Shown piece after piece: positions 1 to 64,000 of a stretch of 64,000 nucleotides of DNA (its first letter is position 1; every line of letters begins with the position of its first letter). The position numbers and the translations under genes are program-made. A model generated the notes under the pieces. The model ran no database searches and was not told the origin of the DNA. It saw only the letters and a list, made by a program, of their open reading frames with translations. The stretch is taken from the NCBI GenBank assembly GCA_963799775.1, contig CAWCYD010000003.1, positions 896,001 through 960,000 on the forward strand, written 5' to 3'. This DNA is from an uncultured archaeon. GTDB lineage: Archaea > Thermoproteota > Nitrososphaeria > Nitrososphaerales > Gagatemarchaeaceae.

Positions 1-1332
1 ATCGTACTCGGACTCGCCTTGAGACTCGCAATTGCGCCTTTCACAGCCCATCCGACCGATGTCTTCTCATGGTATGAGTATGGGACGGCGGTGGCGAAAA
101 ATCCCCAGCTAATCTCATCGTTCCTAGTACCGTACCAATACTCCTTCTTTCTGTTTGTCTTCCCTGCTACAGCGTTGTTCGATTTGCTCCCGAGATTCAG
201 CGCAATCGACCCTTTCTCAGTTACCTCACTCAACCCGGCATTGGTGCAACAGTATACGCAAATCGCGACTGTTGTTCCGGGAATCTTGTTCGATTTCCTT
301 GTGAAATTACCACTGATACTCTCTGACACGCTCGCTGCGGCATTACTCTACAAGATTGCTCTTCTCGGTGGGCGGGACGTGAGGCATGCAACCTCGGTGG
401 CTGCTCTTTGGTTTCTCAACCCCCTCACGATATGGGTCTCTTCTGGGTGGGGGATGTTTGACACGCTCCCCGCTTTGTTCTCGGTACTTTCTCTGTACTT
501 CGTCGTTACAGACAAAAGAGTCCTATCGGGATCTGCCCTGGCAATCGCCTTTGTGTTGAAGTATTACGCACTGGCGTTGGTCATACCTATCCTACTGCTT
601 ACGCTCAGCAAGAAGAGGACAAGAGCCGCGATTCTCACCGTTGGTTCTTTCACTATACTATCGGCCCTCCTGCTCGTACCGAATCTCTCGAGTTCCTTCA
701 CCAAAGTCGCAGCCGTAACCGCGCCTGGTTCGCCGAGCGGTCTACACTATTCAGGGCTTTCCTTTTGGACGGCAATAACACTGTTCGTTCCAAATTTTGG
801 ACAGACTCTCGCGGCAGAGATCCTGATTGCTTGCTTTCTGGTTGCTGCTTACATCTGGATTGCCATAATTCTCGGGAAATCGAAAAGCGTGGAAACTCTC
901 AGCGCCGCCTTTGCAGTCCCATTGTTGGTACTGCTCCTCCTTTACAGTCTTGTCGGTGAGAACTTCTTCGTGTGGGTCATACCGTTCCTCGCACTGCTTT
1001 CTGGGGACACCGCCGTCAGGCGAAGCGCCCTGTTACTCAGCGCAATTGCGCTACTGTCGAGCGTGACTAATTCCCTCTTGCCATATTACCTCCTCCCATT
1101 GGCACCGTGGATTGGAAACTACTTGGTCTCGATGCTGGGCGTTGCAACTCCATATCGGGCGGCACCCGCTGGGACGATTGTGACCGGACTCAATGTGGGA
1201 AAGATTATACTGGCGGGCTTCGGTGTCGCTGTGGCAGTTTCAATATTGCTTACGATCACTGTCGTCGTGCTCAGCGAAAACCGCAGGGCAAAACAATATT
1301 CTATCGATCAAGGCTCGGACGCGAACCTCTAA
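1..1332 (+). CDS. GT-C fold polytopic membrane glycosyltransferase (GT87/PIG-M/ALG-like), 5'-truncated by the window
   Basis: Frame open from base 1 (IVLGLALRLAIAPFT-HPTD). Acidic residue after TM1, motifs KLPLILSD and WFLNPLTIWVSSGWGMFD typical of GT-C mannosyl/glucosyltransferases, many hydrophobic segments. Confidence 0.75.
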   Translation: MVLGLALRLAIAPFTAHPTDVFSWYEYGTAVAKNPQLISSFLVPYQYSFFLFVFPATALFDLLPRFSAIDPFSVTSLNPALVQQYTQIATVVPGILFDFLVKLPLILSDTLAAALLYKIALLGGRDVRHATSVAALWFLNPLTIWVSSGWGMFDTLPALFSVLSLYFVVTDKRVLSGSALAIAFVLKYYALALVIPILLLTLSKKRTRAAILTVGSFTILSALLLVPNLSSSFTKVAAVTAPGSPSGLHYSGLSFWTAITLFVPNFGQTLAAEILIACFLVAAYIWIAIILGKSKSVETLSAAFAVPLLVLLLLYSLVGENFFVWVIPFLALLSGDTAVRRSALLLSAIALLSSVTNSLLPYYLLPLAPWIGNYLVSMLGVATPYRAAPAGTIVTGLNVGKIILAGFGVAVAVSILLTITVVVLSENRRAKQYSIDQGSDANL

Positions 1333-1437
1333 GGGCTCGCAAGATCCCGTACGCTTGACTAAATCCTGTAGAGTGTGTTCCCCCCTTTGGTCTAAAGCTT
1401 CTCGGTGAACGTGAATCCGCGTTTGTTCCTAAGCCAT

Positions 1438-1725
1438 TCAACGCCACTCGCGAGGATATGTCCAGTCCGAGCTATGCGGACGGAAGCCTACCCTGAAAAT
1501 CTCTGGAGGTATTTTCTTGGCCAAGTGTCCGATGCCCTTTTCGCAGGCTCCTGATATTTCAAATGCAATATCTTTCATGAGATATCCAGTCAAAGAGAGC
1601 TCGGGAAAATCAATGACGTCAACGTCTTCATCCCTAACCTTCCTCAAGATTTCCGCGTGTTGAATCTCATTCTTCTCGACGTTTCCGATATGCGAAGACA
1701 CCTGCACGAGAGCAAGTCGAGACAT
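1438..1725 (-). pseudogene. Truncated carbon-nitrogen hydrolase (nitrilase family) N-terminal fragment
   Basis: MSRLALVQ...GNVEKN...VDVIDFPELSLTGY matches the family N-terminus with the catalytic Glu (FPE). The ORF stops after about 95 aa, with no recognisable catalytic Lys/Cys region. Confidence 0.7.
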
Positions 1726-1819
1726 GGCGAGGAAGAAGGGCAACGTCTTCTATGCCATTGAGTTCCGTGGTTTCGTTCTTCAAAGGAAGAATTCTCGGTC
1801 GAAATGACATGAGACCAAG

Positions 1820-1880
1820 GGAACGTTTCCCGGGCACACCAGCGAATGGCGTATTCGTATATACATCCACAATTTAGACC
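1820..1880 (-). pseudogene. Possible remnant of a PhzF-family protein N-terminus
   Basis: IVDVYTNTPFAGVPG resembles the PhzF motif VDxFTxxPFxGNP, preceded by an in-frame stop and not continued. Confidence 0.35.
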
Positions 1881-1886
1881 AAAGGC

Positions 1887-2267
1887 GTGCAGGAAGAACC
1901 CATTTTCGAGAAGATCTCCGAAGATAAGCGGGGAGCGAACTATCGAATCATTCTGCCTGGAAAGAGGGAGCTTGTGTTGATATTCACCAGGGCGGGCTAC
2001 TGGCGCGGGGGACATTTCCATGACGCCGACGAAGTGGCCCTGATGTTGAGAGGAAAGATGGAATACTTCAAGAGGACCGCCGATGGCAAGGACCTAACCT
2101 TCGAGGTTTCCAAAGGTCAGTCTTACGAGAACAAGGCGGGCGAGCCACATGTCGGTCATTTCTTGGAAGACAGTTGGCTGCTAGATTGGAAGATAGATGC
2201 GTGCATCGGCGAGTTTACAACGACGGATTACGAACCCTACCGAGCGAGGGTAAGGTCTCAGAAATGA
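1887..2267 (+). CDS. Cupin-fold sugar isomerase/epimerase (FdtA/QdtA/WxcM-like)
   Basis: DKRG and RGGHFH motifs, distal His (GEPH), 126 aa, located in a sugar cluster. Confidence 0.7.
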   Translation: MQEEPIFEKISEDKRGANYRIILPGKRELVLIFTRAGYWRGGHFHDADEVALMLRGKMEYFKRTADGKDLTFEVSKGQSYENKAGEPHVGHFLEDSWLLDWKIDACIGEFTTTDYEPYRARVRSQK

Positions 2268-2419
2268 GCATGAAATAATGAGCTCTGGATGCTGCCAGAC
2301 GTAAACTACTGACCGAATTCGATAGAGTTCTGCGTTAGCCAGCTGTTGTCAAGAGCCAATGTAACATGTCCCGATGATTTCGATCCGAATGTCGGCCAAC
2401 GGGCGAAGACGAATCGAGT

Positions 2420-3754
2420 CTAGGCGCCTACAGCATTCGGCATGCCAATACCCAGAGGAGTGTACGAGGAGCATCTTTCTCTCAGATCGGCACGCAGGCG
2501 CCAGCAGTCGATGACACTCTTGTTCGCGAAGACCGAAGCGTTGAGTTTCCTGTAGACAGGCCAAGGAGTTGCCAAGATTACGAATTCGGAACTCGAGACG
2601 CATGCCTTGGCGTCCTTGTGGTAAATCACGCTTGATCCGAGCTGTGGCCTAGCTATTTCGAGGGCTGCAGGGTCGGTGACATGAACCTCGTATCCCTTGT
2701 CCCTGAGAGCTTCAGCTATCATCATCGACTGCGAAGCTTCCACAACGTCGGTATTCGGCTTATAGGACAGTCCAAGAACGCCGACCTTCATTCCCGGCTT
2801 TGCGCCCTGGCCCTGCAGAATACGGACGATCCGCCCCACCTGTCTATTGTTTATTCTGTGAGTTGCGAGGGCGAGATCGACGCTTATTCCCAGGCTTTGT
2901 GCGAACCGTGAGAAGGCGATGTTGTCTCTCGGAAAGCATGGACCTCCAAACCCCAGTGCCCCCTTCAGGAACGCCGAACCAATCCGCCTGTCTCGACCTA
3001 TGGCCGAAGAAATCGTGTCGACATTCCCCTCCGGCACTTGTTCAGAGATCTCCGCGATTGTGTTTGCGAAACTTATCTTCATGGTGACGTAGGAATTGAT
3101 TGCAATCTTCGTAATTTCAGCATTGACAAAATTCATCCTTTGGATCGCAGGAGAGCTAACGCAGACATTCTCCTGTATCTTGGCAAGCAGTCTCCCTGCT
3201 GCTTTGTCGGATTCGCCAATCAGGATTAAGTCAGGTTCGGTCAGCCCTCTAATAACATCTCCAAGCGCAATGAACTCAGGGCTGTAACAGAGACCGAAAT
3301 CCTTACCGCAGACCTTTCCAGATGTTCTTTCGAGGACCGGTTTCACCAAACGATCCATGGAGCCTGGCATTACGGTGCTCGTAAGGACTATCAGGTGATA
3401 GCCATCCTTTCTAGACAGTTCTATCCCAATCTTCTTCATTGCCTGTGCGACGAAGTCAAGCGAGAAGCCGCCGGACTTGCTGCTTGGGGTCGGCACGACC
3501 ACGAATGTGGTGTCAGTGGTGCCAACCACGTCGTAGTCTCTTGTAGCGGAGAGGCGCGCTCGGTTGGCTTTCATCACTGACTGAAGTCCAGGTTCATATA
3601 TTGGACACCTTCCTTTGTTTATTGCGTCTACTTTCGAGCGGTCCACATCCACACCCTTAACGACGTATCCGCTATTGGCAAGTACGCTAGCAAGGCAGAG
3701 CCCGAGCTTGCCTAGGCCGACTACCGAGACCCTCTCAGGGCTCACTGGATTCAC
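2420..3754 (-). CDS. UDP-glucose/GDP-mannose 6-dehydrogenase family protein
   Basis: VVGLGKLG Rossmann motif, IYEPGL, STVMPG, YSPEF, GFGGPCFPRD with catalytic Cys, C-terminal GLSYKPNTD. Confidence 0.92.
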   Translation of the reverse strand: MNPVSPERVSVVGLGKLGLCLASVLANSGYVVKGVDVDRSKVDAINKGRCPIYEPGLQSVMKANRARLSATRDYDVVGTTDTTFVVVPTPSSKSGGFSLDFVAQAMKKIGIELSRKDGYHLIVLTSTVMPGSMDRLVKPVLERTSGKVCGKDFGLCYSPEFIALGDVIRGLTEPDLILIGESDKAAGRLLAKIQENVCVSSPAIQRMNFVNAEITKIAINSYVTMKISFANTIAEISEQVPEGNVDTISSAIGRDRRIGSAFLKGALGFGGPCFPRDNIAFSRFAQSLGISVDLALATHRINNRQVGRIVRILQGQGAKPGMKVGVLGLSYKPNTDVVEASQSMMIAEALRDKGYEVHVTDPAALEIARPQLGSSVIYHKDAKACVSSSEFVILATPWPVYRKLNASVFANKSVIDCWRLRADLRERCSSYTPLGIGMPNAVGA

Positions 3755-4800
3755 TTGGCGATTACTGGCTTGGCTGCGAGGTTGGTTCGCAAATACCTAT
3801 GCCAATCTACCGCGTGACGTAAGCCTTCATCCAAGTCGACGGCCGGCACCCAACCGAGCATCTCTTTCGCGCGCGTAATATCCAACGCCCTGCTGAAGGG
3901 TCATTCAGGCTTGCTTTTGTCGTAAATCACCTTCGAGGGTCTATGGCCGCTGATGTTGAGAATCTTCGACGCGACTTCCCGAATTGCATACCTCTTGTCC
4001 CATCCGAGGTTGACAGGCGTCCCATCCATGATCTTCTCAGTCGCCAAAATCGAACCCCTGGCTATGTCGTCGACATAGGTGAACCCGCGTTCTTGGTCAC
4101 CGCTCCCCCAAACGACGAACGGATCCTGCTTATCCAACGCCTTGCCGACGAGAGCAGAAATCGCGTGCGAGGAATCGAATTCTCCAGGGCCATAGACCGT
4201 CAGATATCGACAAACGGAAGTCTTCATGCCTCTTTCATCATGAAAGACTCTGCATTCCAACTCACCCATGAGCTTCGCGAAGCCGTAGAGATTGTCGCTA
4301 CTCTTCCACCCTTCGCCTGTGCTCAGGATGTCATTTTCCTTCAGGAGGTAGCTGCGATCAAGCTGGAGGGAATCCGGGTACACGCAAGCAGAGCTAGAGT
4401 AGTGCAATCGCTCAATCCCCGCCTCCGATGAGGCGCTTATGACATTGTGATCAATCGCAAGCATCTTAGAGCAGTCCGCTTGCCGAGTATCAACGAATTC
4501 CCGCCCTCCGAAGACTGCACTCAGGTGGAACACCGTATCGTGCTTCTGTGCTAGGAGTTGGAACCGATACGAATCGACGGCGAGATCGATAGCTTCCATC
4601 CGGACGTCTCCAAGGCCACTTCTGCTGTAAATCTCCGACAGCCGCTTCAACTTCGCTTCCCAAAGACTGGACTGATTGGGAAGCAGCAACTTGTCAACCA
4701 CTGTGACCGATGCCCCCATTTGGAGCAACTTGTCAACAACGGCGCCTCCGATGAAACCGGCACCCCCCGTGACAATGACCTTGCGGTTTGCCCAGTTCAT
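3751..4800 (-). CDS. NAD-dependent epimerase (GDP-mannose 3,5-epimerase-like), interrupted by an in-frame TGA at 3901-3903
   Basis: TGGAGFIG, SSACVYP and YGFAK motifs. After the TGA the same frame continues PFSRALDITRAKEMLGW...EGLRHAVDW to a stop overlapping the next gene's GTG. Confidence 0.85.
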
Positions 4801-5218
4801 GTTCGGACCCGACCTCCCTGAATATTTAAGCTGTCCCCGGGGATTTAGGTAGGTCGAGAAGATTAGAGTCGAACTACGCGATTGGATCCCGCGTTCTCAC
4901 CAAAGTAGGCATTCCAAGAGTTCGTTCTTCGACCAGAGATGAAATCTTTCAGTATTCTGATTTTATAGGGCTCAGAGTGCATCAGTCGTCTGAGATCCCT
5001 GCGACAACACGCAGTAAGTGAGTGAAGTGGGCCTAAGCCGTCGTTAAGAAGAACCAGTGGTCGAAGCCCCTGTTAGAGCCTCGTCTCCACTATCGCGTAG
5101 GCCCTCACGGGGAGCAGCGCGCCAACGATGGGCTTGGCCTGTTTCAGTATATCAAGGACTTGATGGTATCGCGGGTCGGAAAGGGAAAATTCTGCAATCC
5201 CGCGAAGAGGCTAAAAGT

Positions 5219-5953
5219 CTAGGGCTTCCAAGCTCGATAATGGTCCTTGTCTAATTCGGCGATTGCGAAGCCGTTCCTTTGGAATATGGCCATAATCTCT
5301 GGTCGGTCCTTCTCAAAGTGAACTTCCACAATCCACTCCTTGATTTTCGTCATTATGCCTTCTGAGTCCCTCAAGATCGGGAGCTCCGCGCCCTCGACGT
5401 CGAGCTTCACGAGATCGACCGCGTTCTCTCCCTGGAGGACATCGCGGAGGCGGCAAACGGAGACGGTTCCCGCCTCGTGGTGATGAGAATGGGGTGAGTA
5501 GAGGGTTCCGATGTCCCCTCCCTCAGCTGTGTATATCGGCATTGTCCCGACAAAGTCGCTTATGGCCTTCTCGATGACCACGAGCTTCGTCCTCCTTCGG
5601 ACGACCATCTTGAAGACAATTCTCGTCGTCCGGCAATTCGCCGCGATGGGATCGATGGCTATGACCTTCGGCGCGCGCGAGCCCATTATGGCAGTCAAGT
5701 ATCCCTTGTTGGAGCCTACGTCCACGACCGTGTTAGAGAAGCGGTCGCGTTCCAATATCGCGGCAACCACCTCTTTCTCGTAAATCAAGCCCGTCTTGTA
5801 AAAGAAGAGCGTCCCGGAGGCGCGGCCCAGCCAGACCAAGAGTTGACAAACCCATTGAAAGAAGAAGCGTGGGATGTCGTGCTCGACCTCGAGTTGTGTC
5901 AGTAAGCGGAGGCTGACTTCCTTCATTTGGCTAACAGAAGACGAAGGCGGCAT
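5219..5953 (-). CDS. FkbM-family SAM-dependent methyltransferase (start uncertain)
   Basis: VVDVGSNKG, VIAIDP, LVKLDVEGAE and IVEVH motifs. Confidence 0.85.
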   Translation of the reverse strand: MPPSSSVSQMKEVSLRLLTQLEVEHDIPRFFFQWVCQLLVWLGRASGTLFFYKTGLIYEKEVVAAILERDRFSNTVVDVGSNKGYLTAIMGSRAPKVIAIDPIAANCRTTRIVFKMVVRRRTKLVVIEKAISDFVGTMPIYTAEGGDIGTLYSPHSHHHEAGTVSVCRLRDVLQGENAVDLVKLDVEGAELPILRDSEGIMTKIKEWIVEVHFEKDRPEIMAIFQRNGFAIAELDKDHYRAWKP

Positions 5954-5999
5954 GCCCTCAGAGGGCGAGTCTTGCTTCGCCGTCCGCAAAGCAGCTGTT

Positions 6000-6932
6000 C
6001 TATTGGAGCGACTCCAATAGTCTCGATGATTGAATCGTCTTGTCAAGTCCATCTTCAAGCGACGTCTTTGGGGTCCAACCTAGGATTGTCCTGGCTCTGG
6101 AAATGTCGCTTTGCATGTGGGTCGGACCTGGGCTCTGAGTTTCGGCGAACTTGAGCTCTGCTCCATAGGAACTTGCGATGTATCTCGCGACTGTTTCGAG
6201 GCTGGTCTGCTTTCCACTGCCGATGTTTATTTCTCCGACGTAATTCGAACTCAGCGCTTTGACATATGCGTCTGCCACATCTTCGACATATACGAAATCC
6301 TTGGTTATTTCTCTCCCGTGAAGGAGAACATGGCCAGTCTTGGCTTGCGCTATCATGGCCGGGATGAAGTAATCCAAAGACTGGCCGGGACCGTAGGAAT
6401 TGAACAACCTAATCGTAATGTAAGCGAGATTGTGATTCCCATAGTAGAGCTGACAGAGGCTTTCACCCATTATCTTGGTCGTGGTGTAGATATCCTGAAG
6501 AGCCAATGGGTGCCGTTCGTCAGTAGGCATGTATTTTGGACTTATCCCGTATACATGGGCGGTTGACGCAAAAACGACCTTCTTGACATGGTGCCGTAAT
6601 GCATATTTTAGCATGTTAAAGGTACCATGAACGTTCGAATCGAAAGCGATCGATGGATTTTCCTCGCACAGCCTCGGAGCCGCAATGGCTGCCAGATGGA
6701 TGATGTAGTCAAAGTCCCCCTCAACCTTCTGCAGGCTCGAAAAATTGGTGATGTCCGATTCCACAAGTCTTACTTTACCATCCATGACCTTTAGGTTCCC
6801 TTTCGCAAAGCCATCTCGCGTATCAATACCGGTCACATTCGCGCCTTGTTCCACGAGGAGGGGGATAATGTACCGGCCTAGAAAGCCCAAAGCACCAGAA
6901 ACCAGTACGCTACGTTGTCCGAGTGCAGACAG
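6000..6932 (-). CDS. NAD-dependent epimerase/dehydratase (extended SDR)
   Basis: Frame extends upstream of the ORF call to include VLVSGALGFLG. HLAA, YTTTK and RLFNSYGPGQ motifs present. Probable CTG start at 6932. Confidence 0.88.
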   Translation of the reverse strand: MSALGQRSVLVSGALGFLGRYIIPLLVEQGANVTGIDTRDGFAKGNLKVMDGKVRLVESDITNFSSLQKVEGDFDYIIHLAAIAAPRLCEENPSIAFDSNVHGTFNMLKYALRHHVKKVVFASTAHVYGISPKYMPTDERHPLALQDIYTTTKIMGESLCQLYYGNHNLAYITIRLFNSYGPGQSLDYFIPAMIAQAKTGHVLLHGREITKDFVYVEDVADAYVKALSSNYVGEINIGSGKQTSLETVARYIASSYGAELKFAETQSPGPTHMQSDISRARTILGWTPKTSLEDGLDKTIQSSRLLESLQ

Positions 6933-7199
6933 CTACTATGACACCCGGATCGGTCTTTTAGCAAACACTATTCGAAATTGCGGCCCGGCCAGTTGCCCCC
7001 AGCCCACAATTGCTTCGTGTTCTTCGCAGTTCTTGCCGCCAGTCATTTGACCGAAAAGGCTGGAATTTATGCTACTTGAGCTTTACCTCACGCATTGGGG
7101 ATCCTCGGTAGAAGTGCGGACGTGGAATGCCGGAAGCTAATCCAACGTCAGTTCTAGGAGCCCGAATCCAATCACACATATCGCTATGGATTCGACTAA

Positions 7200-7620
7200 G
7201 AAGCAATCCGGAAATATGATAATAGATTAGGGCAGATTTCTACCGACGAGATCTACGGGAGCGCCACGATTCCTTTCTCTGAAGAAGAGGCTCTGAATCC
7301 TTCGAGTCCACATTCTGCCAGCAAGGCTGGAGCCGAAATGCTCGTCAGCTCTTATTTCAGGACTTACGGCATTGACGCCACTATCACTCGGAGCTCAAAC
7401 AATTATTGTCCCAATCAGCACCCAGAAAAAATGATTCTTAAGAATCCTGAGTCGCTGATCAGGTTCGTGAAAGATAGACCTGCCACGACTTTCACTATTC
7501 CTTGAATTGTGACCGAATCAAACATCTGGGTTGGGAACCGACAACCAAGTTCGAGGTGGGGCCAAGGCAAATTGTCCAGTGGTACGCCAATAACCCTCAA
7601 TGGTGGCGTCCTCTTTTCCG
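7200..7620 (+). pseudogene. Decayed dTDP-glucose 4,6-dehydratase (rmlB paralog) remnant
   Basis: Reads EAIRKYD-QISTDEIYGS-NPSSPHSASKA-TRSSNNYCPNQHPEKMI, then jumps (internal deletion) to KNPESLIRFVKDR, with frameshifts to YSLNCDRIKHLGWEP and WYANNPQWWRPL. Collinear with the intact gene at 8666-9742. Confidence 0.85.
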
Positions 7621-7812
7621 ATTGCATCAGCGTTAGTACATGACTAGGTAGTGGCGTGTCATAGCCGATAATGCAGATTTGAATCATTCAAGATCTCGGC
7701 TTCTGCGACTGAATGCGAATGTACGGCAAAAAACTAAAGTAATGAAGTGCCCGAGGAACTTCGAGAAATGCTCACGCGCACGCGCAATTTTTCAGGGACG
7801 GAATAGTCGGCC

Positions 7813-8652
7813 ATGTCGACTAAGAGGTTTCAGGAGATGTCTTGGTTTGGCAAGAATTTGCATGACATTGTGCGTCGCGAATTAAGACTTGATAATCACC
7901 TCGCGAGGCTGATTAAGACGACCAAGAATTGGTACGACCCTATCCTATCCGAATTAGGAATCAAAACTAACGTTATAGTGAGATTCAGGAACGGCCTGCA
8001 ATTCAAGTATGTCCCACAGTTCTTCGCCGTTGAAATGTTTCTCGATGAACCTTACAATATGGTTGATGTCAGGGGTAGAGATGTAATTGACATTGGGGCT
8101 TGGGTAGGAGATTCCGCGATTTACTTTGCTATGAGAGGGGCAAGGAGCGTAAGAGCTTTTGAGCCTATACCTCTCTCATGTGCAATTGCCAAGGAAAATG
8201 TGCGATTGAATCGATGCAGCAATATCACCATCTATAATGAAGGCGTATCTGGCCAGGACTCGCAAATACTCATACGTCCTGAACTTCGGGCAATGACATC
8301 TAGTGAGTTGGCGACGAAGGATGAAGGTAGTCCCGTCGGCAATTTGGTACACTTTCGGTCATTGGATACAATTGTCCAGGAATTTGACTTGAAGGATGCG
8401 GTGCTTAAGATTGATTGCGAAGGATGCGAGTTTGAGATTGTGAACTCGAGCGACTCAAAGACTCTTCGGGTTTTTTCTGAGATCATAATGGAATATCACG
8501 ATAATCCAACTCAAATACTTATCCGACTTGAGAAGGTCGGCTTCAATGTTTCTTTTCCTCTAAGCCAATCTCCTTTTCCTCTAAGCCCATCTGCTTTTCC
8601 GCGAAGTCCATCTCTATTGCACGCCAAGAGAGAATCGCGGAGCTTGGACTAA
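7813..8652 (+). CDS. FkbM-family SAM-dependent methyltransferase
   Basis: VIDIGAWVGDS, AFEP, LKIDCEGCE and MEYH motifs. Confidence 0.88.
   Translation: MSTKRFQEMSWFGKNLHDIVRRELRLDNHLARLIKTTKNWYDPILSELGIKTNVIVRFRNGLQFKYVPQFFAVEMFLDEPYNMVDVRGRDVIDIGAWVGDSAIYFAMRGARSVRAFEPIPLSCAIAKENVRLNRCSNITIYNEGVSGQDSQILIRPELRAMTSSELATKDEGSPVGNLVHFRSLDTIVQEFDLKDAVLKIDCEGCEFEIVNSSDSKTLRVFSEIIMEYHDNPTQILIRLEKVGFNVSFPLSQSPFPLSPSAFPRSPSLLHAKRESRSLD
8552..8614 (+). repeat. In-frame 21-bp tandem repeat, three degenerate copies
   Basis: cttttcctctaagccaatctc / cttttcctctaagcccatctg / cttttccgcgaagtccatctc, encoding FPLSQSP-FPLSPSA-FPRSPSL. Confidence 0.85.
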
Positions 8653-8665
8653 CTAATGCGCTCGT

Positions 8666-9742
8666 TTACGCGCGACTGCCTCGTCTAAGCTTTCGAACAT
8701 GCCTGGCGGGTTTGGAGATTGGAGACGCGCGAATCTTGGAGAGTGGTTTCCACCATCCTGGATTCTGCCGGTACCAGTCTATCGTCCGCTTCAGCCCAGT
8801 TTCGAACTTTACCTTGGGCGCCCAGCCCAGCTGCCTGATCTTCTCACAATTCAAAGAATATCTTCGATCGTGTCCCAGACGATCCTCGACAAAATTGATG
8901 AGGGATTCAGGCTTGTGGAGCGTTGCAAGGATGCGCTTTGCAACGGTGATGTTTCTGAGTTCGCTCCCCGATCCGACGTTGTAGATTTCTCCCTTGCTGC
9001 CCTTCGTCAAGACAAGCGCTATTGCGTCGCAGTTGTCTTCGACGAAGAGCCAATCGCGCACATTTTCCCCGTCACCGTAAACGGGAAGTCCTTTGCCTTG
9101 GAGCGCATTCGTGATAAAGAGAGGAATCATCTTCTCAGGATGCTGGCGAGGACCGTAGTTATTCGAGCTTCTCGTGACCAAGACATCGATTCCGTAGGTT
9201 ACACGATAGGCGTGGACAAGGAGGTCACCAGCAGCTTTGCTTGCTGAATAGGGACTAGACGGTGAAAGAGAGTCGGCTTCGGCGAACGAGTCTAGCGTGC
9301 TTCCGTAGACCTCGTCTGTCGAGACCTGCAGTAGCTTCTTGTCATATCTGCGGACGGCCTCGAGAACACGAAAAAGACCAAATATGTCAGTTCTGAGGAA
9401 CTCATCGCCGCTTCTGATGCTCCTGTCCACGTGGGTCTCGGCGGCAAAGTTCACCACAGCATCCACCCCTTTTACCAGCGGGTCCAAGGTAGTTTTGGAG
9501 CAGATATCGCCCCTGACGAAGGTGTGGCCATGGGCATGAAGCACTCCAGTCAAATTATTCAAGTTCCCAGCATATGTTAGCTTGTCTAGATTAACGACCT
9601 CGACGTTCGAGGCTAGCATTTCTCGGACGAATTGCGATCCGATGAAGCCGGCGCCTCCTGTAACAAGGACTCTCAGTTGGGAACCAACGGGGCCGAGATA
9701 CACCTTGGGCATAGAATAACTTTCTACAACTTCAGCCGACAA
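8666..9742 (-). CDS. rfbB: dTDP-glucose 4,6-dehydratase
   Basis: TGGAGFIGS, DKLTYAGN, FAAETHVDRSI, STDEVYG, YSASK, DRLGHDRRY. True start may be slightly downstream of 9742. Confidence 0.93.
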   Translation of the reverse strand: MSAEVVESYSMPKVYLGPVGSQLRVLVTGGAGFIGSQFVREMLASNVEVVNLDKLTYAGNLNNLTGVLHAHGHTFVRGDICSKTTLDPLVKGVDAVVNFAAETHVDRSIRSGDEFLRTDIFGLFRVLEAVRRYDKKLLQVSTDEVYGSTLDSFAEADSLSPSSPYSASKAAGDLLVHAYRVTYGIDVLVTRSSNNYGPRQHPEKMIPLFITNALQGKGLPVYGDGENVRDWLFVEDNCDAIALVLTKGSKGEIYNVGSGSELRNITVAKRILATLHKPESLINFVEDRLGHDRRYSLNCEKIRQLGWAPKVKFETGLKRTIDWYRQNPGWWKPLSKIRASPISKPARHVRKLRRGSRA

Positions 9743-9817
9743 TGAAAGAATTCGTCAGCTAACCCCGGGCCCCTCACACAAGAGAGTTGGGAGAGTTCCC
9801 AACTTGTCGGGAGCATT

Positions 9818-10807
9818 TCAAACATACTCCTTGAGGTTCTGCCTGTAAAACGCGATTGTGCGAGCCAGTCCTTCGCTCAAGGCTGTCTGAGGCCCCCAAC
9901 CTAGGAGGGATCTTGCCTTTGCGTTACTGATTAGGACATCACCTACTTCTGAGGGTTGTTGATTCGCTGGATATGGAACCTTGACTGCCTTGCCGGACCC
10001 CGCCAATCTAATCACCTCATCCGCAACTTCAGCAAGCGTCATGGCGCCTCCGGAGCAGACGTAGCAATAGTCGCTCCTGATGGAGCTAGCCGCCGCGCCA
10101 GCTTTGAGGGCAGCATCGGTAGCGTCATCGACGTAAAGGAAGTCGCGCTTCTGGCTGCCGTCCCATAATTCTATGGTTCTCCCTTCCAAAGCCAGTCGGA
10201 TGAACCAGTTGAGGACACCCATCTGACTAGATTTCATCTGGTGCCTCGGCCCATAGGTGTTGGTGAAGCGCAACGAAATGGCATTAATCCCGTATCGGTG
10301 CGCGTAGATTAGGCAGTACTTCTCCGCGGCTGACTTGTCTGCCCCGTATACGCTTAGCGGAAACTCAGCGTAAGTTTCATCGACTTTCTCATTCGCTCGA
10401 CCTATTTGGCCCCGCGTTCCTGCGAAGATGAGACGAGGGCTACTCCTTGACCTTCTGATGACTTCGAGCAACCTCAACGTGGACCTTACATTCAACTCCA
10501 TATCGAACTCCGGTTCGATGTCTGCTTTGGCGTGACTTCCTTGTCCCGCGAAATGAAAAACGAAGTCGGCGTCGTTTAGGTCAGATGCAATGGCGTCCGC
10601 GTCGCGAAGATCCTTAGTCTCGATGCGCACGTTATTCAAGATGTTTTTCACGTTGAACATGTTTCCCCCGAGGCCATCAATCATTGAATCGATGATTAGG
10701 ACTCTTGCACCTAAGTTCGAAAGCGCGATGGCTAGGTTGCTGCCCATAAATCCCAGACCTCCAGTTACAACACAGTGAGTGTCCCGGTAGATTTCGGTAA
10801 CGTTCAT
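9818..10807 (-). CDS. NAD-dependent epimerase/dehydratase
   Basis: TGGLGFMGS, YGADK and TNTYGPR motifs. ATG at 10807 lies about 25 nt below a TATA-like box. Confidence 0.88.
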   Translation of the reverse strand: MNVTEIYRDTHCVVTGGLGFMGSNLAIALSNLGARVLIIDSMIDGLGGNMFNVKNILNNVRIETKDLRDADAIASDLNDADFVFHFAGQGSHAKADIEPEFDMELNVRSTLRLLEVIRRSRSSPRLIFAGTRGQIGRANEKVDETYAEFPLSVYGADKSAAEKYCLIYAHRYGINAISLRFTNTYGPRHQMKSSQMGVLNWFIRLALEGRTIELWDGSQKRDFLYVDDATDAALKAGAAASSIRSDYCYVCSGGAMTLAEVADEVIRLAGSGKAVKVPYPANQQPSEVGDVLISNAKARSLLGWGPQTALSEGLARTIAFYRQNLKEYV

Positions 10808-10914
10808 CAGAACCTTCCGGTTCAAAATGGAAATATAAACCTGGAACCTGAACGCTGCGGTTTCGATTATGACAGGGTCGGCTTGATTAGCCACCTATTT
10901 CGAGCGTCAGACTC

Positions 10915-11916
10915 GTGAGGTTCACTTTCGGGCTACCAACATACAATAACGAGAACTACATCGAGCGCTGCCTAACCTCCATCCAGAGACAAGACTACGA
11001 CCAATCGCAGGTAGAAGTCATCATCGCTGACGGCGGCTCTAGCGATTCGACGGTCAGAATAGCGAGGTCATTCGGCGTCCAGGTATACCCCAATAGGCTC
11101 CGGCTGGCCGACTATGGTCAGCAAATTTGCGCGAGAAACTCGACTGGGAAGTATTATGTGATTTGGGCAGCGGATAACGAGCTAACTGATCCTTATTGGT
11201 TGAAGAAAGTCGAGAGCATCATGGAGGGGAACGGCTCGGTCTCTGCGCTTTGGGGACCAATGCGCTCAGGGCCCGACGACGCTCGCGTAAACAAGTACTA
11301 TGAGCTCATTCAGTCCGAGCCAGTGACATACTTCCTAAATCACAATCTCCAATGGTATCTAAAGGGAGCGCGCGAATGTTCCGTCTTCGGGGCACCGTGT
11401 TACATTTTCAAAGTAGACCCCAAGAGGCCCCTGGTTTGGGGCGCGAATGGCCTCGTTTACCGAAGCGAGCAAATCAAACCTCTGCTGCTGCGTGACAAGT
11501 TCGTCGGCGACAACGACCTCTTCCAGGGCCTAATCGAAGCCGGAAGAAACACTGTCGCCTATATGCCCTCGCTCTCAATCGAGCACCATACTGTGAAAAG
11601 CCTAACAAACTGGATTACGAAGTTAGTACGGAAACATGTTCAACACACAATCTCCGAGATTGGTGGCGAAAGAAACATGAACTGGCTCTACACGGAAAAG
11701 TTCGGAGAGCAGATGGCTGTTTGGACTATTTACAGCCTCATTCCAACCGCCTCCACAGCACAGGCTCTTCACAACGCCCTGAGGGACAGGAATCCCTATT
11801 GGTTCTATCATCCAATCCTGAACTTCGCGCAGGCCGCAATCCTAGTGACAACCACGCTTTCTTCTGCGAATGGACTACGTTTTCTACGAAAGTCACTTCG
11901 TAGAAGCCCAAACTAG
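10915..11916 (+). CDS. GT2 family glycosyltransferase
   Basis: PTYN, IIADGGSSDST and AADNE (DxD-like) motifs, hydrophobic C-terminus. Confidence 0.88.
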   Translation: MRFTFGLPTYNNENYIERCLTSIQRQDYDQSQVEVIIADGGSSDSTVRIARSFGVQVYPNRLRLADYGQQICARNSTGKYYVIWAADNELTDPYWLKKVESIMEGNGSVSALWGPMRSGPDDARVNKYYELIQSEPVTYFLNHNLQWYLKGARECSVFGAPCYIFKVDPKRPLVWGANGLVYRSEQIKPLLLRDKFVGDNDLFQGLIEAGRNTVAYMPSLSIEHHTVKSLTNWITKLVRKHVQHTISEIGGERNMNWLYTEKFGEQMAVWTIYSLIPTASTAQALHNALRDRNPYWFYHPILNFAQAAILVTTTLSSANGLRFLRKSLRRSPN

Positions 11917-11978
11917 GACGAAAGTTTGCTGCCTTGTTAGTCGGCGCCACCGTTTCAGTCAGACTCAGGACAAGACAG

Positions 11979-13700
11979 TCACTTTGAAACCAAGTAGTCC
12001 CCGAGGGCCAAGTATTGAAGGCCTGAGTCCTTTAGCGTGTGGACGGCCTCGGCAGGCGAGCAAACAATGGGCTCTCCGTGCAGGTTGAATGACGTGTTGA
12101 GGAGCGCGCTGATTCCCGAAGACTCCTCGAAAGCCGCTAGGACAGAATAGTAACCGTCGTTCGCAGCTCGGTCGAGCACTTGCGGCCTCGCAGTCTTGTC
12201 GTAGGGATGAAGTGCGGCCGGAATGTCCTTCTGCGCCTTTTTTGTTGTCTCGAAGGCCAAAACCATTGAGTCCGCATTGACCTTGGAGATGTCCGGACTA
12301 GAGAGGTAATCCGATACTGCATCACGCATAATCACCGGCGCGAAGGGCATCCAAAAGTCTCGCCCCTTGATCTGGCGGTTAATCTCCTGTACCACTCCAT
12401 AGTCGTGTGGGTTCGCCAGGAGGGACCGATTGCCCAGCGCTCTAGCTCCAAACTCCATACGCCCCGCCATCCTTGCCACCACCTTGTCCTCCGACAGCAG
12501 CTTGGCGACGTCTTTCGCTATATTCTGGGACTTGTAGTAGTTGAGGTCGTGCAATTCGAGCTCGTCTTGCACCTCACTCTCCGTGAACTCTGGGCCTAGG
12601 TAAAGGCTGTCTAGAGGATGAATCGGAACATCCGGGAAGAGCTTCATGTGCATGAAGTATGCTGCCCCGACAGCGTTCGTCTCGTCGCCTCCGCTCGGCA
12701 TGACAAACATCTCATCTACAACATCGAGCTGGGCAATCTTCATGTTCGCCTTTACATTCATGAAAACCCCGCCGCCGCAGGCAATCCGTCTGACTCCGTA
12801 GCGCGCGATTGAAGCCTTTACCAGCGACATGAGCAGCTCCTCGCAGACTTTCTGCACCGCGTATGCGAGCCAATCGAACCGAACTCCAGAATACTCCCTA
12901 CGGATGAACTGGCTGTACTTCACCGAGGGCAATTCCGACCTGAGACAGAGCCGTTCCGGGTCAAACACTACCATCGAGGAGAGCCGATCGTAGACCTCCT
13001 CGCCTTTGCTGTTGGCGGCGTAGGGGGCAAGACCCATCACCTTGTACTCGTCCTCGTCGACCCTCATGCCGAGATTCCTCGTGACCTCACTATAAAGCAC
13101 CCCCACGGAAGCCGAAGCATCCGTAGAGGCTCGCACCTCGAACCTTCCGTTTCCAAAGGTGCTTATGGTCGAACTGCGATTGTCACCAGACCCATCGACC
13201 GTGATGACCAAACAATCTTTGTTTTCGGCGACGAACCTCGAAGAGAACAGGGCCGAATATGCGTGACACATGTGATGATCGACGCCATGGATCTTCTTCT
13301 CGTTCACCTTGAAGAACTCTGAGAGCTCCTTGATCCGCCTTTTCTTCATGCCAGATAGTAGCGTGCCGGCGAACGGAAGCCGACTCAGCCTGTAGACATT
13401 CCCAATTCGGGGTGCGAATTTCATGATGAACCCCATGCCGTCTTGCATCTTGTCGTAGGCATTTTGAGGAATTGAGGGGAGGTATGTGCCTGCCACGGCA
13501 ACGGAATCCAGTTCGTCGGGGGCTGTAGAAGTCGAGGTCAGGCAATAATCGATCGCGTTGACCGGAAACCCAGCGCAGCCTTTCACGCGCGTGAATCTCT
13601 CTTCCGCGACAGCCGCAACGAGCCGCCCGTCTTGCAAGAGACACGCTCCGCTGTTATGCGCGGAATTGATTCCGAGGATTTTCAACTTCCCAGTCTTCAC
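11979..13700 (-). CDS. O-carbamoyltransferase (NodU/CmcH/TobZ family)
   Basis: EERFTRVK, HHMCHA, DGSGD, EYKVMGLAPY, GGVFMNVKAN, EFGARALGNRS and LNTSFNLHGEPIV motifs. Confidence 0.95.
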   Translation of the reverse strand: MKTGKLKILGINSAHNSGACLLQDGRLVAAVAEERFTRVKGCAGFPVNAIDYCLTSTSTAPDELDSVAVAGTYLPSIPQNAYDKMQDGMGFIMKFAPRIGNVYRLSRLPFAGTLLSGMKKRRIKELSEFFKVNEKKIHGVDHHMCHAYSALFSSRFVAENKDCLVITVDGSGDNRSSTISTFGNGRFEVRASTDASASVGVLYSEVTRNLGMRVDEDEYKVMGLAPYAANSKGEEVYDRLSSMVVFDPERLCLRSELPSVKYSQFIRREYSGVRFDWLAYAVQKVCEELLMSLVKASIARYGVRRIACGGGVFMNVKANMKIAQLDVVDEMFVMPSGGDETNAVGAAYFMHMKLFPDVPIHPLDSLYLGPEFTESEVQDELELHDLNYYKSQNIAKDVAKLLSEDKVVARMAGRMEFGARALGNRSLLANPHDYGVVQEINRQIKGRDFWMPFAPVIMRDAVSDYLSSPDISKVNADSMVLAFETTKKAQKDIPAALHPYDKTARPQVLDRAANDGYYSVLAAFEESSGISALLNTSFNLHGEPIVCSPAEAVHTLKDSGLQYLALGDYLVSK

Positions 13701-13782
13701 TCTATATTAGCGGTCGAACTTCAGCTGATTGAATTGCGGAATCCGAATCGATGGACTTGGTTGCAGCTCAGCAGCATCCCAG

Positions 13783-14702
13783 CTATGAAGGTACTGGGAA
13801 CTCGGGGTACGACATATCGTGAGCCGTTCTGATCGCTTCGAGGATCTCGCTGTTGAGGGCTGCGACTAGATCTGACTTGACCTTCGACGAAATACCCTGC
13901 CTTTGTTCTTCATAGAGGAGAGGGTCTCGCTTGGCCTGCTCTGCAATTTCCTCTGCGGACCTCACATCTCGTTGCCCTTGCTTGTGCCAGCAGAGGCGCG
14001 TCGTGTTCATTTCAACCAGAAAGGGTTTGGACTCTTCTCTAACAAAGTTCGCCGCCTTCCTCGCGGTATCCACAACTTCGTTGAGGTGATTGCCATCGAC
14101 CGTTGAAGTCTTGATTCCAAATCCTTCCGCGCGCCTGGCCACATTCGCCGTTGGAAGGTAATACTCCGGTCGGATATTGCCCGCCAAGCCATTGTTCTCG
14201 CAAATAAGCAACAGGGTGGACCTTTCTTACGCTCGCGATGTTCAAACCCTCGTTCCATTGGGCGTTGCTGCTGGCTGCGTCTCCGGAAAAGCATGCAACA
14301 ATGTGGCCGTCATTCTGGTAATTCTTGACTGCCCATGCCAATCCCGCGGCGACCGGCACGCAGGCTCCCGACGAGTTGGAAGCTAAACATGTACTTCGCC
14401 GGAGGATAGCTAATATGCATCTCGCCAGCCATCCCGTTGTTTACCCCTGATTTCTTCCCCAGAATCTCCGCTACGAGGGGCTTGAGGGGCACCCCCTTTG
14501 CAATAGAGTGTGCGATGGTCCTGTGATGAGTTACCATGTAGTCATTTTTGTCTAGGGCAGCACAAACCCCGACGGAGATTGCCTCCTGACCCTTGCTGAA
14601 GTGGAGATCCCCCGCCTCACCCGCGAAACAAAGCTTCTGAAATTCATCCTCCAGGAGGCGAATCATGAGCATCTTCCTGTAAAGCTCGAATTCGGGCGTC
14701 AA
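13783..14702 (-). CDS. TPP-dependent dehydrogenase E1 alpha-like subunit, split by two frameshifts (about 14365 and 14215)
   Basis: HFSKGQEA, HHRTIAH, TPP motif GDAA...ENN and VDGN spread over three overlapping ORFs. Confidence 0.85.
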
Positions 14703-15691
14703 GATGCGAGCTCCTCGATTGAAGACATTATCTGTTCACCCGATGGTAACATGTACTTGTGCAGCCCCTGGCTAGCAGGTATTGTTGATCGAGGGGCGCC
14801 CAGCCTTTTCACCGGCTTGCGCATCGACGGGAAACATCTTTCCGTAACGCCGGCAGCAAGTTCCGCACCTATGCCCGCGTAGGTGACATCCGGCTCGACA
14901 ACAAGCAGCGACCCTGTCTTTGATACCGAGGCGCAAATCGTGTCGTAGTCCATAGGATACAAGGTCCGAGGATCTATCAAGTCACAGTCAACGTTGTGCT
15001 CGTCAACAATCAATTCGACCTGTCTCAGTGTGAGCGCGTACGAGACGATTGTCAGTCTGCTTCCCTTCTTTCGTATCCTTGCCTTTCCAAAAGGAGTGGG
15101 GCGTGTCTTCCCATCGTCCTTGTCGATGTCCTTCGTGTCCACATCCCTTATCATCCGGTCTTCGAAGAAGATGGTCACACCTGGTTTCATCAGAGCGGTT
15201 GACATCAGACCGAAGGCATCGTTCGGAGCGGACGGCAATGCGACGTTTAAACCCGGGATGTGCGTGAAGAGGCTCTCCGGCCGTTGCCCCGTGGTGGGTC
15301 CTCCTACAAGGAATTCTGCTCGTATCACTATCGTGCGCGGCGGCTCAGCGTCTCCGGCAACGAAGTTGATTTTCGCTGCGGTATTACAGATACTATCGAG
15401 TGTCCTGTAGAGGAAATCCGCCGTGATTACATCGACGACCGGTTTCACCCCCAACAAGGAAGCCCCAACCGAGAAATTCGTGTTAGCGTCCTCGGAAATG
15501 GGCAGCGTCACCACCCTGTCAGGATATTCCTTCTCTATCAATGGAGCATCAAAGTGCACTTTCATATGCGCTCCCTCGCCAAAAAGGTAGATGGAAGGAT
15601 CAACCTTCATCTGCTCGTATATGGCGCCGCCGATGCTATCCCGAATCAGATGATTCCTGAACCATGGGTCGCGTTTTTCGACCTGCTGCAT
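14699..15691 (-). CDS. TPP-dependent dehydrogenase E1 beta/transketolase C-terminal-like subunit
   Basis: TLPISE, HIPGLNV, PFGKARIRKKG, LIDPRTLYPMD and KTGSLLVV motifs. Stop overlaps the alpha-subunit start. Confidence 0.9.
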   Translation of the reverse strand: MQQVEKRDPWFRNHLIRDSIGGAIYEQMKVDPSIYLFGEGAHMKVHFDAPLIEKEYPDRVVTLPISEDANTNFSVGASLLGVKPVVDVITADFLYRTLDSICNTAAKINFVAGDAEPPRTIVIRAEFLVGGPTTGQRPESLFTHIPGLNVALPSAPNDAFGLMSTALMKPGVTIFFEDRMIRDVDTKDIDKDDGKTRPTPFGKARIRKKGSRLTIVSYALTLRQVELIVDEHNVDCDLIDPRTLYPMDYDTICASVSKTGSLLVVEPDVTYAGIGAELAAGVTERCFPSMRKPVKRLGAPRSTIPASQGLHKYMLPSGEQIMSSIEELAS

Positions 15692-15747
15692 TGAATTCGC
15701 TTAAACGCTCAAATATATCAACGTTCATCGTCGACTTAACGAATTGG

Positions 15748-16701
15748 ATGCCGGAATTCTATAGAGACAATCTCGTTGTGGTAACTGGAGCGACTGGACT
15801 GAACGGCTCTTACCTTGTGAAGGCTGCCTCCGAAAAGGGGGCTAAGGTGCGTGCAGTCGCCCACTTGCGAGCGCCTAACGAATTCACCAAGCTTGCAAAC
15901 GAGATTGTAAAGGCTGATTTGATGGAAGCCGAATCTACGAGGAAGGCAGTACGGGGAGCAAACGTTGTAATCCATGCGGGAGGTATCACAGGAGGGGTTC
16001 CACTGTCAGTAAACGATCCAGGAGCGTTGGTAGCCCCGAACGCAGTAATCTCCAGTCAAATCATCGACGCATGCGCAAGAGAGAAGGTAGGAAGACTTGG
16101 CTTCATAAGCAGCACCGTTGTCTATCCTCCATCCGACCAACCAGTCAGGGAAGAACAAGCGTGGTCAGGCGAGCCCTACGACCTATACTTCGGAATCGCA
16201 TGGGTCAAGAGGTTCGCGGAGAAACTCTGCAAATTCTACTACGACAAGTGCGGACTTAAGATCGCCATAGTGAGGCCGAGCGGGGTTTACGGCCGCTATG
16301 ACAACTTTGACGAGAATGCTTCACATGTGCTTCCCGCCTTCATCAAGAGGGCCCTATCTGGTGCCGATCCGTTCGTTGTCTGGGGAGACGGGAACGACGT
16401 CAGGGATTTTGTACACGCCAGCGACCTTGCCGAAGGGATTCTCCTGATGGTGGAGAAGAACCCGACGTGCGACCCCGTCAATATCGCTTCAGGCGCGCCA
16501 TGCACGACACGCGAGCTGGCTGAGATTGTGCTCAGAGCGGTAGGAAGCAAGTCGGCGTTGAGGTTTGACAGCTCAAAGCCCACCGCGCTTCCCGTCCGGC
16601 GGGTAGACATCACGAAAGCTAAGAGCCTAGGGTATGAGCCGAAGGTATCTCTTGAGAATGGCATCGCTGATACTGTTGCGTGGTACAGAACAAAGAATTG
16701 A
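15748..16701 (-). other. Antisense ORFs over this interval are non-coding; the real gene is the plus-strand entry with the same coordinates
   Basis: The minus-strand ORFs at 15736-15975 and 16296-16664 show no recognisable motifs. Confidence 0.2.
15748..16701 (+). CDS. GDP-L-fucose synthase-like NAD(P)-dependent reductase with an atypical active site
   Basis: TGATGLNG, RPSGVYGRYDNF, SHVLPA, WGDGNDVRDFVH and FDSSKP as in the Fcl family. SSTVVYP and IAWVK replace SSCIYP and YxxxK. Confidence 0.85.
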   Translation: MPEFYRDNLVVVTGATGLNGSYLVKAASEKGAKVRAVAHLRAPNEFTKLANEIVKADLMEAESTRKAVRGANVVIHAGGITGGVPLSVNDPGALVAPNAVISSQIIDACAREKVGRLGFISSTVVYPPSDQPVREEQAWSGEPYDLYFGIAWVKRFAEKLCKFYYDKCGLKIAIVRPSGVYGRYDNFDENASHVLPAFIKRALSGADPFVVWGDGNDVRDFVHASDLAEGILLMVEKNPTCDPVNIASGAPCTTRELAEIVLRAVGSKSALRFDSSKPTALPVRRVDITKAKSLGYEPKVSLENGIADTVAWYRTKN

Positions 16702-16776
16702 CGCGAGACGAATTCAAGGCAACAAGATGCTCCTGACAGGAACAGACGTCTCCTAGCAAATTACTTTCGCGCCAGA

Positions 16777-16830
16777 CTTGGCTGCGATGGGTCCACAGGC
16801 TTGGCTGCGATGGGTCCACAGGCTTGGCTG
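16777..16830. repeat. 23-bp tandem repeat (about 2.3 copies) between convergent genes
   Basis: cttggctgcgatgggtccacagg twice exactly, followed by cttggctg. Confidence 0.9.
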
Positions 16831-16855
16831 TGGGATGGCCTCGCCGAATCTGAGT

Positions 16856-17305
16856 TCACCGTACCTCTAACCCGCCAATCTCGAGTATTCTCTTGTATTC
16901 TGGCTTGAGAGATTTAGGGACCGATAACAAGTCGCACCATTTTGCAGAGGAGCTTGTCGAGTCGAGCTTGAGTTCTCGTACTGTGGTCGAAGCACGACAG
17001 ACTACGGTTATTCCATGTTCCTTCCTCCCGATTAGCTCGTGAACGCCACACACCAGGAAATTCTTAGGTGCAATCGATATCCCAATCTCTCTCAGGAGAA
17101 TCCTGTGAGCGGCCGCCGCAATCGGCTCGTTCCTGAATATCCTCCCTCCCGGCGTGGCCCACTTTCCCTTCCATGCAAAATTATTCTGGTTCCGCTTCAC
17201 CAGAAGGAACTTGGCGCTGTCACCGAGGAGGACGATGTCCACCGTGACCATAGGAAAATGTCTCACGTGTATCTTGAAGAATTCCTCGGGAAGGAACTTA
17301 TCCAT
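16856..17305 (-). CDS. NUDIX hydrolase, GDP-mannose mannosyl hydrolase-like
   Basis: PMVTVDIV and WATPGGRIFRNE...REIG modified NUDIX box, located next to the Fcl-like gene. Confidence 0.8.
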   Translation of the reverse strand: MDKFLPEEFFKIHVRHFPMVTVDIVLLGDSAKFLLVKRNQNNFAWKGKWATPGGRIFRNEPIAAAAHRILLREIGISIAPKNFLVCGVHELIGRKEHGITVVCRASTTVRELKLDSTSSSAKWCDLLSVPKSLKPEYKRILEIGGLEVR

Positions 17306-17450
17306 AGGTATGACGCGAATTTTCAAAAGCGCTCGGTCTTGGATGGCTCGGGGCGCCATATCTATGTAACGGGCGGATCTGATTGGAGAACGGATTCTAT
17401 GCCGTCACCGGAGGAAAGATATATCTTCCGTACTCGGCGCGAGAAATCCG

Positions 17451-18560
17451 TTGCACGTACCGCTTGTCGACCTAAAGAGGCAGTATGTGTCAATCAAAGA
17501 CGAGATAGACCAGATCATTCGGCAAGTTCTCGAAGGAGGTAATTACATCTCAGGCGAGAACGTGGAGGCTTTTGAGAAAGAGTTTGCGCAGTACTGCGGC
17601 GCCAAATACGGTATTGGGGTCGCTTCCGGGACTGACGCCTTGACAATCTCGATGGGTGCTCTGAACATCAGAGGAGGAGAGGTGCTGACAGTTCCCAACA
17701 CGTTCATCTCGACAGTTGACGGAATTGTGCGGAACGGCGCCTCACCTGTGTTCATAGACGTGAATGAGCAGACTGCGAATATGAGAGTCGAGGACTTGCG
17801 AGCGAAGTTGACTCCCAAGACAAAGGTGATTCTTCCTGTCCACCTCTACGGCAACCCAGTGCAAATGGAAGAGTTACAGTTTCTTGCAGCGGAGAGGGGC
17901 CTTCGCATTGTAGAAGACGACGCTCACGCCCACGGCGCATCTTATAGAAACAGAAGAACTGGGTCTTTCGGAGATGCAGGATGTTTCAGTTTCTACCCGA
18001 CGAAGGACATCGGTGCATATGGTGACGCCGGGATGATAGTGACCAGCGACGAAACAATAGCCGAGAAATGCAGAATGCTTCGGAACTACGGGGAAGGAAA
18101 GAGATATCATTATGAGCTCATCGGTTACAACAGCCGTCTCGACGAAATCCAGGCAGCGGCCTTGAGGGTCAAGCTCCGTCATGCGGATGATTGGATAAGT
18201 GCGCGAAGAAAGATTGCGAGACGATACAACGAGAATCTGGCTGCTGTGACGAACGTAAAGACGTTCTCCGAGAGTCCCGGTGGACTTTGTGTCTACTACG
18301 CCTTCGTTATCAGGGCAAAGAGGCGCGACGCATTGCAACAGAAGCTAACTAAGATGGGAATAACGACCGCAATACACTACCCAATACCCGTGCACCTACA
18401 GAAAGCGTACGCATACCTGGGCATCGGCCCCCAGAGTTTCCCCGTCGCCGAGGCGCTAGCCAACGAGATACTCTCGCTCCCGATGTTCGCCGAACTTACA
18501 GATGAGGAGATTGATTATGTGTGCGATTGCATCGAGGCATTTGAGAACGGCAATGACTAG
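17451..18560 (+). CDS. DegT/DnrJ/EryC1/StrS PLP-dependent sugar aminotransferase
   Basis: SGTDAL, PVHLYG, EDDAHAHGA, FSFYPTK (PLP Lys), GYNSRLDEIQAA and LSLP motifs. Confidence 0.95.
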   Translation: MHVPLVDLKRQYVSIKDEIDQIIRQVLEGGNYISGENVEAFEKEFAQYCGAKYGIGVASGTDALTISMGALNIRGGEVLTVPNTFISTVDGIVRNGASPVFIDVNEQTANMRVEDLRAKLTPKTKVILPVHLYGNPVQMEELQFLAAERGLRIVEDDAHAHGASYRNRRTGSFGDAGCFSFYPTKDIGAYGDAGMIVTSDETIAEKCRMLRNYGEGKRYHYELIGYNSRLDEIQAAALRVKLRHADDWISARRKIARRYNENLAAVTNVKTFSESPGGLCVYYAFVIRAKRRDALQQKLTKMGITTAIHYPIPVHLQKAYAYLGIGPQSFPVAEALANEILSLPMFAELTDEEIDYVCDCIEAFENGND

Positions 18561-18650
18561 GGCGAGCAAGAATCAGCTGCGTGTCATCGAGCCGCATTTA
18601 TCGAGTGCAAGAACGAACCAACTCTTTCCAGATGCAAAGGGCGCCGCCGT

Positions 18651-19817
18651 ATGAGGCTCGGCGTAATGACGGACAAGATCCACCCAGGGAGCACGCCCAA
18701 AGTCATTGGGCTAGAAGTCCGATATCTTCGGGAAATTGGCCAGCAGGCCGAGGCCATCTCGATTCTAGAAGGCATACCAGGCGGGGACCAATACAGAGAC
18801 TACTTGCAAGGGCAACCGATACGATTTCTTTCATCTGAGGCATCTCCTCTTTTCAAGAAACTTAACTTCAAGTTCCCGTTTTTCGCCTTCTTCTCGACCT
18901 TTCACCTGCTGGCTCCATACTTTGCCAGCAGCGTCGTGAAGCGCGGAGAATACGACGCGATCATCTCGCACGCGACATACACCTGTCTCACCGCCAGGAG
19001 GATCTCGAAGAACAGCGGAATCCCGTATTTCGCATTCATATGGGATCCGATAGACTACATACTCAGAAAATGCTACGGCGACAAACCCCTTCGCCACTTC
19101 TTCCCAGCCTTATTGCCGCTGGGGGGAATTTTGGACAGCTACGTAACAAACGGATCGATGGCTGTAATAACTTGTTCTAACCTCCACGTCGAGTACCTCC
19201 GAACGAAGACCAACAGGCCGATTGAGATTGTTTATCCCGGATGTGAGCCCATTGATAAGATTCCAGGTTCCCGAGGCGACTATATTCTGGCCGTAGACAG
19301 GTGGGATTTGGGAAACAGCCCGCACAAGCTACTTGGAATGATGAAGCTACTGCCAAAGAACGCGAAACTGGTTGTTGTAGGGTTCTGGTATCCAGAGTCG
19401 CTCCGAACCTCGTTCGAGAGCCAAATAAAGGCGGAGGGACTCGCTGACCAGGTGGAAGCCCGGGGGCCCGCCAATCGTGAGCAGCTCAAGGCTCTCTACA
19501 GTCAAGCGCGAGTTCTCGTCCATCCCAACGAAGAGGTCTTTGGGTTTGTGCCACACGAGGCAGCCTCCTGCGGATGCCCTATTATCATGCCGGGAACATC
19601 CGGAAATTGTGAGGTCTACAAGCACGGTATCCATGGCTTCTTCCCTCCGAAGTTCGACACGCACGCCTTCGCGGAATATGCCGGTCGACTCGTCGCTGAC
19701 GAGCGCCTCGCATGGAAAATGGGCGAGGCTGCGTGGATTGAGGCTAGGAAGCACACGTGGAAAGACCACACACTGAGGCTCAATGAGATTGTCACGAAGT
19801 ACATAGGCCCGAGATAA
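18651..19817 (+). CDS. GT4 family glycosyltransferase
   Basis: EVFGFVPHEAASCGCP (Ex7E motif), GT-B size. Confidence 0.88.
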   Translation: MRLGVMTDKIHPGSTPKVIGLEVRYLREIGQQAEAISILEGIPGGDQYRDYLQGQPIRFLSSEASPLFKKLNFKFPFFAFFSTFHLLAPYFASSVVKRGEYDAIISHATYTCLTARRISKNSGIPYFAFIWDPIDYILRKCYGDKPLRHFFPALLPLGGILDSYVTNGSMAVITCSNLHVEYLRTKTNRPIEIVYPGCEPIDKIPGSRGDYILAVDRWDLGNSPHKLLGMMKLLPKNAKLVVVGFWYPESLRTSFESQIKAEGLADQVEARGPANREQLKALYSQARVLVHPNEEVFGFVPHEAASCGCPIIMPGTSGNCEVYKHGIHGFFPPKFDTHAFAEYAGRLVADERLAWKMGEAAWIEARKHTWKDHTLRLNEIVTKYIGPR

Positions 19818-19882
19818 AGGCGAAGCCAACGGATAGTCGAAAGCCAAACGCTTTTGAGATAACCTCCTCAGGCTCCAGTAGG

Positions 19883-20627
19883 ATGGCGATCTTCCCAGAA
19901 TTCGCCGGTTCGAAAATCCTAGTAGTCGGAGGAACCGGAGGCATCGGAAGCGCCTGCGTCAAGCTGTTTGTCAGGGGGGGAGGCGCGGTCGGATACACTA
20001 CCCACAAGTCCCCTGCCCTCAAGATGAAGTCGCTTGGACTTGAGGCGGAGATGAAGCCGAAACATTGGAGAGTAGACGTTGCCGACGACGCCTCCTTAGA
20101 GGAACTGGCCAGGCGCGTGGAGTCGGAGTTCAGAGCACTCGATGCGGTTGTAATGTGCCAAGGCATCATTACAGGGAAACGAATGACGGAATATGCTCTG
20201 CCCGAGATAGACAGAGTCTTCAACGTGAACGTGGTCAGCATGGTGAAATTGACGAAACTAATCCATCCGCTGATGGCACAAGAATCATCCATCGTCTACA
20301 TTTCCAGCATCTCTGCGTTCGCGGGCAGTTACGACGCAGTGTATGCTTCGACCAAAGGTGCCATAGTCTCATTCGTGAAGTCGATGGCGAGGCAGTATGG
20401 GCCAAAAATAAGGGTCAATGCGGTGGCACCCGGTCTCACAGAGGACACCGGGATGTACCAGGGGATGCAGGAAAAGGTGCAAACTCAGCATCGCAAGGCC
20501 ACAGCACTGAAGAGGCTGGCTTCTCCCGATGACATCGCGAATACTGTTGCGTTTCTCTCGAGCAGACTAGCACGTCAGGTTACGGGGCACCTGTGTCGAT
20601 GTCAATGGCGGAGAATACATGCGATGA
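19883..20627 (+). CDS. Classical SDR oxidoreductase (FabG-like), frameshift near 20587
   Basis: GGTGGIG, YASTK and RVNAVAPG motifs. The canonical C-terminus TG..VDVNGG continues in another frame to TGA at 20627. Confidence 0.85.
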
Positions 20628-20775
20628 AGACGATGGGAGTCATCGGTGCGGGGATATTCGGCGTCGGTCGCGCTGGCCCTTGGACGCAACTTCAAAAGAC
20701 GACGACGAGTCCAGAAAGGTGGCTCTGTTCACCACGGGGACGATGCAAAGTGACCAGCTTTCCGGACCAGTCTAA
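20624..20775 (+). pseudogene. Internally deleted remnant of an FAD-dependent oxidoreductase (paralog of 34171-35338)
   Basis: MKTMGVIGAGIFG (compare MKSVAVIGAGIFG), followed by KDDDESRK (compare ENDDARRS near the paralog's C-terminus). ATGA overlap with the SDR stop. Confidence 0.6.
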
Positions 20776-20901
20776 TCCTCGAACCTTCGAGGAGTACGGC
20801 ACTGATGGAGGAAGGCTCAGGCCCGTATTCACAGGACGGCCCGAGCCGACTCGCTCGCTGCGAATTCCTTAAAGGGTCAACCAGCTTGGGCGCCTCAATC
20901 G

Positions 20902-21955
20902 TTGAAGGGCTTGATTCTTGCAGGAGGATACGGGTCGCGGCTGAGACCTTTCACATTCTCAACAAACAAACACCTGCTGCCAATAGCGAACAAACCCCTT
21001 GTTTTGCATTGCGTAGAGGAACCTCAAGAACGCGGGTATTGACGACATTGTCGTTGTCGTGGGGCCGTTCTCCGACGCAATCTCGGCGAGACTGGGAGAT
21101 GGGTCGGCTATGGGTGTGAGGATACAATACGTCCGTCAGGATGTGCCAAGAGGACTAGCCCATGCCGTGATGATTAGCAAGGATTACCTGCAAGGTGAGC
21201 CTTTCCTCCTTCACCTCGGAGACAATCTGCTCGAACATGGAGTCTCATCTTTCGTCAAGGCGTTTGAGACAGACCGTGTGGACACCGTAATCGGCATAAC
21301 GAAGGTGGGCAATCCTGAAAGATATGGGATTGTTGAGTTCGAAGATGACACACCGTCTCGAATCTTGGAGAAGCCTGTGAAGACCAGCAGTAACTCGGCC
21401 ATAATAGGCGTATACGTATTCAGCAGTAGCATCTTTGACGCGATTCAAAAGCTCAAGCCATCGCCGCGCGGCGAAATGGAGATTACTGATGCCCTCGAGG
21501 TTCACCGAAGGGAAGGCAGAAAGATCAAGCTGCACCGATTTTCGGGTTGGTGGAAAGACGCTGGCACGCCCGCGGACTTCATTGAGGCCAACAAGCTGAT
21601 GCTCGACAAGCATCGTCACGAGGTTGCCGGCAAAATAGAGGAGGGAGCGACCGTTTCCAGCAACATCACCGTTGGCGCCGGCAGCGTCATCAAGAGCGGA
21701 GCGAGAATCCTGGGGCCTTCCATCATAGGCGAAGCTTGCACAATCGGGACCGGCGCCATAATCGGCCCGTATGTCTGCATAGGAGATGGGGGAACCATTT
21801 ATCGGGCAAAACTAAGAGATTCTATCGTGATGAATCGATGCAACATTGATGTCGATGTTTCATTCAGTTCAAGCATCATCGGCAATGACGCGACTGTCAA
21901 AAGCGGCCCCTTCACGAACTTCTTACTCGGGGATGAATGCTCAATCACTCTCTGA
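20902..21955 (+). CDS. Glucose-1-phosphate thymidylyltransferase (long form with LbH domain), frameshift near 21020
   Basis: TTG 20902 gives [29 protein letters not shown], then [30 protein letters not shown] and hexapeptide repeats. Confidence 0.92.
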
Positions 21956-22247
21956 CCGGAACTGGCGGGAGATTGAAGTATGCCTTGGCACTAGGCGACA
22001 ACTAAGCAGACTCGCTTCTCATGTGGACGGGAACAAAGGCAAGGGTCGTTCTTGTTGGCGGACACTCGTATTGGCCTGAGCAAATTAGCAATACACCATC
22101 ATGGCGAGTTAAGCTGTGCGACTTTCGGCAGATCCTGTCGCTTTGAGTCGCTAAATCCCTATCTTTCGCATCATGATGGAAACCGTTTGTTCGAATTCCC
22201 CCGCTTCTTATTAGGCTAGTGACAACGTGGTCGGGAGAGGCAGACGA

Positions 22248-25200
22248 ATGAGTGATAGGGTGACAGAAGGACCGCAGTCTCGAATTGAGGTTTCACCATT
22301 TAGATGGCTGCTGCGAAGGTGGTATCTGCTAATTCCGGTGGCTTTGTCCCTACTGACTTGGTGGACACCAAACTTCTTCTCTCCTAACACCATTATCGAT
22401 TTTGCAGATCTCAGCTATCCGCTCGTTCCGTCGAATATTGTTCAGATCTACCTTCACACGTGGGGCTTCCAGGGATCAGGATCTCCCAATTCATATCTGG
22501 CGCCGTTACCTCTCTGGCTCTTGAACTCGGGGGTCGTGAGCTCAGGGATTCCATTGTGGATTGCAAATCGAATTTTCGTAGCGATCCTCCCTCTCACTTT
22601 GACGGGCTGGTCGGCGTACTATCTTGCCAGATCAGTGATAGAAGGTGAGAATTCCAAGCCCGGCGCGATTGTGGCCATGGTTTTCGCCATGCTTTCGCCC
22701 ACTCTCGGTCAGACCATCCTGTTTCAGATCTCCATGGCAGGATTCTTGCTCCTGTTGGGGAGCCTCATCCGGGGGCTGAGAAAGGACAAGATTCAGGCCC
22801 GTCATCTACTTCTTTCCGTGGCTGGCTCAGTAATGTTAGCTCAGGCGCCAATCACGATGTATCTCGGACTCTTGGTCATTTCGATTGTACTCGTCTTGCT
22901 TGTAGTTTCAAGGTATCTGGTTCTAACCACAGCCAAGGCAGAGTTCTTTGGATTGGCGTTAGTCTGCTGCGTGCTGGCCAATGCATACTGGTTACTCCCG
23001 CTCGGCATGAGTTTGACCACTCAGTCAGTCGCGCAGATTGGCTATCGCAGCGCACTTCAAGGCGCCAGCCAGTCGGGTCTCGCGATTCTCCAAGGCTACA
23101 GACCCTTCGCAAGTCTTGATTGGGTTTTGCGACTCGTTATTGCCAATCCCGTTGCCTCCGTATACTCATGGTATTCATCTCCCCTAATTGTTGGCTTGAA
23201 TTTCGCAGTATGTGCAACTGCATACGCGGCTGTCGTAATAAGCAGGAGAAATCGTTCCGTCATTGCTTTCGCGGTCACGGGGCTGATTCTTACCCTGGGT
23301 GCAACCACAATACACTACCCCCAGATTGCTCTGGTCTACGAATTTCTCACGGTCCATCTTCCAGGCTTCGTGATTGTGTATGCTCCGGGCTACTGGCTAC
23401 TCTTCTTGGCGATGGTCTACGCGGTCCTCCTGGGGATGACTACAGCATGCGTTCTGGACAAGATCGAGGTTAACGCAAGATTGGGTAAGACCGCTCGCAC
23501 TCTCAGAAGAGTCTCAGGTAGAATTGCTCTATGTGCGGCCCTTTTTCTCATGATAGGTTCGTACGCGTACGTCCCTCTGGTAGGCGTGCCAAATCCCACT
23601 ATCTTCGGAAATCACACGCCTTACGGGAACCACGTCTCCGCTTTTGTGGTCCCGAGCGAGTACAACGAGTTAAGAAATCTTCTGGCCAATGATTCCGCCT
23701 GCGGATGCAAACTGCTAGTGCTCCCTCTACAGGGGGGATCGTATATGATCTACTCTTGGTACAGCGACTACAACCTCCCGGACATCGCATCATTCGTGTC
23801 CCCCATCCCAATCGTTGGCCAAATCTCGGCAACATTCCCAATACTTCAGAACATCACCGCCGCGCTTGACCAGAATAGACCCGATCTCGCGGCCCGACTG
23901 ATGGGTATGGCTTCGATCAAGTACGTTCTCATTCACTTTGACACTCTCAACGTCTCGCCCATCACTCTTCAGGCTCCCTCTCCATACTCGAATGAGACGG
24001 CTCTTCCTTACAATCGGGAAATAGGCAATTCGACCTACTTCAACCGCGTTTTGGCAGGCAATCAGTTCGCGCTCTATGAAATCAGTCCAAGCGATGAGCC
24101 CATTATAATCACCTCTGCCGGAGTGAAACTCTTCGCTGATACAGTTTTGCCCGTGCCCGCTCCGCCAGATGCGATACGTTTCGCCGCTAACTACAGCGGG
24201 ACCACGTACGCCGATGCCCTCGCCCAACTGCGACCCGGAATGACCATGAAGGAATATACCGAGGCCGTGGTCGCTTCAACCACCGTTAGTCCGCTTTCAA
24301 CAGTGGCTTCGCATGCAGCGGCTCTCTGGACATTTAACCAGACCAACGGCACAGAGCTTCGAGACCTGTCGGGTAATGAGAATGACGGAGTCTTGGTCGG
24401 CTCCCCCGAATGGAGCACAGACGGAACCTGTTTCTCAGGCTCTTGCCTGAAGTTTGGAGGGGGGGCCGGCAGCTACGTTGTAGTCCCTGACAGTGAGTCT
24501 CTCAGAATTACGACTGGATTCACCATCTCAACGTGGATTCGACTCGATTCATGCAACAAGGAGGCAATCTCCTACGTCATTAGCAAGGGTCTTGATAGCA
24601 CGAACAATTGGAGCCTAGCTCTAACACAGGGCGAATGCTACCCCGAAGTAATCTATTTTGACGGAACAAGCAATCAAGTTGCAACTGGAAACAATCCAAT
24701 TCTCCCAGGCGAATGGCACCTACTAACTGCAACTTGGGACGGAAGTCCCTTCGTATTTACTATGACGGCTTGCTAGCAGGCCAATCTATCGCTGTTGGCA
24801 CTCCAGTTACGGGAGACGAGTCTGTGGCAATCGGCGGGAGGGATGATGGGTCTGGTTTCTGCTCATGCTCAATAGAAGACGCAGCAGTGCTCAACGTGAC
24901 GCTCAGTCAGGAACAGATCGCACAGATGAGAGAGCGAACAATCAGCGGCGAGCAGTTCAATCAGGTGTTGAGCACGATGAATGAGCCTCCTTCTCAAGGA
25001 TATGCCGCAACATTGCCCACTTTTCCTCTGACGAATAACCTTTTGCAACCGATTTTCCAAGTCGACACGATGGGAGAGGGTTCAGTAAGCTTTACGCAGG
25101 AAGCCTTCGCTGCATTTTCCGGAACGGTAAGCAGCACCCAGCCAGGATATCTTATTTTCCTAACACAGTCTGATCAGCAATGGGAGTTGACAATTGCAGG

Positions 25201-25495
25201 CACCTCCGTCCCACATGCAACTGTGATCCCACGATATGCCAGAGGATTGGGCGGCAACCTTTCGGTAAATGTGTGGCCGATAAACGCCGGATTAAACCAG
25301 ACATTCAAACTGGTTTACCAACCTGAAAGATATGCTCAACTTGGGGAAATCATCTCTCTGGCCGCCATCACGACCATATTGTCTGCTGTAGGGCTCGTGG
25401 CGGTCATCACTACTCACCGACATGCTTCACTGGTTAGAAGAGGTCATCCACCTTCCAACGCGTCGAGGGTACCAGACCAAGACAAGCGCGAGTAG
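22248..25495 (+). CDS. Large GT-C-like membrane protein (AftD/YfhO-like) with LamG-like domain, frameshift near 24745
   Basis: Many TM segments, KLLVLP...IKYVLIH soluble module, LamG-like WTFNQ..DLSGNENDG..WHLLTATWDG, YfhO-like C-terminus and final TM. Confidence 0.72.
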
Positions 25496-25504
25496 ATTGA
25501 GAGA

Positions 25505-28439
25505 GTGATTTCTGAGGAAAGAAATGCCTGGCGCGGGCTAATCAAATTCGCGAGAATCCATGCCGTTCCAGTAGTAGCCCTTCTCGCAATCTCACTAGTT
25601 CCTTGGATTTCGATGGGCATTTTCTCAAATACGATTTGGTACGAGTGGGATGCAGTATTCCGTTTCTACCCACTGGACGCGCTAGTCGACAGCATCTCGC
25701 CAATCAGTTCGATTGCAGGTATTGCGACTCAGAACTCAGGAATCCCGGGAAGCCTCCCGGGATATGCTCTCCAGTATTTTGGCCGCCTGATCGGGCTCTC
25801 CGTGATTCAGCTTGACCGCCTTGTGTACCTGGTTCCCTGGGCCCTGAGAGGAATCGGAATGTATGCACTCCTAAGTGTCCTGGAGCGAAGCAATTCGAGG
25901 TCTGCACTTCTTGGCAAGTTTCTTGGGGCGCTTCTCTACCAGTTTGCTCCACTGGGGGAACCCTTCAGCTCGAACATCTCAAGCGTCACGGCCGGAACCG
26001 CCCCATTGGCTCTGGCAATCTACGCTTCAGGAGCCAAGGCCGCAAACTGGGTGAAGTATTCTATTGCTTCTGCACTTGTGTTCACTGTCTCAATTGCAAC
26101 TGGATATTCTATCGTTTTCTTGCCCTTCTTAATCTGCTTGTACACCATCTTCGCCTTTCGTCGTGGAAGAATTCTGAGGGGGCTGGTATACATTCTTACG
26201 ACTTTGGGTCTTTGTTTGATATCCTCGAGCTATTTTTTTCTGCCGTACTTACATTCGGTCGCATCGAGCCCTGGAACATTTGGTTTCCTAACTAGTAACT
26301 TCAACCAAGCAGGTGCAATCGGATCGAGCTCGATGAATTCAATCCAGAATCTTGCCTCGAAAAACAACATTGTCTACAACTCGTTGGGCTTGCTGGAAGG
26401 TGTGTGGAACTGGGGAAGCGCGTATACTGTGCCCTGGATTCTTTTGTCTTTGGCAACAACCACAGGCCTCGCATATTCTTATCTGCTCGGTCGGAGGGAC
26501 CGAATCACCTTCTTTCTCGCAGTCTTGGGCACAGTAGAAATCGTGCTCATTACGACTTTGGAATTTCCGTACGTTCGCGACATCTATCTCTTCGGCTTTC
26601 AGCATCTCAATGCGTTCTTCGTCAATCCCATCTACTTCCTGTACGGAATTTGGCTTGCCGAGGCGGCACTTTTTGGTCTTGTCGCTTGTAAGCTGCTTGC
26701 AGGCGCCTCGAAGAAAAGGCTGACTGCGATTGCCGCTGTCCTGCTCATTCTTGTTCTCTTGGATTCAGTCCCGATGATCGACGGAGCCATGATCAAGGGC
26801 GATGTCAGCCCGACCATGGGCTTTCCAATCCCACAGCAATATTACCAACTTCATGACCTGCTCAACAACGCCCCCGTCGGAGCAAGACTGATGGAGGTCC
26901 CGGCAATTGGCTTACAAGTTCCCTGTAACGGACAAGATTCGCCCGGATTCACCTGGGCAAGCCAACCTGGATGTTTCGACACGTGGATTGCGAAACTCGT
27001 CCCCAGACAAGTTGAAGTCCTCGGCGAAGATCCTGGGACACTTTCAGCTACGGGCTCAGCAGCTTTGTTCACGATGCTTGCGGCACCTCAAATAAATTTC
27101 GAGTCCGAAGCCTCGCTAATGCAACGGCTGAATGTCCACTACATGCTCGTTCACAAGGACCTTACAGCTGCCCCGAGCTGGGTCCAGTCCCTTGGTCCAA
27201 AGCTCATTGAGAGTGGAGAATTCAATCTAGTTACATCAAACCCATATTTTGACCTTTACTCCGTCAATATTCCAGCGTCAGCCGTCTACTTGGCGAATCC
27301 CAACGAGAGCTTGAACGCTAGCGGCCAGGAGAGCCACCTAAGAGCTTATTGGGCCTTGGACGAAGGAGCGGGCACTCTGGTGAATGACAGCTCACTGGAT
27401 AATGCGAACGGAGAGGTGGTAGGTCATCCGGACTGGATTTCCAATAGCTCTTGCTTTACAAGGTCCCTGCCTTCGGTTTGACGGAACTAGTACTTACGTG
27501 GTGGTGCAGGACCAGAATGGTCTCAGGCTTGACCAATCTTATACAATCGCGCTTTGGGTAAAGGTCGATATTTGTAGGAACGACTCCGTCTCATATCTCG
27601 CGAGCAAAGGTCTTGACTCGACCAACAATTGGTCCCTTGTTCTCGCGCAGAGCACTTGTCAGGTCCAACTCATATATTCCGACGGACAGGCAAATCATGC
27701 TTCAGAGTTGGCCAATGCCACAGCCCTAAGGCCAAACACCTGGTATTTCATTGCGGCGACGTGGGATGGGAATACGCTGATTACATATGTTGACTCGAAA
27801 CAAGATACCACGAACCCTGCACCTCAGCCTCCGGTCACCGGAAATGAAAGCGTCGCAATCGGTGGGAGAGATGACGGACGGGGCATCTGCGAGTGCTTCA
27901 TTTCAAATGTTGCGATTTTTGATTTCGCGATGAGCCAGGGCTCAATTGCGAAAGTTCAGCGAGCGGAAAGCTTGGGGTTGAGCCCGGATTCAGTATTGGG
28001 CACAATTCCGATTACAGAAATTCTAGGACAGGGATTCTATCAGTTTCAACCTCCGGGAAATACGCTGACTATTGAATCCTCATCGCTCTCGAATTGGAGC
28101 GTTGATGTTAACTTCACTGGAACGCGAGTATTAGTACTAACGGAGCTCTACAATAACCAATATGTCCTGATACTAGACGGCCGAGCAGTCCCAATTTCGT
28201 CGCACGTATTGGCCAATGGCTACGCCAACGGCTGGCTACTGAATGGCACGGGAATACCTCAACACATTGTGATTTCCGATACCGCTCAACCCTACTTCTA
28301 TTTTGGTGCTATCACATCTTCCGTGTTTTGGGCTATTGCCTTGGTGTTTCTGAGTGATTTGCCGCGCTGGATACGCGCGAAACTCCCTGCACTATCGAGT
28401 GCTAAGGGACGTATTAGCAGCGCGATTGGGGGAGAATAG
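25505..28439 (+). CDS. Large GT-C-like membrane protein with LamG-like domain (paralog 2), frameshift near 27465
   Basis: WYEWD after TM1, RLMEVP, VHYMLVHKD, YWALDEGAG..DSS, WYFIAATWDG, LTELY..HVLANGYANGW. Confidence 0.72.
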
Positions 28440-28500
28440 ACCATCGGCATTGGCAAATTCTGCGAGTCCAATAATCATCACACTTTCAACGACACGAAGG

Positions 28501-31380
28501 TCAAGATGAATGGTTTCTGTCAATCGTGGAATCTGTATGATGCTCTCTTCCTAGTCTTCTCTCTACGAACGGAAGAAGGAAATAAGCAGCGGCAACTGCA
28601 ATACAAAGAGACCAAAATGCCCCCGAAATGGCCAGCCCGAGATTGAAATACGGCTGAGCCATGTCTTCGATAGTAAGCTCCCCGTTGTCCGTTGCATTCA
28701 GTACCCAACCGTTGGCATACCCATCCACCAGAATGTGGTCGGCAGAGGGAATGGTGCGACCGTCAAGGCTTGCTTTCCATTGGTCGCTAAATAATTGCGT
28801 CAGTACGACCGTTGTCGGGCCGGCGAAGTCAAATCTCCCGTGCCATTGCGACATCGTCGAAGGTTCCAGTGTCAGACCTTGACTTTCGTTGAGTGCTGGG
28901 GACGCTGATCTGTAGAAGACCGCAAGTGAAGATTTCAAGTCAGACCCACTTGAAGACTCTTGATACAGGTTTGTGAGTTCGTTAGGGGTGAGAGCCACAT
29001 TCAAAACAAAGGGTTCGCCTATGGAACAGGAACAATAGTCACTGGCATCGTCTCTGGCGCCAATAGCCATCGAGTCGGACGAAGTTACTGGCGGTTTCGG
29101 TGCAGCGGTAAGGCCTACCAAGCCACCGTCTTCGAAGATCTGCAATAGGCCGCCGTCCCATGTTGCCTCCAAGAAATGCCACTGTCCTACCGACAGAGCG
29201 ACGCTGGCTGACAATCCTTGGTTTCCCGAGCCGTCGAAATAGACCACCTCGGGAACACAATCATGCTGCGAGAGAATAAAGGACCAATTGTTTGACCCGC
29301 TACTTCCTTTGCCCATCATGTATGAGATGGCATTTTGATTGCAAGAGTTTAGCTTCACCCAGAGCCCAAGTGTAAATCCCGTAGATAGCCGCAGGGAACT
29401 GCTATCCGGAACCAAGAGGTAGTTCGATGCTCCATCAAAATTCATGCATGACATCGAGGGGCAGGATGATCCGGCGAGCCAATCCGGCGAGCCAATCACC
29501 TTTGCTGAGTTGTTGTTCGGCGAGCTATCTCTAGCAATTGTTCCGGCCCCCTCGTTGAGCTTCCAGTAGCCAACGATGTTCGGTGCGAGGCTCGTTAGCT
29601 GTGTCGCATACAAACCCATGGTGTTCCAGGATGTTTGGAAGATGTCAAAGTACTCGTTCGAAACAATAAGTCTGAAGTTGTCGCCAGAGAGCATGGAAGC
29701 GCTTGCGTTGTTAAGCCAGGAAGGGGCGTCGAGGAGGTCTTTGTGCACGAGGATATAGTGAATGTTGAGCTTTTGAAGCAAGCTTATGGCTTCCGGCGAG
29801 TTGACGTTACCGTCCGCAATGTACTGGTATATCGCACCGTAACCGATGGCTTCGTAATCATTCGAGTATTCGGCGACCTCGACGTTCGGAGGAACCAGTC
29901 TGCTGCCCCACAGGGTAAAGCACCCAGGCCCATCCGCCCAAGTAAATCCCCCCGTGGATTGCCCGCTACAGTTGTACTGTAGATTGATTGCGGGGAGTTC
30001 AAGGAGCCTTTCTCCTGGAGGCGCGCTTGAAAGTTCATCGTGTATCTTCAGATAGTCCGCTGGAAGGGGGAAGCCGGTTGTTGGACTGACATCACTATTT
30101 ATCATCGCCCCGTCAAGGACGGGGTAAGAGTCCAAGAGGACCAAGACAATCAGCGCCACTGCAAGGGCCTGCTGTTTGCGCCCAGAGAAGCGCTGAAGCA
30201 ACTTCTCTGCAGCCAAACCGAAGAGCGCGGCTACAGCCAACCAGAGACCATAGAGTAGGTAGACCGGATTGATGAAGTAGGTATTGAAGTAGTGGAAACC
30301 AAAAAGAAAGACGTTGCTGAGCAGGGGATACGTCAAAGTTGTCAGGAATAAGACATGGAGCAAGCCCAAGACTACGAAGAAAAGAGATGCCCGTTCTCTC
30401 CTGGTTATTATCGCGGAATAGGCTATGACGGAGGTCGCCGCCAAGGAGACGTAAACCCAAGGCTGCAAGTATGCGGGCCCCCAACCCCAAACGCCTTCCA
30501 GAAGTCCAACTGCGTTGTACTGAATTGCGTTCTTGCTGGCGATGTTAACGATAGACTGCATGGCAGCGTTCGAAATCGTCGCCGGTGAATTGAATGACCC
30601 ACTGATGTTGCCGAAAACCGTCGCGTTACTGAGCACGGAATAAAAATATGGCACAAAGAAGTAGGCCGCGGAGATACCACAAAAGAGGAAACAAGTGATC
30701 AAGTAGACGGTTTTTCGGGCGAATGCCCCTGACTTTGGAAACGTCACGACACTGTATGCTATGGTCACCACCGGGATGAACACAATCGAATATCCGGTTG
30801 AAATTGCCAATGCGAAGAATAACGAATACCCCATTGCATACAGGATCCAACGCGAACTCTTCGTGCCCCTGATGAAGAGGCCCAGCATGACAGGTGCGGA
30901 ACCTGCTGTCACGCTCGATATGTTCGAGCTGAAAGGTTCACCAAGCGGAGCAAATTGATACAGGAGTGCGCCCATGAACTTACCAAGCGTCGCAGCGCGA
31001 GACTCTGAGGTTTCAATCTGACTTAAGAGAAAATACATGCCAACTCCTCGGCAGAGCCAGGGCACAACGTAGACGAGTCGATTGGCTTGCACGATCGAGA
31101 TACCAAGAAACCCGGCGAGATATTGGAGGCCGTACACTGGGACAGCTCCAGGCACTCCCGCGTTCTGGACTGCGAACTCACCTCCTATGGTTGTAATCGC
31201 TGAAATTGAGTTCAGAAGGGCGTCAAGCGGGTAGAACCTGAAGACGGCATCCCATTCGTACCAAATTGAATTGCCGAACAATCCCATGCGCAGCCATGGC
31301 AGACAACCCGCCACAAGCAGCACTACGAGGGGTACGCCGTGAATCCTGGCCAGATGAAATAGCGGTCCAATACTTTTCAG
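28501..31380 (-). CDS. Large GT-C-like membrane protein with LamG-like domain (paralog 3, intact)
   Basis: Shares exact blocks with paralog 2 (IWYEWDAVFRFYPLDAL, GALLYQFAPLGEPFSSNISSVTAG). Homology extends upstream of 31323 (ARIHGVP), suggesting a CTG start at 31380 after GGAGGT. Confidence 0.75.
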   Translation of the reverse strand: MKSIGPLFHLARIHGVPLVVLLVAGCLPWLRMGLFGNSIWYEWDAVFRFYPLDALLNSISAITTIGGEFAVQNAGVPGAVPVYGLQYLAGFLGISIVQANRLVYVVPWLCRGVGMYFLLSQIETSESRAATLGKFMGALLYQFAPLGEPFSSNISSVTAGSAPVMLGLFIRGTKSSRWILYAMGYSLFFALAISTGYSIVFIPVVTIAYSVVTFPKSGAFARKTVYLITCFLFCGISAAYFFVPYFYSVLSNATVFGNISGSFNSPATISNAAMQSIVNIASKNAIQYNAVGLLEGVWGWGPAYLQPWVYVSLAATSVIAYSAIITRRERASLFFVVLGLLHVLFLTTLTYPLLSNVFLFGFHYFNTYFINPVYLLYGLWLAVAALFGLAAEKLLQRFSGRKQQALAVALIVLVLLDSYPVLDGAMINSDVSPTTGFPLPADYLKIHDELSSAPPGERLLELPAINLQYNCSGQSTGGFTWADGPGCFTLWGSRLVPPNVEVAEYSNDYEAIGYGAIYQYIADGNVNSPEAISLLQKLNIHYILVHKDLLDAPSWLNNASASMLSGDNFRLIVSNEYFDIFQTSWNTMGLYATQLTSLAPNIVGYWKLNEGAGTIARDSSPNNNSAKVIGSPDWLAGSSCPSMSCMNFDGASNYLLVPDSSSLRLSTGFTLGLWVKLNSCNQNAISYMMGKGSSGSNNWSFILSQHDCVPEVVYFDGSGNQGLSASVALSVGQWHFLEATWDGGLLQIFEDGGLVGLTAAPKPPVTSSDSMAIGARDDASDYCSCSIGEPFVLNVALTPNELTNLYQESSSGSDLKSSLAVFYRSASPALNESQGLTLEPSTMSQWHGRFDFAGPTTVVLTQLFSDQWKASLDGRTIPSADHILVDGYANGWVLNATDNGELTIEDMAQPYFNLGLAISGAFWSLCIAVAAAYFLLPFVERRLGREHHTDSTIDRNHSS

Positions 31381-31586
31381 CCGACCTCCAATAGCCTGAT
31401 TCAGCCTAACTTCAACCTCCGCCCGGTCAAACCGAGACTGCTGCGCTTATTCCACTCATCGGCAATGGCACGAAGCCTGTCTATTAGTATAAGAGTTTCC
31501 AAGGACTGTGCTAACCTATCTGCACAGTCAAAATCGAATGGCTTTCAGCAGCGAACTAAGGCGGCCCAGCGCCGCGGATTCTGGCG

Positions 31587-32315
31587 CTACTTCGTGCCGG
31601 TTATCATTAGGAACGAGCCGAACCGTCTCCTCAGCACCGGGATCTTGACTAGCAACACGGCCGGCCTCTCATAGAAGCTGCCGCCTGAGAGGTTCGGTGA
31701 CTCGGTCTCGATTGAGGTCTTCTGAAAGCCACTGAACATCAGCCTCATGGCTCTCATGGTGAAAGTCTTCTCGATTGGACTTCCTTGCAGGTTTTTGCGT
31801 CTTATCCTTAGGATGGTATCTCTGGCCTTCGTAGCAAACCAATAGTGATAGAGCATGCAGTTGAATTCCTCTCTGGCGACACGTCGAGCTTCGTCGATTC
31901 CTCTCTGTGTGTCCGGAATGTGGTGAAGGACTCCGTTGGAGTAGACCCTTTGGAAGCTGTTCTCCTGGAACGGCAGATTCTCCGCAGAGGCGACGAGGAG
32001 CTCTCCATCCAACCCGAAGAGTCGTTGTATTCGTTTCGCCACTTTCGCATTAAAAGGAGAAAGGTCGATACCGACTGACAAGCTAACGTCCTCTGCGATT
32101 CTCTTGAAATCCACGCCTGTGCCTACCCCGATTTCAAGCATACTGTTTGCTCCAGTGATGTGCCTCAGGAACCACCTCTCCATCTTTGGGGTGTCAGCGT
32201 AACGTGTACGTTCATATTCGATGAAGGAGCTTTTGAGCGTCTCGTCTGAAGTCAGGTCTAGAACTTCAAACCCGTTTGCCTTGCCAGTCCAGTATTCGAG
32301 AGTCTGAACGCTCAA
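31587..32315 (-). CDS. Class I SAM-dependent methyltransferase
   Basis: LEIGVGTG, GIDLS, AENLPF..F..VYSNGVLHH motifs. Confidence 0.88.
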   Translation of the reverse strand: MSVQTLEYWTGKANGFEVLDLTSDETLKSSFIEYERTRYADTPKMERWFLRHITGANSMLEIGVGTGVDFKRIAEDVSLSVGIDLSPFNAKVAKRIQRLFGLDGELLVASAENLPFQENSFQRVYSNGVLHHIPDTQRGIDEARRVAREEFNCMLYHYWFATKARDTILRIRRKNLQGSPIEKTFTMRAMRLMFSGFQKTSIETESPNLSGGSFYERPAVLLVKIPVLRRRFGSFLMITGTK

Positions 32316-32675
32316 CGAGCCTCAGAAATGTCCTCTTGCTTTAAGGTCTGCGACTATCCCGAAGCGGCTTCCCGTGCGCATTGAGGATAAACATCTTCGG
32401 GCTGCTTCGATCTTGGGCCAAAAGGCCTTCAGCTTGGGTTTGCTCTTGGAGTTCTACGCGGGAGGCGATCCAGAATTTGAAAGCGGGGCATGCTTGCACA
32501 CCTCTGTCAGATCTGCTCGCCTCTCGAAGTCAGGGCAGAGCAAACCCATGTCGGAACCATTGAGCATCAATCTAGAGAATCATCAATGACACAGTTTCGC
32601 GACCCTGAAATGAAACGTGGGCGCGTTCTAGTTCATTACGCTTTATTAACGACATGTGGCGGCTTGAAAGCATAG

Positions 32676-33881
32676 ATGCTCCTTCCTCAGAGCGATAGCC
32701 CCGAGCCCCCCTATTCTCAGCACAATCTTCGAGGACTGAGAGTTCTATATCTGGGTGCTGGTTGGGACGAGATTAACCGGGTATTCGATACTCTCACGAC
32801 GAAATTGAGATGGGTCACCGTGGCAGGTGAAGTCGACGGCGACTCCGCTGTAAGCGTGTCTTTCCGGGGCAAAAAGAAGGTGACGCGGTGGCAAGGACCG
32901 CGAGTGAGGAATCCTGGACAGCGGAACTTGTTTCGATACGTCGTCATCTTAGCAATGAATGCACTACTGCTCTTGCAGTTGTCAGTGATTAGAAGCATCC
33001 CGTCGGACATTGCGATTTGCCAATCGCCTCTCTATGTCCTAATGATGAAGCCTTTCCGCGAGTTGGGAATAGTGAAAAGGATTGTCTTCTATACCGGCGA
33101 TTACTTTCCTCCTACCAACGATGGCAGTTTTCTTGAAAGAAACATGCCTCGATTGTCTTCAAGAATCGATGAGCTTGCTTGGGACTGGTCCGATGACATA
33201 TGGTGTTACAATCATTTTCTAAGGAGAAGGATTTCGAAGAGGAATCCGGCTCTTGCAACAAAGGTTGTTCCTCCGTTATACTTCCCCGTGCGTGACCAGG
33301 CCCCAGACATGCGCACTCCATCGATTGTGTTTGCGGGCTCCATTAGACTTGACGCCGGTCTTGACATCGTCATGAAGGCAATGTCGAAGCTTACGGATCT
33401 TGAGAACGCGCCGCGGCTACTGATATTTGGAAGGCCACTCAACGAATCCGTGAATCAATCCATCATTGAGCTCGCGAGTAATCTCGGACTAGGCAACAGA
33501 GTTATCTTGAAAGGGTACACGCCCATTCAAGAGTTGCAGCGCGAATTCCAAAAAGCCTTGTGCGGTGTCGCTATCTTTCCAGGCGGCGAGTCAAACTATT
33601 CAAATTTCGCCTATCCAAACAAGATAAAGTCATATTTGGAGAATGGCATCCCGGCAATTATCGGTCGGTCGTCCGCCTTGCGAGAACATGCCGAGCTTCA
33701 AGAATCGTGTATTTTTGTTGAAGAGACGCCTGAGGCTCTAGCGAATGTCTTTCACACACTCATAACGAATCCTCGCATTGCCGAACGAATGGGGGCTGCT
33801 GGTTTCAAGTATGCATGCCAACAGAGATTATCACCAATTCTGTTCGAGTCATTACAGGACGTCGCTTCCCAGATTCGCTAG
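32676..33881 (+). CDS. GT4-like glycosyltransferase
   Basis: IVFAGSI...GLD and PNKIKSYLENGIP (PxK..Y variant of the GT4 motif). Confidence 0.75.
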   Translation: MLLPQSDSPEPPYSQHNLRGLRVLYLGAGWDEINRVFDTLTTKLRWVTVAGEVDGDSAVSVSFRGKKKVTRWQGPRVRNPGQRNLFRYVVILAMNALLLLQLSVIRSIPSDIAICQSPLYVLMMKPFRELGIVKRIVFYTGDYFPPTNDGSFLERNMPRLSSRIDELAWDWSDDIWCYNHFLRRRISKRNPALATKVVPPLYFPVRDQAPDMRTPSIVFAGSIRLDAGLDIVMKAMSKLTDLENAPRLLIFGRPLNESVNQSIIELASNLGLGNRVILKGYTPIQELQREFQKALCGVAIFPGGESNYSNFAYPNKIKSYLENGIPAIIGRSSALREHAELQESCIFVEETPEALANVFHTLITNPRIAERMGAAGFKYACQQRLSPILFESLQDVASQIR

Positions 33882-34170
33882 CTGGTAAACATGCCAGTAG
33901 AAGGTCCGACAACAAGTTTACCGGTCTGAACTTATCTGATATCAAAACTCTGCGTATGGTACCCGAACCTGAACCTCGCACGTTGTCAAGACTGACTAGC
34001 AATCCAAAGAGTTGGATGCCTTCCAAAACAAAAAGACTTTTGAAAAGGACATGGAAGAGTTTGCTCTGCGATGTTGGCAGGCTATGACCCTCAAGAGGAT
34101 TGCACATCTATAATACAAAGAGCAGCACGTCGGCGGCGTTCTTGTAAGTGAAGCGTGGAGAGAACACGGA

Positions 34171-35338
34171 ATGAAAAGTGTAGCGGTGATAGGCGCAGGA
34201 ATCTTCGGCGCGTCAAGTGCCTTGGTCCTGAGTGAGCACTTCAATGTGACTCTCTTCGAACAAGACGAGACAATACTTGCGGGGGCTTCCTATGGTAACC
34301 AGAACAGATTCCACTACGGATACCACTATCCGAGAAGCCTACAGACGGGAAGAGACTGTCTTAGCGCAATTCCAGCTTTCAAGTCAATTTATGGAGACTC
34401 ACTAATCGAGGACTTTCAGAACTACTATTGCGTCGCGAAGGATGGTTCGAAGGTATCAAAGTCTGATTACTTGAAGTTCTGCGAGGCCCTGGACCTTCCG
34501 TATAGAGAAGAGTGGCCCGCAGCAGATCTTGTCTCACGGGACCGACTCTGCCTATCGATTCGGGGCCCCGGAACCGATATTCGACCATTCTCGGCTGAAG
34601 GCAATCATCGCACGAGACCTCAAATCCTCAAAAGTAACGCTCAGAATGAGGAGGCGAGTTGTGGACGGAGAAATCACAAGAGAAGGGAAAAAGAAAGTCG
34701 TAACGAATGGCGATGGGAAAACCGAGGAACAAGATTTCGACTATCTGGTTCTTGCGACATACTCCACTCTCAATCAGATTTCTCGAATGTTCGGCTTCCA
34801 AACGCGAGAATTCCAATTCGAACTTGTCGAGGCCCCAGTCATAAAACTTCAGTACGCGCGAAGGGTAGGAATAACGATAATGGATGGAGACTTTTGTTCT
34901 ATTTTACCATTCGGAGACTCTGAATATTCTCTACTATATCATGCCTCCAAGTCGGTATTGGATAAATCAATCTCGACCGACTTCGCCGCAAGAAAATGCT
35001 TCTCTACTAATTGGCAGGAAATCCTACAAGGGAGTGCTGAGTACATTCCTGCAGTAACGGACTCCAAGTACCACAATTCAATAATTGTTACTAGGGTGGT
35101 AGATCCAAAGTCGGAAAACGATGATGCAAGAAGGTCGGAGATAATTAGCCACGGGTTCGGTTGCTGGTCTATCTTTTCGGGAAAGATTGCAACGGCTCGC
35201 GTGATGGCCGACAATCTTACAGCGACTATACTGGCCGAGAGCCGAAACGCAGTCCCGTCAAGTCCGAATTTGCCTGTAAAGGATCAGGGACTAGCCTTGC
35301 CCCAAAGGAAAGACCATTCCAATCGGTCGGTCGCGTGA
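34171..35338 (+). CDS. FAD-dependent oxidoreductase, frameshift near 34565
   Basis: VIGAGIFG FAD-binding motif, GASYGNQNRFHYGYHYPRS, TIMDG.F and C-terminal FSGKI. Confidence 0.85.
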
Positions 35339-36553
35339 ATGTCGCAGGGATCCCACGAGGGGGTCATGTACCCAAACATCCTCATCATAGGGCAATCAAA
35401 GACGAGCAGAACAGAGACCTTTCGAGACTATTTTGAAGCCAGATCAAGCTATGTGGAGACTTTCTGCTGTGGCGGAATTCGACAAATGCGTTCTGGAGAA
35501 GTCACTAGGACATTCGAAGGCGACCGCGTCTCTAGCGAATCGCTTTGGCATTTTGCGAGCCAGAACGAGGCACCGTCGTTGTTGATTCCCTATTTTCTTG
35601 GGCAAATCTTCCGCACCTTTACCAAGTCACTGAGCAGTCCATTTCTCCGTAGAGGCAGATTTGATCTGGCGATCGGAATAAGCCCTATCTACGCGGTCAC
35701 TTGCATAATCCTGAAGAAGTTAGGCATTGTACGCCAAGTCGGATACTATTGCATTGATTATTACCCTAAACCGACTGGGATGGTGTCGAGACTAATCTAC
35801 TCTGTCTTTAGAATGGTAGATCTGATTTGCGTCAACCAAAGCGACTATGTTTGGGATCTGACTTCGGCAATTACTAGTTTGCGACTTCAGTCCTTTGGTC
35901 AAAAGGTCCAAAAGGAGCCGACGGTTCTGCCACTGACATATTCGAGTAAGATGTTAAACGATTGCCCTGAGGTACCATCAGGCCATTCGATAGTCTACGT
36001 TGGGACTCTAGAGAAACTGACAGGTTTAGATCTCACCATTGATACGGCACCAACGATCGTCAAGACGTTTCCAGATTTCAGGTGCCACATCATTGGCAAC
36101 GGTCCATACCGCAAACCCCTGATTGATCACATACGCAGCTTGCATATGGAGAATTATTTCACATTCTATGGATTCGTCGAGGATGCGGGCGCCTTCGACA
36201 TCATGTCAAGGTGCAGAGCGGGACTAGCCACGTACATACCATCAGGAGAGAATAACGTGATGGTAGCTGACCCCGGTAAACCCAAGCTCTATGCTTTCAG
36301 AGCGCTGCCGGCTATCGTAACAAAGTATCGAGCTGGATTGCAGTTGGCTGCATCTGGAGCTGGAATAGCCATCGAATACGACAAGGAAAGCCTTGCCGAG
36401 GCAATCACTAGACTCTTCGAGTCTGACGTGCTCGTGCGGGAGATGCAGCAGAAGGCTCGGGCATATGCAAAAAGGTTCGTCACGGAGGACGTCTTCGACT
36501 CTGTTCTCACGAATAGTAGATATACTTCAAGAGGCGAGCGTCACCAAAATTGA
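35339..36553 (+). CDS. GT4-like glycosyltransferase
   Basis: IVYVGTL..GLDL, IIGNGP, FYGFV and DPGKPKLY motifs. Confidence 0.78.
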   Translation: MSQGSHEGVMYPNILIIGQSKTSRTETFRDYFEARSSYVETFCCGGIRQMRSGEVTRTFEGDRVSSESLWHFASQNEAPSLLIPYFLGQIFRTFTKSLSSPFLRRGRFDLAIGISPIYAVTCIILKKLGIVRQVGYYCIDYYPKPTGMVSRLIYSVFRMVDLICVNQSDYVWDLTSAITSLRLQSFGQKVQKEPTVLPLTYSSKMLNDCPEVPSGHSIVYVGTLEKLTGLDLTIDTAPTIVKTFPDFRCHIIGNGPYRKPLIDHIRSLHMENYFTFYGFVEDAGAFDIMSRCRAGLATYIPSGENNVMVADPGKPKLYAFRALPAIVTKYRAGLQLAASGAGIAIEYDKESLAEAITRLFESDVLVREMQQKARAYAKRFVTEDVFDSVLTNSRYTSRGERHQN

Positions 36554-37620
36554 AGTTGCTCGTGACCGGCTCAAGCGGCTTGGTCGGCTTCGAATGCTGT
36601 CGCCTCTTCCGAGAGAAGGGTTGGAGTGTCATAGGTGTTGATAACTACATGCGGGCGAGAATCTTTGGCCAGGACGGCGACACAAGTTCAAATACAAAGA
36701 CCTTGGTTTCTGAGTATGGGATAGAGTATCACCAGCTAGACTACAGGGACGCCAAAGTTACAGAGATGCTGAAAGACGCTGATGCCGTAATACACGCCGC
36801 CTCACAGCCATCCCATCCTCGATCAATTCAAATTCCTGCAGAAGACTTCGAGATAAACGCCAGCGGAACCTTCTATCTACTTGAGAATCTTCGAAGATAC
36901 AATAAAGACTGTGTTTTTGTTTTCTGCTCGACGCATAAGGTGTACGGTGAGAACCCGAACTTCTTCTCTTACAAGAGAGTGGGCAAGAGGTTCGAACCGG
37001 TTGACCCGTCCCTGTTCGACGGATTCAGTGAGAATCTTCGAATCGACCAAGCGATGCACACACCCTTTGGCGTGTCCAAACTTACCGGAGATATGTACAC
37101 GCAGGAGTATGCAAAACTTTATGGTCTGAAAACTGGCAGCTTTAGGATGAGCTGCATCACGGGCGGAGCATCTCGTGCTGTGGAGGAGCAAAATTGGGAA
37201 CCGTATTTCATAAAAAAGGCGCTCGCAGGGGAGAAGGTTACCATATTCGGCTATCAGGGGTACCAGGTAAGGGACGTGATACACGCCAACGACCTAGCCC
37301 GTCTCTTCTATGAGTTCATATTGAATCCGCGGCCAGGCGAAGTCTACAATATTGGTGGAGGTAGAGACAACGCGCTATCTCTCTTGGAATCATTGGATCT
37401 TATCGAAGAGGTGAGCGGCAAGCGGCTCGCATACGAGGATGGCCCGCAGCGTGAAGCGGATTACGCGTGGTGGATAACTAACATCAACAAGGTCAGTGCT
37501 CATTATCCAAACTGGAAGCAGAAACACAATCTCAAGTCAATCTTTTCTGAGATTACGGAGGCCCTCAAGGAAAACAAGGAATTGATACCAACTCGCCGTC
37601 ATATTGTCGCAAATGATTGA
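36550..37620 (+). CDS. CDP-paratose 2-epimerase (Tyv/RfbE)-like extended SDR
   Basis: TGSSGLVG, AASQPSH, STHKVYG, FRMSCITG, YQVRDVIH and VYNIGGG motifs. Confidence 0.8.
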   Translation: MKLLVTGSSGLVGFECCRLFREKGWSVIGVDNYMRARIFGQDGDTSSNTKTLVSEYGIEYHQLDYRDAKVTEMLKDADAVIHAASQPSHPRSIQIPAEDFEINASGTFYLLENLRRYNKDCVFVFCSTHKVYGENPNFFSYKRVGKRFEPVDPSLFDGFSENLRIDQAMHTPFGVSKLTGDMYTQEYAKLYGLKTGSFRMSCITGGASRAVEEQNWEPYFIKKALAGEKVTIFGYQGYQVRDVIHANDLARLFYEFILNPRPGEVYNIGGGRDNALSLLESLDLIEEVSGKRLAYEDGPQREADYAWWITNINKVSAHYPNWKQKHNLKSIFSEITEALKENKELIPTRRHIVAND

Positions 37621-38719
37621 TACGGAGCAAGACGCAACCGCTCACCCACTAGTAAGCGTAATAATCGTAAGCCTCAAAGGAAGGAAGCTCCTAGAACAGT
37701 TCCTCCCATCCGTCCTCGGAATGAAGTATCGGCCCATGGAGGTAATTCTCGTCGACAACGCTTCCAACGACGGAAGCGTAGAGTTCGTCCGGGACAGGTA
37801 CCCGCAAGTCAAGATTGTAGTCAATGAGGAAAACCTCGGCACCGCTGAAGGTGGGAACTCTGGACTGCCTGCAGCCAAGGGAAAGTATGTGTTTTGGATC
37901 AGCAATGACATGGAAATGGACCCCGACATGCTCACCTATCTCGTTGAGACGGCCTCATCAAATCCAACAATCGGGATATGCACTTGCAAAATGCGTCGGA
38001 TTCTGCCAGACGGAACAAAGTTGAATGTAATAGACAGTGTGGGAGCAAGCATGGATATTTTCGGAACTCCGGCAGCCAGAGGGATAAACGAAGTCGATAA
38101 GGGCCAATGGGACTTCCCGGCTGACGTATTCTTTTCCTTCGGCGGCGCTCTCCTTATCAAGCGGTCAGTTCTCGAACAGATCAAAGGCTATGACCCCCGA
38201 ATCTTTACTCTCGGCGACGATATTGACATATGCTGGAGGGTGCTGTTACTCGGCTATCGTGTTGTGGCCGATCCAAGAGCCGTTCTTTATCATCGCGTCT
38301 CGGTGACGCTTGGCAAATATTTCAGCAGGAGCAACAAGCGGTTCTTAGCTGAACGGGGAGCCTGGATAGGTATGCTCAAGAATTACTCAGGGAGAACTCT
38401 TGCATTCGTTGTGCCTAGCTACTTGGTGATTCTAACTGGGGAAGTTGTCTTTCTGATTCTCGCAGGTAAGGGAGAAATGGGAAAAGCCTCAATCAAAGCG
38501 GTTATTTGGAATCTTAGAAACCTGCCTGAAACCATTATTGATCGACGTGTCGTAAAAGCTAACAGGAGAGTAACCGACCGAGAACTCAGACGATTGATGT
38601 TGCCGGGCTGCCAGAAGATCAGGGTCTTTCAGGATTATTTGGCCAATAGAAACAACGAAGAGTGGAGAAACTATTTCGGCACGAAGACGACAATCACCGA
38701 AACAATCAGAAGATCATAG
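37604..38719 (+). CDS. GT2 family glycosyltransferase (rhamnosyltransferase-like)
   Basis: LVDNASNDGS, ENLG.A.G.N, SND, GYD..F...DDIDICWR motifs. Confidence 0.9.
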   Translation: MSQMIDTEQDATAHPLVSVIIVSLKGRKLLEQFLPSVLGMKYRPMEVILVDNASNDGSVEFVRDRYPQVKIVVNEENLGTAEGGNSGLPAAKGKYVFWISNDMEMDPDMLTYLVETASSNPTIGICTCKMRRILPDGTKLNVIDSVGASMDIFGTPAARGINEVDKGQWDFPADVFFSFGGALLIKRSVLEQIKGYDPRIFTLGDDIDICWRVLLLGYRVVADPRAVLYHRVSVTLGKYFSRSNKRFLAERGAWIGMLKNYSGRTLAFVVPSYLVILTGEVVFLILAGKGEMGKASIKAVIWNLRNLPETIIDRRVVKANRRVTDRELRRLMLPGCQKIRVFQDYLANRNNEEWRNYFGTKTTITETIRRS

Positions 38720-38759
38720 ATTCCAGAAAAGTTTGACTTGCCAAGCGGCAGCGTCCGCA

Positions 38760-39689
38760 TCAAAAGTGACCTCTTCGGGCCGTCTCGATTTGGACGTTGA
38801 GACCATCTTCAATCTTCGTAGCCGGAGAATACCCGAGAGTTCGCTTTGCTAGGTCAATATCGAACGTTTGGTCGTAATATTCCTTTATCCTTGGTCTGAT
38901 TTCCGGGTGGAGCTGTCTGGATTCCATCTTTCTCAGTATGATGTCCAGTACTTTCCTTACGCTGATGCCTTTTCCGCTCCCGATGTTCAGCGTCTTGTCC
39001 GGATGTCTACGTAACGCTTCGATAGTGACAGAAGAGACATCGTCTAAGTACACGTAGTCTCGGAGTTCGGACCCGTCGCCAAAGAGAGTAGGCGGTTTCC
39101 CTTGCAAGATCCGGGAGATGAAACTTGGGATTGCCTTGATTCTTGGTTCGCCTGGGCCATACACTTGCGAATATCTTAGGACCGTCAAAGGAATCTTCTT
39201 GCTCTTGCAATATACCCCCAAGTATCGTTCAGCCGATAGCTTGCTCGCCCCATAGTAGGAGGATGGAATCGTAGGATGTTTCTCGTCAATTGGATTGTAT
39301 TCAGGCAATCCATACACATCAATAGTACTAGAGTAGACGAATGACTGCACTGTTGCAGGTAGGTTTCTCAAGAGCGCAATGGTTCCGAGCAGGTTCACTC
39401 CCAAACTTTCCTCCACATCATCTCTCCCCGAGGCGCCCGGGATGCTGGCAGCGAGATGCAGAACGTAGTCGACGTCCCTTATTCGACTCTTGATGCCGTT
39501 TACTGAATGTTGAGAGGAAAGGTCGCACTGGATGTTCTCGAGGTTAGAGGCGTCCTTGCCGTCGGACGAGCGACTCAGGATTCTTAGTTCTATGTTCTTG
39601 TTCTTGCGCAGCTTTCTCACAACGTCGCTGCCGATGAAGCCGGTTCCACCAGTAACTAGAATCGTCTTTCCTTCGAGACTCTCTTCCAA
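38760..39689 (-). CDS. NAD-dependent epimerase/dehydratase (UDP-glucose 4-epimerase-like)
   Basis: TGGTGFIG, HLAA, YGASK, VYGPGE and GDGSELRDYVY motifs. Confidence 0.9.
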   Translation of the reverse strand: MEESLEGKTILVTGGTGFIGSDVVRKLRKNKNIELRILSRSSDGKDASNLENIQCDLSSQHSVNGIKSRIRDVDYVLHLAASIPGASGRDDVEESLGVNLLGTIALLRNLPATVQSFVYSSTIDVYGLPEYNPIDEKHPTIPSSYYGASKLSAERYLGVYCKSKKIPLTVLRYSQVYGPGEPRIKAIPSFISRILQGKPPTLFGDGSELRDYVYLDDVSSVTIEALRRHPDKTLNIGSGKGISVRKVLDIILRKMESRQLHPEIRPRIKEYYDQTFDIDLAKRTLGYSPATKIEDGLNVQIETARRGHF

Positions 39690-40762
39690 TTTCTACTCCG
39701 AAGTCTTGTGAGGCTTCGCCGGTATTTCTCAATTTGATTAATTGTGGTCAAAACAGGCTCCGTGTCCATCCCGCGTACCCAAGCTAGCCCCTCTGGGAGC
39801 GGGTTGATCTTCTTCTTTATCTTCGGCAGCTTCTCCCCGAAGGCCAACTTGATCAAGATGTAGGGCAGATTCAAACCTGCCCGGGTGAAAAAAAGATGTG
39901 TCGTGAAGAAGCGCCCGATGTTTATTTCGGTCGGGTTAGGAACCCCTTCTTTGTCATATGTCATGTCGACCGACCATATGCCGTTCGGTTCAGCATCGAT
40001 GGCATGGATTGCGGCCTGAGCAATCTCGTCAACCTCCTGATTTGAAACCGTCACTCCAGTTCCTGTTACTCCGGTTATGCCGGACACTGCTCTGTTCCCG
40101 AGCTCCCAATATAGCCTCTCGCGACCTTGAGCGACGACAAGCTCCCCGCGGTTCCATATCGATGTCCAGGTGACTGACCTTGGCGTGAGGGCCTGAGCCG
40201 CTGTGAATTTTCCCCATCCGGAGAACGAGTCAATCCAGATCTTCGCGAGTTGAAAATTGCTCGTGGGAAGCGACCCAGCTCCACCGCCTCCTCTGGTCGC
40301 TCGAAACCACAAGTCCTTGCCAAGTTGGGCGAACGCATCCTCAAGATCCTTTTCTGTCCTGACTAGAATCGTTGGCGGCACTTTGAGTCCTGCCTTCGCC
40401 CATTTCTCGTAGGTCTTCATTTTGTCGACGCAAGTTACCACTGATTCGTGACTAGGGAGAAACGTCTTGACACCCAACCCTGCTATCTTGCCTCGGTGCT
40501 CTGAGACCGCCTGGACCTCAAAATCGTGCTGCACGTGCAAGAAATCAGGACTCTCCAGTTCGATGATTCGTTCCAGCACGCGGAAATAGTCTGGTTCTTG
40601 TGCCTGCGGGTCGACATATTTTGCGTCCGTCTTGGCCTTGGCCAAGTCGTAAGGGTTACTTGTCATTCCAACGATGCGGAACTTCTCGGGAGATTCTCTC
40701 AAAGATTCGATAAATCCGTTTGATGGGGCACCTCCAGCCCCGCCGACAAGAATGCATTTCAC
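39656..40762 (-). CDS. ATP-grasp carboxylate-amine ligase
   Basis: CVDKMKTY, GGGGAGS loop and TEINIGRF (ExN motif). Confidence 0.82.
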   Translation of the reverse strand: MKCILVGGAGGAPSNGFIESLRESPEKFRIVGMTSNPYDLAKAKTDAKYVDPQAQEPDYFRVLERIIELESPDFLHVQHDFEVQAVSEHRGKIAGLGVKTFLPSHESVVTCVDKMKTYEKWAKAGLKVPPTILVRTEKDLEDAFAQLGKDLWFRATRGGGGAGSLPTSNFQLAKIWIDSFSGWGKFTAAQALTPRSVTWTSIWNRGELVVAQGRERLYWELGNRAVSGITGVTGTGVTVSNQEVDEIAQAAIHAIDAEPNGIWSVDMTYDKEGVPNPTEINIGRFFTTHLFFTRAGLNLPYILIKLAFGEKLPKIKKKINPLPEGLAWVRGMDTEPVLTTINQIEKYRRSLTRLRSRNWKRVSKERRF

Positions 40763-40963
40763 CTCTGCAGCTCTTCTCCGGCTTTAGTTCAAGAGTTGCT
40801 CTTGGCTATTTGAAGATTCCATCAGATGAATTCGCGGCAAAACTGCTAGGTCCGTTTTAAGCTGAATCTAACGCTTCGGAGTCGTCTGAGATCGCCCAGC
40901 CACATGGGTCGTTCAATGTCTGCGTGGCCTTAAATCGTATCGACGCGCAATTCTTCGCATCAA

Positions 40964-41719
40964 TTGGGCACCGCGCGGGGCAGACGGAGAGGTCACTTAA
41001 TCAAGGAACTTGGTCGTCCTGTGGGCCTTGTTGTCTTCGACTTGGATGATACGCTAACTGACAACAGGCGGGTCGATTATGCTTCATACGTGTATCTTCA
41101 CGATAGGTATGGTCTCCCGCTGCTTGGCCGACGGACGTTCGTGCGTCTTCGCCTCCGCCACTGGCGCAGTCGCACCATAATCAGTCGTCTGGCCAGGAAA
41201 GTGGGCATGCAGAAACGAGTGGATGAGCTGCTACGAGAAAGGCTGAATTTCTACGATTCCAGCGCGTCGTTATATGAGCTAAAGCAAGGCGCGAAAACAG
41301 CACTCAAACGGCTAAGTGTCGCCGGTTACACGGTGGCGATTGCGACCGGGATACGGCGGCGAATAACCGCAATTCGACTACTGGAGAGTCTTGAAATCAA
41401 TCCTTATGTTGATCAGTCCTGCGTATATTGCATCGAGGATATTGCGAAAATTCAGAGGAAGGAGTCTGCATTCAAAGAGACCTTATACCTCAAGATTCTC
41501 AAAGAACTTGGCAAGGACTTTCCGTCTTTCCACATTGTCGGTAATCGGGCTTCTGATTTGGCATCGGCCAAGAAATTGGGCTTCCTTCCAATTGGAGTCC
41601 CGGGAAGCTACTACATTCAACCAGGTCTCGATCGCATTGCGCCGATTGCAAATGATTTTTCATCAGTAGTTACTCTAATAGGAGTCCCCTCCAGGAAGAA
41701 TGGCCTGACACAAAAATAA
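40964..41719 (+). CDS. HAD-superfamily hydrolase (phosphatase-like)
   Basis: VFDLDDTL (motif I), IATG (II), K (III), VGNRASD (IV, with Asn in place of the first Asp). Confidence 0.8.
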   Translation: MGTARGRRRGHLIKELGRPVGLVVFDLDDTLTDNRRVDYASYVYLHDRYGLPLLGRRTFVRLRLRHWRSRTIISRLARKVGMQKRVDELLRERLNFYDSSASLYELKQGAKTALKRLSVAGYTVAIATGIRRRITAIRLLESLEINPYVDQSCVYCIEDIAKIQRKESAFKETLYLKILKELGKDFPSFHIVGNRASDLASAKKLGFLPIGVPGSYYIQPGLDRIAPIANDFSSVVTLIGVPSRKNGLTQK

Positions 41720-41727
41720 ACGACCGT

Positions 41728-43227
41728 CTAGCTTGATGTTGCCGTGAGAGAGTCCGATTCTCTCATCTCGCTTCCGCTGGCAAAGTCCTTGAGGTGGCCA
41801 TAGACATAATCTATTCCTCTCTTGGCAAATCTCAAGTCGTCCTTCGAGCGGATTCCCAAGACCTTCCTCGCCATATATTTCGGAGCCAAGAACACCTTGT
41901 AGAGTTCCTGGGTGAGTTCCTTCACTTGCTCGTTAGTAAGCTCGCTTTTCATGACTGCCTCTCGCATGTCATATCTGTCATAGTCCTCGGTAAGCAACCA
42001 GCCGTTCTCCTTGCACTGGTGCCACAGCATTGTCCCGGGGTAGGGAATCACGATCGTTGCTTGCAGAGTCTCTGCATAGCCAGCGCTGAAGACTTTCTTC
42101 GCGAAATTGACCGTGTTTCGGGCGTCTTGGTAAGTCTCCCAGGGATAACCCATCATTATCGTCAGGTGAGGATCCATCCCATACTTGCTTGCCCATCGGC
42201 AAGTCTCCCAAGCCTGCTGGTTCGTTGTGCCCTTTTGAAGCTTGTCGAGCGTCTTCTGGTTGGCGGACTCGAGCCCGTAAAGGATAAACCTGAATCCTGC
42301 CTTTCCCATCAGCTTGTAATCGTCCTCTTTGAGAGCTCCGAATCGCATGTTGCAGCCTATTCTTATCTTGAAGGCCAGGTCTCTCTCGACCATCCCTTTG
42401 CAGAATGTCGTTAACCACACCCCAGCGGGGAAAGTCCCGGTGTCGTCGAAAATCTCACGGATTCCGTACCGCTTGTGGAGCATTTCCACTTCCTCGAGCA
42501 AGCTCTCAGGAGTTCTCACCTGATACTTCTTGTAGGTCATCGTCCATGAGCAGAAAGTGCATCCGCCGCCGTTCCTCCACCAGCAGTCTCTGCCGACCAT
42601 CGTGTAAGTGCCCGGCTCGTATTTGAAATTACCGTTCTTGACGTAAAGCCACCACTTGGTCAGGCCCCTGTCAATGAGTGGGAGGGTATTGACGTCACTG
42701 TTCTGCTGGTAGACGCCAGTGTTCTTCGTCGTCCCGTCCTTTTCTCTCCACCAGAAGCCAGGATCGAGTGGAGTCCCCTTCGATATGTGATTGGCAAGGG
42801 AGAGGAGCTGAAAGTCGTAGTCTCCGCCCGCAATAACATAGTCCACGGGCGAGTTCTGGAGGGATTCCTCAGGGAAGGCGGTGACGTGGTCGCCCATCAA
42901 GACGATGGCAGTTTGGGGCCAGCGCGCCTTGAACTCCCTGATATACCGCCAGAACGTCTTGACTGTTGGAGCCTTTGTCTCGATTGCGATGAGGTCAGGG
43001 CTCTGGAAGTCTTGCCGCTTGAGGTACTCATCGAACGACATCCGTTCGGCTATTCCATCATCCCAAGTGACATCGTACCCGTTCTCATCCAAAAGTGTGG
43101 CCGCGTAGGCCGGAATGACTGGGTAAATGTAGGTGGGCTGGTTGAAATACTGAAACTGCCGGTTCTGTGAGAGCAGCGGAACTCCTTTCGGAGTCTCGAT
43201 CGGCGGGTACGATATGCTGATTCTCAT
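41728..43227 (-). CDS. B12-binding-domain radical SAM protein
   Basis: N-terminal cobalamin-binding-like domain (MGDHVTAFPEE, VDYVIAG), CWWRNGGGCTFC cluster motif, GLESANQ, MMGYPWET and PYPGT. Confidence 0.88.
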   Translation of the reverse strand: MRISISYPPIETPKGVPLLSQNRQFQYFNQPTYIYPVIPAYAATLLDENGYDVTWDDGIAERMSFDEYLKRQDFQSPDLIAIETKAPTVKTFWRYIREFKARWPQTAIVLMGDHVTAFPEESLQNSPVDYVIAGGDYDFQLLSLANHISKGTPLDPGFWWREKDGTTKNTGVYQQNSDVNTLPLIDRGLTKWWLYVKNGNFKYEPGTYTMVGRDCWWRNGGGCTFCSWTMTYKKYQVRTPESLLEEVEMLHKRYGIREIFDDTGTFPAGVWLTTFCKGMVERDLAFKIRIGCNMRFGALKEDDYKLMGKAGFRFILYGLESANQKTLDKLQKGTTNQQAWETCRWASKYGMDPHLTIMMGYPWETYQDARNTVNFAKKVFSAGYAETLQATIVIPYPGTMLWHQCKENGWLLTEDYDRYDMREAVMKSELTNEQVKELTQELYKVFLAPKYMARKVLGIRSKDDLRFAKRGIDYVYGHLKDFASGSEMRESDSLTATSS

Positions 43228-44168
43228 CTTGCTAGCCTCTGCGTGAGCAACCCCCGCGCAAAGCTTAGCCCGTACACAAGGTGGGTCAGAGGGACTCCTA
43301 TTAGTATCACGGGGGCAAGCCCACCGTCATTTCTCAGGCATAATAAGAGAATTGGTATGGCGTAAACAGACAAGCCGACGAGGAGGACGAGAAGGAACAG
43401 GGGGTTTACGAAGCAAAGAGCCACTAGGAATCCAAGACCCAGGACGAGAAAAGTGGGGGCGAAATACTGAAGCCTTCTCGAGGTGTCGGGGAAACGCTTC
43501 GCGAAGAATCCCCTGTGAGTTCCATAGTTCGCAATCTGCTGAAGGTACCCTTTGAGTGTGGGTCGTCGATGATGATAGACCACGACGTCGGGTGCGAGCA
43601 ACTGCTTGAACCCCGCTTTCTTGATGTTTAGGCACAACAGGGTGTCCTCTCCAGGCCAGTAGTGCTCGTCCCATCCGCCGGCTCTTTCGACAACTTCCCG
43701 CCAAGCAATGAAGTTGACCGAGTGTATGTCGTCGGTCTCAACCAACCGCGACTCTTTGTAGCGATTGGCCAGCCCTCCGACTAGATGGGAGGAGAGCATG
43801 GAATCCTGAACTGCTGCGAATGCACCATCGCCAGGAGGAGTAAGCCCAGGGCCTCCGACAGCACCCACTCCGTCTTCTTGAAGGTATCCCACAGCTTTGG
43901 AGAGCCAATCAGACTTCGGATAGGCATCCGAATCGATGTATGCGAGAATTTCGCCCTTCCCTATAGACGCCGCAATGTTTCGCTTTTCCCCTGGAGTGAC
44001 CGGACCTGTCGGAACGACATTTGCACCTTCCACAGTAGCCGGCAGATCTGGCACCAATACAACCTCGAAGTTGGGGTAATCCATTTCGCGGCATGCCTTC
44101 AGGCATTCCATAGTCATCTTGTCGATTCGCCGGCACGGGATGATGACGGTCACCAATGGCGTTTCCAT
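43224..44168 (-). CDS. GT2 glycosyltransferase with C-terminal TM helices
   Basis: YIDSDAYP (DxD), GGWDE...GED and VYHHRR motifs. ATGA overlap with the radical SAM gene. Confidence 0.88.
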   Translation of the reverse strand: METPLVTVIIPCRRIDKMTMECLKACREMDYPNFEVVLVPDLPATVEGANVVPTGPVTPGEKRNIAASIGKGEILAYIDSDAYPKSDWLSKAVGYLQEDGVGAVGGPGLTPPGDGAFAAVQDSMLSSHLVGGLANRYKESRLVETDDIHSVNFIAWREVVERAGGWDEHYWPGEDTLLCLNIKKAGFKQLLAPDVVVYHHRRPTLKGYLQQIANYGTHRGFFAKRFPDTSRRLQYFAPTFLVLGLGFLVALCFVNPLFLLVLLVGLSVYAIPILLLCLRNDGGLAPVILIGVPLTHLVYGLSFARGLLTQRLAR

Positions 44169-44175
44169 CTTCGAG

Positions 44176-44415
44176 TCAACCGCCTGGTTCGTAGATCGAT
44201 CTCAGTTTTGAGCTCAACTTTCTTGTTTCGCCAATATCGAATCTTGGCCCGATGGCATTCAGTCTCCGGTCGAACTCCTTGGCTTCAAGAATCAAGACCT
44301 CATTCGAGGTGCCTTTGGGCGCAAACTTCAGGAATCGCTTCACTTGAAGAACCAGGTCGCGGTATCGCATCCTTTCCTGGGCAATTGTCACAGCAGTATC
44401 CTTCGAATCGCTCAT
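44176..44415 (-). CDS. Small hypothetical protein
   Basis: 79-aa ATG ORF filling the gap in a co-directional operon. No motif recognised. Confidence 0.5.
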   Translation of the reverse strand: MSDSKDTAVTIAQERMRYRDLVLQVKRFLKFAPKGTSNEVLILEAKEFDRRLNAIGPRFDIGETRKLSSKLRSIYEPGG

Positions 44416-44460
44416 GAAGATTCAGTCTTCGACTAGCATCGATGCAGGGCCGTCATGAGG

Positions 44461-45264
44461 TCAAATGGGGATTACGGGCTTGTAACTTAGCGACGGATTG
44501 TTCAAGTTCTTTTGGTACCATTTCAGAACTCGCAGCCTATAGACTATGCCTAACAAGTCAACTATCATGTACATTATTGCCCGCTTGCTGAAGGCCGAGG
44601 TCTGCTCTATCTTGACTGGAAACTCGGCAACTCGCAGCCTTAGGAGGTCGGCCACCGCAAGTATCTCGACGTCATAGGCGTACCTCTTTACCGAAATCAC
44701 CCCCATGATGCGTCTAAAGTGCTCGCCGCGCATCGCCTTCAGGCCTGTCTGAGAGTCAGTGAACCTGATTCCCGTTAGCAGTCTCATCGTTTTATTGAAG
44801 CTCACGCTCAGAAACTTTCTCATGAGGGGTGCCCTGTAAACAGAATCAGGATGCCGTTTTGATGCGATGCATATGTCGTAGTTTCTCAGCGCTTCTACGT
44901 ATTGCCTGACATGCGAAGGGTCGATATCCAGGTCTCCGTCCATAACAATAACAGCTCCACCGCGAACTTTCTCCGCTGCTTTCTTCACGGCATTGCCCTT
45001 TCCTCGGTTGATCGGTATTCTCACGGCGACGACCGAAGGGTTCTCTTTTGCCAGTGACCGCAATCGCCGATAGGTATCGTCCGTCGAGCCGTCATCGACC
45101 ACGACTATCTCGAAAGACTCCACCGCCTTGGACGCAGCCTCCGAAATCTTCTGCAAGGTAGCCGAGATGGTATCTCCCTCGTTGTACGCCGGGATTACTA
45201 TCGAAAGCTCTGGGCGCTCCCTGCTTGAGCCATGGACGAGTTCCTTCGTGACAGGCTGCATCAT
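44461..45264 (-). CDS. Polyprenol-phosphate glycosyltransferase (GT2, DPM1/ALG5-like)
   Basis: IPAYNE, VDDGSTD, NRGKG, MDGDLD, DSQTGLK and YAYDVE motifs. Confidence 0.88.
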   Translation of the reverse strand: MMQPVTKELVHGSSRERPELSIVIPAYNEGDTISATLQKISEAASKAVESFEIVVVDDGSTDDTYRRLRSLAKENPSVVAVRIPINRGKGNAVKKAAEKVRGGAVIVMDGDLDIDPSHVRQYVEALRNYDICIASKRHPDSVYRAPLMRKFLSVSFNKTMRLLTGIRFTDSQTGLKAMRGEHFRRIMGVISVKRYAYDVEILAVADLLRLRVAEFPVKIEQTSAFSKRAIMYMIVDLLGIVYRLRVLKWYQKNLNNPSLSYKPVIPI

Positions 45265-46277
45265 TCGACGATTAGACTCCGTCTAAAGTATTCTATTGTG
45301 TGTTTCATTCCCTCTTGCAGGCCTACGGTGGGCTCCCATCCGAGCTTGCGGATCCTGGAAATATCAGGGCACCTTCGATGTGGATCGTCTTCACGAGGGT
45401 CCGAATAGACAAGCTTCGACACGCTTTTGGTTGCGCGCATGATCTCTTGCGCCAGTGCCATGACGGAAATCTCGTTGGGATTCCCTATATTCGCGATCAT
45501 CCCATCGGCATCTGCCGCAGCGAGCATCATCAGGCCCCTCACTGTATCTGTGACGTAACAGAAGCTCCGCGTCTGCATGCCCTTGCCGTGAATCGTGACG
45601 GGGGCATTGGTCAGGGCCTGAATAATGAATCTGGGCACTACTCTTGCGTAGATTCCGTCAGACCTGATGCGAGGACCGTATGTGTTGAAAATTCGAGGTA
45701 TTCTCACCTTCGACTTGTATTGCCTGAAGTAGGCCATGCAGAGAGCCTCACCGAACCGCTTTGCCTCGTCATAGCAGGATCTGACGCCGACAGAACTGAC
45801 ATTCCCGAAGTAGGATTCAGATGTCGGAACCTGCACGGCATCTCCGTAGACCTCGGAAGTTGACGCGAAGAGCAGTGTCCCATTGCATCGCCTTGTTAGC
45901 TCCAGCATCCGAGATGTACCAGCTGAATTTGCCATTAGAGTTTCGAGAGGAAACTTCTGGTATTCCTCGGGAGAAGCGCGACTTGCCAAATGAAAGATGT
46001 AATCATACTTGCCTTCGAAGGTCGCAGACTCGACGTCGGCGCGAATCAATGTGATTTTGTCTCGGACTTGGCTAATATTTTCCATCAAGCCGGTGGAGAA
46101 GTTGTCCAGACAATCAACCGATGCCCCGCACTCGACGAGGGAATTTACCAACCAGCTCCCGACAAACCCCGCTCCGCCAGTTACGAGGATTCGAGATTGC
46201 GAGTAAACAGGGCTGAACTGCTTTGCCAGCTCCCGGATGATCCGAGATTCGCTTTCTTCAATCACATTCCAAGACAT
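45261..46277 (-). CDS. UDP-glucuronate decarboxylase (UDP-xylose synthase)
   Basis: HLASRASP, ASTSEVYGD, RSCYDEAKR, RIFNTYGPR and DDPHRRCPDI motifs. Confidence 0.92.
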   Translation of the reverse strand: MSWNVIEESESRIIRELAKQFSPVYSQSRILVTGGAGFVGSWLVNSLVECGASVDCLDNFSTGLMENISQVRDKITLIRADVESATFEGKYDYIFHLASRASPEEYQKFPLETLMANSAGTSRMLELTRRCNGTLLFASTSEVYGDAVQVPTSESYFGNVSSVGVRSCYDEAKRFGEALCMAYFRQYKSKVRIPRIFNTYGPRIRSDGIYARVVPRFIIQALTNAPVTIHGKGMQTRSFCYVTDTVRGLMMLAAADADGMIANIGNPNEISVMALAQEIMRATKSVSKLVYSDPREDDPHRRCPDISRIRKLGWEPTVGLQEGMKHTIEYFRRSLIVE

Positions 46278-46481
46278 CCATTGTCGCGCCGCAATCTAGA
46301 ATCCGCTCGCGGTCAGCACGAACATCAACCGCTGAAGCGAACAGCGACAATCCGCCGATTGTTGGCGAATCGTTCGTATATGAAAGCTTTTCACCCGATT
46401 TTTCATGAATAGTTCCTGAACACGGCAATTCGAGCATAAATTTCGGTGCTTCGAAACCGCGTTCATGCATTTTCTCAGTTG

Positions 46482-47631
46482 TCAGGAGTGCTCACTAACC
46501 ACGAGTCGATATAAGCTCTCCACGCTTTCTGTAACTCGGTCCCAGTCGTTCGCCTCGGCAAAATGCCTCGCCTCAATTCCCATCCGCTTCCTCGCTTGAT
46601 CGTCCCGGAACAACTCGACGATGGCCCTCGCGAGGTCACCTTGGCTCATTGGGTTGGACCAGAATCCCCGTCTTGTGGTCCGAGATTACATCTACGATGC
46701 CTCCAACTCGGGAACCGATAACAGGCCTGCCTGTTGACATCGCCTCGAGCAGCGCAAGTCCGTATCCCTCGGAACTGTCCTGACTGGGAAGCACGAACAA
46801 ATCACACGCTGCATAATACTTCGGAAGCATCTCTTCAGAAACGCTCCCGATGAAGGAGACCATTCGCTCAATTCCCAGGTCCGTGGCCAGTTTCTTGTTG
46901 TAATCTGCAAGCTCTCCACCCCCCACTACAATCAGGTGAGAATCGGGGATTTCACGGCTTGCCACTTCAAAGGCCCTAATCAAATTATCCAAACCTTTGT
47001 AGGCGTGCCACCGCGTGAGCGCCCCGACGAACAGAACAACCTTCTTGCCGGAAAGTCCGTGCAATGCTCTAATCGATTGTCCGTCAACAGACGGATTGAA
47101 TCGGCTGGTGTCGACGCCATTGGAGATTACTACCACCTTCTCAGAATGACTTTGGAGAATAGGAGAGTTTCTTGCATACGCTGCAGTCGTGGCGATGATT
47201 CTCTGATACTGGCTCAGATACAATGGAGCGAACACATCGTGGATTCGCACCAGCACTCCAGCCGCGGAGGTGACCCGCGGCAGATCGTTGTGCCATGTTA
47301 GGATGGCCGGAATCCTGCGCACTCTGCTAAGAAAGGCAAACATCGCCGAGAGATATGGGCTTGGGAAATTGCAATGGATGACATCATAATTCTCGAAGAA
47401 CAAGTTCAACGGCGACACCGCGATTGGAGTCCCATACAGCCTAATCGGCGCTCGCATTCTCCTCACTCGGACTCCAGCTTCAATGGTCTCGCCGACAGGT
47501 AGGGGATTGTGGGCACAGTAGACTGTGACGTCATGCCCGCGCTTGGCTAGACGGCGAGAAAGACTGCTCACATAAGTCTCCGCCCCCCCTATCCAAGGAG
47601 GATAGAAGCTATTGACGATGCAAATCCTCAT
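46482..47631 (-). CDS. GT4 glycosyltransferase, frameshift near 46640
   Basis: YPPWIGGAE, NGVD, KGLD and EGYGLALLEAM motifs. C-terminus GDLARAI..MGIEAR..DWD continues in another frame to TGA at 46482. Confidence 0.9.
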
Positions 47632-47673
47632 TTGGGGCCCGTGACTTCGATTCTCTAGGCGTCATCAGCCGGG

Positions 47674-49243
47674 TCATGAACCTTTACTGAGTTGAAGAAC
47701 TCTTCTCTCGAAACCAAGAAAGGCTTCGAAGACCCTTCGCAGCGGACCCAGTGTCTCGACCGCGATGGACAGTCGAACAAGGTCATCATTATTCAGGCCT
47801 CTGAAGAGCGGGACGGCCACGAGATACACTGGCAAGAAGACGACAGCCGCAAAAACGACCCCCCAGATTGACGAGAAGCCGCCAAGGGGAATCAGCGCGA
47901 CTGCAATCCACGCGACGAGCCCCGCCAAGAATATGCCAACCAGAGGGAGTGGAGCAAGTCGCACGTCCAGATATTTCATCGCCAACGCCAGGCCTGGAGT
48001 CACAATGGCGAGATTCGAGACAAGCAGAGCTATCATCAGCCCCTGAGCTCCTAGGCCAAGGCCAAGGATGAGGACCAGACTTGCGAGAACGAATGCCACA
48101 GCACTTGTAATCGATATCACCAGTGTAAAACGACTCTTTCCAACTCCGTTCATGAAGGAGGGGATTACCGTGAGCCCGGCCGCAATCGGAAGGTTCGAAA
48201 CCGCGACAAGTTTTAGCAGGACTATGCCACCCGAATAGGCGTGGCTGTAAAAAAGGTCGAAGAGGGGCGAGGCAGCCGCCAAGATGAAGAAGATGATCGG
48301 CGTCAGTATTAGGGAGACGTACTTCACCGAGTATGAGAAAGCCAAGGAGATATCCTCCTTGAGCCCGTGAAGTTCCGCGAAGGAGCGAAAGAGTGAATTC
48401 GCGACTGCCCCCGAAATCACGCCCACGGGCGTAATGACGTTAGCAGCCGCCTGATAGTAGCCGACCACAGTGTCGCTCACGGCAGAAGCGAGTATAACCA
48501 CTGAGTATTGAGCGGCTAGCCCAAGGATGATGCTTCCCACGAAGAGAGGAAAGCCGTACTTGACCATCGCCTTCAGGTTCCTCCAGGAAGTGACTCACGG
48601 CTCCGATTGGAACCCGAATTCGGAGAACGTAAATCGCGATGCACGCGACGGCACCTTGTATAATATACGATGCGACGTGGCCCACCACCGCCCCGTATAC
48701 CCCGAATCCCGCCAAGACTAGACCCGCTCCAACCGTCAGCTTTAGCAGAGCCTGAAGAATCGCATAGAGACTCACCTGCGTCATGGAGTTCCATCCGATG
48801 AGAGCTGAAGTCGCGGTCTGGGCCACGGTTACCGCCGCAACGTAGATGGACGAAACCCAGACATACTGGATAAGCTCTGGCCTGTGGAGAAACGCGCTCA
48901 CAAAGTACGGAGCTGCGAGGAAGTTTAATCCGGACAGTGCAAGCCCGAACATCAGAGTGAATAGAATAGCCGTTCTCGTCATGCTCGCAGCCTTCTCTCG
49001 CTCTCCAGTCGAAAGGGAGAAGGCAACATATCGTGTCACGGCGGTCCCCACGCCAAGACCGACGAAGAGAGTGAGAATCGACGGAGCCAAGAAGACAAGG
49101 GTGTAAGCCCCATAGCCGGGTGGCCCGAGCAGTCTTGCTATCACAATTGTCGCAATCGTGAGTATGCCCGTCGAAACGAAGTTGCCCGCGAAGAGAATGA
49201 AACTTCCCCGCGAGGTCGCCTGAGCGACGCTGGTAGACGACAA
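47674..49243 (-). CDS. Wzx/MOP-family oligosaccharide flippase, frameshift near 48575
   Basis: IARLLGPPGYG, TRYVA, KYGFPL and VGYYQAA motifs, polytopic hydrophobicity. Confidence 0.88.
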
Positions 49244-49301
49244 ACGATTACTCCCGCCTTGAGCTCGTATATTTGCTCACAAAAACCAGATACCCTTCGG
49301 C

Positions 49302-50183
49302 CTAGTCCGCGCCTTTGCGGAGGACAGTCGAGAGAGTGAAGAGGATGATCCCGGTGAAGAAAGTGAAGAGGCCGAAGATGCCGATGGAGAATCCCGTCAA
49401 TGCGTAAGTGATTACCAAGTTGGTGAGGAGACCCTGTCCGAGGAAAAGGAGGTAGGCGTGGACGACGAAGTAGAATCCAAGAATCGTGATCAGCATGCCC
49501 GGTATGCCATAGAAGGTCATCGGGTGCCTAATTGAAGTCAGCTTTATCGCGCTGGTCAGAACGTCGATTGTGTGATAGATTGGGTTGTGGGTGGATGTCT
49601 TGCCAATGCCGTACCTCACGGAGATCGGCACTTCCATGATCTTCATGCCCTGCCTGGACGCGTCCATCAAAATCTCGGAGTCGACGCCCATTCCCGTCTC
49701 GGAGGGTCGCAGCGACTGGATTGCCTTCTTGTTGTACGCCCTGAACCCGGATTGAGTATCGGAAATCCCGGATATGGTGACTGCATTCAGTAGTCTATTC
49801 CCCACGCGCCTGTGAGTTGGAATCCCCACGTTGCTGTCGTGAAATCGGGCTCCAATCACTATGTCAGCTTCCCCCCTCATCAATGGCTCGACAAGCTGGG
49901 GTATCTCGGCGGGCTCGTGCTGGTCGTCACCATCCAACGTTACCATGATGTCGGCCCCCATCGTCCTGCATTCGGCGAACAAGGAACGAAAAGCCTCTCC
50001 CTTGCCCATGTTCTGCTCGTGGCGTATCACCTTTGCACCCAGCTTCTCCGCGATGTCAGCGGTCATATCCTTGGATCCATCGTCGCAAACGAGCACCTGG
50101 TCAACGTAATCCTGCGCCCTAACCACGACCTTTCCGATAGTCCTCTCTTCATTGAACGCGGGGATGCATGCTACCTTAATCAA
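49302..50183 (-). CDS. Polyprenol-phosphate glycosyltransferase (GT2, DPM1/AglJ-like) with two C-terminal TMs
   Basis: IPAFNEE, DDGSKD, NMGKG, LDGDDQH and DTQSGFRAY motifs. Confidence 0.9.
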   Translation of the reverse strand: MIKVACIPAFNEERTIGKVVVRAQDYVDQVLVCDDGSKDMTADIAEKLGAKVIRHEQNMGKGEAFRSLFAECRTMGADIMVTLDGDDQHEPAEIPQLVEPLMRGEADIVIGARFHDSNVGIPTHRRVGNRLLNAVTISGISDTQSGFRAYNKKAIQSLRPSETGMGVDSEILMDASRQGMKIMEVPISVRYGIGKTSTHNPIYHTIDVLTSAIKLTSIRHPMTFYGIPGMLITILGFYFVVHAYLLFLGQGLLTNLVITYALTGFSIGIFGLFTFFTGIILFTLSTVLRKGAD

Positions 50184-51456
50184 GTGCGGGCACCAATCAG
50201 ACAGTTCTTACCTCAAGCTTCTTCCAAAGTCTTTAAGTCTTATCGTAGCGAACACAAGAATCACGTCTCTTCCGCAGAGAGCAAGAAGCTACTTCAGGAC
50301 AAACTGGGGATCGCCCTTCGTCATCGCCTTCATCGTCCTCCTCTTGATTTCCGCAGCGGAACTGGCGGCCGGACTCACGAACGCAGCAGACTCGGACGCT
50401 GTGTACGCGTTCTCCGCCCTAATCGTTGGAGTCGCGCTGCAGATAGCCTCATACGTGAAATATGGTGAAACGGGCCTGCCCCAGACTTTCATACCTGCGC
50501 CCCCTGCCCCCCCATCTCATGGCGGGTTCTCAGGGAGAACCAAGCTAGCGGCGCTCATCATAGTAATTTTGGTCCTCGTGGGAGGAATCTTCATAGGATA
50601 TCCCACGCTGTTCCCTGGAGCTCCGTCCCCAACCTTGACGGGGCATTCGAGCACAGCGACCTCGGCCTCAGGCTCCTCAGGCTGCTCAGGAAGCTCGGAT
50701 GATGGGACGATCTTCGTATCCTCCGGCATCTCCTTGTCCATCGAGATTTGTGGGCGCAGTTATCAAGTGACCGCCGGGGCAGGAGGAGGGCTGACCTACC
50801 AATTCGATGCAGGGCCTGCAACGTTCGTCGCCCCCCAGTCTGTTGACGGCAGTCAGTTCGAGTTTTGGTATGTCCTCCTAGCTGGAAGCACGCCGCAGCG
50901 TTTGAACGATTCGATGATGACTTTGAACCTGCCCGGCGGCCTCTCTTCGCAAAGCTCCTTGATCGAGCTATTCTACTCGGCACCTCCGACGAGCGTAACA
51001 AACTCCACGACCTACAGTTCCACGACTTCGAGCTCATCGTCGCAATCCTTCTCATCGGTCACAACTTCTTCCCCGACTGTAACGGGCACCTCGACCAATA
51101 TCTCAACGGGGACGAACAGCACAACCAGTTCGACAAGTACATCGACGTCGGTATCGACAATCAATGCCTGCGGGGGGACAGACGGGACGTTCTACATCTC
51201 GACCAATCTAGCTCAGTCTGTCCCTCTTTCCATCTGCGGACAGGAGATTCAGGTCATGCAAGGCGGTCTCGACATTCAGTATCAGGCGGGTCAGATCCCT
51301 CTTGTGGCGCCATCAACCGCCGGTGGTCTCACTTTCCAGTACTGGTCGTTCATTCTCGGCCCTAACCAGTACACGGAGACGACTGCCCAGATCACTCTCC
51401 CTCTGAGCGCTGGGTACACCCCTCAGCAGGTAACCGTGGAAGCGTTCTATGGTTAA
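50152..51456 (+). CDS. Membrane-anchored surface protein with a duplicated extracellular domain and Ser/Thr-rich linker (true start probably near 50260)
   Basis: Three N-terminal hydrophobic segments (NWGSPFVIAF...GVALQIASY), two homologous C..DGT...ICG...APxxxxGxxFxxW...FY units, separated by an S/T tract with N-x-S/T sequons. Confidence 0.75.
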   Translation: MNAGMHATLIKCGHQSDSSYLKLLPKSLSLIVANTRITSLPQRARSYFRTNWGSPFVIAFIVLLLISAAELAAGLTNAADSDAVYAFSALIVGVALQIASYVKYGETGLPQTFIPAPPAPPSHGGFSGRTKLAALIIVILVLVGGIFIGYPTLFPGAPSPTLTGHSSTATSASGSSGCSGSSDDGTIFVSSGISLSIEICGRSYQVTAGAGGGLTYQFDAGPATFVAPQSVDGSQFEFWYVLLAGSTPQRLNDSMMTLNLPGGLSSQSSLIELFYSAPPTSVTNSTTYSSTTSSSSSQSFSSVTTSSPTVTGTSTNISTGTNSTTSSTSTSTSVSTINACGGTDGTFYISTNLAQSVPLSICGQEIQVMQGGLDIQYQAGQIPLVAPSTAGGLTFQYWSFILGPNQYTETTAQITLPLSAGYTPQQVTVEAFYG

Positions 51457-51467
51457 GGTCGGCCCGC

Positions 51468-52403
51468 TTAATTGTCGAGTCTAAATCTCAGACCATCGAT
51501 TGTTCCCTTTAGGAAGCTAGCCGCGGTCTTTGTCCTTCCATCCGTCGTGCTCAGAGGGTGATGTACCAAGTAGTATGCGGAGATGAACGGGAGTATGCAG
51601 AAAGAATAGAAGGCTAAGTCCCGCTTCTTGTAGTATCTCTTCAGGACGATGATCCTATTCCTCTCAGTGTAGTAGGCTCTCGTGCTGTCGATGTGCACCA
51701 GCGACCACCCTAGGTCGTGCCAGTCTTTCGCGGAGGGGTTGACCATTGCCACGTAACCCGCATTGCTCAGCTTGTGCGCAAAGTCCACCTCGCTGAACCT
51801 GATGGGAAGGTTCGCGCAGTCGAAGCCGTGAAGCTGCTCGAAGACCTCGCGTTTCACCACGAACGAATTGTGAAATGAGAAAGTGCGCGCCTCCGCGCTC
51901 GGAACGTCTGTGTGAAGCGTGTAGAAGCCCGGGAGCCTGCCTCTCGAGATGGTCGAGGTCCAGACGGTCGAAGGTCGTGCGAGATAGTAAATCATCGGGG
52001 CGGCGACTGCAGTGCGGGTCGAATTCCCTAGTGTCTCCACGAGCAGGCGGATCGCGTCCGGGGCGACGACGTTGTCATCGTCGAGGAAGAAGAGGTAGCT
52101 GCCCTTGGAGGCTGCCGCGCCGATGTTCCTGGAGCAGGAGAGCAGCATCCTCCTTTCGTTGCGGATGAACCTGGCGGAGGGGAACCTTGCTGAAAGAGCC
52201 GGTTCGACGGGCTCCGTTGACGCGTCGTCGACTACTATGACTTCGAGGTCTCGATGGTCGCTCGCGTAGACCGATTCGAGGCAGCGCGTCAGCTTGTCGT
52301 TCCTGTTCCGCGTTGGGATGATGACCGATACGAGCCTGCCCGCGGGATTCGCGCCTGTCGCCGAAGGCCGCTCCACGGCCGGCGTCTTGGATTCACTTGC
52401 CAA
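51468..52403 (-). CDS. GT2 family glycosyltransferase
   Basis: IIPTRNR, VVDDAS, FLDDDN and GFD...SEVDF motifs. Confidence 0.9.
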   Translation of the reverse strand: MASESKTPAVERPSATGANPAGRLVSVIIPTRNRNDKLTRCLESVYASDHRDLEVIVVDDASTEPVEPALSARFPSARFIRNERRMLLSCSRNIGAAASKGSYLFFLDDDNVVAPDAIRLLVETLGNSTRTAVAAPMIYYLARPSTVWTSTISRGRLPGFYTLHTDVPSAEARTFSFHNSFVVKREVFEQLHGFDCANLPIRFSEVDFAHKLSNAGYVAMVNPSAKDWHDLGWSLVHIDSTRAYYTERNRIIVLKRYYKKRDLAFYSFCILPFISAYYLVHHPLSTTDGRTKTAASFLKGTIDGLRFRLDN

Positions 52404-52773
52404 GCGAGAGCGTCAAGGTCTCCTTCGGCCCGTCAAGGTTCGCGACCATGGTTCTGAGCGCCTCCCTCCCCAGAAGCCTTCCGTGAAGGTGAGGCGAGGA
52501 GTGCACTCGTGTGGAGATGCGCACGGAGTCGATCGTCACGTCTGACAGCGCGGTGTAGACAACAATCCTCCTAGAGTCTGGCAAGACCGCGGCGTAGCTC
52601 TCGGGCACAAGCCTGCTCGTCAAGCCCAGAGACTGAAAGACGGCGAAGGGCAGAAGGACGCCTCCAGAGAAGCCCGTGTCCACGGCGAGCTCCATGGTGA
52701 AAGCGCCAATCGTCGCCTTGACCACGGGCGCGCTGGGTTCATGCTCCCTGCTGTATTTCCAGGTCAGGTCCAA
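52393..52773 (-). CDS. Clan AA (retropepsin-like) aspartic protease
   Basis: AVDTGFSG catalytic motif and LLGRE C-terminal motif. TTG start at 52773 after GAGGGAG. Confidence 0.8.
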   Translation of the reverse strand: MDLTWKYSREHEPSAPVVKATIGAFTMELAVDTGFSGGVLLPFAVFQSLGLTSRLVPESYAAVLPDSRRIVVYTALSDVTIDSVRISTRVHSSPHLHGRLLGREALRTMVANLDGPKETLTLSLGK

Positions 52774-53128
52774 GGAATATCTCCCTCTGGGCGGGACGGC
52801 CGTCGACCACGAAGGTGAGGGCGAGGCGGAACCTCGAAGCAAACTTGCAGGCGCGGTCGTATGACTCGAAGACCCCCTGCAACCGCCCAAGACTGACGAC
52901 CACGGCCTTTCCACGGTGGGGCTCGAACTCCTCCTTCCACCTTCTTCGCACGAGCTCAAGGTTGGTCTGGTGCTCCCTCGCCATGGCGACCTCCGCCTCA
53001 CCCTCCGTCCACCTTGCAAGGGCCTCGCTCACTGCCCGGCCCATCGAGATGCCTTCGAGCGCCGCAATCGCCTTGGCCCGGCGATATGCTTCGGCGTCCA
53101 CCCCCTTTATCATGACGTCCTTTGGCAT
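52739..53128 (-). CDS. RHH-type DNA-binding domain fused to a DUF5678-like domain
   Basis: MPKDVMIKGVD..YRRAK..AALEG.SMG.AV.EAL (RHH-like), then EPHRGKAVVV..G.L.GVFESYD.A (DUF5678-like pattern). Confidence 0.65.
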   Translation of the reverse strand: MPKDVMIKGVDAEAYRRAKAIAALEGISMGRAVSEALARWTEGEAEVAMAREHQTNLELVRRRWKEEFEPHRGKAVVVSLGRLQGVFESYDRACKFASRFRLALTFVVDGRPAQREIFLGPDLEIQQGA

Positions 53129-53140
53129 GGGCGGATTATA

Positions 53141-53515
53141 CTAGTTAGACATGTTATATAAGGATAACCTGTGGCCAATTGGAAACTCGAGCAGGCCACT
53201 CTGACTCGCTGCACGCCCTTGGCGTCGGGCGACGCCTCTCGTCACTTGACTGAGGTATCGAGAAAGACTTTCGTTCAATGCCGCCTCCGCTTCCTGCACT
53301 CGAGGTCTGATCTTCTTCATGTCCTTGGAGAAATTGTCGAAGGCCCCTCGCACCTTCTCTCTGTCGGCTCTCGCGCCTGCGACCTTCTTGATCATGATCG
53401 AATCATCAGGAGATTCCTCGAACACGACCGCGTCCCCTGGTCGAATCCCTGTTCTCTCGGCAAGCCTCTTCGGTATTGTGACGTGCATCTTTCGCCTCGC
53501 CCGATATTGCCTCAA
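53141..53515 (-). CDS. AbrB/MazE-type antitoxin, C-terminus running into a deleted toxin remnant
   Basis: HVTIPKRLAERTGIRPGDAVVFEE swapped-hairpin signature. Confidence 0.75.
   Translation of the reverse strand: MRQYRARRKMHVTIPKRLAERTGIRPGDAVVFEESPDDSIMIKKVAGARADREKVRGAFDNFSKDMKKIRPRVQEAEAALNESLSRYLSQVTRGVARRQGRAASQSGLLEFPIGHRLSLYNMSN
53190..53275 (-). pseudogene. Remnant of a PIN/VapC toxin
   Basis: KVFLDTSV (PIN N-terminal motif) overlapping the antitoxin end, then an immediate stop and SDE..VARRQG resembling a PIN C-terminus. Confidence 0.5.
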
Positions 53516-53670
53516 GTCCTACTTTCTTGCTTTACGCGCCAATAAAAGGATGAGTGACCGATCAGTCCGCGCTTGATCATGATTGAGGCTTGTGACGTCG
53601 GTTTCACCGATTGTGATATCAACCCGGCAGTTCACTGGCCACGGGAGACCGATGAATTGCACGCACACGC

Positions 53671-54231
53671 TTAGATTGGGTCACTGCCACCGACGCGCTT
53701 CTCCACGAGTTTCGCTAGGTTGTCGACGGCCCTCGTGAGTTCTTTCCTTGTCTCGACCGACTCCTTCTCCAGCGTCTCAAGGACGCTGGTCAGCTTTTGA
53801 GAGATCTCGCCATACTTGTGGTCGAGAGTTCTGAAGTTCTGGTCGGTCCTCTCGGCGAACCCCGTAAAATCGCTTCGATAACTGCTGAATTCTCCTCTGT
53901 AATCCCGGAATTCCGTCTGCATCGCCCCAAACCCCTCTTGGAGCTCTTCTGGTACGCTCCCGAACCGTATTTCGAAGAATTTGAGTCTCTGCTCAGGCCT
54001 TGCTGCATGTTGCTTTAGTTCCTTTGTCCGGGCCGGAGGCGGTGGGTTTCTTGCCGCTTCCACGAAGTTGCGCACAGCCGACTCTTCACCCTGGACGAAT
54101 ATTGTCACCGAGCCGTCTTTCTCATTCCTTACGTAGCCGGTCAGGTTCCCCTGCTGGGCCATCTCCCGAAGGTATCTCCGATAGCCCACAGCCTGAACCC
54201 TCCCACCCACATTCAACTTCAAGGCCTTCAT
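53671..54231 (-). CDS. Acylphosphatase domain with a C-terminal coiled-coil extension
   Basis: GRVQAVGYR and GYVRNEKDGSV motifs, followed by about 90 aa of heptad-like sequence. Confidence 0.85.
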   Translation of the reverse strand: MKALKLNVGGRVQAVGYRRYLREMAQQGNLTGYVRNEKDGSVTIFVQGEESAVRNFVEAARNPPPPARTKELKQHAARPEQRLKFFEIRFGSVPEELQEGFGAMQTEFRDYRGEFSSYRSDFTGFAERTDQNFRTLDHKYGEISQKLTSVLETLEKESVETRKELTRAVDNLAKLVEKRVGGSDPI

Positions 54232-54529
54232 GCAGTAAGACCCATCTTCATACCAAAGAGCAAGAGTCGCTATTTAAGCACCCAGAGACGCGAGACGCGG
54301 GCGCGCCACTTGATTGCCACAGAAAATTCGGGACGAACCTGCTATGCCACTCCTCATCTCACCGACGTCCTGGAGAAAGTGACGGATGTCTTGAACAATG
54401 TCCTGGAGAGCAAGTAGCTCCGAAATGCTGATTCAAATCTCCCGGCTGAGGAACAAGAGGCTTCAGAGAGTCGCGCCGGGAAAGCAAGCCCCCACCCGCC
54501 GCGCCAATGTGCGGGTCTCGCGTCTGAAG

Positions 54530-55459
54530 CTACCCTGACTGAGCGGCCACCTGCTTCTTCAATCCGTCGGTCAGCGGGGTGACCGGCTCGTAGCCTAGGT
54601 CGGCTCTCATCCTCGTGATGTCGGCCGAGGTGTCCTTGACGTCGCCCGGTGCCTTGCGAAGGTGCTTGATCCTGGCTTTCTTGCCCATGACGGATTCGAT
54701 CGTCGAGATCACGTGGTTGAGCGAGGTCGAGCCTCCTGTGCCGACGTTGTAGAGGCTGCCGGGCTTGGCCTGCGAGGCCAGGATTGTGCCCGCGACCGTG
54801 TCGCCCACGAAAGTGAAATCGCGCCTCTGCTCCCCGTCGCCGTAGACCTCGATCGGCTCACCGCGGGATATCCTCGAGATGAAGATGTTGAACGCCATGT
54901 CCGGCCTCTGGCGAGGCCCGTAGACGGTGAAGTATCTCAGGGTGACGACAGGCACGTCGTAGTTGCGAAGATAGACGTGGCAGAGGCTCTCCCCCGCGAG
55001 CTTGGTGGCCCCGTAGGGCGAGACGGGCCGAGGCGTGGCCTCCTCGGGCGTGGGCATCCGCTCCGAGTCTCCATAGATGCTCGACGAAGAAGCGAAGATG
55101 AACTTCTTAATCGGGGCGTCCTTTACAGCCTCGAGGAGCCGCTGGGTGGCGATGATGTTGTCCCTGACGTAGTGCGAGAACGTCCTTCCCCAGCTCGCGC
55201 GAACCCCCGGCTGAGCCGCTAGGTGGAACACCGCCTCCACGCCTCTGACGACCCCCGCCAGGCTGGCGGAAGCAAGGTCAGCCTCACTGAATTCAAACCC
55301 TTCGTTCTTGCGAAGACGGGAGAGGTTCGCGACCTTGAGCTTCTTCGGGTAGTAGTCGGTGAAGCAGTCTACACCTCGCACGGTGTGGCCCTCGGCAAGC
55401 AGCGCCTCTGAGAGGGTCGAGCCGATGAAGCCGGCACATCCTGTCACGAGGCATCTCAT
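54530..55459 (-). CDS. UDP-glucuronate/UDP-glucose 4-epimerase-like extended SDR
   Basis: MRCLVTGCAGFIGS, HLAAQPGVR, YGATK and YFTVYGPRQRPDMA motifs. ATG at 55459 overlaps the upstream stop. Confidence 0.92.
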   Translation of the reverse strand: MRCLVTGCAGFIGSTLSEALLAEGHTVRGVDCFTDYYPKKLKVANLSRLRKNEGFEFSEADLASASLAGVVRGVEAVFHLAAQPGVRASWGRTFSHYVRDNIIATQRLLEAVKDAPIKKFIFASSSSIYGDSERMPTPEEATPRPVSPYGATKLAGESLCHVYLRNYDVPVVTLRYFTVYGPRQRPDMAFNIFISRISRGEPIEVYGDGEQRRDFTFVGDTVAGTILASQAKPGSLYNVGTGGSTSLNHVISTIESVMGKKARIKHLRKAPGDVKDTSADITRMRADLGYEPVTPLTDGLKKQVAAQSG

Positions 55460-56797
55460 TTCGCGCTGGCTTCTCCCAGTCCCACCGCGGCGTAGTCGAG
55501 CGCCTTTGAATAGACGACGGGGTCGTAGATCCTCCTTGCATCTATCAGCACAGGAGTCCTCATCAGCTTGGCATAGTCGGACGGCTTGAGCGCTCTGAAC
55601 TGCCTCCACGCGGTCATCGTGATGGCCACCTCAGCACCTTCCAGGCACTCCTTCGCCGAAGGAGAATAAGTGACGCTTTGGCCCAATGCCGGCTTCGCTG
55701 CCTTCATCGCCACGGGGTCATAGACGCGGACCTTTGCCCCCCGAGCAAGCAGCCCCAGCACCAGCGGGATCGACCTTGAGCCCCGCACGTCGTCGGTCTC
55801 GGCCTTGAAGGCAAGGCCCAGCACCGCCACCTGCTTCCCCAGGAGAGAGCCGACCCTCTTCTCCGCTAACCCGATGATGTGCCGCGGCTGGAACTCGTTG
55901 ACCGCGAGCACTCCCTCGAGCATCGAGCGGTCTATCGCTTGTTGCTTGAGGTATGCGCTGAAGGCGCGAAGGCTTCTTCTCGAAACAAGAACCGCCGAAC
56001 CCGGGTCCGGCCTGCAGGAAGAGGTGGCCGATGCGCGGGTCTAGCCCGATGCCCCTCGCCACATCGTTCACGTCGGTCCCAGGGTAGAGCTCGCAAACGA
56101 TCGAGACGAGATTGATGAAGCTGATCTTGGTTGTGAGCAGGGAGTTGCTACCGTACTTGATGAGCTCGGCGCCCTCTGGAGAAGTCTCGACGATAGGCGG
56201 CACGTTCTTCCCGTAAAACTTACGGTAGAGAGAGCCCGCCGCGAGGAGGGATCCTGCGTCCATGCCTCCTATGACTATCCTCTGGGGGCTGAGCGAGTCC
56301 TGGATAGCGGTCCCTTCCCTAAGGAATTCCGGGTTGGAGCACAAGTCGAACCCCTCGCCGCACCTCTTCCCAGACCCGGTCTCCAGGATCCGGTTCACGA
56401 GCCCCCTCGTCGTTCCAGGAATGACGGTGCTCCTCACGAGGATGAGAGGCTTGTTGCTCGAGCCCTTGATGAGAGAAGCGACGTCGGCGGAGGCTCCCCT
56501 CACTTGGGAGAGGTCAATCGAGCCGTCCTCCACGCTTGGCGTGCCGACGGCGACGAAGATCGCGTCCGCACCCTGGAGCGCGCGAACGCCGACCGAGAAA
56601 TCCAGCCGCTTCGTGCGCTGGCCGCTCGCCAGTAGGCCCTCTAGTCTCTTTTCGTGAATTGGGACCGCGCCGTTCTTGAGCTGCGCGACCCTCAAGGCGT
56701 TGTTGTCGACCACGGTGACTTGGAACTTGGTCGCGAGACAGGCTGCAGTCGAGAGGCCGACGTAACCTGCCCCGATTACTCCGACCTTCATCATCAC
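55456..56797 (-). CDS. ugd: UDP-glucose 6-dehydrogenase, frameshift near 55975
   Basis: GAGYVGL, AVGTP, SNPEFLREG and GFGGSCF motifs. C-terminal domain GLAFKAETDDVR..IDARRI is in a second frame. Confidence 0.9.
56708..56792. repeat. Copy 1 of an about 85-bp direct repeat (5' end of ugd)
   Basis: Aligns without gaps to 57602-57686, about 14 mismatches by manual count. Confidence 0.85.
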
Positions 56798-56901
56798 GGC
56801 CTCCGATGGGCTGGTTTGTAATCTATTGCCTTTCTTTCTTCATCGTGAATAACCCTCGAGTTTCTGTCTGATGTCGACCCTCGAACGAAGTCACATGGGT
56901 G

Positions 56902-56940
56902 GTTAAATAGTGGGACAAACTATTGGAAACGTGGGACAAA
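56902..56940 (+). promoter_or_regulatory. TATA box and putative operator of the vapBC operon
   Basis: gttaaata at 56902-56909, then exact direct repeat gtgggacaaa at 56910-56919 and 56931-56940, immediately before ATG 56941. Confidence 0.65.
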
Positions 56941-57186
56941 ATGACCGTGCAAGCGCCAATTAAAATGGACTCGAAGCGGCGAATCGTGCTAGGCAAGAGG
57001 ATACGCAGGGCGTCCGGAATAGGGCCTGACGACGACTTGGTCGCATTCGCCTTCCACGGTGGGATCCTGATCACTTCGACGAAGGGGAAGCATTTTGCGG
57101 GGAGTCTGACCGGTTTCCACTTTGAGGAGGAGAAGCACGATGCGACCAAGTACCTAGAGATGAGGCTCAAGGATGCCAGTACTTGA
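56941..57186 (+). CDS. AbrB/MazE-type antitoxin (VapB)
   Basis: KMDSKRRIVLGKRIRRASGI signature. Overlaps the PIN gene start. Confidence 0.8.
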   Translation: MTVQAPIKMDSKRRIVLGKRIRRASGIGPDDDLVAFAFHGGILITSTKGKHFAGSLTGFHFEEEKHDATKYLEMRLKDAST

Positions 57187-57616
57187 CACGGCGGTCCTCT
57201 TTGCAGCGGCTGATGCGTCGGACAGGTTTCACGTTGATTCCATCGATTGCCTGCGCGGGCTCTCTGAAAGGATCCTCCTTGGAGCCTCGGCACTGCTTGA
57301 GTTTGACCTCGTGCTAAAGAGCAGAGGGACCAGCGTGGAGCGGCGCTCGGACCTCATGGTCCTTCTCCTCAGCGACTTTCCACGAGCGGGCTCCGCGGTT
57401 CACCCAATCTCTCCTTCTACCCTGGCCATGGCGGGGCAGCTCGAGACGAGGTTCGAGTTGGACTACTTCGACGCGCTGCTTGCGAGCGAGGCCCTCGAGC
57501 ACGACGGCGAGGTCGTCTCAAGCGACCGCCAGTTTGACAAGATTCCCGGCCTGAGAAGAGTCACCCTGGTCTCGCACGAGAGACCCTCCAACTTGACGAA
57601 TGACCACGGTCACTAG
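57173..57616 (+). CDS. PIN-domain toxin (VapC)
   Basis: VLDTAVL, LLE, LDYFDALL and VSSDRQFD acidic tetrad. Confidence 0.9.
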   Translation: MPVLDTAVLFAAADASDRFHVDSIDCLRGLSERILLGASALLEFDLVLKSRGTSVERRSDLMVLLLSDFPRAGSAVHPISPSTLAMAGQLETRFELDYFDALLASEALEHDGEVVSSDRQFDKIPGLRRVTLVSHERPSNLTNDHGH

Positions 57617-57686
57617 GAACTTGGTCGCGAGGGACGCTGCGGTCAAGAGGCCCACATTCCCGGCGCCGATTACCCCGACCTTCATC
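57602..57686 (-). pseudogene. Copy 2 of the repeat: truncated 5' end of a second ugd allele
   Basis: Encodes MKVGVIGAGNVGLLTAASLATKFLVTVV versus MKVGVIGAGYVGLSTAACLATKFQVTVV in ugd. Confidence 0.85.
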
Positions 57687-57872
57687 GTCCATGCCACCCT
57701 CGGGCGAATAGCATGCCTTACTTAACCCCCCCTAAGCACTTGACCCCCGAGTCATAAGACCTTCTGAGGCGCGGGCCTGGTCGAGAGACCCACGCATCCT
57801 GCCCCGACAGCCCCTATGCTAATCGTCCGTGCTACCCCTGAGGTGGTTTGTATTCTATCGTTTCGGCCCCTC

Positions 57873-58268
57873 TCATCCGGAAAATGCCTCGAGCTTCACT
57901 CGCATCGAGCAATAGTCGAGGAGCGTCCTGGTGCGAATAAGCGCTTCGACTCCGACCAGCACCTCCATCACCCCTTCGTAGGTCTCGATGAACCCATCCG
58001 CTGAGACCGAGCCATCGCTCGCGTCAAATGACCCGTAGGCGCCTTCGGAGCCCAAGACTTCGCCGTTGGCCGTTATCAGGGTCCTCTTCTCCAACTCCAT
58101 GCGGTCCAGCTCAAGAGACTCGAAGATGTCCCTTGGACAGGCGATGAACCCGTCGTATCCCGTATCTATCACTGCCAGGACGTTCCCTTTTTCAGGAAAG
58201 ATCTTTCTGAACAGGGGATTTCTGAGGACGACATTCAAGGCAGGCGTGAGCCCGACGAACTCGCTCAT
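57873..58268 (-). CDS. Clan AA (retropepsin-like) aspartic protease
   Basis: AVIDTGYDG, TANG flap and VLVGVE motifs. Confidence 0.82.
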   Translation of the reverse strand: MSEFVGLTPALNVVLRNPLFRKIFPEKGNVLAVIDTGYDGFIACPRDIFESLELDRMELEKRTLITANGEVLGSEGAYGSFDASDGSVSADGFIETYEGVMEVLVGVEALIRTRTLLDYCSMRVKLEAFSG

Positions 58269-58591
58269 TGCCTCGAACCACGCAGGCCGACCCTCAACAT
58301 CTTGCGCAGAGGGGTCGAGGAGACGATCCTCACGGACCTGGGGTCGACATCCAGCTGGCGTAGCTTGCTGGCGAGTTCGTCCAAGGTGGCCCCCGTCCCC
58401 ACCTTGAGCTTGCCCTCGAACGCCGTGAACGTCAGCGGCTGCCTGACCTTGGTCTCGGAGGACATCCTATCCTCAAGCGCCTCTCTCACTAGGCCCGATA
58501 TTGCGCCCTTCTTGCCACCGTATCGCTCTGCTACCAGTCTTCTCAGCCTGTCCACTGTCTCTTTTGGGAGGCTGACGGTGAGGTTTACCAT
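58265..58591 (-). CDS. RHH (CopG-like) protein with a DUF5678-like C-terminal domain
   Basis: MVNLTVSLP..RLR..GKKGAISGLVREAL, then FTAFEGK.KVGTGATLDELA. ATG at 58591 lies below a TATA box, and its stop overlaps the protease ATG. Confidence 0.7.
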   Translation of the reverse strand: MVNLTVSLPKETVDRLRRLVAERYGGKKGAISGLVREALEDRMSSETKVRQPLTFTAFEGKLKVGTGATLDELASKLRQLDVDPRSVRIVSSTPLRKMLRVGLRGSRQ

Positions 58592-58601
58592 GTGCCTCTT
58601 G

Positions 58602-58622
58602 ATTACGTAATGTCTATTTAAA
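58602..58622 (-). promoter_or_regulatory. TATA box plus palindromic operator candidate
   Basis: tttaaata (58615-58622, minus strand) and perfect palindrome attacgtaat (58602-58611). Confidence 0.6.
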
Positions 58623-58749
58623 CGCCACGTAAACCAAGGAATACCTGCCTGACGGCATGGGTCTCTAAGGCGCTTGGATTCTGGTCGCGAAGTCATTGCC
58701 AAGAACAAAGTTCATTCAACTGCTTAAGCTCGGCGACAAAGCTCAAGCT

Positions 58750-59031
58750 ATGCAAGTGATGGAGCCTCGTACCAGGCAGGAGGCCCAGATTAGGACGCAG
58801 GATAGGCAAACCCATCCTTCTCTGATTGACCAACTCCTCGTGACGCTTCTCGCCGAGCATGCCGGATGGATAAAGTGCCCAACACATGGCTATGTCCACC
58901 AGCCCGTCCTTTCGGGATACCACGGCAGTTTCTACTTCAGGCGGTGTCCGGTGGGACCTTTCGGGCATTACGGGGTGGATTTACCGGGGGCAGGGCCCGC
59001 ATGGCAGGGCCTTAGTCTCCGACCTCTATGA
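58750..59031 (+). CDS. Small Cys/His putative metal-binding protein (paralog of 60504-60764)
   Basis: GWIKCPTHGYVHQPVLSGYHGSFYFRRCPVGPFGH. ATG at 58750 aligns with the paralog's start. Confidence 0.7.
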   Translation: MQVMEPRTRQEAQIRTQDRQTHPSLIDQLLVTLLAEHAGWIKCPTHGYVHQPVLSGYHGSFYFRRCPVGPFGHYGVDLPGAGPAWQGLSLRPL

Positions 59032-59362
59032 CCAGCCTGTTTTGTTCGGAGGGATAGATGACCACGGGAAGGTCCTTCTTGATCTTGAGCGAGTTGGCGA
59101 TGTCCTTCGGGATCCGGATTACGAGCGAATTCCCCGATTTGGCTACGCGGCCCCTCCTCTCCAGACCGAACAGCCCCCTCTTCTTGACTTCTGCCTCGAT
59201 TTCACTCATCAAGTCCTGTGAGAGGTACTCGGAACCGCACTCGGCGCACACTTCTGCTTCCTTCATGCCGAAGTCGATTCCGAAGAACTCCACCTCCGTG
59301 GTGGTCTTCTTGAGTTTCCCGCCGCACCGGCATCTGATGTCCAAGATGGCCTCTGCCGTCAA
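59012..59362 (-). CDS. YgiT/MqsA-type zinc ribbon fused to an AbrB-like domain (putative antitoxin)
   Basis: CRCGG...VCAECGSEY zinc ribbon and KSGNSLVIRIPKDIA AbrB motif. Confidence 0.82.
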   Translation of the reverse strand: MTAEAILDIRCRCGGKLKKTTTEVEFFGIDFGMKEAEVCAECGSEYLSQDLMSEIEAEVKKRGLFGLERRGRVAKSGNSLVIRIPKDIANSLKIKKDLPVVIYPSEQNRLVIEVGD

Positions 59363-59598
59363 GGCACCTTCACCGTCACGGGAAAGACCTTCCTGATGTT
59401 CGAGTTTCGGTAGAACCTTTCGTCGTAGACCACCAAATAGCGCTTGAACAGAGCCTGCACCAGACCTGTCTCCCGCTGTATGGATTTCTTCCCTTTGGTT
59501 ATCGTCTCTTCAACGTCCTTCACGGACACTCCTCTCAACCACATCCGCTCTATCGCGTGCTTCACCCGCTTGTGCTCCCAGTTGATCTTTAGCCGCAC
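59359..59598 (-). CDS. DUF4258-like (RelE-fold) putative toxin
   Basis: HAIERMWLRGVS..DVEETI..G...LVVY....VTV pattern. ATGA-coupled to the zinc-ribbon gene. Confidence 0.72.
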   Translation of the reverse strand: MRLKINWEHKRVKHAIERMWLRGVSVKDVEETITKGKKSIQRETGLVQALFKRYLVVYDERFYRNSNIRKVFPVTVKVP

Positions 59599-59759
59599 AA
59601 CCAGTTATGTAATACACGTAGTATTAAGGATTACCCGGCCTCGTGGGCCGTCGGGACGCTCACACTTAGAGTTCCAACCATTCTTTTCCGTTGATTCGAG
59701 CGAGGTACGCGCGTGGGGGGCGGATGACCCAGCGGCGGAGGCAGGAAAGACCCCGAAAT

Positions 59760-59785
59760 GCGCATATACGACCATACGTATGCGC
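59760..59785. promoter_or_regulatory. Inverted-repeat operator candidate upstream of the RHH antitoxin
   Basis: gcgcata-N12-tatgcgc, ending 10 nt before ATG 59795. Confidence 0.55.
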
Positions 59786-59794
59786 TGCTTTGAC

Positions 59795-60076
59795 ATGGGC
59801 AAAGTCAAGGTGACGCTCTCCGTGGATGACGAGCTACTGAGCGAGTCCAGGTCGTACCTGGCGGGGAAAAAACTCACAATCAGCGGCACGCTCGAGGATG
59901 CGCTCTCGGAGATATCTATGAATGACGTAGTTGAAAAAATAGCTGCCAGGATAGGCGCCAATCTGGAATACGTCAGCTTCGAGGAGGTCGCACGGAGACG
60001 TCCAAAAGGCAAAGATGCCGCAAAAGCCGTGAGGGAAGCGAGAGATGCCAGGGCAGAAGAAGTATCTCGATACTAG
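59795..60076 (+). CDS. RHH-type antitoxin (VapB-like)
   Basis: MGKVKVTLSVDDELL..SR.....TISGTLEDAL with a DAAKAVREARD tail. Overlaps a PIN start. Confidence 0.78.
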   Translation: MGKVKVTLSVDDELLSESRSYLAGKKLTISGTLEDALSEISMNDVVEKIAARIGANLEYVSFEEVARRRPKGKDAAKAVREARDARAEEVSRY

Positions 60077-60352
60077 CGCCTTGGCGAAGCGGTATGTGCA
60101 GGAACAAGGCTCCGCCGCGGTTTCTCGCTGAGATGAAAAGGCTCGGGAAGGCGAGGGCGCCCGAAGTGGTCCCCGTGTCGGGTCATTGATGGCTGATGCG
60201 ATAGGATTCACCCTCGCGCACCATATCGTGTCGCGGAAGCGCTCCAGATTGCATCCTGCAAGACTGTGCCTGGTGCCGGGTTCATCTCGGCAGACAAACG
60301 CCTGGCCCGGGTAGCGAGAGACGAGGGTCTTGCCGCTTCGTTGACGTCTTGA
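60045..60352 (+). pseudogene. PIN/VapC toxin pseudogene
   Basis: MPGQKKYLDTSALAKRYVQEQGS then a stop and apparent deletion. Later EALQIASC..FISADKRLARVARDEGL appears in a shifted frame. Confidence 0.82.
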
Positions 60353-60503
60353 CCTCTAATTGCGGCGGAGGCGACCAACGAACAAGCACCTCAGCAACAC
60401 CCGTCGCTGGCTGCTAACGACCGATAGATCGACCAGGTCACGTAGTCGTCGCCTGGAAGCGAGTTACTCTACCCGAATAGGTCAGTAGGGAAAACAACGC
60501 GGC

Positions 60504-60764
60504 ATGCAAACGATGGAGCCTCCGACTGAGAGAGGGCGACAGTCCCAAACACAGACGGAGAGGAAGCAAGAGCATCTTTCAGCGACTGACCAAATCCTCG
60601 TTAAACTGCTGGGAGAGCATCGTGGATGGATCAGGTGCCCGGTGCATGGTTACGTCCACCAGCCAATCCTCTCGGGATACCACGGCAGTCTCTACTTTCG
60701 AAGATGCCCCGATGGACAGTTCGGACACTTTTGGGTCGACACTGCCTCGTATAAAAGTGCCTGA
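60504..60764 (+). CDS. Small Cys/His putative metal-binding protein
   Basis: GWIRCPVHGYVHQPILSGYHGSLYFRRCPDGQFGH. Conserved with its paralog, with many third-position differences. Confidence 0.75.
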   Translation: MQTMEPPTERGRQSQTQTERKQEHLSATDQILVKLLGEHRGWIRCPVHGYVHQPILSGYHGSLYFRRCPDGQFGHFWVDTASYKSA

Positions 60765-60783
60765 GAACGGGTCGAGGAATCGT

Positions 60784-61368
60784 CTAGGGCTCTAGGACCG
60801 TGATCACACCCCGCATCCACGCTGGGTGCCACATGCAGTAGTAGTCGTATGTGCCTGGGACTGTGAAAGTGTAGGTGAACGTCTCGTTCGTGCCCAGTAT
60901 CAGGTCGACTTGGCCAGCCCCTGCTGGCACGACGTTGGTCACCACGGTGTGCTGGCTCAGGTTGTCCTGGTTTATCCACGTGACCGTATTGTTGACACCT
61001 ACCACAAGCTTGAGATGCGAGGGCACGAAGTTCAGGCTCTGGTTCTCGGCAATTCCCTTGGGTATGATGACGAGTGTGTCGTTGAAGAAAAGCCCGAGCT
61101 TGTAGCCTGGGGTAGTCGTAGTAACTGTGACGGTCTGCAAAGACGTCTCGGTCCCCGCTACGGTGAAGAGTGTTTGGGTCAGGGTGCTCAGGATGGTGGA
61201 GCTTTGGGTTATCGTCGTCGGCGATATCAATTGGCTCACGACGGTGGTCAGGTTGGCCCCGGACTGGTTCAAGGCGTTCAGAAAGTATGTGCCTTCTGCG
61301 AGGGACGCGACGAGCAGCACAACCACCACGCCCACAAAGACCCTCGTGGAGATTGCTCGCCTTTTCAA
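60784..61368 (-). CDS. Membrane-anchored type-1 blue copper protein (cupredoxin/plastocyanin-like)
   Basis: N-terminal TM, Thr-rich stalk, VTWINQD..HTV and YYCMWHPAWM giving H/C/H/M ligands. Confidence 0.92.
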   Translation of the reverse strand: MKRRAISTRVFVGVVVVLLVASLAEGTYFLNALNQSGANLTTVVSQLISPTTITQSSTILSTLTQTLFTVAGTETSLQTVTVTTTTPGYKLGLFFNDTLVIIPKGIAENQSLNFVPSHLKLVVGVNNTVTWINQDNLSQHTVVTNVVPAGAGQVDLILGTNETFTYTFTVPGTYDYYCMWHPAWMRGVITVLEP

Positions 61369-61441
61369 GGTAGGTAGTTTCGGCCTCGCGCCGTATTAAA
61401 GCCCTTTTCCAAATCTATCGCCTGTCGATGCATGCCGCCTG

Positions 61442-61452
61442 TTGAGCCACAA
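61442..61452 (+). repeat. TTG+AGCCACAA, copy upstream of tnpB
   Basis: ttgagccacaa is identical to 63077-63087, and agccacaa is identical to 62816-62823. Confidence 0.85.
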
Positions 61453-62815
61453 GGTAGACGAGACAATCGCGTGTGCGGTTAAATAACATACCACTCTGAT
61501 ATTCTGTTGGTTCTCGCGAGAAAATCCATCAAGCAGAACTTCGAGCCCACCCCCCGAATCCACGTGCTCATGGAAGATTTCAGGCAGATGACCAATGATT
61601 GTATCAGAATAGGGCTAGAATTCGAGGAAAGGAATGCAGGCAGGACGCCATCGATGAAGAAGCTCTCCCTTCTAGCATACAATGACCTGAGGACTCGTTA
61701 TGGGGGCTTCGCTCAATACACACTCTGTGCGATATCGAAAGCAGCAGGCATACTATCGGCCCGAAGAAAATCGATTAAGCGAGGACATACGACGAAGAGA
61801 CCCTATCCGTCAAACCCGATGCTTGTTTCTTGCTATGGATTCAAGGTCTCAGGGAATTGCGATGGCCTGATTGTTCATCTTGATGCCAAGACATTCGAAA
61901 CTATCCCATTGAATGACCACACACGGTCGATGTTGATGCCGCGTGGTTCCTCGGTTAGGGTCCGCTCATTTACTCTGACCCCAGAATCGATATCGCTCTG
62001 TATCGCCAAAGAGACGGATTCGAGGGAAAGGAACGAGGTCGTCGCTGCAGTCGGAATCGACAGAAATCTCAAAAACGTAGCTGTCGGCAATGAGAGCTTG
62101 GTCACGCTCTATGATTTGACCAAGGTTCTAGAGATAGGAGAGAATACGAGAAGCGTAATCAAGTCATTCAAGAGAAATGATGTAAGAATAAGAAAGAAGA
62201 TCGCATCAAAGTATGGGAATGGGAGGAAGCGTAGGGTAAGGCAGATACTGAATCGATTGTCAAAGGAAATAGTGATACAAGCAAAGAAGAACAAGCAGCT
62301 GGTCGTCTTTGAGGACATGAGAGATATCCGAAAACTGTACAGGAAGGGGAACTACCAAGGCAGGTCTTTCAGAGATAAGATGAACAGCTCTTTCCCGTAC
62401 GGTGAGCTAAAACGAGAGGTAGACTACAAATCAGCATGGGATGGCGAAGTACCGGTGATGACTCTCACAAAGGGTGAGACCAAAGGAACGACTATGGATT
62501 GTCCACGATGCGGGGAGAGACTCCAAGTGGCATCCAGAAACGACACCGTGCACTACAGACAGCTGTGGTGTCCAAAATGTGAGAGATGGACGGACAGGGA
62601 CGTGGTCGCTGTCATGAACATCTCTCACAGGGGGCTGCTGAGGTTCCGCAGTTCAACAATCAAAGGCGAGGCAATTGAAGCAATGAATGGGAACCCGAAG
62701 GAGGGATGGAGCTCTTACAAAGAGCCGGTAAACCTACGAGTCGATGCCTCGAAGTTAGGTCTGACTGAACGTGCTCCTGGCAAGAAGAAGCATGCCCAGA
62801 GGATCTGACAGAACC
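61453..62815 (+). mobile_element. tnpB-only (IS1341-like, IS200/IS605 superfamily) element; boundaries inferred
   Basis: Solo tnpB with its own TATA box (61479-61485) and no tnpA nearby. Bracketed by agccacaa copies. Confidence 0.55.
61507..62808 (+). CDS. tnpB: RNA-guided endonuclease TnpB (Cas12f-related)
   Basis: RuvC-I GIDRN, RuvC-II VFED, zinc finger CPRC/CPKC and RuvC-III DRDVVAVMNI. 433 aa. Confidence 0.92.
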   Translation: MVLARKSIKQNFEPTPRIHVLMEDFRQMTNDCIRIGLEFEERNAGRTPSMKKLSLLAYNDLRTRYGGFAQYTLCAISKAAGILSARRKSIKRGHTTKRPYPSNPMLVSCYGFKVSGNCDGLIVHLDAKTFETIPLNDHTRSMLMPRGSSVRVRSFTLTPESISLCIAKETDSRERNEVVAAVGIDRNLKNVAVGNESLVTLYDLTKVLEIGENTRSVIKSFKRNDVRIRKKIASKYGNGRKRRVRQILNRLSKEIVIQAKKNKQLVVFEDMRDIRKLYRKGNYQGRSFRDKMNSSFPYGELKREVDYKSAWDGEVPVMTLTKGETKGTTMDCPRCGERLQVASRNDTVHYRQLWCPKCERWTDRDVVAVMNISHRGLLRFRSSTIKGEAIEAMNGNPKEGWSSYKEPVNLRVDASKLGLTERAPGKKKHAQRI

Positions 62816-62835
62816 AGCCACAATCCTTTAACGGA
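62620..62835 (+). ncRNA. Putative omega/reRNA scaffold overlapping the tnpB 3' end, with a guide at about 62816-62835
   Basis: Position inferred from the established TnpB architecture. The scaffold/guide boundary is inferred from where similarity to the two TTG-flanked sites begins. The 5' boundary is approximate. Confidence 0.5.
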
Positions 62836-63076
62836 AATAAGTTCGCGAAGACCTTCGACGCGGTCCGATGCGCTGAAGGCCTGGCGTCGTTGTAGCATAG
62901 ATTGACCAAAACTCCATCGTATATCTCTAATAGCATCCTGAAACCATGAAAAGAGTCAAGGTTCAGAGTAGCTCTCCTGCGGCACTCCATCCCCCTGTAT
63001 GCGTGAATCATCAGAAAACAGCTTGACCGACCCTCGGTTTGCGAATCCCCCCTTGAATCGCGACATGGGACGCTAT

Positions 63077-63095
63077 TTGAGCCACAATCTTTAAC
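63077..63095 (+). promoter_or_regulatory. BRE/TATA region of the transporter gene, matching the putative TnpB guide
   Basis: ttg-agccacaatctttaac. The TATA-like ctttaac ends 25 nt before ATG 63120. Confidence 0.7.
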
Positions 63096-63119
63096 TTTTG
63101 ATTCGAGCTTCTTTGTGCG

Positions 63120-63926
63120 ATGCTCGGGTTCGCTGAAACCTTCGGAGCTATCCTCGGGTCTTTCCTCATTCCCACTCTCGTCGGCCTTCTCCTGGTGTCT
63201 CTGGCGGCGCGTTCGGTCCCAGCGAGATATCTGGCGGCCTTCGCGGTGGGCTTGTATCTATGGTTCTTCTCGGATACGATAGGCGATGCCAACCTGCTCG
63301 GCGTCAGCGAGGGCTTCACGGGAGGTGTCTGGCATGTCGTGCTCTGGGTCATGTTTGCCATCGGCTTGATCGTGTTCTTCTCGGCCGACAGAGACATGTT
63401 TGCCTCAGGCTCTGAAGGGGAGCGCTTCGGCTTTGCCATCCCAATCCTCGTGGCGCTGGCTGTGGGTATCCATGGCTTTGGAGAGGGAGCGGCCGTCGGG
63501 GCCACCGCAGCCACATCTCCGAGCACGAGCCTCCTCGATGCGTTCGGCGGACTGTCAGCGGCAGCTTCGTTCCTGATCCACAAGGGCCTTGAGCCCATGA
63601 TGGTCGGCGCAGCCTATTGGGTCTATGCCAAGGACCACGCTACGGACACGGCCGGAAGGGTGCGGGACATCATCATCCTATTGCTTGCCTTCACGCTCCC
63701 CGGAATAGTCGGAGGCTCTGTGGCCTACTACCTAGTTCAAGCGTATCCTAGCGCGGACTTCACCTACGTCTTCGCGCTGGGGCTGGGGCATTCCATCTAT
63801 GCGGCGTTCAGGCTCGTGCGGCCAGTCTTCACAGGTTTGGGCGGAGACGCAGAGTCCCTGAAGACAGCGCTCGTGGTCATCCTCGGGTTCCTATGCCTTT
63901 ATCTGGCCGCGTCGCTTCACTCGTAG
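63120..63926 (+). CDS. ZIP-family-like divalent metal transporter
   Basis: About eight TM segments, with GIHGFGEG and IHKGLE matching the ZIP TM4/TM5 metal-binding motifs. Confidence 0.72.
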   Translation: MLGFAETFGAILGSFLIPTLVGLLLVSLAARSVPARYLAAFAVGLYLWFFSDTIGDANLLGVSEGFTGGVWHVVLWVMFAIGLIVFFSADRDMFASGSEGERFGFAIPILVALAVGIHGFGEGAAVGATAATSPSTSLLDAFGGLSAAASFLIHKGLEPMMVGAAYWVYAKDHATDTAGRVRDIIILLLAFTLPGIVGGSVAYYLVQAYPSADFTYVFALGLGHSIYAAFRLVRPVFTGLGGDAESLKTALVVILGFLCLYLAASLHS

Positions 63927-64000
63927 CGATTCGTTGAACTCGAACCAGAAGATTGCGCTAGTCGTGGTCGTGGTGGCCCTTGTCGGAGGCAGCCTGACCG

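What the first reader, a model, noticed from the sequence alone, without database searches (positions are those of the whole stretch)
61442..63120. Solo TnpB whose predicted guide matches two TTG-flanked sites at neighbouring promoters: candidate archaeal RNA-guided regulator or unusual homing element
Seen: 8 nt after the tnpB stop lies AGCCACAATCCTTTAAC (62816-62832). It recurs as TTG-AGCCACAATC-TTTAAC (63077-63095; 10 nt perfect, 16 of 17 with one bulge) across the BRE/TATA of the ZIP-like gene. It also recurs as TTG-AGCCACAA (61442-61452; 8 nt), about 27 nt upstream of tnpB's TATA in the divergent cupredoxin/tnpB intergenic region. Both remote copies share a 5' TTG that the guide copy lacks, the geometry of a TAM plus seed. 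Known: TnpB guides derive from the DNA flanking the element's right end, TAMs are 5' and T-rich, IS200/IS605 insertion makes no target duplication, and nuclease-dead TldR proteins repress promoters. Here the RuvC D/E/D residues appear intact. Inference, three models: (a) partial pairing gives binding without cutting, repressing the metal transporter and autoregulating tnpB; (b) 61453-63076 is an insertion between 11-bp direct repeats whose internal guide targets the empty site, with TAM and full target split by the insertion; (c) an 8-bp target duplication, atypical for this family. Both flanking genes are metal-related.
Basis: partly seen in the sequence, partly recalled or inferred. Interest (0 to 1): 0.85.

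Follow-up and report, generated by a model that had tools for sequence, protein, structure and literature searches.

The report
TnpB cassette inside a duplicated promoter
A lone TnpB gene sits in a mobile cassette with IS6-type ends that landed, with an ordinary 8-base target duplication, in one copy of a duplicated promoter, so its guide resembles the neighbouring promoter by shared descent and not because it evolved to regulate it.

Summary
The headline reading, an RNA-guided regulator, is not supported.

- **Element limits.** The tnpB element runs 61453-62815. Its right end (...ACAGAACC) is fixed by 5 own-genome paralogues and about 26 genus copies.
- **Left copy.** AGCCACAA at 61445 and 62816 is a true 8-bp target-site duplication. 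Two other copies of this TnpB clade have empty sites in relatives with a single copy of the duplicated 8-9 bases.
- **IS6-type ends.** The clade has terminal inverted repeats that match those of IS6-family transposase elements in the same genus (up to 23 of 27), and those elements also make 8-bp duplications. The genome has IS6 transposases but no Y1 or serine TnpA hit. The duplication is preceded by T-R (TTG here) in 8 of 9 TnpB copies, against 3 of 22 sides of IS6 elements, which fits a TAM.
- **Right copy.** TTGAGCCACAA-N3-TATA at 63077 is the ancestral promoter of the downstream membrane-protein gene. It is exact in 9 of 13 assessable orthologous loci, and none of the 14 fetched loci has a tnpB.
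- **Guide.** The guide is the right half of a second, dead promoter copy followed by a 24-25-nt gene stub.

Weak binding at the live promoter is not excluded.

The parts
60784..61368 (-). Cupredoxin-domain gene (194 aa), divergent from tnpB
   Evidence: Pfam Copper-bind E 6.1e-09 and Cupredoxin_1 E 4.2e-07. Orthologues lie next to the transporter gene in G018, G019 and G020.
61442..61444 (+). TTG directly 5' of the left target duplication, the TAM-like position
   Evidence: T at -2 and R at -1 precede the left duplication in 8 of 9 TnpB copies. The mirrored right side shows it in 1 of 9, sides of IS6 transposase elements in 3 of 22, and the genome background is 8.2%.
61445..61452 (+). Left copy of the 8-bp target-site duplication AGCCACAA
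   Evidence: Identical to 62816-62823 and abuts the element's left end. The same geometry is proven by empty sites for L063 and L075.
61453..62815 (+). Solo tnpB element (1363 bp) with IS6-type ends. The left inverted repeat has decayed.
   Evidence: The right end is fixed by paralogues. The reverse complement of the right end matches the IS6 element's terminus at 10 of its first 12 bases. The left end GGTAGACGAG... matches at only 7 of 27.
61479..61485 (+). TATA-like box TTAAATA of tnpB, inside the conserved left-end block
   Evidence: The block GCGTGTG(G)GCGGTTAAATA is conserved among paralogues.
61507..62808 (+). tnpB ORF (433 aa, TTG start) with RuvC D/E/D and zinc-finger motifs present
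62601..62815 (+). omega-RNA-type scaffold overlapping the 3' end of tnpB
   Evidence: Consensus structure of 28 copies: 8 of 27 predicted pairs keep pairing after both sides changed. There is no Rfam match.
62807..62815 (+). Right terminus GACAGAACC, which is both the scaffold's 3' end and the IS6-type right inverted repeat tip
62816..62823 (+). Right copy of the 8-bp target-site duplication AGCCACAA, also the first 8 nt of the predicted guide
62816..62835 (+). Predicted 20-nt guide AGCCACAATCCTTTAACGGA. The length is assumed and the RNA ends are not mapped.
   Evidence: In every copy the flank diverges immediately after ...AGAACC.
62816..62832 (+). Right half of dead promoter copy P1, with TATA-like TTTAAC at 62827-62832. 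With 61442-61452 it rebuilds TTGAGCCACAATCCTTTAAC.
   Evidence: 16 of 17 identical to P2 with one extra C. The motif family is conserved upstream of orthologues.
62842..62866 (+). Decayed stub of the transporter gene's 5' coding region. About 24 nt, including the start codon, are missing between P1 and the stub.
   Evidence: blastn to the orthologues' CDS in 5 relatives, starting at CDS base 10 in four and one base off in L028, best 88% over 25 nt with E 0.003. An nhmmer profile hit covers 62842-62865 against CDS bases 10-33, E 0.03. Against the genome's own gene the match is weaker: 8 of 300 shuffles reach it.
62867..63076 (.). About 210 bp of unexplained origin between the stub and the live promoter
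   Evidence: No match in the own genome, in 23 genomes of the genus or to the transporter profile. The whole 62816-63076 segment has GC 0.51, against 0.59 for the genome.
63077..63095 (+). Live promoter/operator P2: TTGAGCCACAA plus TATA-like TTTAAC, about 40 nt before the ATG
   Evidence: The exact 11-mer is present at the same distance from the start codon in 9 of 13 assessable orthologous loci, and a tenth has 10 of 11.
63120..63926 (+). Multi-pass membrane protein (268 aa), possibly a distant ZIP-type metal transporter
   Evidence: No Pfam or NCBIfam family. In the atlas, 25 of 30 nearest hits fall in clusters that carry PF02535 Zip, score 0.91, which is a lead only.

Best explanation
Positions 61453-62815 are a non-autonomous mobile cassette. 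It carries tnpB and its omega-RNA scaffold and is bounded by IS6-family-type inverted repeats.

It was inserted by a DDE (IS6-type) transposase acting in trans, which duplicated 8 bp of the target (AGCCACAA). This step is inferred. The target was one copy (P1) of the promoter/operator of the downstream membrane-protein gene. The locus now holds two promoter copies:
- P1 is split by the cassette and followed by a dead 24-25-nt gene stub.
- P2 at 63077 is intact and serves the live gene.

In TnpB elements the guide is the DNA just past the right end. Here that makes the guide the right half of P1, so it resembles P2 by common descent. The 8-nt match at the left boundary is simply the other copy of the duplication.

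The TTG in front of the left duplication fits a TAM. On an uninterrupted copy of this promoter, TTG plus the single AGCCACAA and what follows would be a full guide target. At the filled locus the left junction matches for only 8 nt and the right junction lacks the TAM. This drive against empty alleles is inferred.

The cassette's left inverted repeat has decayed, so this copy is probably no longer mobile.
For: Right end:
- All 5 own-genome paralogues end in AGAACC and then diverge.
- The same holds in the genus copies examined. An end motif was found in 27 of 32 loci by pattern, and 28 ends were used after two manual fixes.

Target duplication:
- 9 of 25 copies repeat at least 8 nt of their own right flank, for most of them about 60-70 nt upstream of the start codon. 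Only 16 of 600 mismatched copy pairs do so.
- The G010 empty site has one GGCTGAGA where G001 has GCCTGAGA-[GGTTCTGTCA...TGACAGAACC]-GCCTGAGA.
- G017 has one TTATGTTAG where G006 has two around the element.

IS6 link:
- The L124 element carries an IS6-family transposase (best NCBIfam model NF033587). Its termini are GGTTCTGTCAAGTCTCCGTCGG... with an 8-bp duplication, and it has no tnpB.
- TnpB right ends match that terminus at a mean of 8.4 of the first 12 bases, against 3.0 for internal 12-mers, and at up to 23 of 27. The L063 left end matches at 21 of 27.
- 10 of 11 IS6 elements with clear inverted repeats have perfect 8-bp duplications.
- The own genome has 2 IS6-family transposase genes, 0 Y1 TnpA hits and 0 resolvase hits.
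- The IS6 review defines the family by 8-bp repeats, GG tips and a cTGTt motif (PMC7986276, passages).

Promoter:
- The 11-mer is exact in 9 of 13 assessable orthologous loci at a fixed distance from the start codon.
- 0 of 14 loci have a tnpB within about 1.5 kb.
- G018, G019 and G020 keep cupredoxin and transporter adjacent, with gaps of about 115-133 bp by the tblastn coordinates, against 1751 bp here.

Gene stub after P1.

TAM: 8 of 9 on the left against 1 of 9 mirrored on the right and 3 of 22 IS6 sides.
Against: - In this copy the left inverted repeat is not recognisable (7 of 27). Its IS6-type left end is therefore inferred from paralogues, of which copy B has GGTTCTGC... after a 6-of-8 duplication.
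- No IS6 element in the own genome has matching termini. One has GGATTCTGTTACG..., which needs a 1-nt gap, and the other has a different repeat. The best-matching element is in another species of the genus.
- Co-occurrence is uninformative. IS6 hits are in 13 of 15 genomes with the clade and in 6 of 8 without it.
- The L124 transposase scores 104 bits, below the curated cut-off of 125.
- How the promoter came to be duplicated is unknown, and about 210 bp stay unexplained.
- P1's 17 nt are much better kept (16 of 17) than the stub behind them (19 of 26 to the genome's own gene, followed by no detectable similarity). By my own hand binomial at 27% divergence this has a probability of about 0.035, which leaves room for constraint on the guide or for gene conversion.
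- There are no expression data.
Confidence: 0.7

Rival explanations
1. RNA-guided regulator. The TnpB-omega-RNA complex binds the TTG-flanked partial matches at P2 and at its own left junction without cutting. This represses the transporter gene and tnpB itself.
For: P2 has TTG plus a 10-nt exact seed match, and 16 of 17 with one bulge, lying across the BRE/TATA region. It is the only 9- or 10-nt seed match in the genome that is preceded by T-R. P1's 17 nt are better preserved than the stub behind them. The left junction lies 26 nt upstream of the tnpB TATA.
Against: - The motif is conserved in 9 of 13 assessable orthologous loci, and none of the 14 has a tnpB, so it did not evolve as a target.
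- The left match is a target duplication present in the whole clade.
- The RuvC motifs are intact, whereas known TnpB-derived regulators are nuclease-dead. That point is recalled; I saw that paper only as a reference-list entry.
- Copy D's guide has four 10-nt and one 12-nt seed matches preceded by T-R elsewhere in the genome. Partial self-matches are therefore common and tolerated.
Confidence: 0.07
2. Self-targeting conflict. The cassette is an active drive element, and P2 is a near-cognate site in the same chromosome. The extra C in the guide, which gives 4 nt between CACAA and TTAAC in P1 where P2 and the relatives have 3, is an escape change that stopped self-cleavage of the live promoter.
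For: Spacing in 10 relatives and in P2 is 3 nt, so the extra C is the derived state and lies in the guide copy. The nuclease motifs are intact and a TAM-like TTG is present at P2.
Against: A single indel in a dead promoter needs no selective explanation. There is no evidence that the RNA or the protein is made (one search lists no RNA holder). The order of the events is unknown.
Confidence: 0.12
3. Single composite insertion. Positions 61453-63076, that is tnpB plus 261 bp of old flank, arrived as one piece between 11-bp repeats of TTGAGCCACAA. This could have happened by guide-directed homing or by one-ended transposition.
For: Removing 61453-63076 leaves 116 bp between the two genes, like the roughly 115-133 bp in G018, G019 and G020. 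The 261 bp have GC 0.51, closer to the tnpB ORF (0.49) than to the genome (0.59). They have no relative in the genus.
Against: The family-typical right terminus at 62815 is followed directly by an 8-of-8 copy of the bases that precede the left end. That is what a duplication around 61453-62815 predicts, and it would be a coincidence otherwise. The right edge at 63076 has no inverted-repeat terminus. The DNA after 62815 reads as promoter plus gene stub, which is local-type sequence.
Confidence: 0.06

Closest known systems
DDE-transposon-associated TnpB, including solo TnpBs mobilised in trans (Altae-Tran et al. 2023, PMC10691335; section 9 read in full, plus term-search passages)
   Same: A TnpB with its RNA scaffold within 250 bp of a transposon end. 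The ends are inverted terminal repeats. Solo copies have ends that match those of transposase-bearing elements, which implies mobilisation in trans.
   Different: The main text names IS630, and a 2026 review (PMC13565253, passages) lists ISL2, IS630 and IS1031. IS6 has 0 whole-word hits in the main text. The supplements could not be seen and may include it. The passages I read do not describe the 8-bp duplication supplying the first 8 guide bases, or the T-R enrichment on the left side only.
IS6/IS26 family insertion sequences (Varani et al. 2021, PMC7986276; passages read)
   Same: 8-bp target duplication, GG tips and a CTGT motif in the short terminal inverted repeats. IS6-family transposases are present in the genome and the genus.
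   Different: The cassette has no transposase of its own and carries tnpB instead. The review mentions TnpB or OrfB 0 times and reports only one member with a passenger gene and two MITEs. In the window's copy the left repeat has decayed.
IS200/IS605 family, IS1341 group (tnpB-only elements)
   Same: A solo tnpB, an omega-RNA scaffold overlapping the gene's 3' end, and a guide taken from the flank after the right end.
   Different: That family is defined as lacking inverted terminal repeats and target duplications (PMC3119063 and PMC13565253, passages). Both are present here. No Y1 TnpA was found in the genome, which is 82% complete.
TldR, nuclease-dead TnpB-derived RNA-guided transcription factors (Wiegand et al. 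2024; seen only as a reference entry, content recalled)
   Same: A TnpB-type protein whose guide matches a promoter next to a TAM.
   Different: The RuvC motifs are intact here. The match is partial (10 nt, then a bulge). The promoter motif is conserved without any tnpB in relatives, so there is no conserved guide-target pair.

Membership tests
TnpB (RNA-guided nuclease of the OMEGA type) | TnpB domain architecture: RuvC with inserted zinc ribbon (TNB) | tested here: met
   Pfam PF07282 E 2.3e-09, above cut-off. NCBIfam guided_TnpB E 3.4e-18, 66 bits, below its cut-off of 100. phmmer hits to solved TnpB chains 8bf8 and 8h1j, E about 5e-04.
TnpB (RNA-guided nuclease of the OMEGA type) | Catalytic D-E-D of RuvC | tested here: met
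   GIDRN and DRD align to the catalytic aspartates of the solved chains. The glutamate is assigned from the VFEDM motif, because the printed alignment is weak there.
TnpB (RNA-guided nuclease of the OMEGA type) | Structured RNA scaffold overlapping the gene's 3' end and ending at the element's right end | tested here: met
   8 of 27 consensus pairs show compensatory changes across 28 copies. The RNA's actual ends are not mapped.
TnpB (RNA-guided nuclease of the OMEGA type) | Guide-dependent, TAM-dependent DNA cleavage | not testable with these tools
   Only the T-R enrichment 5' of the left duplication (8 of 9) speaks to a TAM.
IS200/IS605 (Y1 transposase, peel-and-paste) | No terminal inverted repeats and no target-site duplication | tested here: not met
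   8-9-bp duplications are proven by two empty sites. Inverted repeats run 10 of 10 up to about 25 nt in L063 and L067.
IS200/IS605 (Y1 transposase, peel-and-paste) | A Y1 TnpA available in the genome | tested here: not met
   0 hits to PF01797 in the own genome, with the controls positive. The genome is 82% complete, so absence is not proven.
IS607 (serine recombinase) | A serine recombinase TnpA available in the genome | tested here: not met
   0 hits to PF00239. The same completeness caveat applies.
IS6-family-type element (non-autonomous) | 8-bp direct target repeats | tested here: met
   Window 8 of 8. The L063 empty site confirms 8 bp. IS6 transposase elements of the genus have perfect repeats in 10 of 11 cases. 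The definition is from PMC7986276.
IS6-family-type element (non-autonomous) | Short terminal inverted repeats with GG tips and a cTGTt motif, related to those of transposase-bearing members | tested here: inconclusive
   Met for the clade, at up to 23 of 27 to the L124 element. In the window's copy it is met at the right end only (10 of the first 12). The left end matches at 7 of 27.
IS6-family-type element (non-autonomous) | Mobilisation by an IS6-family transposase | not testable with these tools
   Transposase genes are present: 2 in the own genome, and hits in 19 of 23 genomes of the genus. Co-occurrence with the clade is uninformative.
TldR-type RNA-guided regulator | Inactivated nuclease | tested here: not met
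   The RuvC motifs are present.
TldR-type RNA-guided regulator | A conserved pairing of guide and promoter target across relatives | tested here: not met
   0 of 14 orthologous promoter loci have a tnpB, yet the motif is conserved.

The most novel reading that the evidence does not exclude
In this archaeal genus, TnpB and its omega-RNA ride in cassettes moved by IS6-type copy-in transposition, not by a Y1 or serine TnpA. The 8-bp target duplication becomes the first 8 bases of the guide.

Only insertions that happen to land directly 3' of a T-R (TTG/TTA) TAM can cut, and so convert, empty alleles in other chromosome copies. That would explain why surviving copies almost all carry that motif on the left side only.

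At this locus the guide also keeps a 10-nt seed match to the live promoter. It could bind there weakly, and the extra C in the guide may be an escape from self-cleavage.
Probability: 0.3. Interest if true: 0.65.

Novelty: new variant of a known kind. Interest (0 to 1): 0.42.

Why it matters
For this finding, the result removes an attractive but unsupported claim of a natural nuclease-active TnpB regulator and replaces it with a checked anatomy.

More broadly, how tnpB-only elements move where no TnpA exists is a long-standing puzzle. It was already raised for haloarchaea in PMC3119063. Here a whole clade shows the marks of a DDE (IS6-type) mechanism: proven 8-bp duplications, inverted repeats shared with IS6 transposase elements, and no Y1 or serine TnpA hit in the genome.

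The one-sided T-R motif next to the duplication gives a natural read-out of a TAM. It also suggests how an RNA-guided nuclease can benefit a transposon that does not excise. That idea can be tested directly with a transposition assay and a TAM library.

Tried and rejected
- **Rfam** on 61300-63300 at E up to 1 gave no match.
- **Closer relatives of this tnpB in metagenome contigs:** only 4 distant or partial loci, 54-70% identity, so there is no donor locus.
- **Origin of 62816-63076:** no match in the own genome beyond chance or in 23 genomes of the genus (best E 0.007 over 19 nt). tblastx to relatives' loci gave only weak hits (E 0.012), which I did not follow.
- **Tandem duplication of promoter plus gene as the source of the 261 bp:** rejected as shown. 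Similarity to the transporter profile stops after 24 nt, and nothing downstream of the gene matches.
- **No transporter paralogue** in the genome.
- **RNA evidence:** no RNA holder is listed.
- **Laid DNA contigs** were thin. Parts of the stretch, including 62880-63533, had no cover, and no joint skipping the element was listed.
- **A same-termini partner element in the own genome:** a pattern search found only tnpB copy B.
- **Co-occurrence** of the clade with IS6 transposases is uninformative: 13 of 15 against 6 of 8.
- **The distant tnpB clade (L006-L010):** one right end (L009) and one left end (L010) have the IS6-like tip, but no duplications could be paired.
- **The two other TTGAGCCACAA sites** (C3:1456934 and 497011, minus strand) have no TATA-like box after them, and their gene context is ambiguous. 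A regulon was not shown.
- **My by-eye count of 9 of 9 T-R** (used) was corrected to 8 of 9 by script, because L060 is ambiguous.
- **Not used:** structure prediction, complex prediction and the large protein searches, because the family assignment did not need them.


Full report
**Observation**

The two long copies agree at 16 of 17 positions, with one extra C in the first.

This is not a genome-wide repeat. AGCCACAA followed within 2-5 nt by TTAA occurs only at these two places in 2.47 Mb. The 11-mer with TTG occurs 4 times against about 0.8 expected.

The ORF 61507-62808 is a TnpB. It has GIDRN, VFEDM and DRD motifs and two CxxC pairs, and the two aspartates align to the catalytic positions of solved TnpB chains.

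**Right end and RNA**

The genome holds four paralogues of this tnpB at 55-68% protein identity. All five copies end in ...AGAACC and are unrelated after it. Across the genus I collected 32 loci. A pattern found the end motif in 27, and after two manual fixes 28 ends were used. The flanks after the end differ, except in three pairs that are clearly the same inherited insertion.

The last 215 nt of 28 copies fold into a shared structure in which 8 of 27 pairs keep pairing after changes on both sides. This supports an omega-RNA-type scaffold. Rfam has no match.

**The left copy is a target-site duplication**

In 9 of 25 copies, at least 8 nt of the copy's own right flank recur, for most of them about 60-70 nt upstream of the start codon (two lie further out, at -87 and -155). 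Only 16 of 600 mismatched copy pairs reach that. Two empty sites prove what this repeat is:
- **L063.** G010 reads GGGATTG-GGCTGAGA-CAAACG. G001 reads GGGATTG-GCCTGAGA-[GGTTCTGTCA...TGACAGAACC]-GCCTGAGA-CAAACG, with flanks 87-91% identical.
- **L075.** G017 has one TTATGTTAG where G006 has one on each side of the element.

The window has the same geometry: CCTGTTG-AGCCACAA-[61453...62815]-AGCCACAA-TCC.

**IS6-type ends**

Some copies have clear terminal inverted repeats (L063 and L067 at 10 of 10, extending to about 22-25 nt). The papers I read define IS200/IS605 elements as lacking both inverted repeats and target duplications (PMC3119063 and PMC13565253, passages). The genome gave no hit to the Y1 transposase or to resolvase, while the controls were positive. 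The genome is 82% complete.

It does encode two IS6-family transposases (the L102 copy scores 144.9 bits against a cut-off of 125). 19 of 23 genomes of the genus have such genes. Of the 30 IS6 loci scanned, I took forward the 11 with a clear inverted repeat, and 10 of those 11 have perfect 8-bp duplications.

One of them, L124, is 2643 bp and has no tnpB. Its transposase's best model is IS6, at 104 bits, below the cut-off. Its termini are GGTTCTGTCAAGTCTCCGTCGG.... The reverse-complemented right ends of the TnpB elements match this terminus at a mean of 8.4 of the first 12 bases, against 3.0 for internal 12-mers, and at up to 23 of 27. The L063 left end matches at 21 of 27. The IS6 review gives 8-bp repeats, GG tips and a cTGTt motif as the family's marks, and never mentions TnpB (PMC7986276, passages).

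I infer that this TnpB clade travels in non-autonomous cassettes with IS6-type ends, moved in trans. In the window's copy the right end matches at 10 of the first 12 bases. The left end matches at only 7 of 27 and looks about 11 nt shorter than copy B's when I compare the sequences by eye. This copy is therefore probably immobile.

**A one-sided TAM-like motif**

With an 8-bp duplication assumed, T at -2 and a purine at -1 precede the left duplication in 8 of 9 copies. The trinucleotides are TTG, ATA, CTA, TTA, TTA, ATA, TTG and TTA. L060 is ambiguous. L057 and L059 are one inherited insertion, and L061 may be too.

The mirrored position on the right shows the motif in 1 of 9 copies. For IS6 transposase elements it is 3 of 22 sides, and the genome background is 8.2%. 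Fisher's test gives 0.003 for left against right, and 0.0002 against the IS6 sides with or without the doubtful copies.

This asymmetry fits a TAM. On an empty allele, TAM plus the single target copy plus what follows is a full match to the guide. At a filled site the left junction matches for only 8 nt and the right junction lacks the TAM. Whether the motif reflects target choice, or survival of insertions that can convert empty alleles, cannot be told from sequence.

**The right copy is the gene's own promoter**

Orthologues of the downstream membrane protein were found in 14 loci of relatives. One is cut by a contig end. Of the other 13:
- 9 have the exact TTGAGCCACAA at the same distance from the start codon, followed after 3 nt by a TATA-like TTAAT;
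- 1 has 10 of 11;
- 3 lack it.

Their upstream neighbours differ, and none of the 14 loci has a tnpB within about 1.5 kb. G018, G019 and G020 keep cupredoxin and transporter adjacent, with gaps of about 115-133 bp by the tblastn coordinates, against 1751 bp here.

The 11-mer is an imperfect palindrome (TTGAG-C-CACAA, read from the sequence). I think it is a protein operator next to the TATA box, but this is inference. The protein has no Pfam or NCBIfam family. A language-model search puts it nearest to ZIP-family clusters, which is a lead only.

**Why the guide matches the promoter**

Taking out 61453-62815 and one AGCCACAA rebuilds TTGAGCCACAATCCTTTAAC, a full second copy of the promoter (P1). 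It sits at the ancestral distance from the cupredoxin gene.

Nine bases after P1's TATA-like box come 24-25 nt that match bases 10-34 of the transporter's coding region. The blastn match appears in five relatives, starting at CDS base 10 in four and one base off in L028, with the best at 88% and E 0.003. A profile of 12 sequences hits the same place (E 0.03). The match to the genome's own gene is weaker (19 of 26; 8 of 300 shuffles reach the score). About 24 nt, including the start codon, are missing.

So the cassette sits in a dead promoter-plus-stub copy, and the live copy (P2) is 261 bp further on. Because TTG is joined to AGCCACAATC only in P2, P2 cannot have been copied from the locus after the insertion. 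Either the duplication came first or P2 was brought in by recombination; this is inference. The remaining roughly 210 bp match nothing.

**What this means for function**

The guide would pair with P2 for 10 nt after a TTG and then meet a bulge. From memory of the first TnpB papers, which I did not read here, cleavage needs a longer match, so efficient cutting of P2 is unlikely. Weak binding cannot be excluded.

Such partial matches are not special. P2 is the only 9- or 10-nt seed match of this guide that is preceded by T-R, but the guide of paralogue D has four 10-nt matches and one 12-nt match of that kind.

Two observations keep a functional link alive at low odds. P1's 17 nt are much better kept than the stub behind them; by my own hand binomial the probability is about 0.035. 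And the extra C is the derived state and lies in the guide copy.

**Comparison with what is known**

Altae-Tran et al. 2023 (PMC10691335, section 9 read in full, plus term-search passages) describe six TnpB branches linked to DDE transposases, all with inverted terminal repeats. They also describe solo TnpBs whose ends match transposase-bearing elements, implying mobilisation in trans. The kind is therefore known.

IS6 is not named in that main text (0 hits). It is also missing from the list ISL2, IS630, IS1031 in a 2026 review (PMC13565253, passages). Three searches found no paper linking TnpB to IS6 (listings only). The supplements were closed and may hold it.

The idea that guided nucleases can drive insertion sequences into empty copies is in print. 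I saw it only as a reference entry (Mears et al. 2025).

**Limits**

- Relatives are one genome per species and 65-90% identical, so the ages and order of events are unknown.
- No RNA data exist for this stretch.
- The one DNA run with this sequence is thin. It confirms only 62622-62860, including the CC, and may be the assembly's own sample.

Noticed in passing
G000:C3:417448-420861 (L102), outside the window: A 1.9-kb element with an IS6-family transposase, a perfect 22-bp inverted repeat of a different sequence and an 8-bp duplication. It is inserted right at the left tip (GGCTCTGTTATCC...) of a distant tnpB copy (L010), so one element is nested in another.
   Followed up: partly
G000:C3:270938-274351 (L103), outside the window: An 835-bp IS6-type element whose inverted repeats are about 145 bp long and overlap the transposase reading frame. 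It looks like a rearranged or deleted copy.
   Followed up: no
L057 and L059, right flank after the duplication: Directly after the 8-bp duplication the flank reads GTTCTGTG..., which resembles the start of a left inverted repeat. This may be a remnant of a second, adjacent insertion.
   Followed up: no
L062 (G003:C106): 16 nt of the right flank recur 155 nt upstream of the start codon, much further out and longer than in other copies. This is not explained.
   Followed up: no
window 1-64000 and G000:C3:820000-866000: The window's GC is 0.53 against 0.59 for the genome. Three of the four paralogous tnpB copies and two broken ones lie within 45 kb, some 90-135 kb upstream of this locus. This may be a region rich in mobile DNA.
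   Followed up: no
G000:C3:1456934 and 497011 (minus strand), outside the window: These are the only other exact TTGAGCCACAA sites in the genome. Each lies 12-25 nt before an ATG but has no TATA-like box, and their gene context is ambiguous.
   Followed up: partly
window 62715-63011, minus strand: A 98-aa ATG ORF runs antisense across the tnpB 3' end and the unexplained segment. It is probably spurious and was not searched.
   Followed up: no
L075 (G006:C49) positions 2707-3645, compared with G018 and G017: A reading frame of about 276 aa that looks like a methyltransferase (my reading of the translation, not searched) is present in G006 and G017 and missing in G018. It lies next to the tnpB insertion but is not part of it.
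   Followed up: partly
window 63066-63079 compared with L037, L042 and L032: The bases just upstream of TTG at P2 (ACGCTAT) resemble those in some relatives (ACGCTGT in L037) more than those at P1 (CGCCTG). The operator may extend further left, or P2 may have another history.
   Followed up: no
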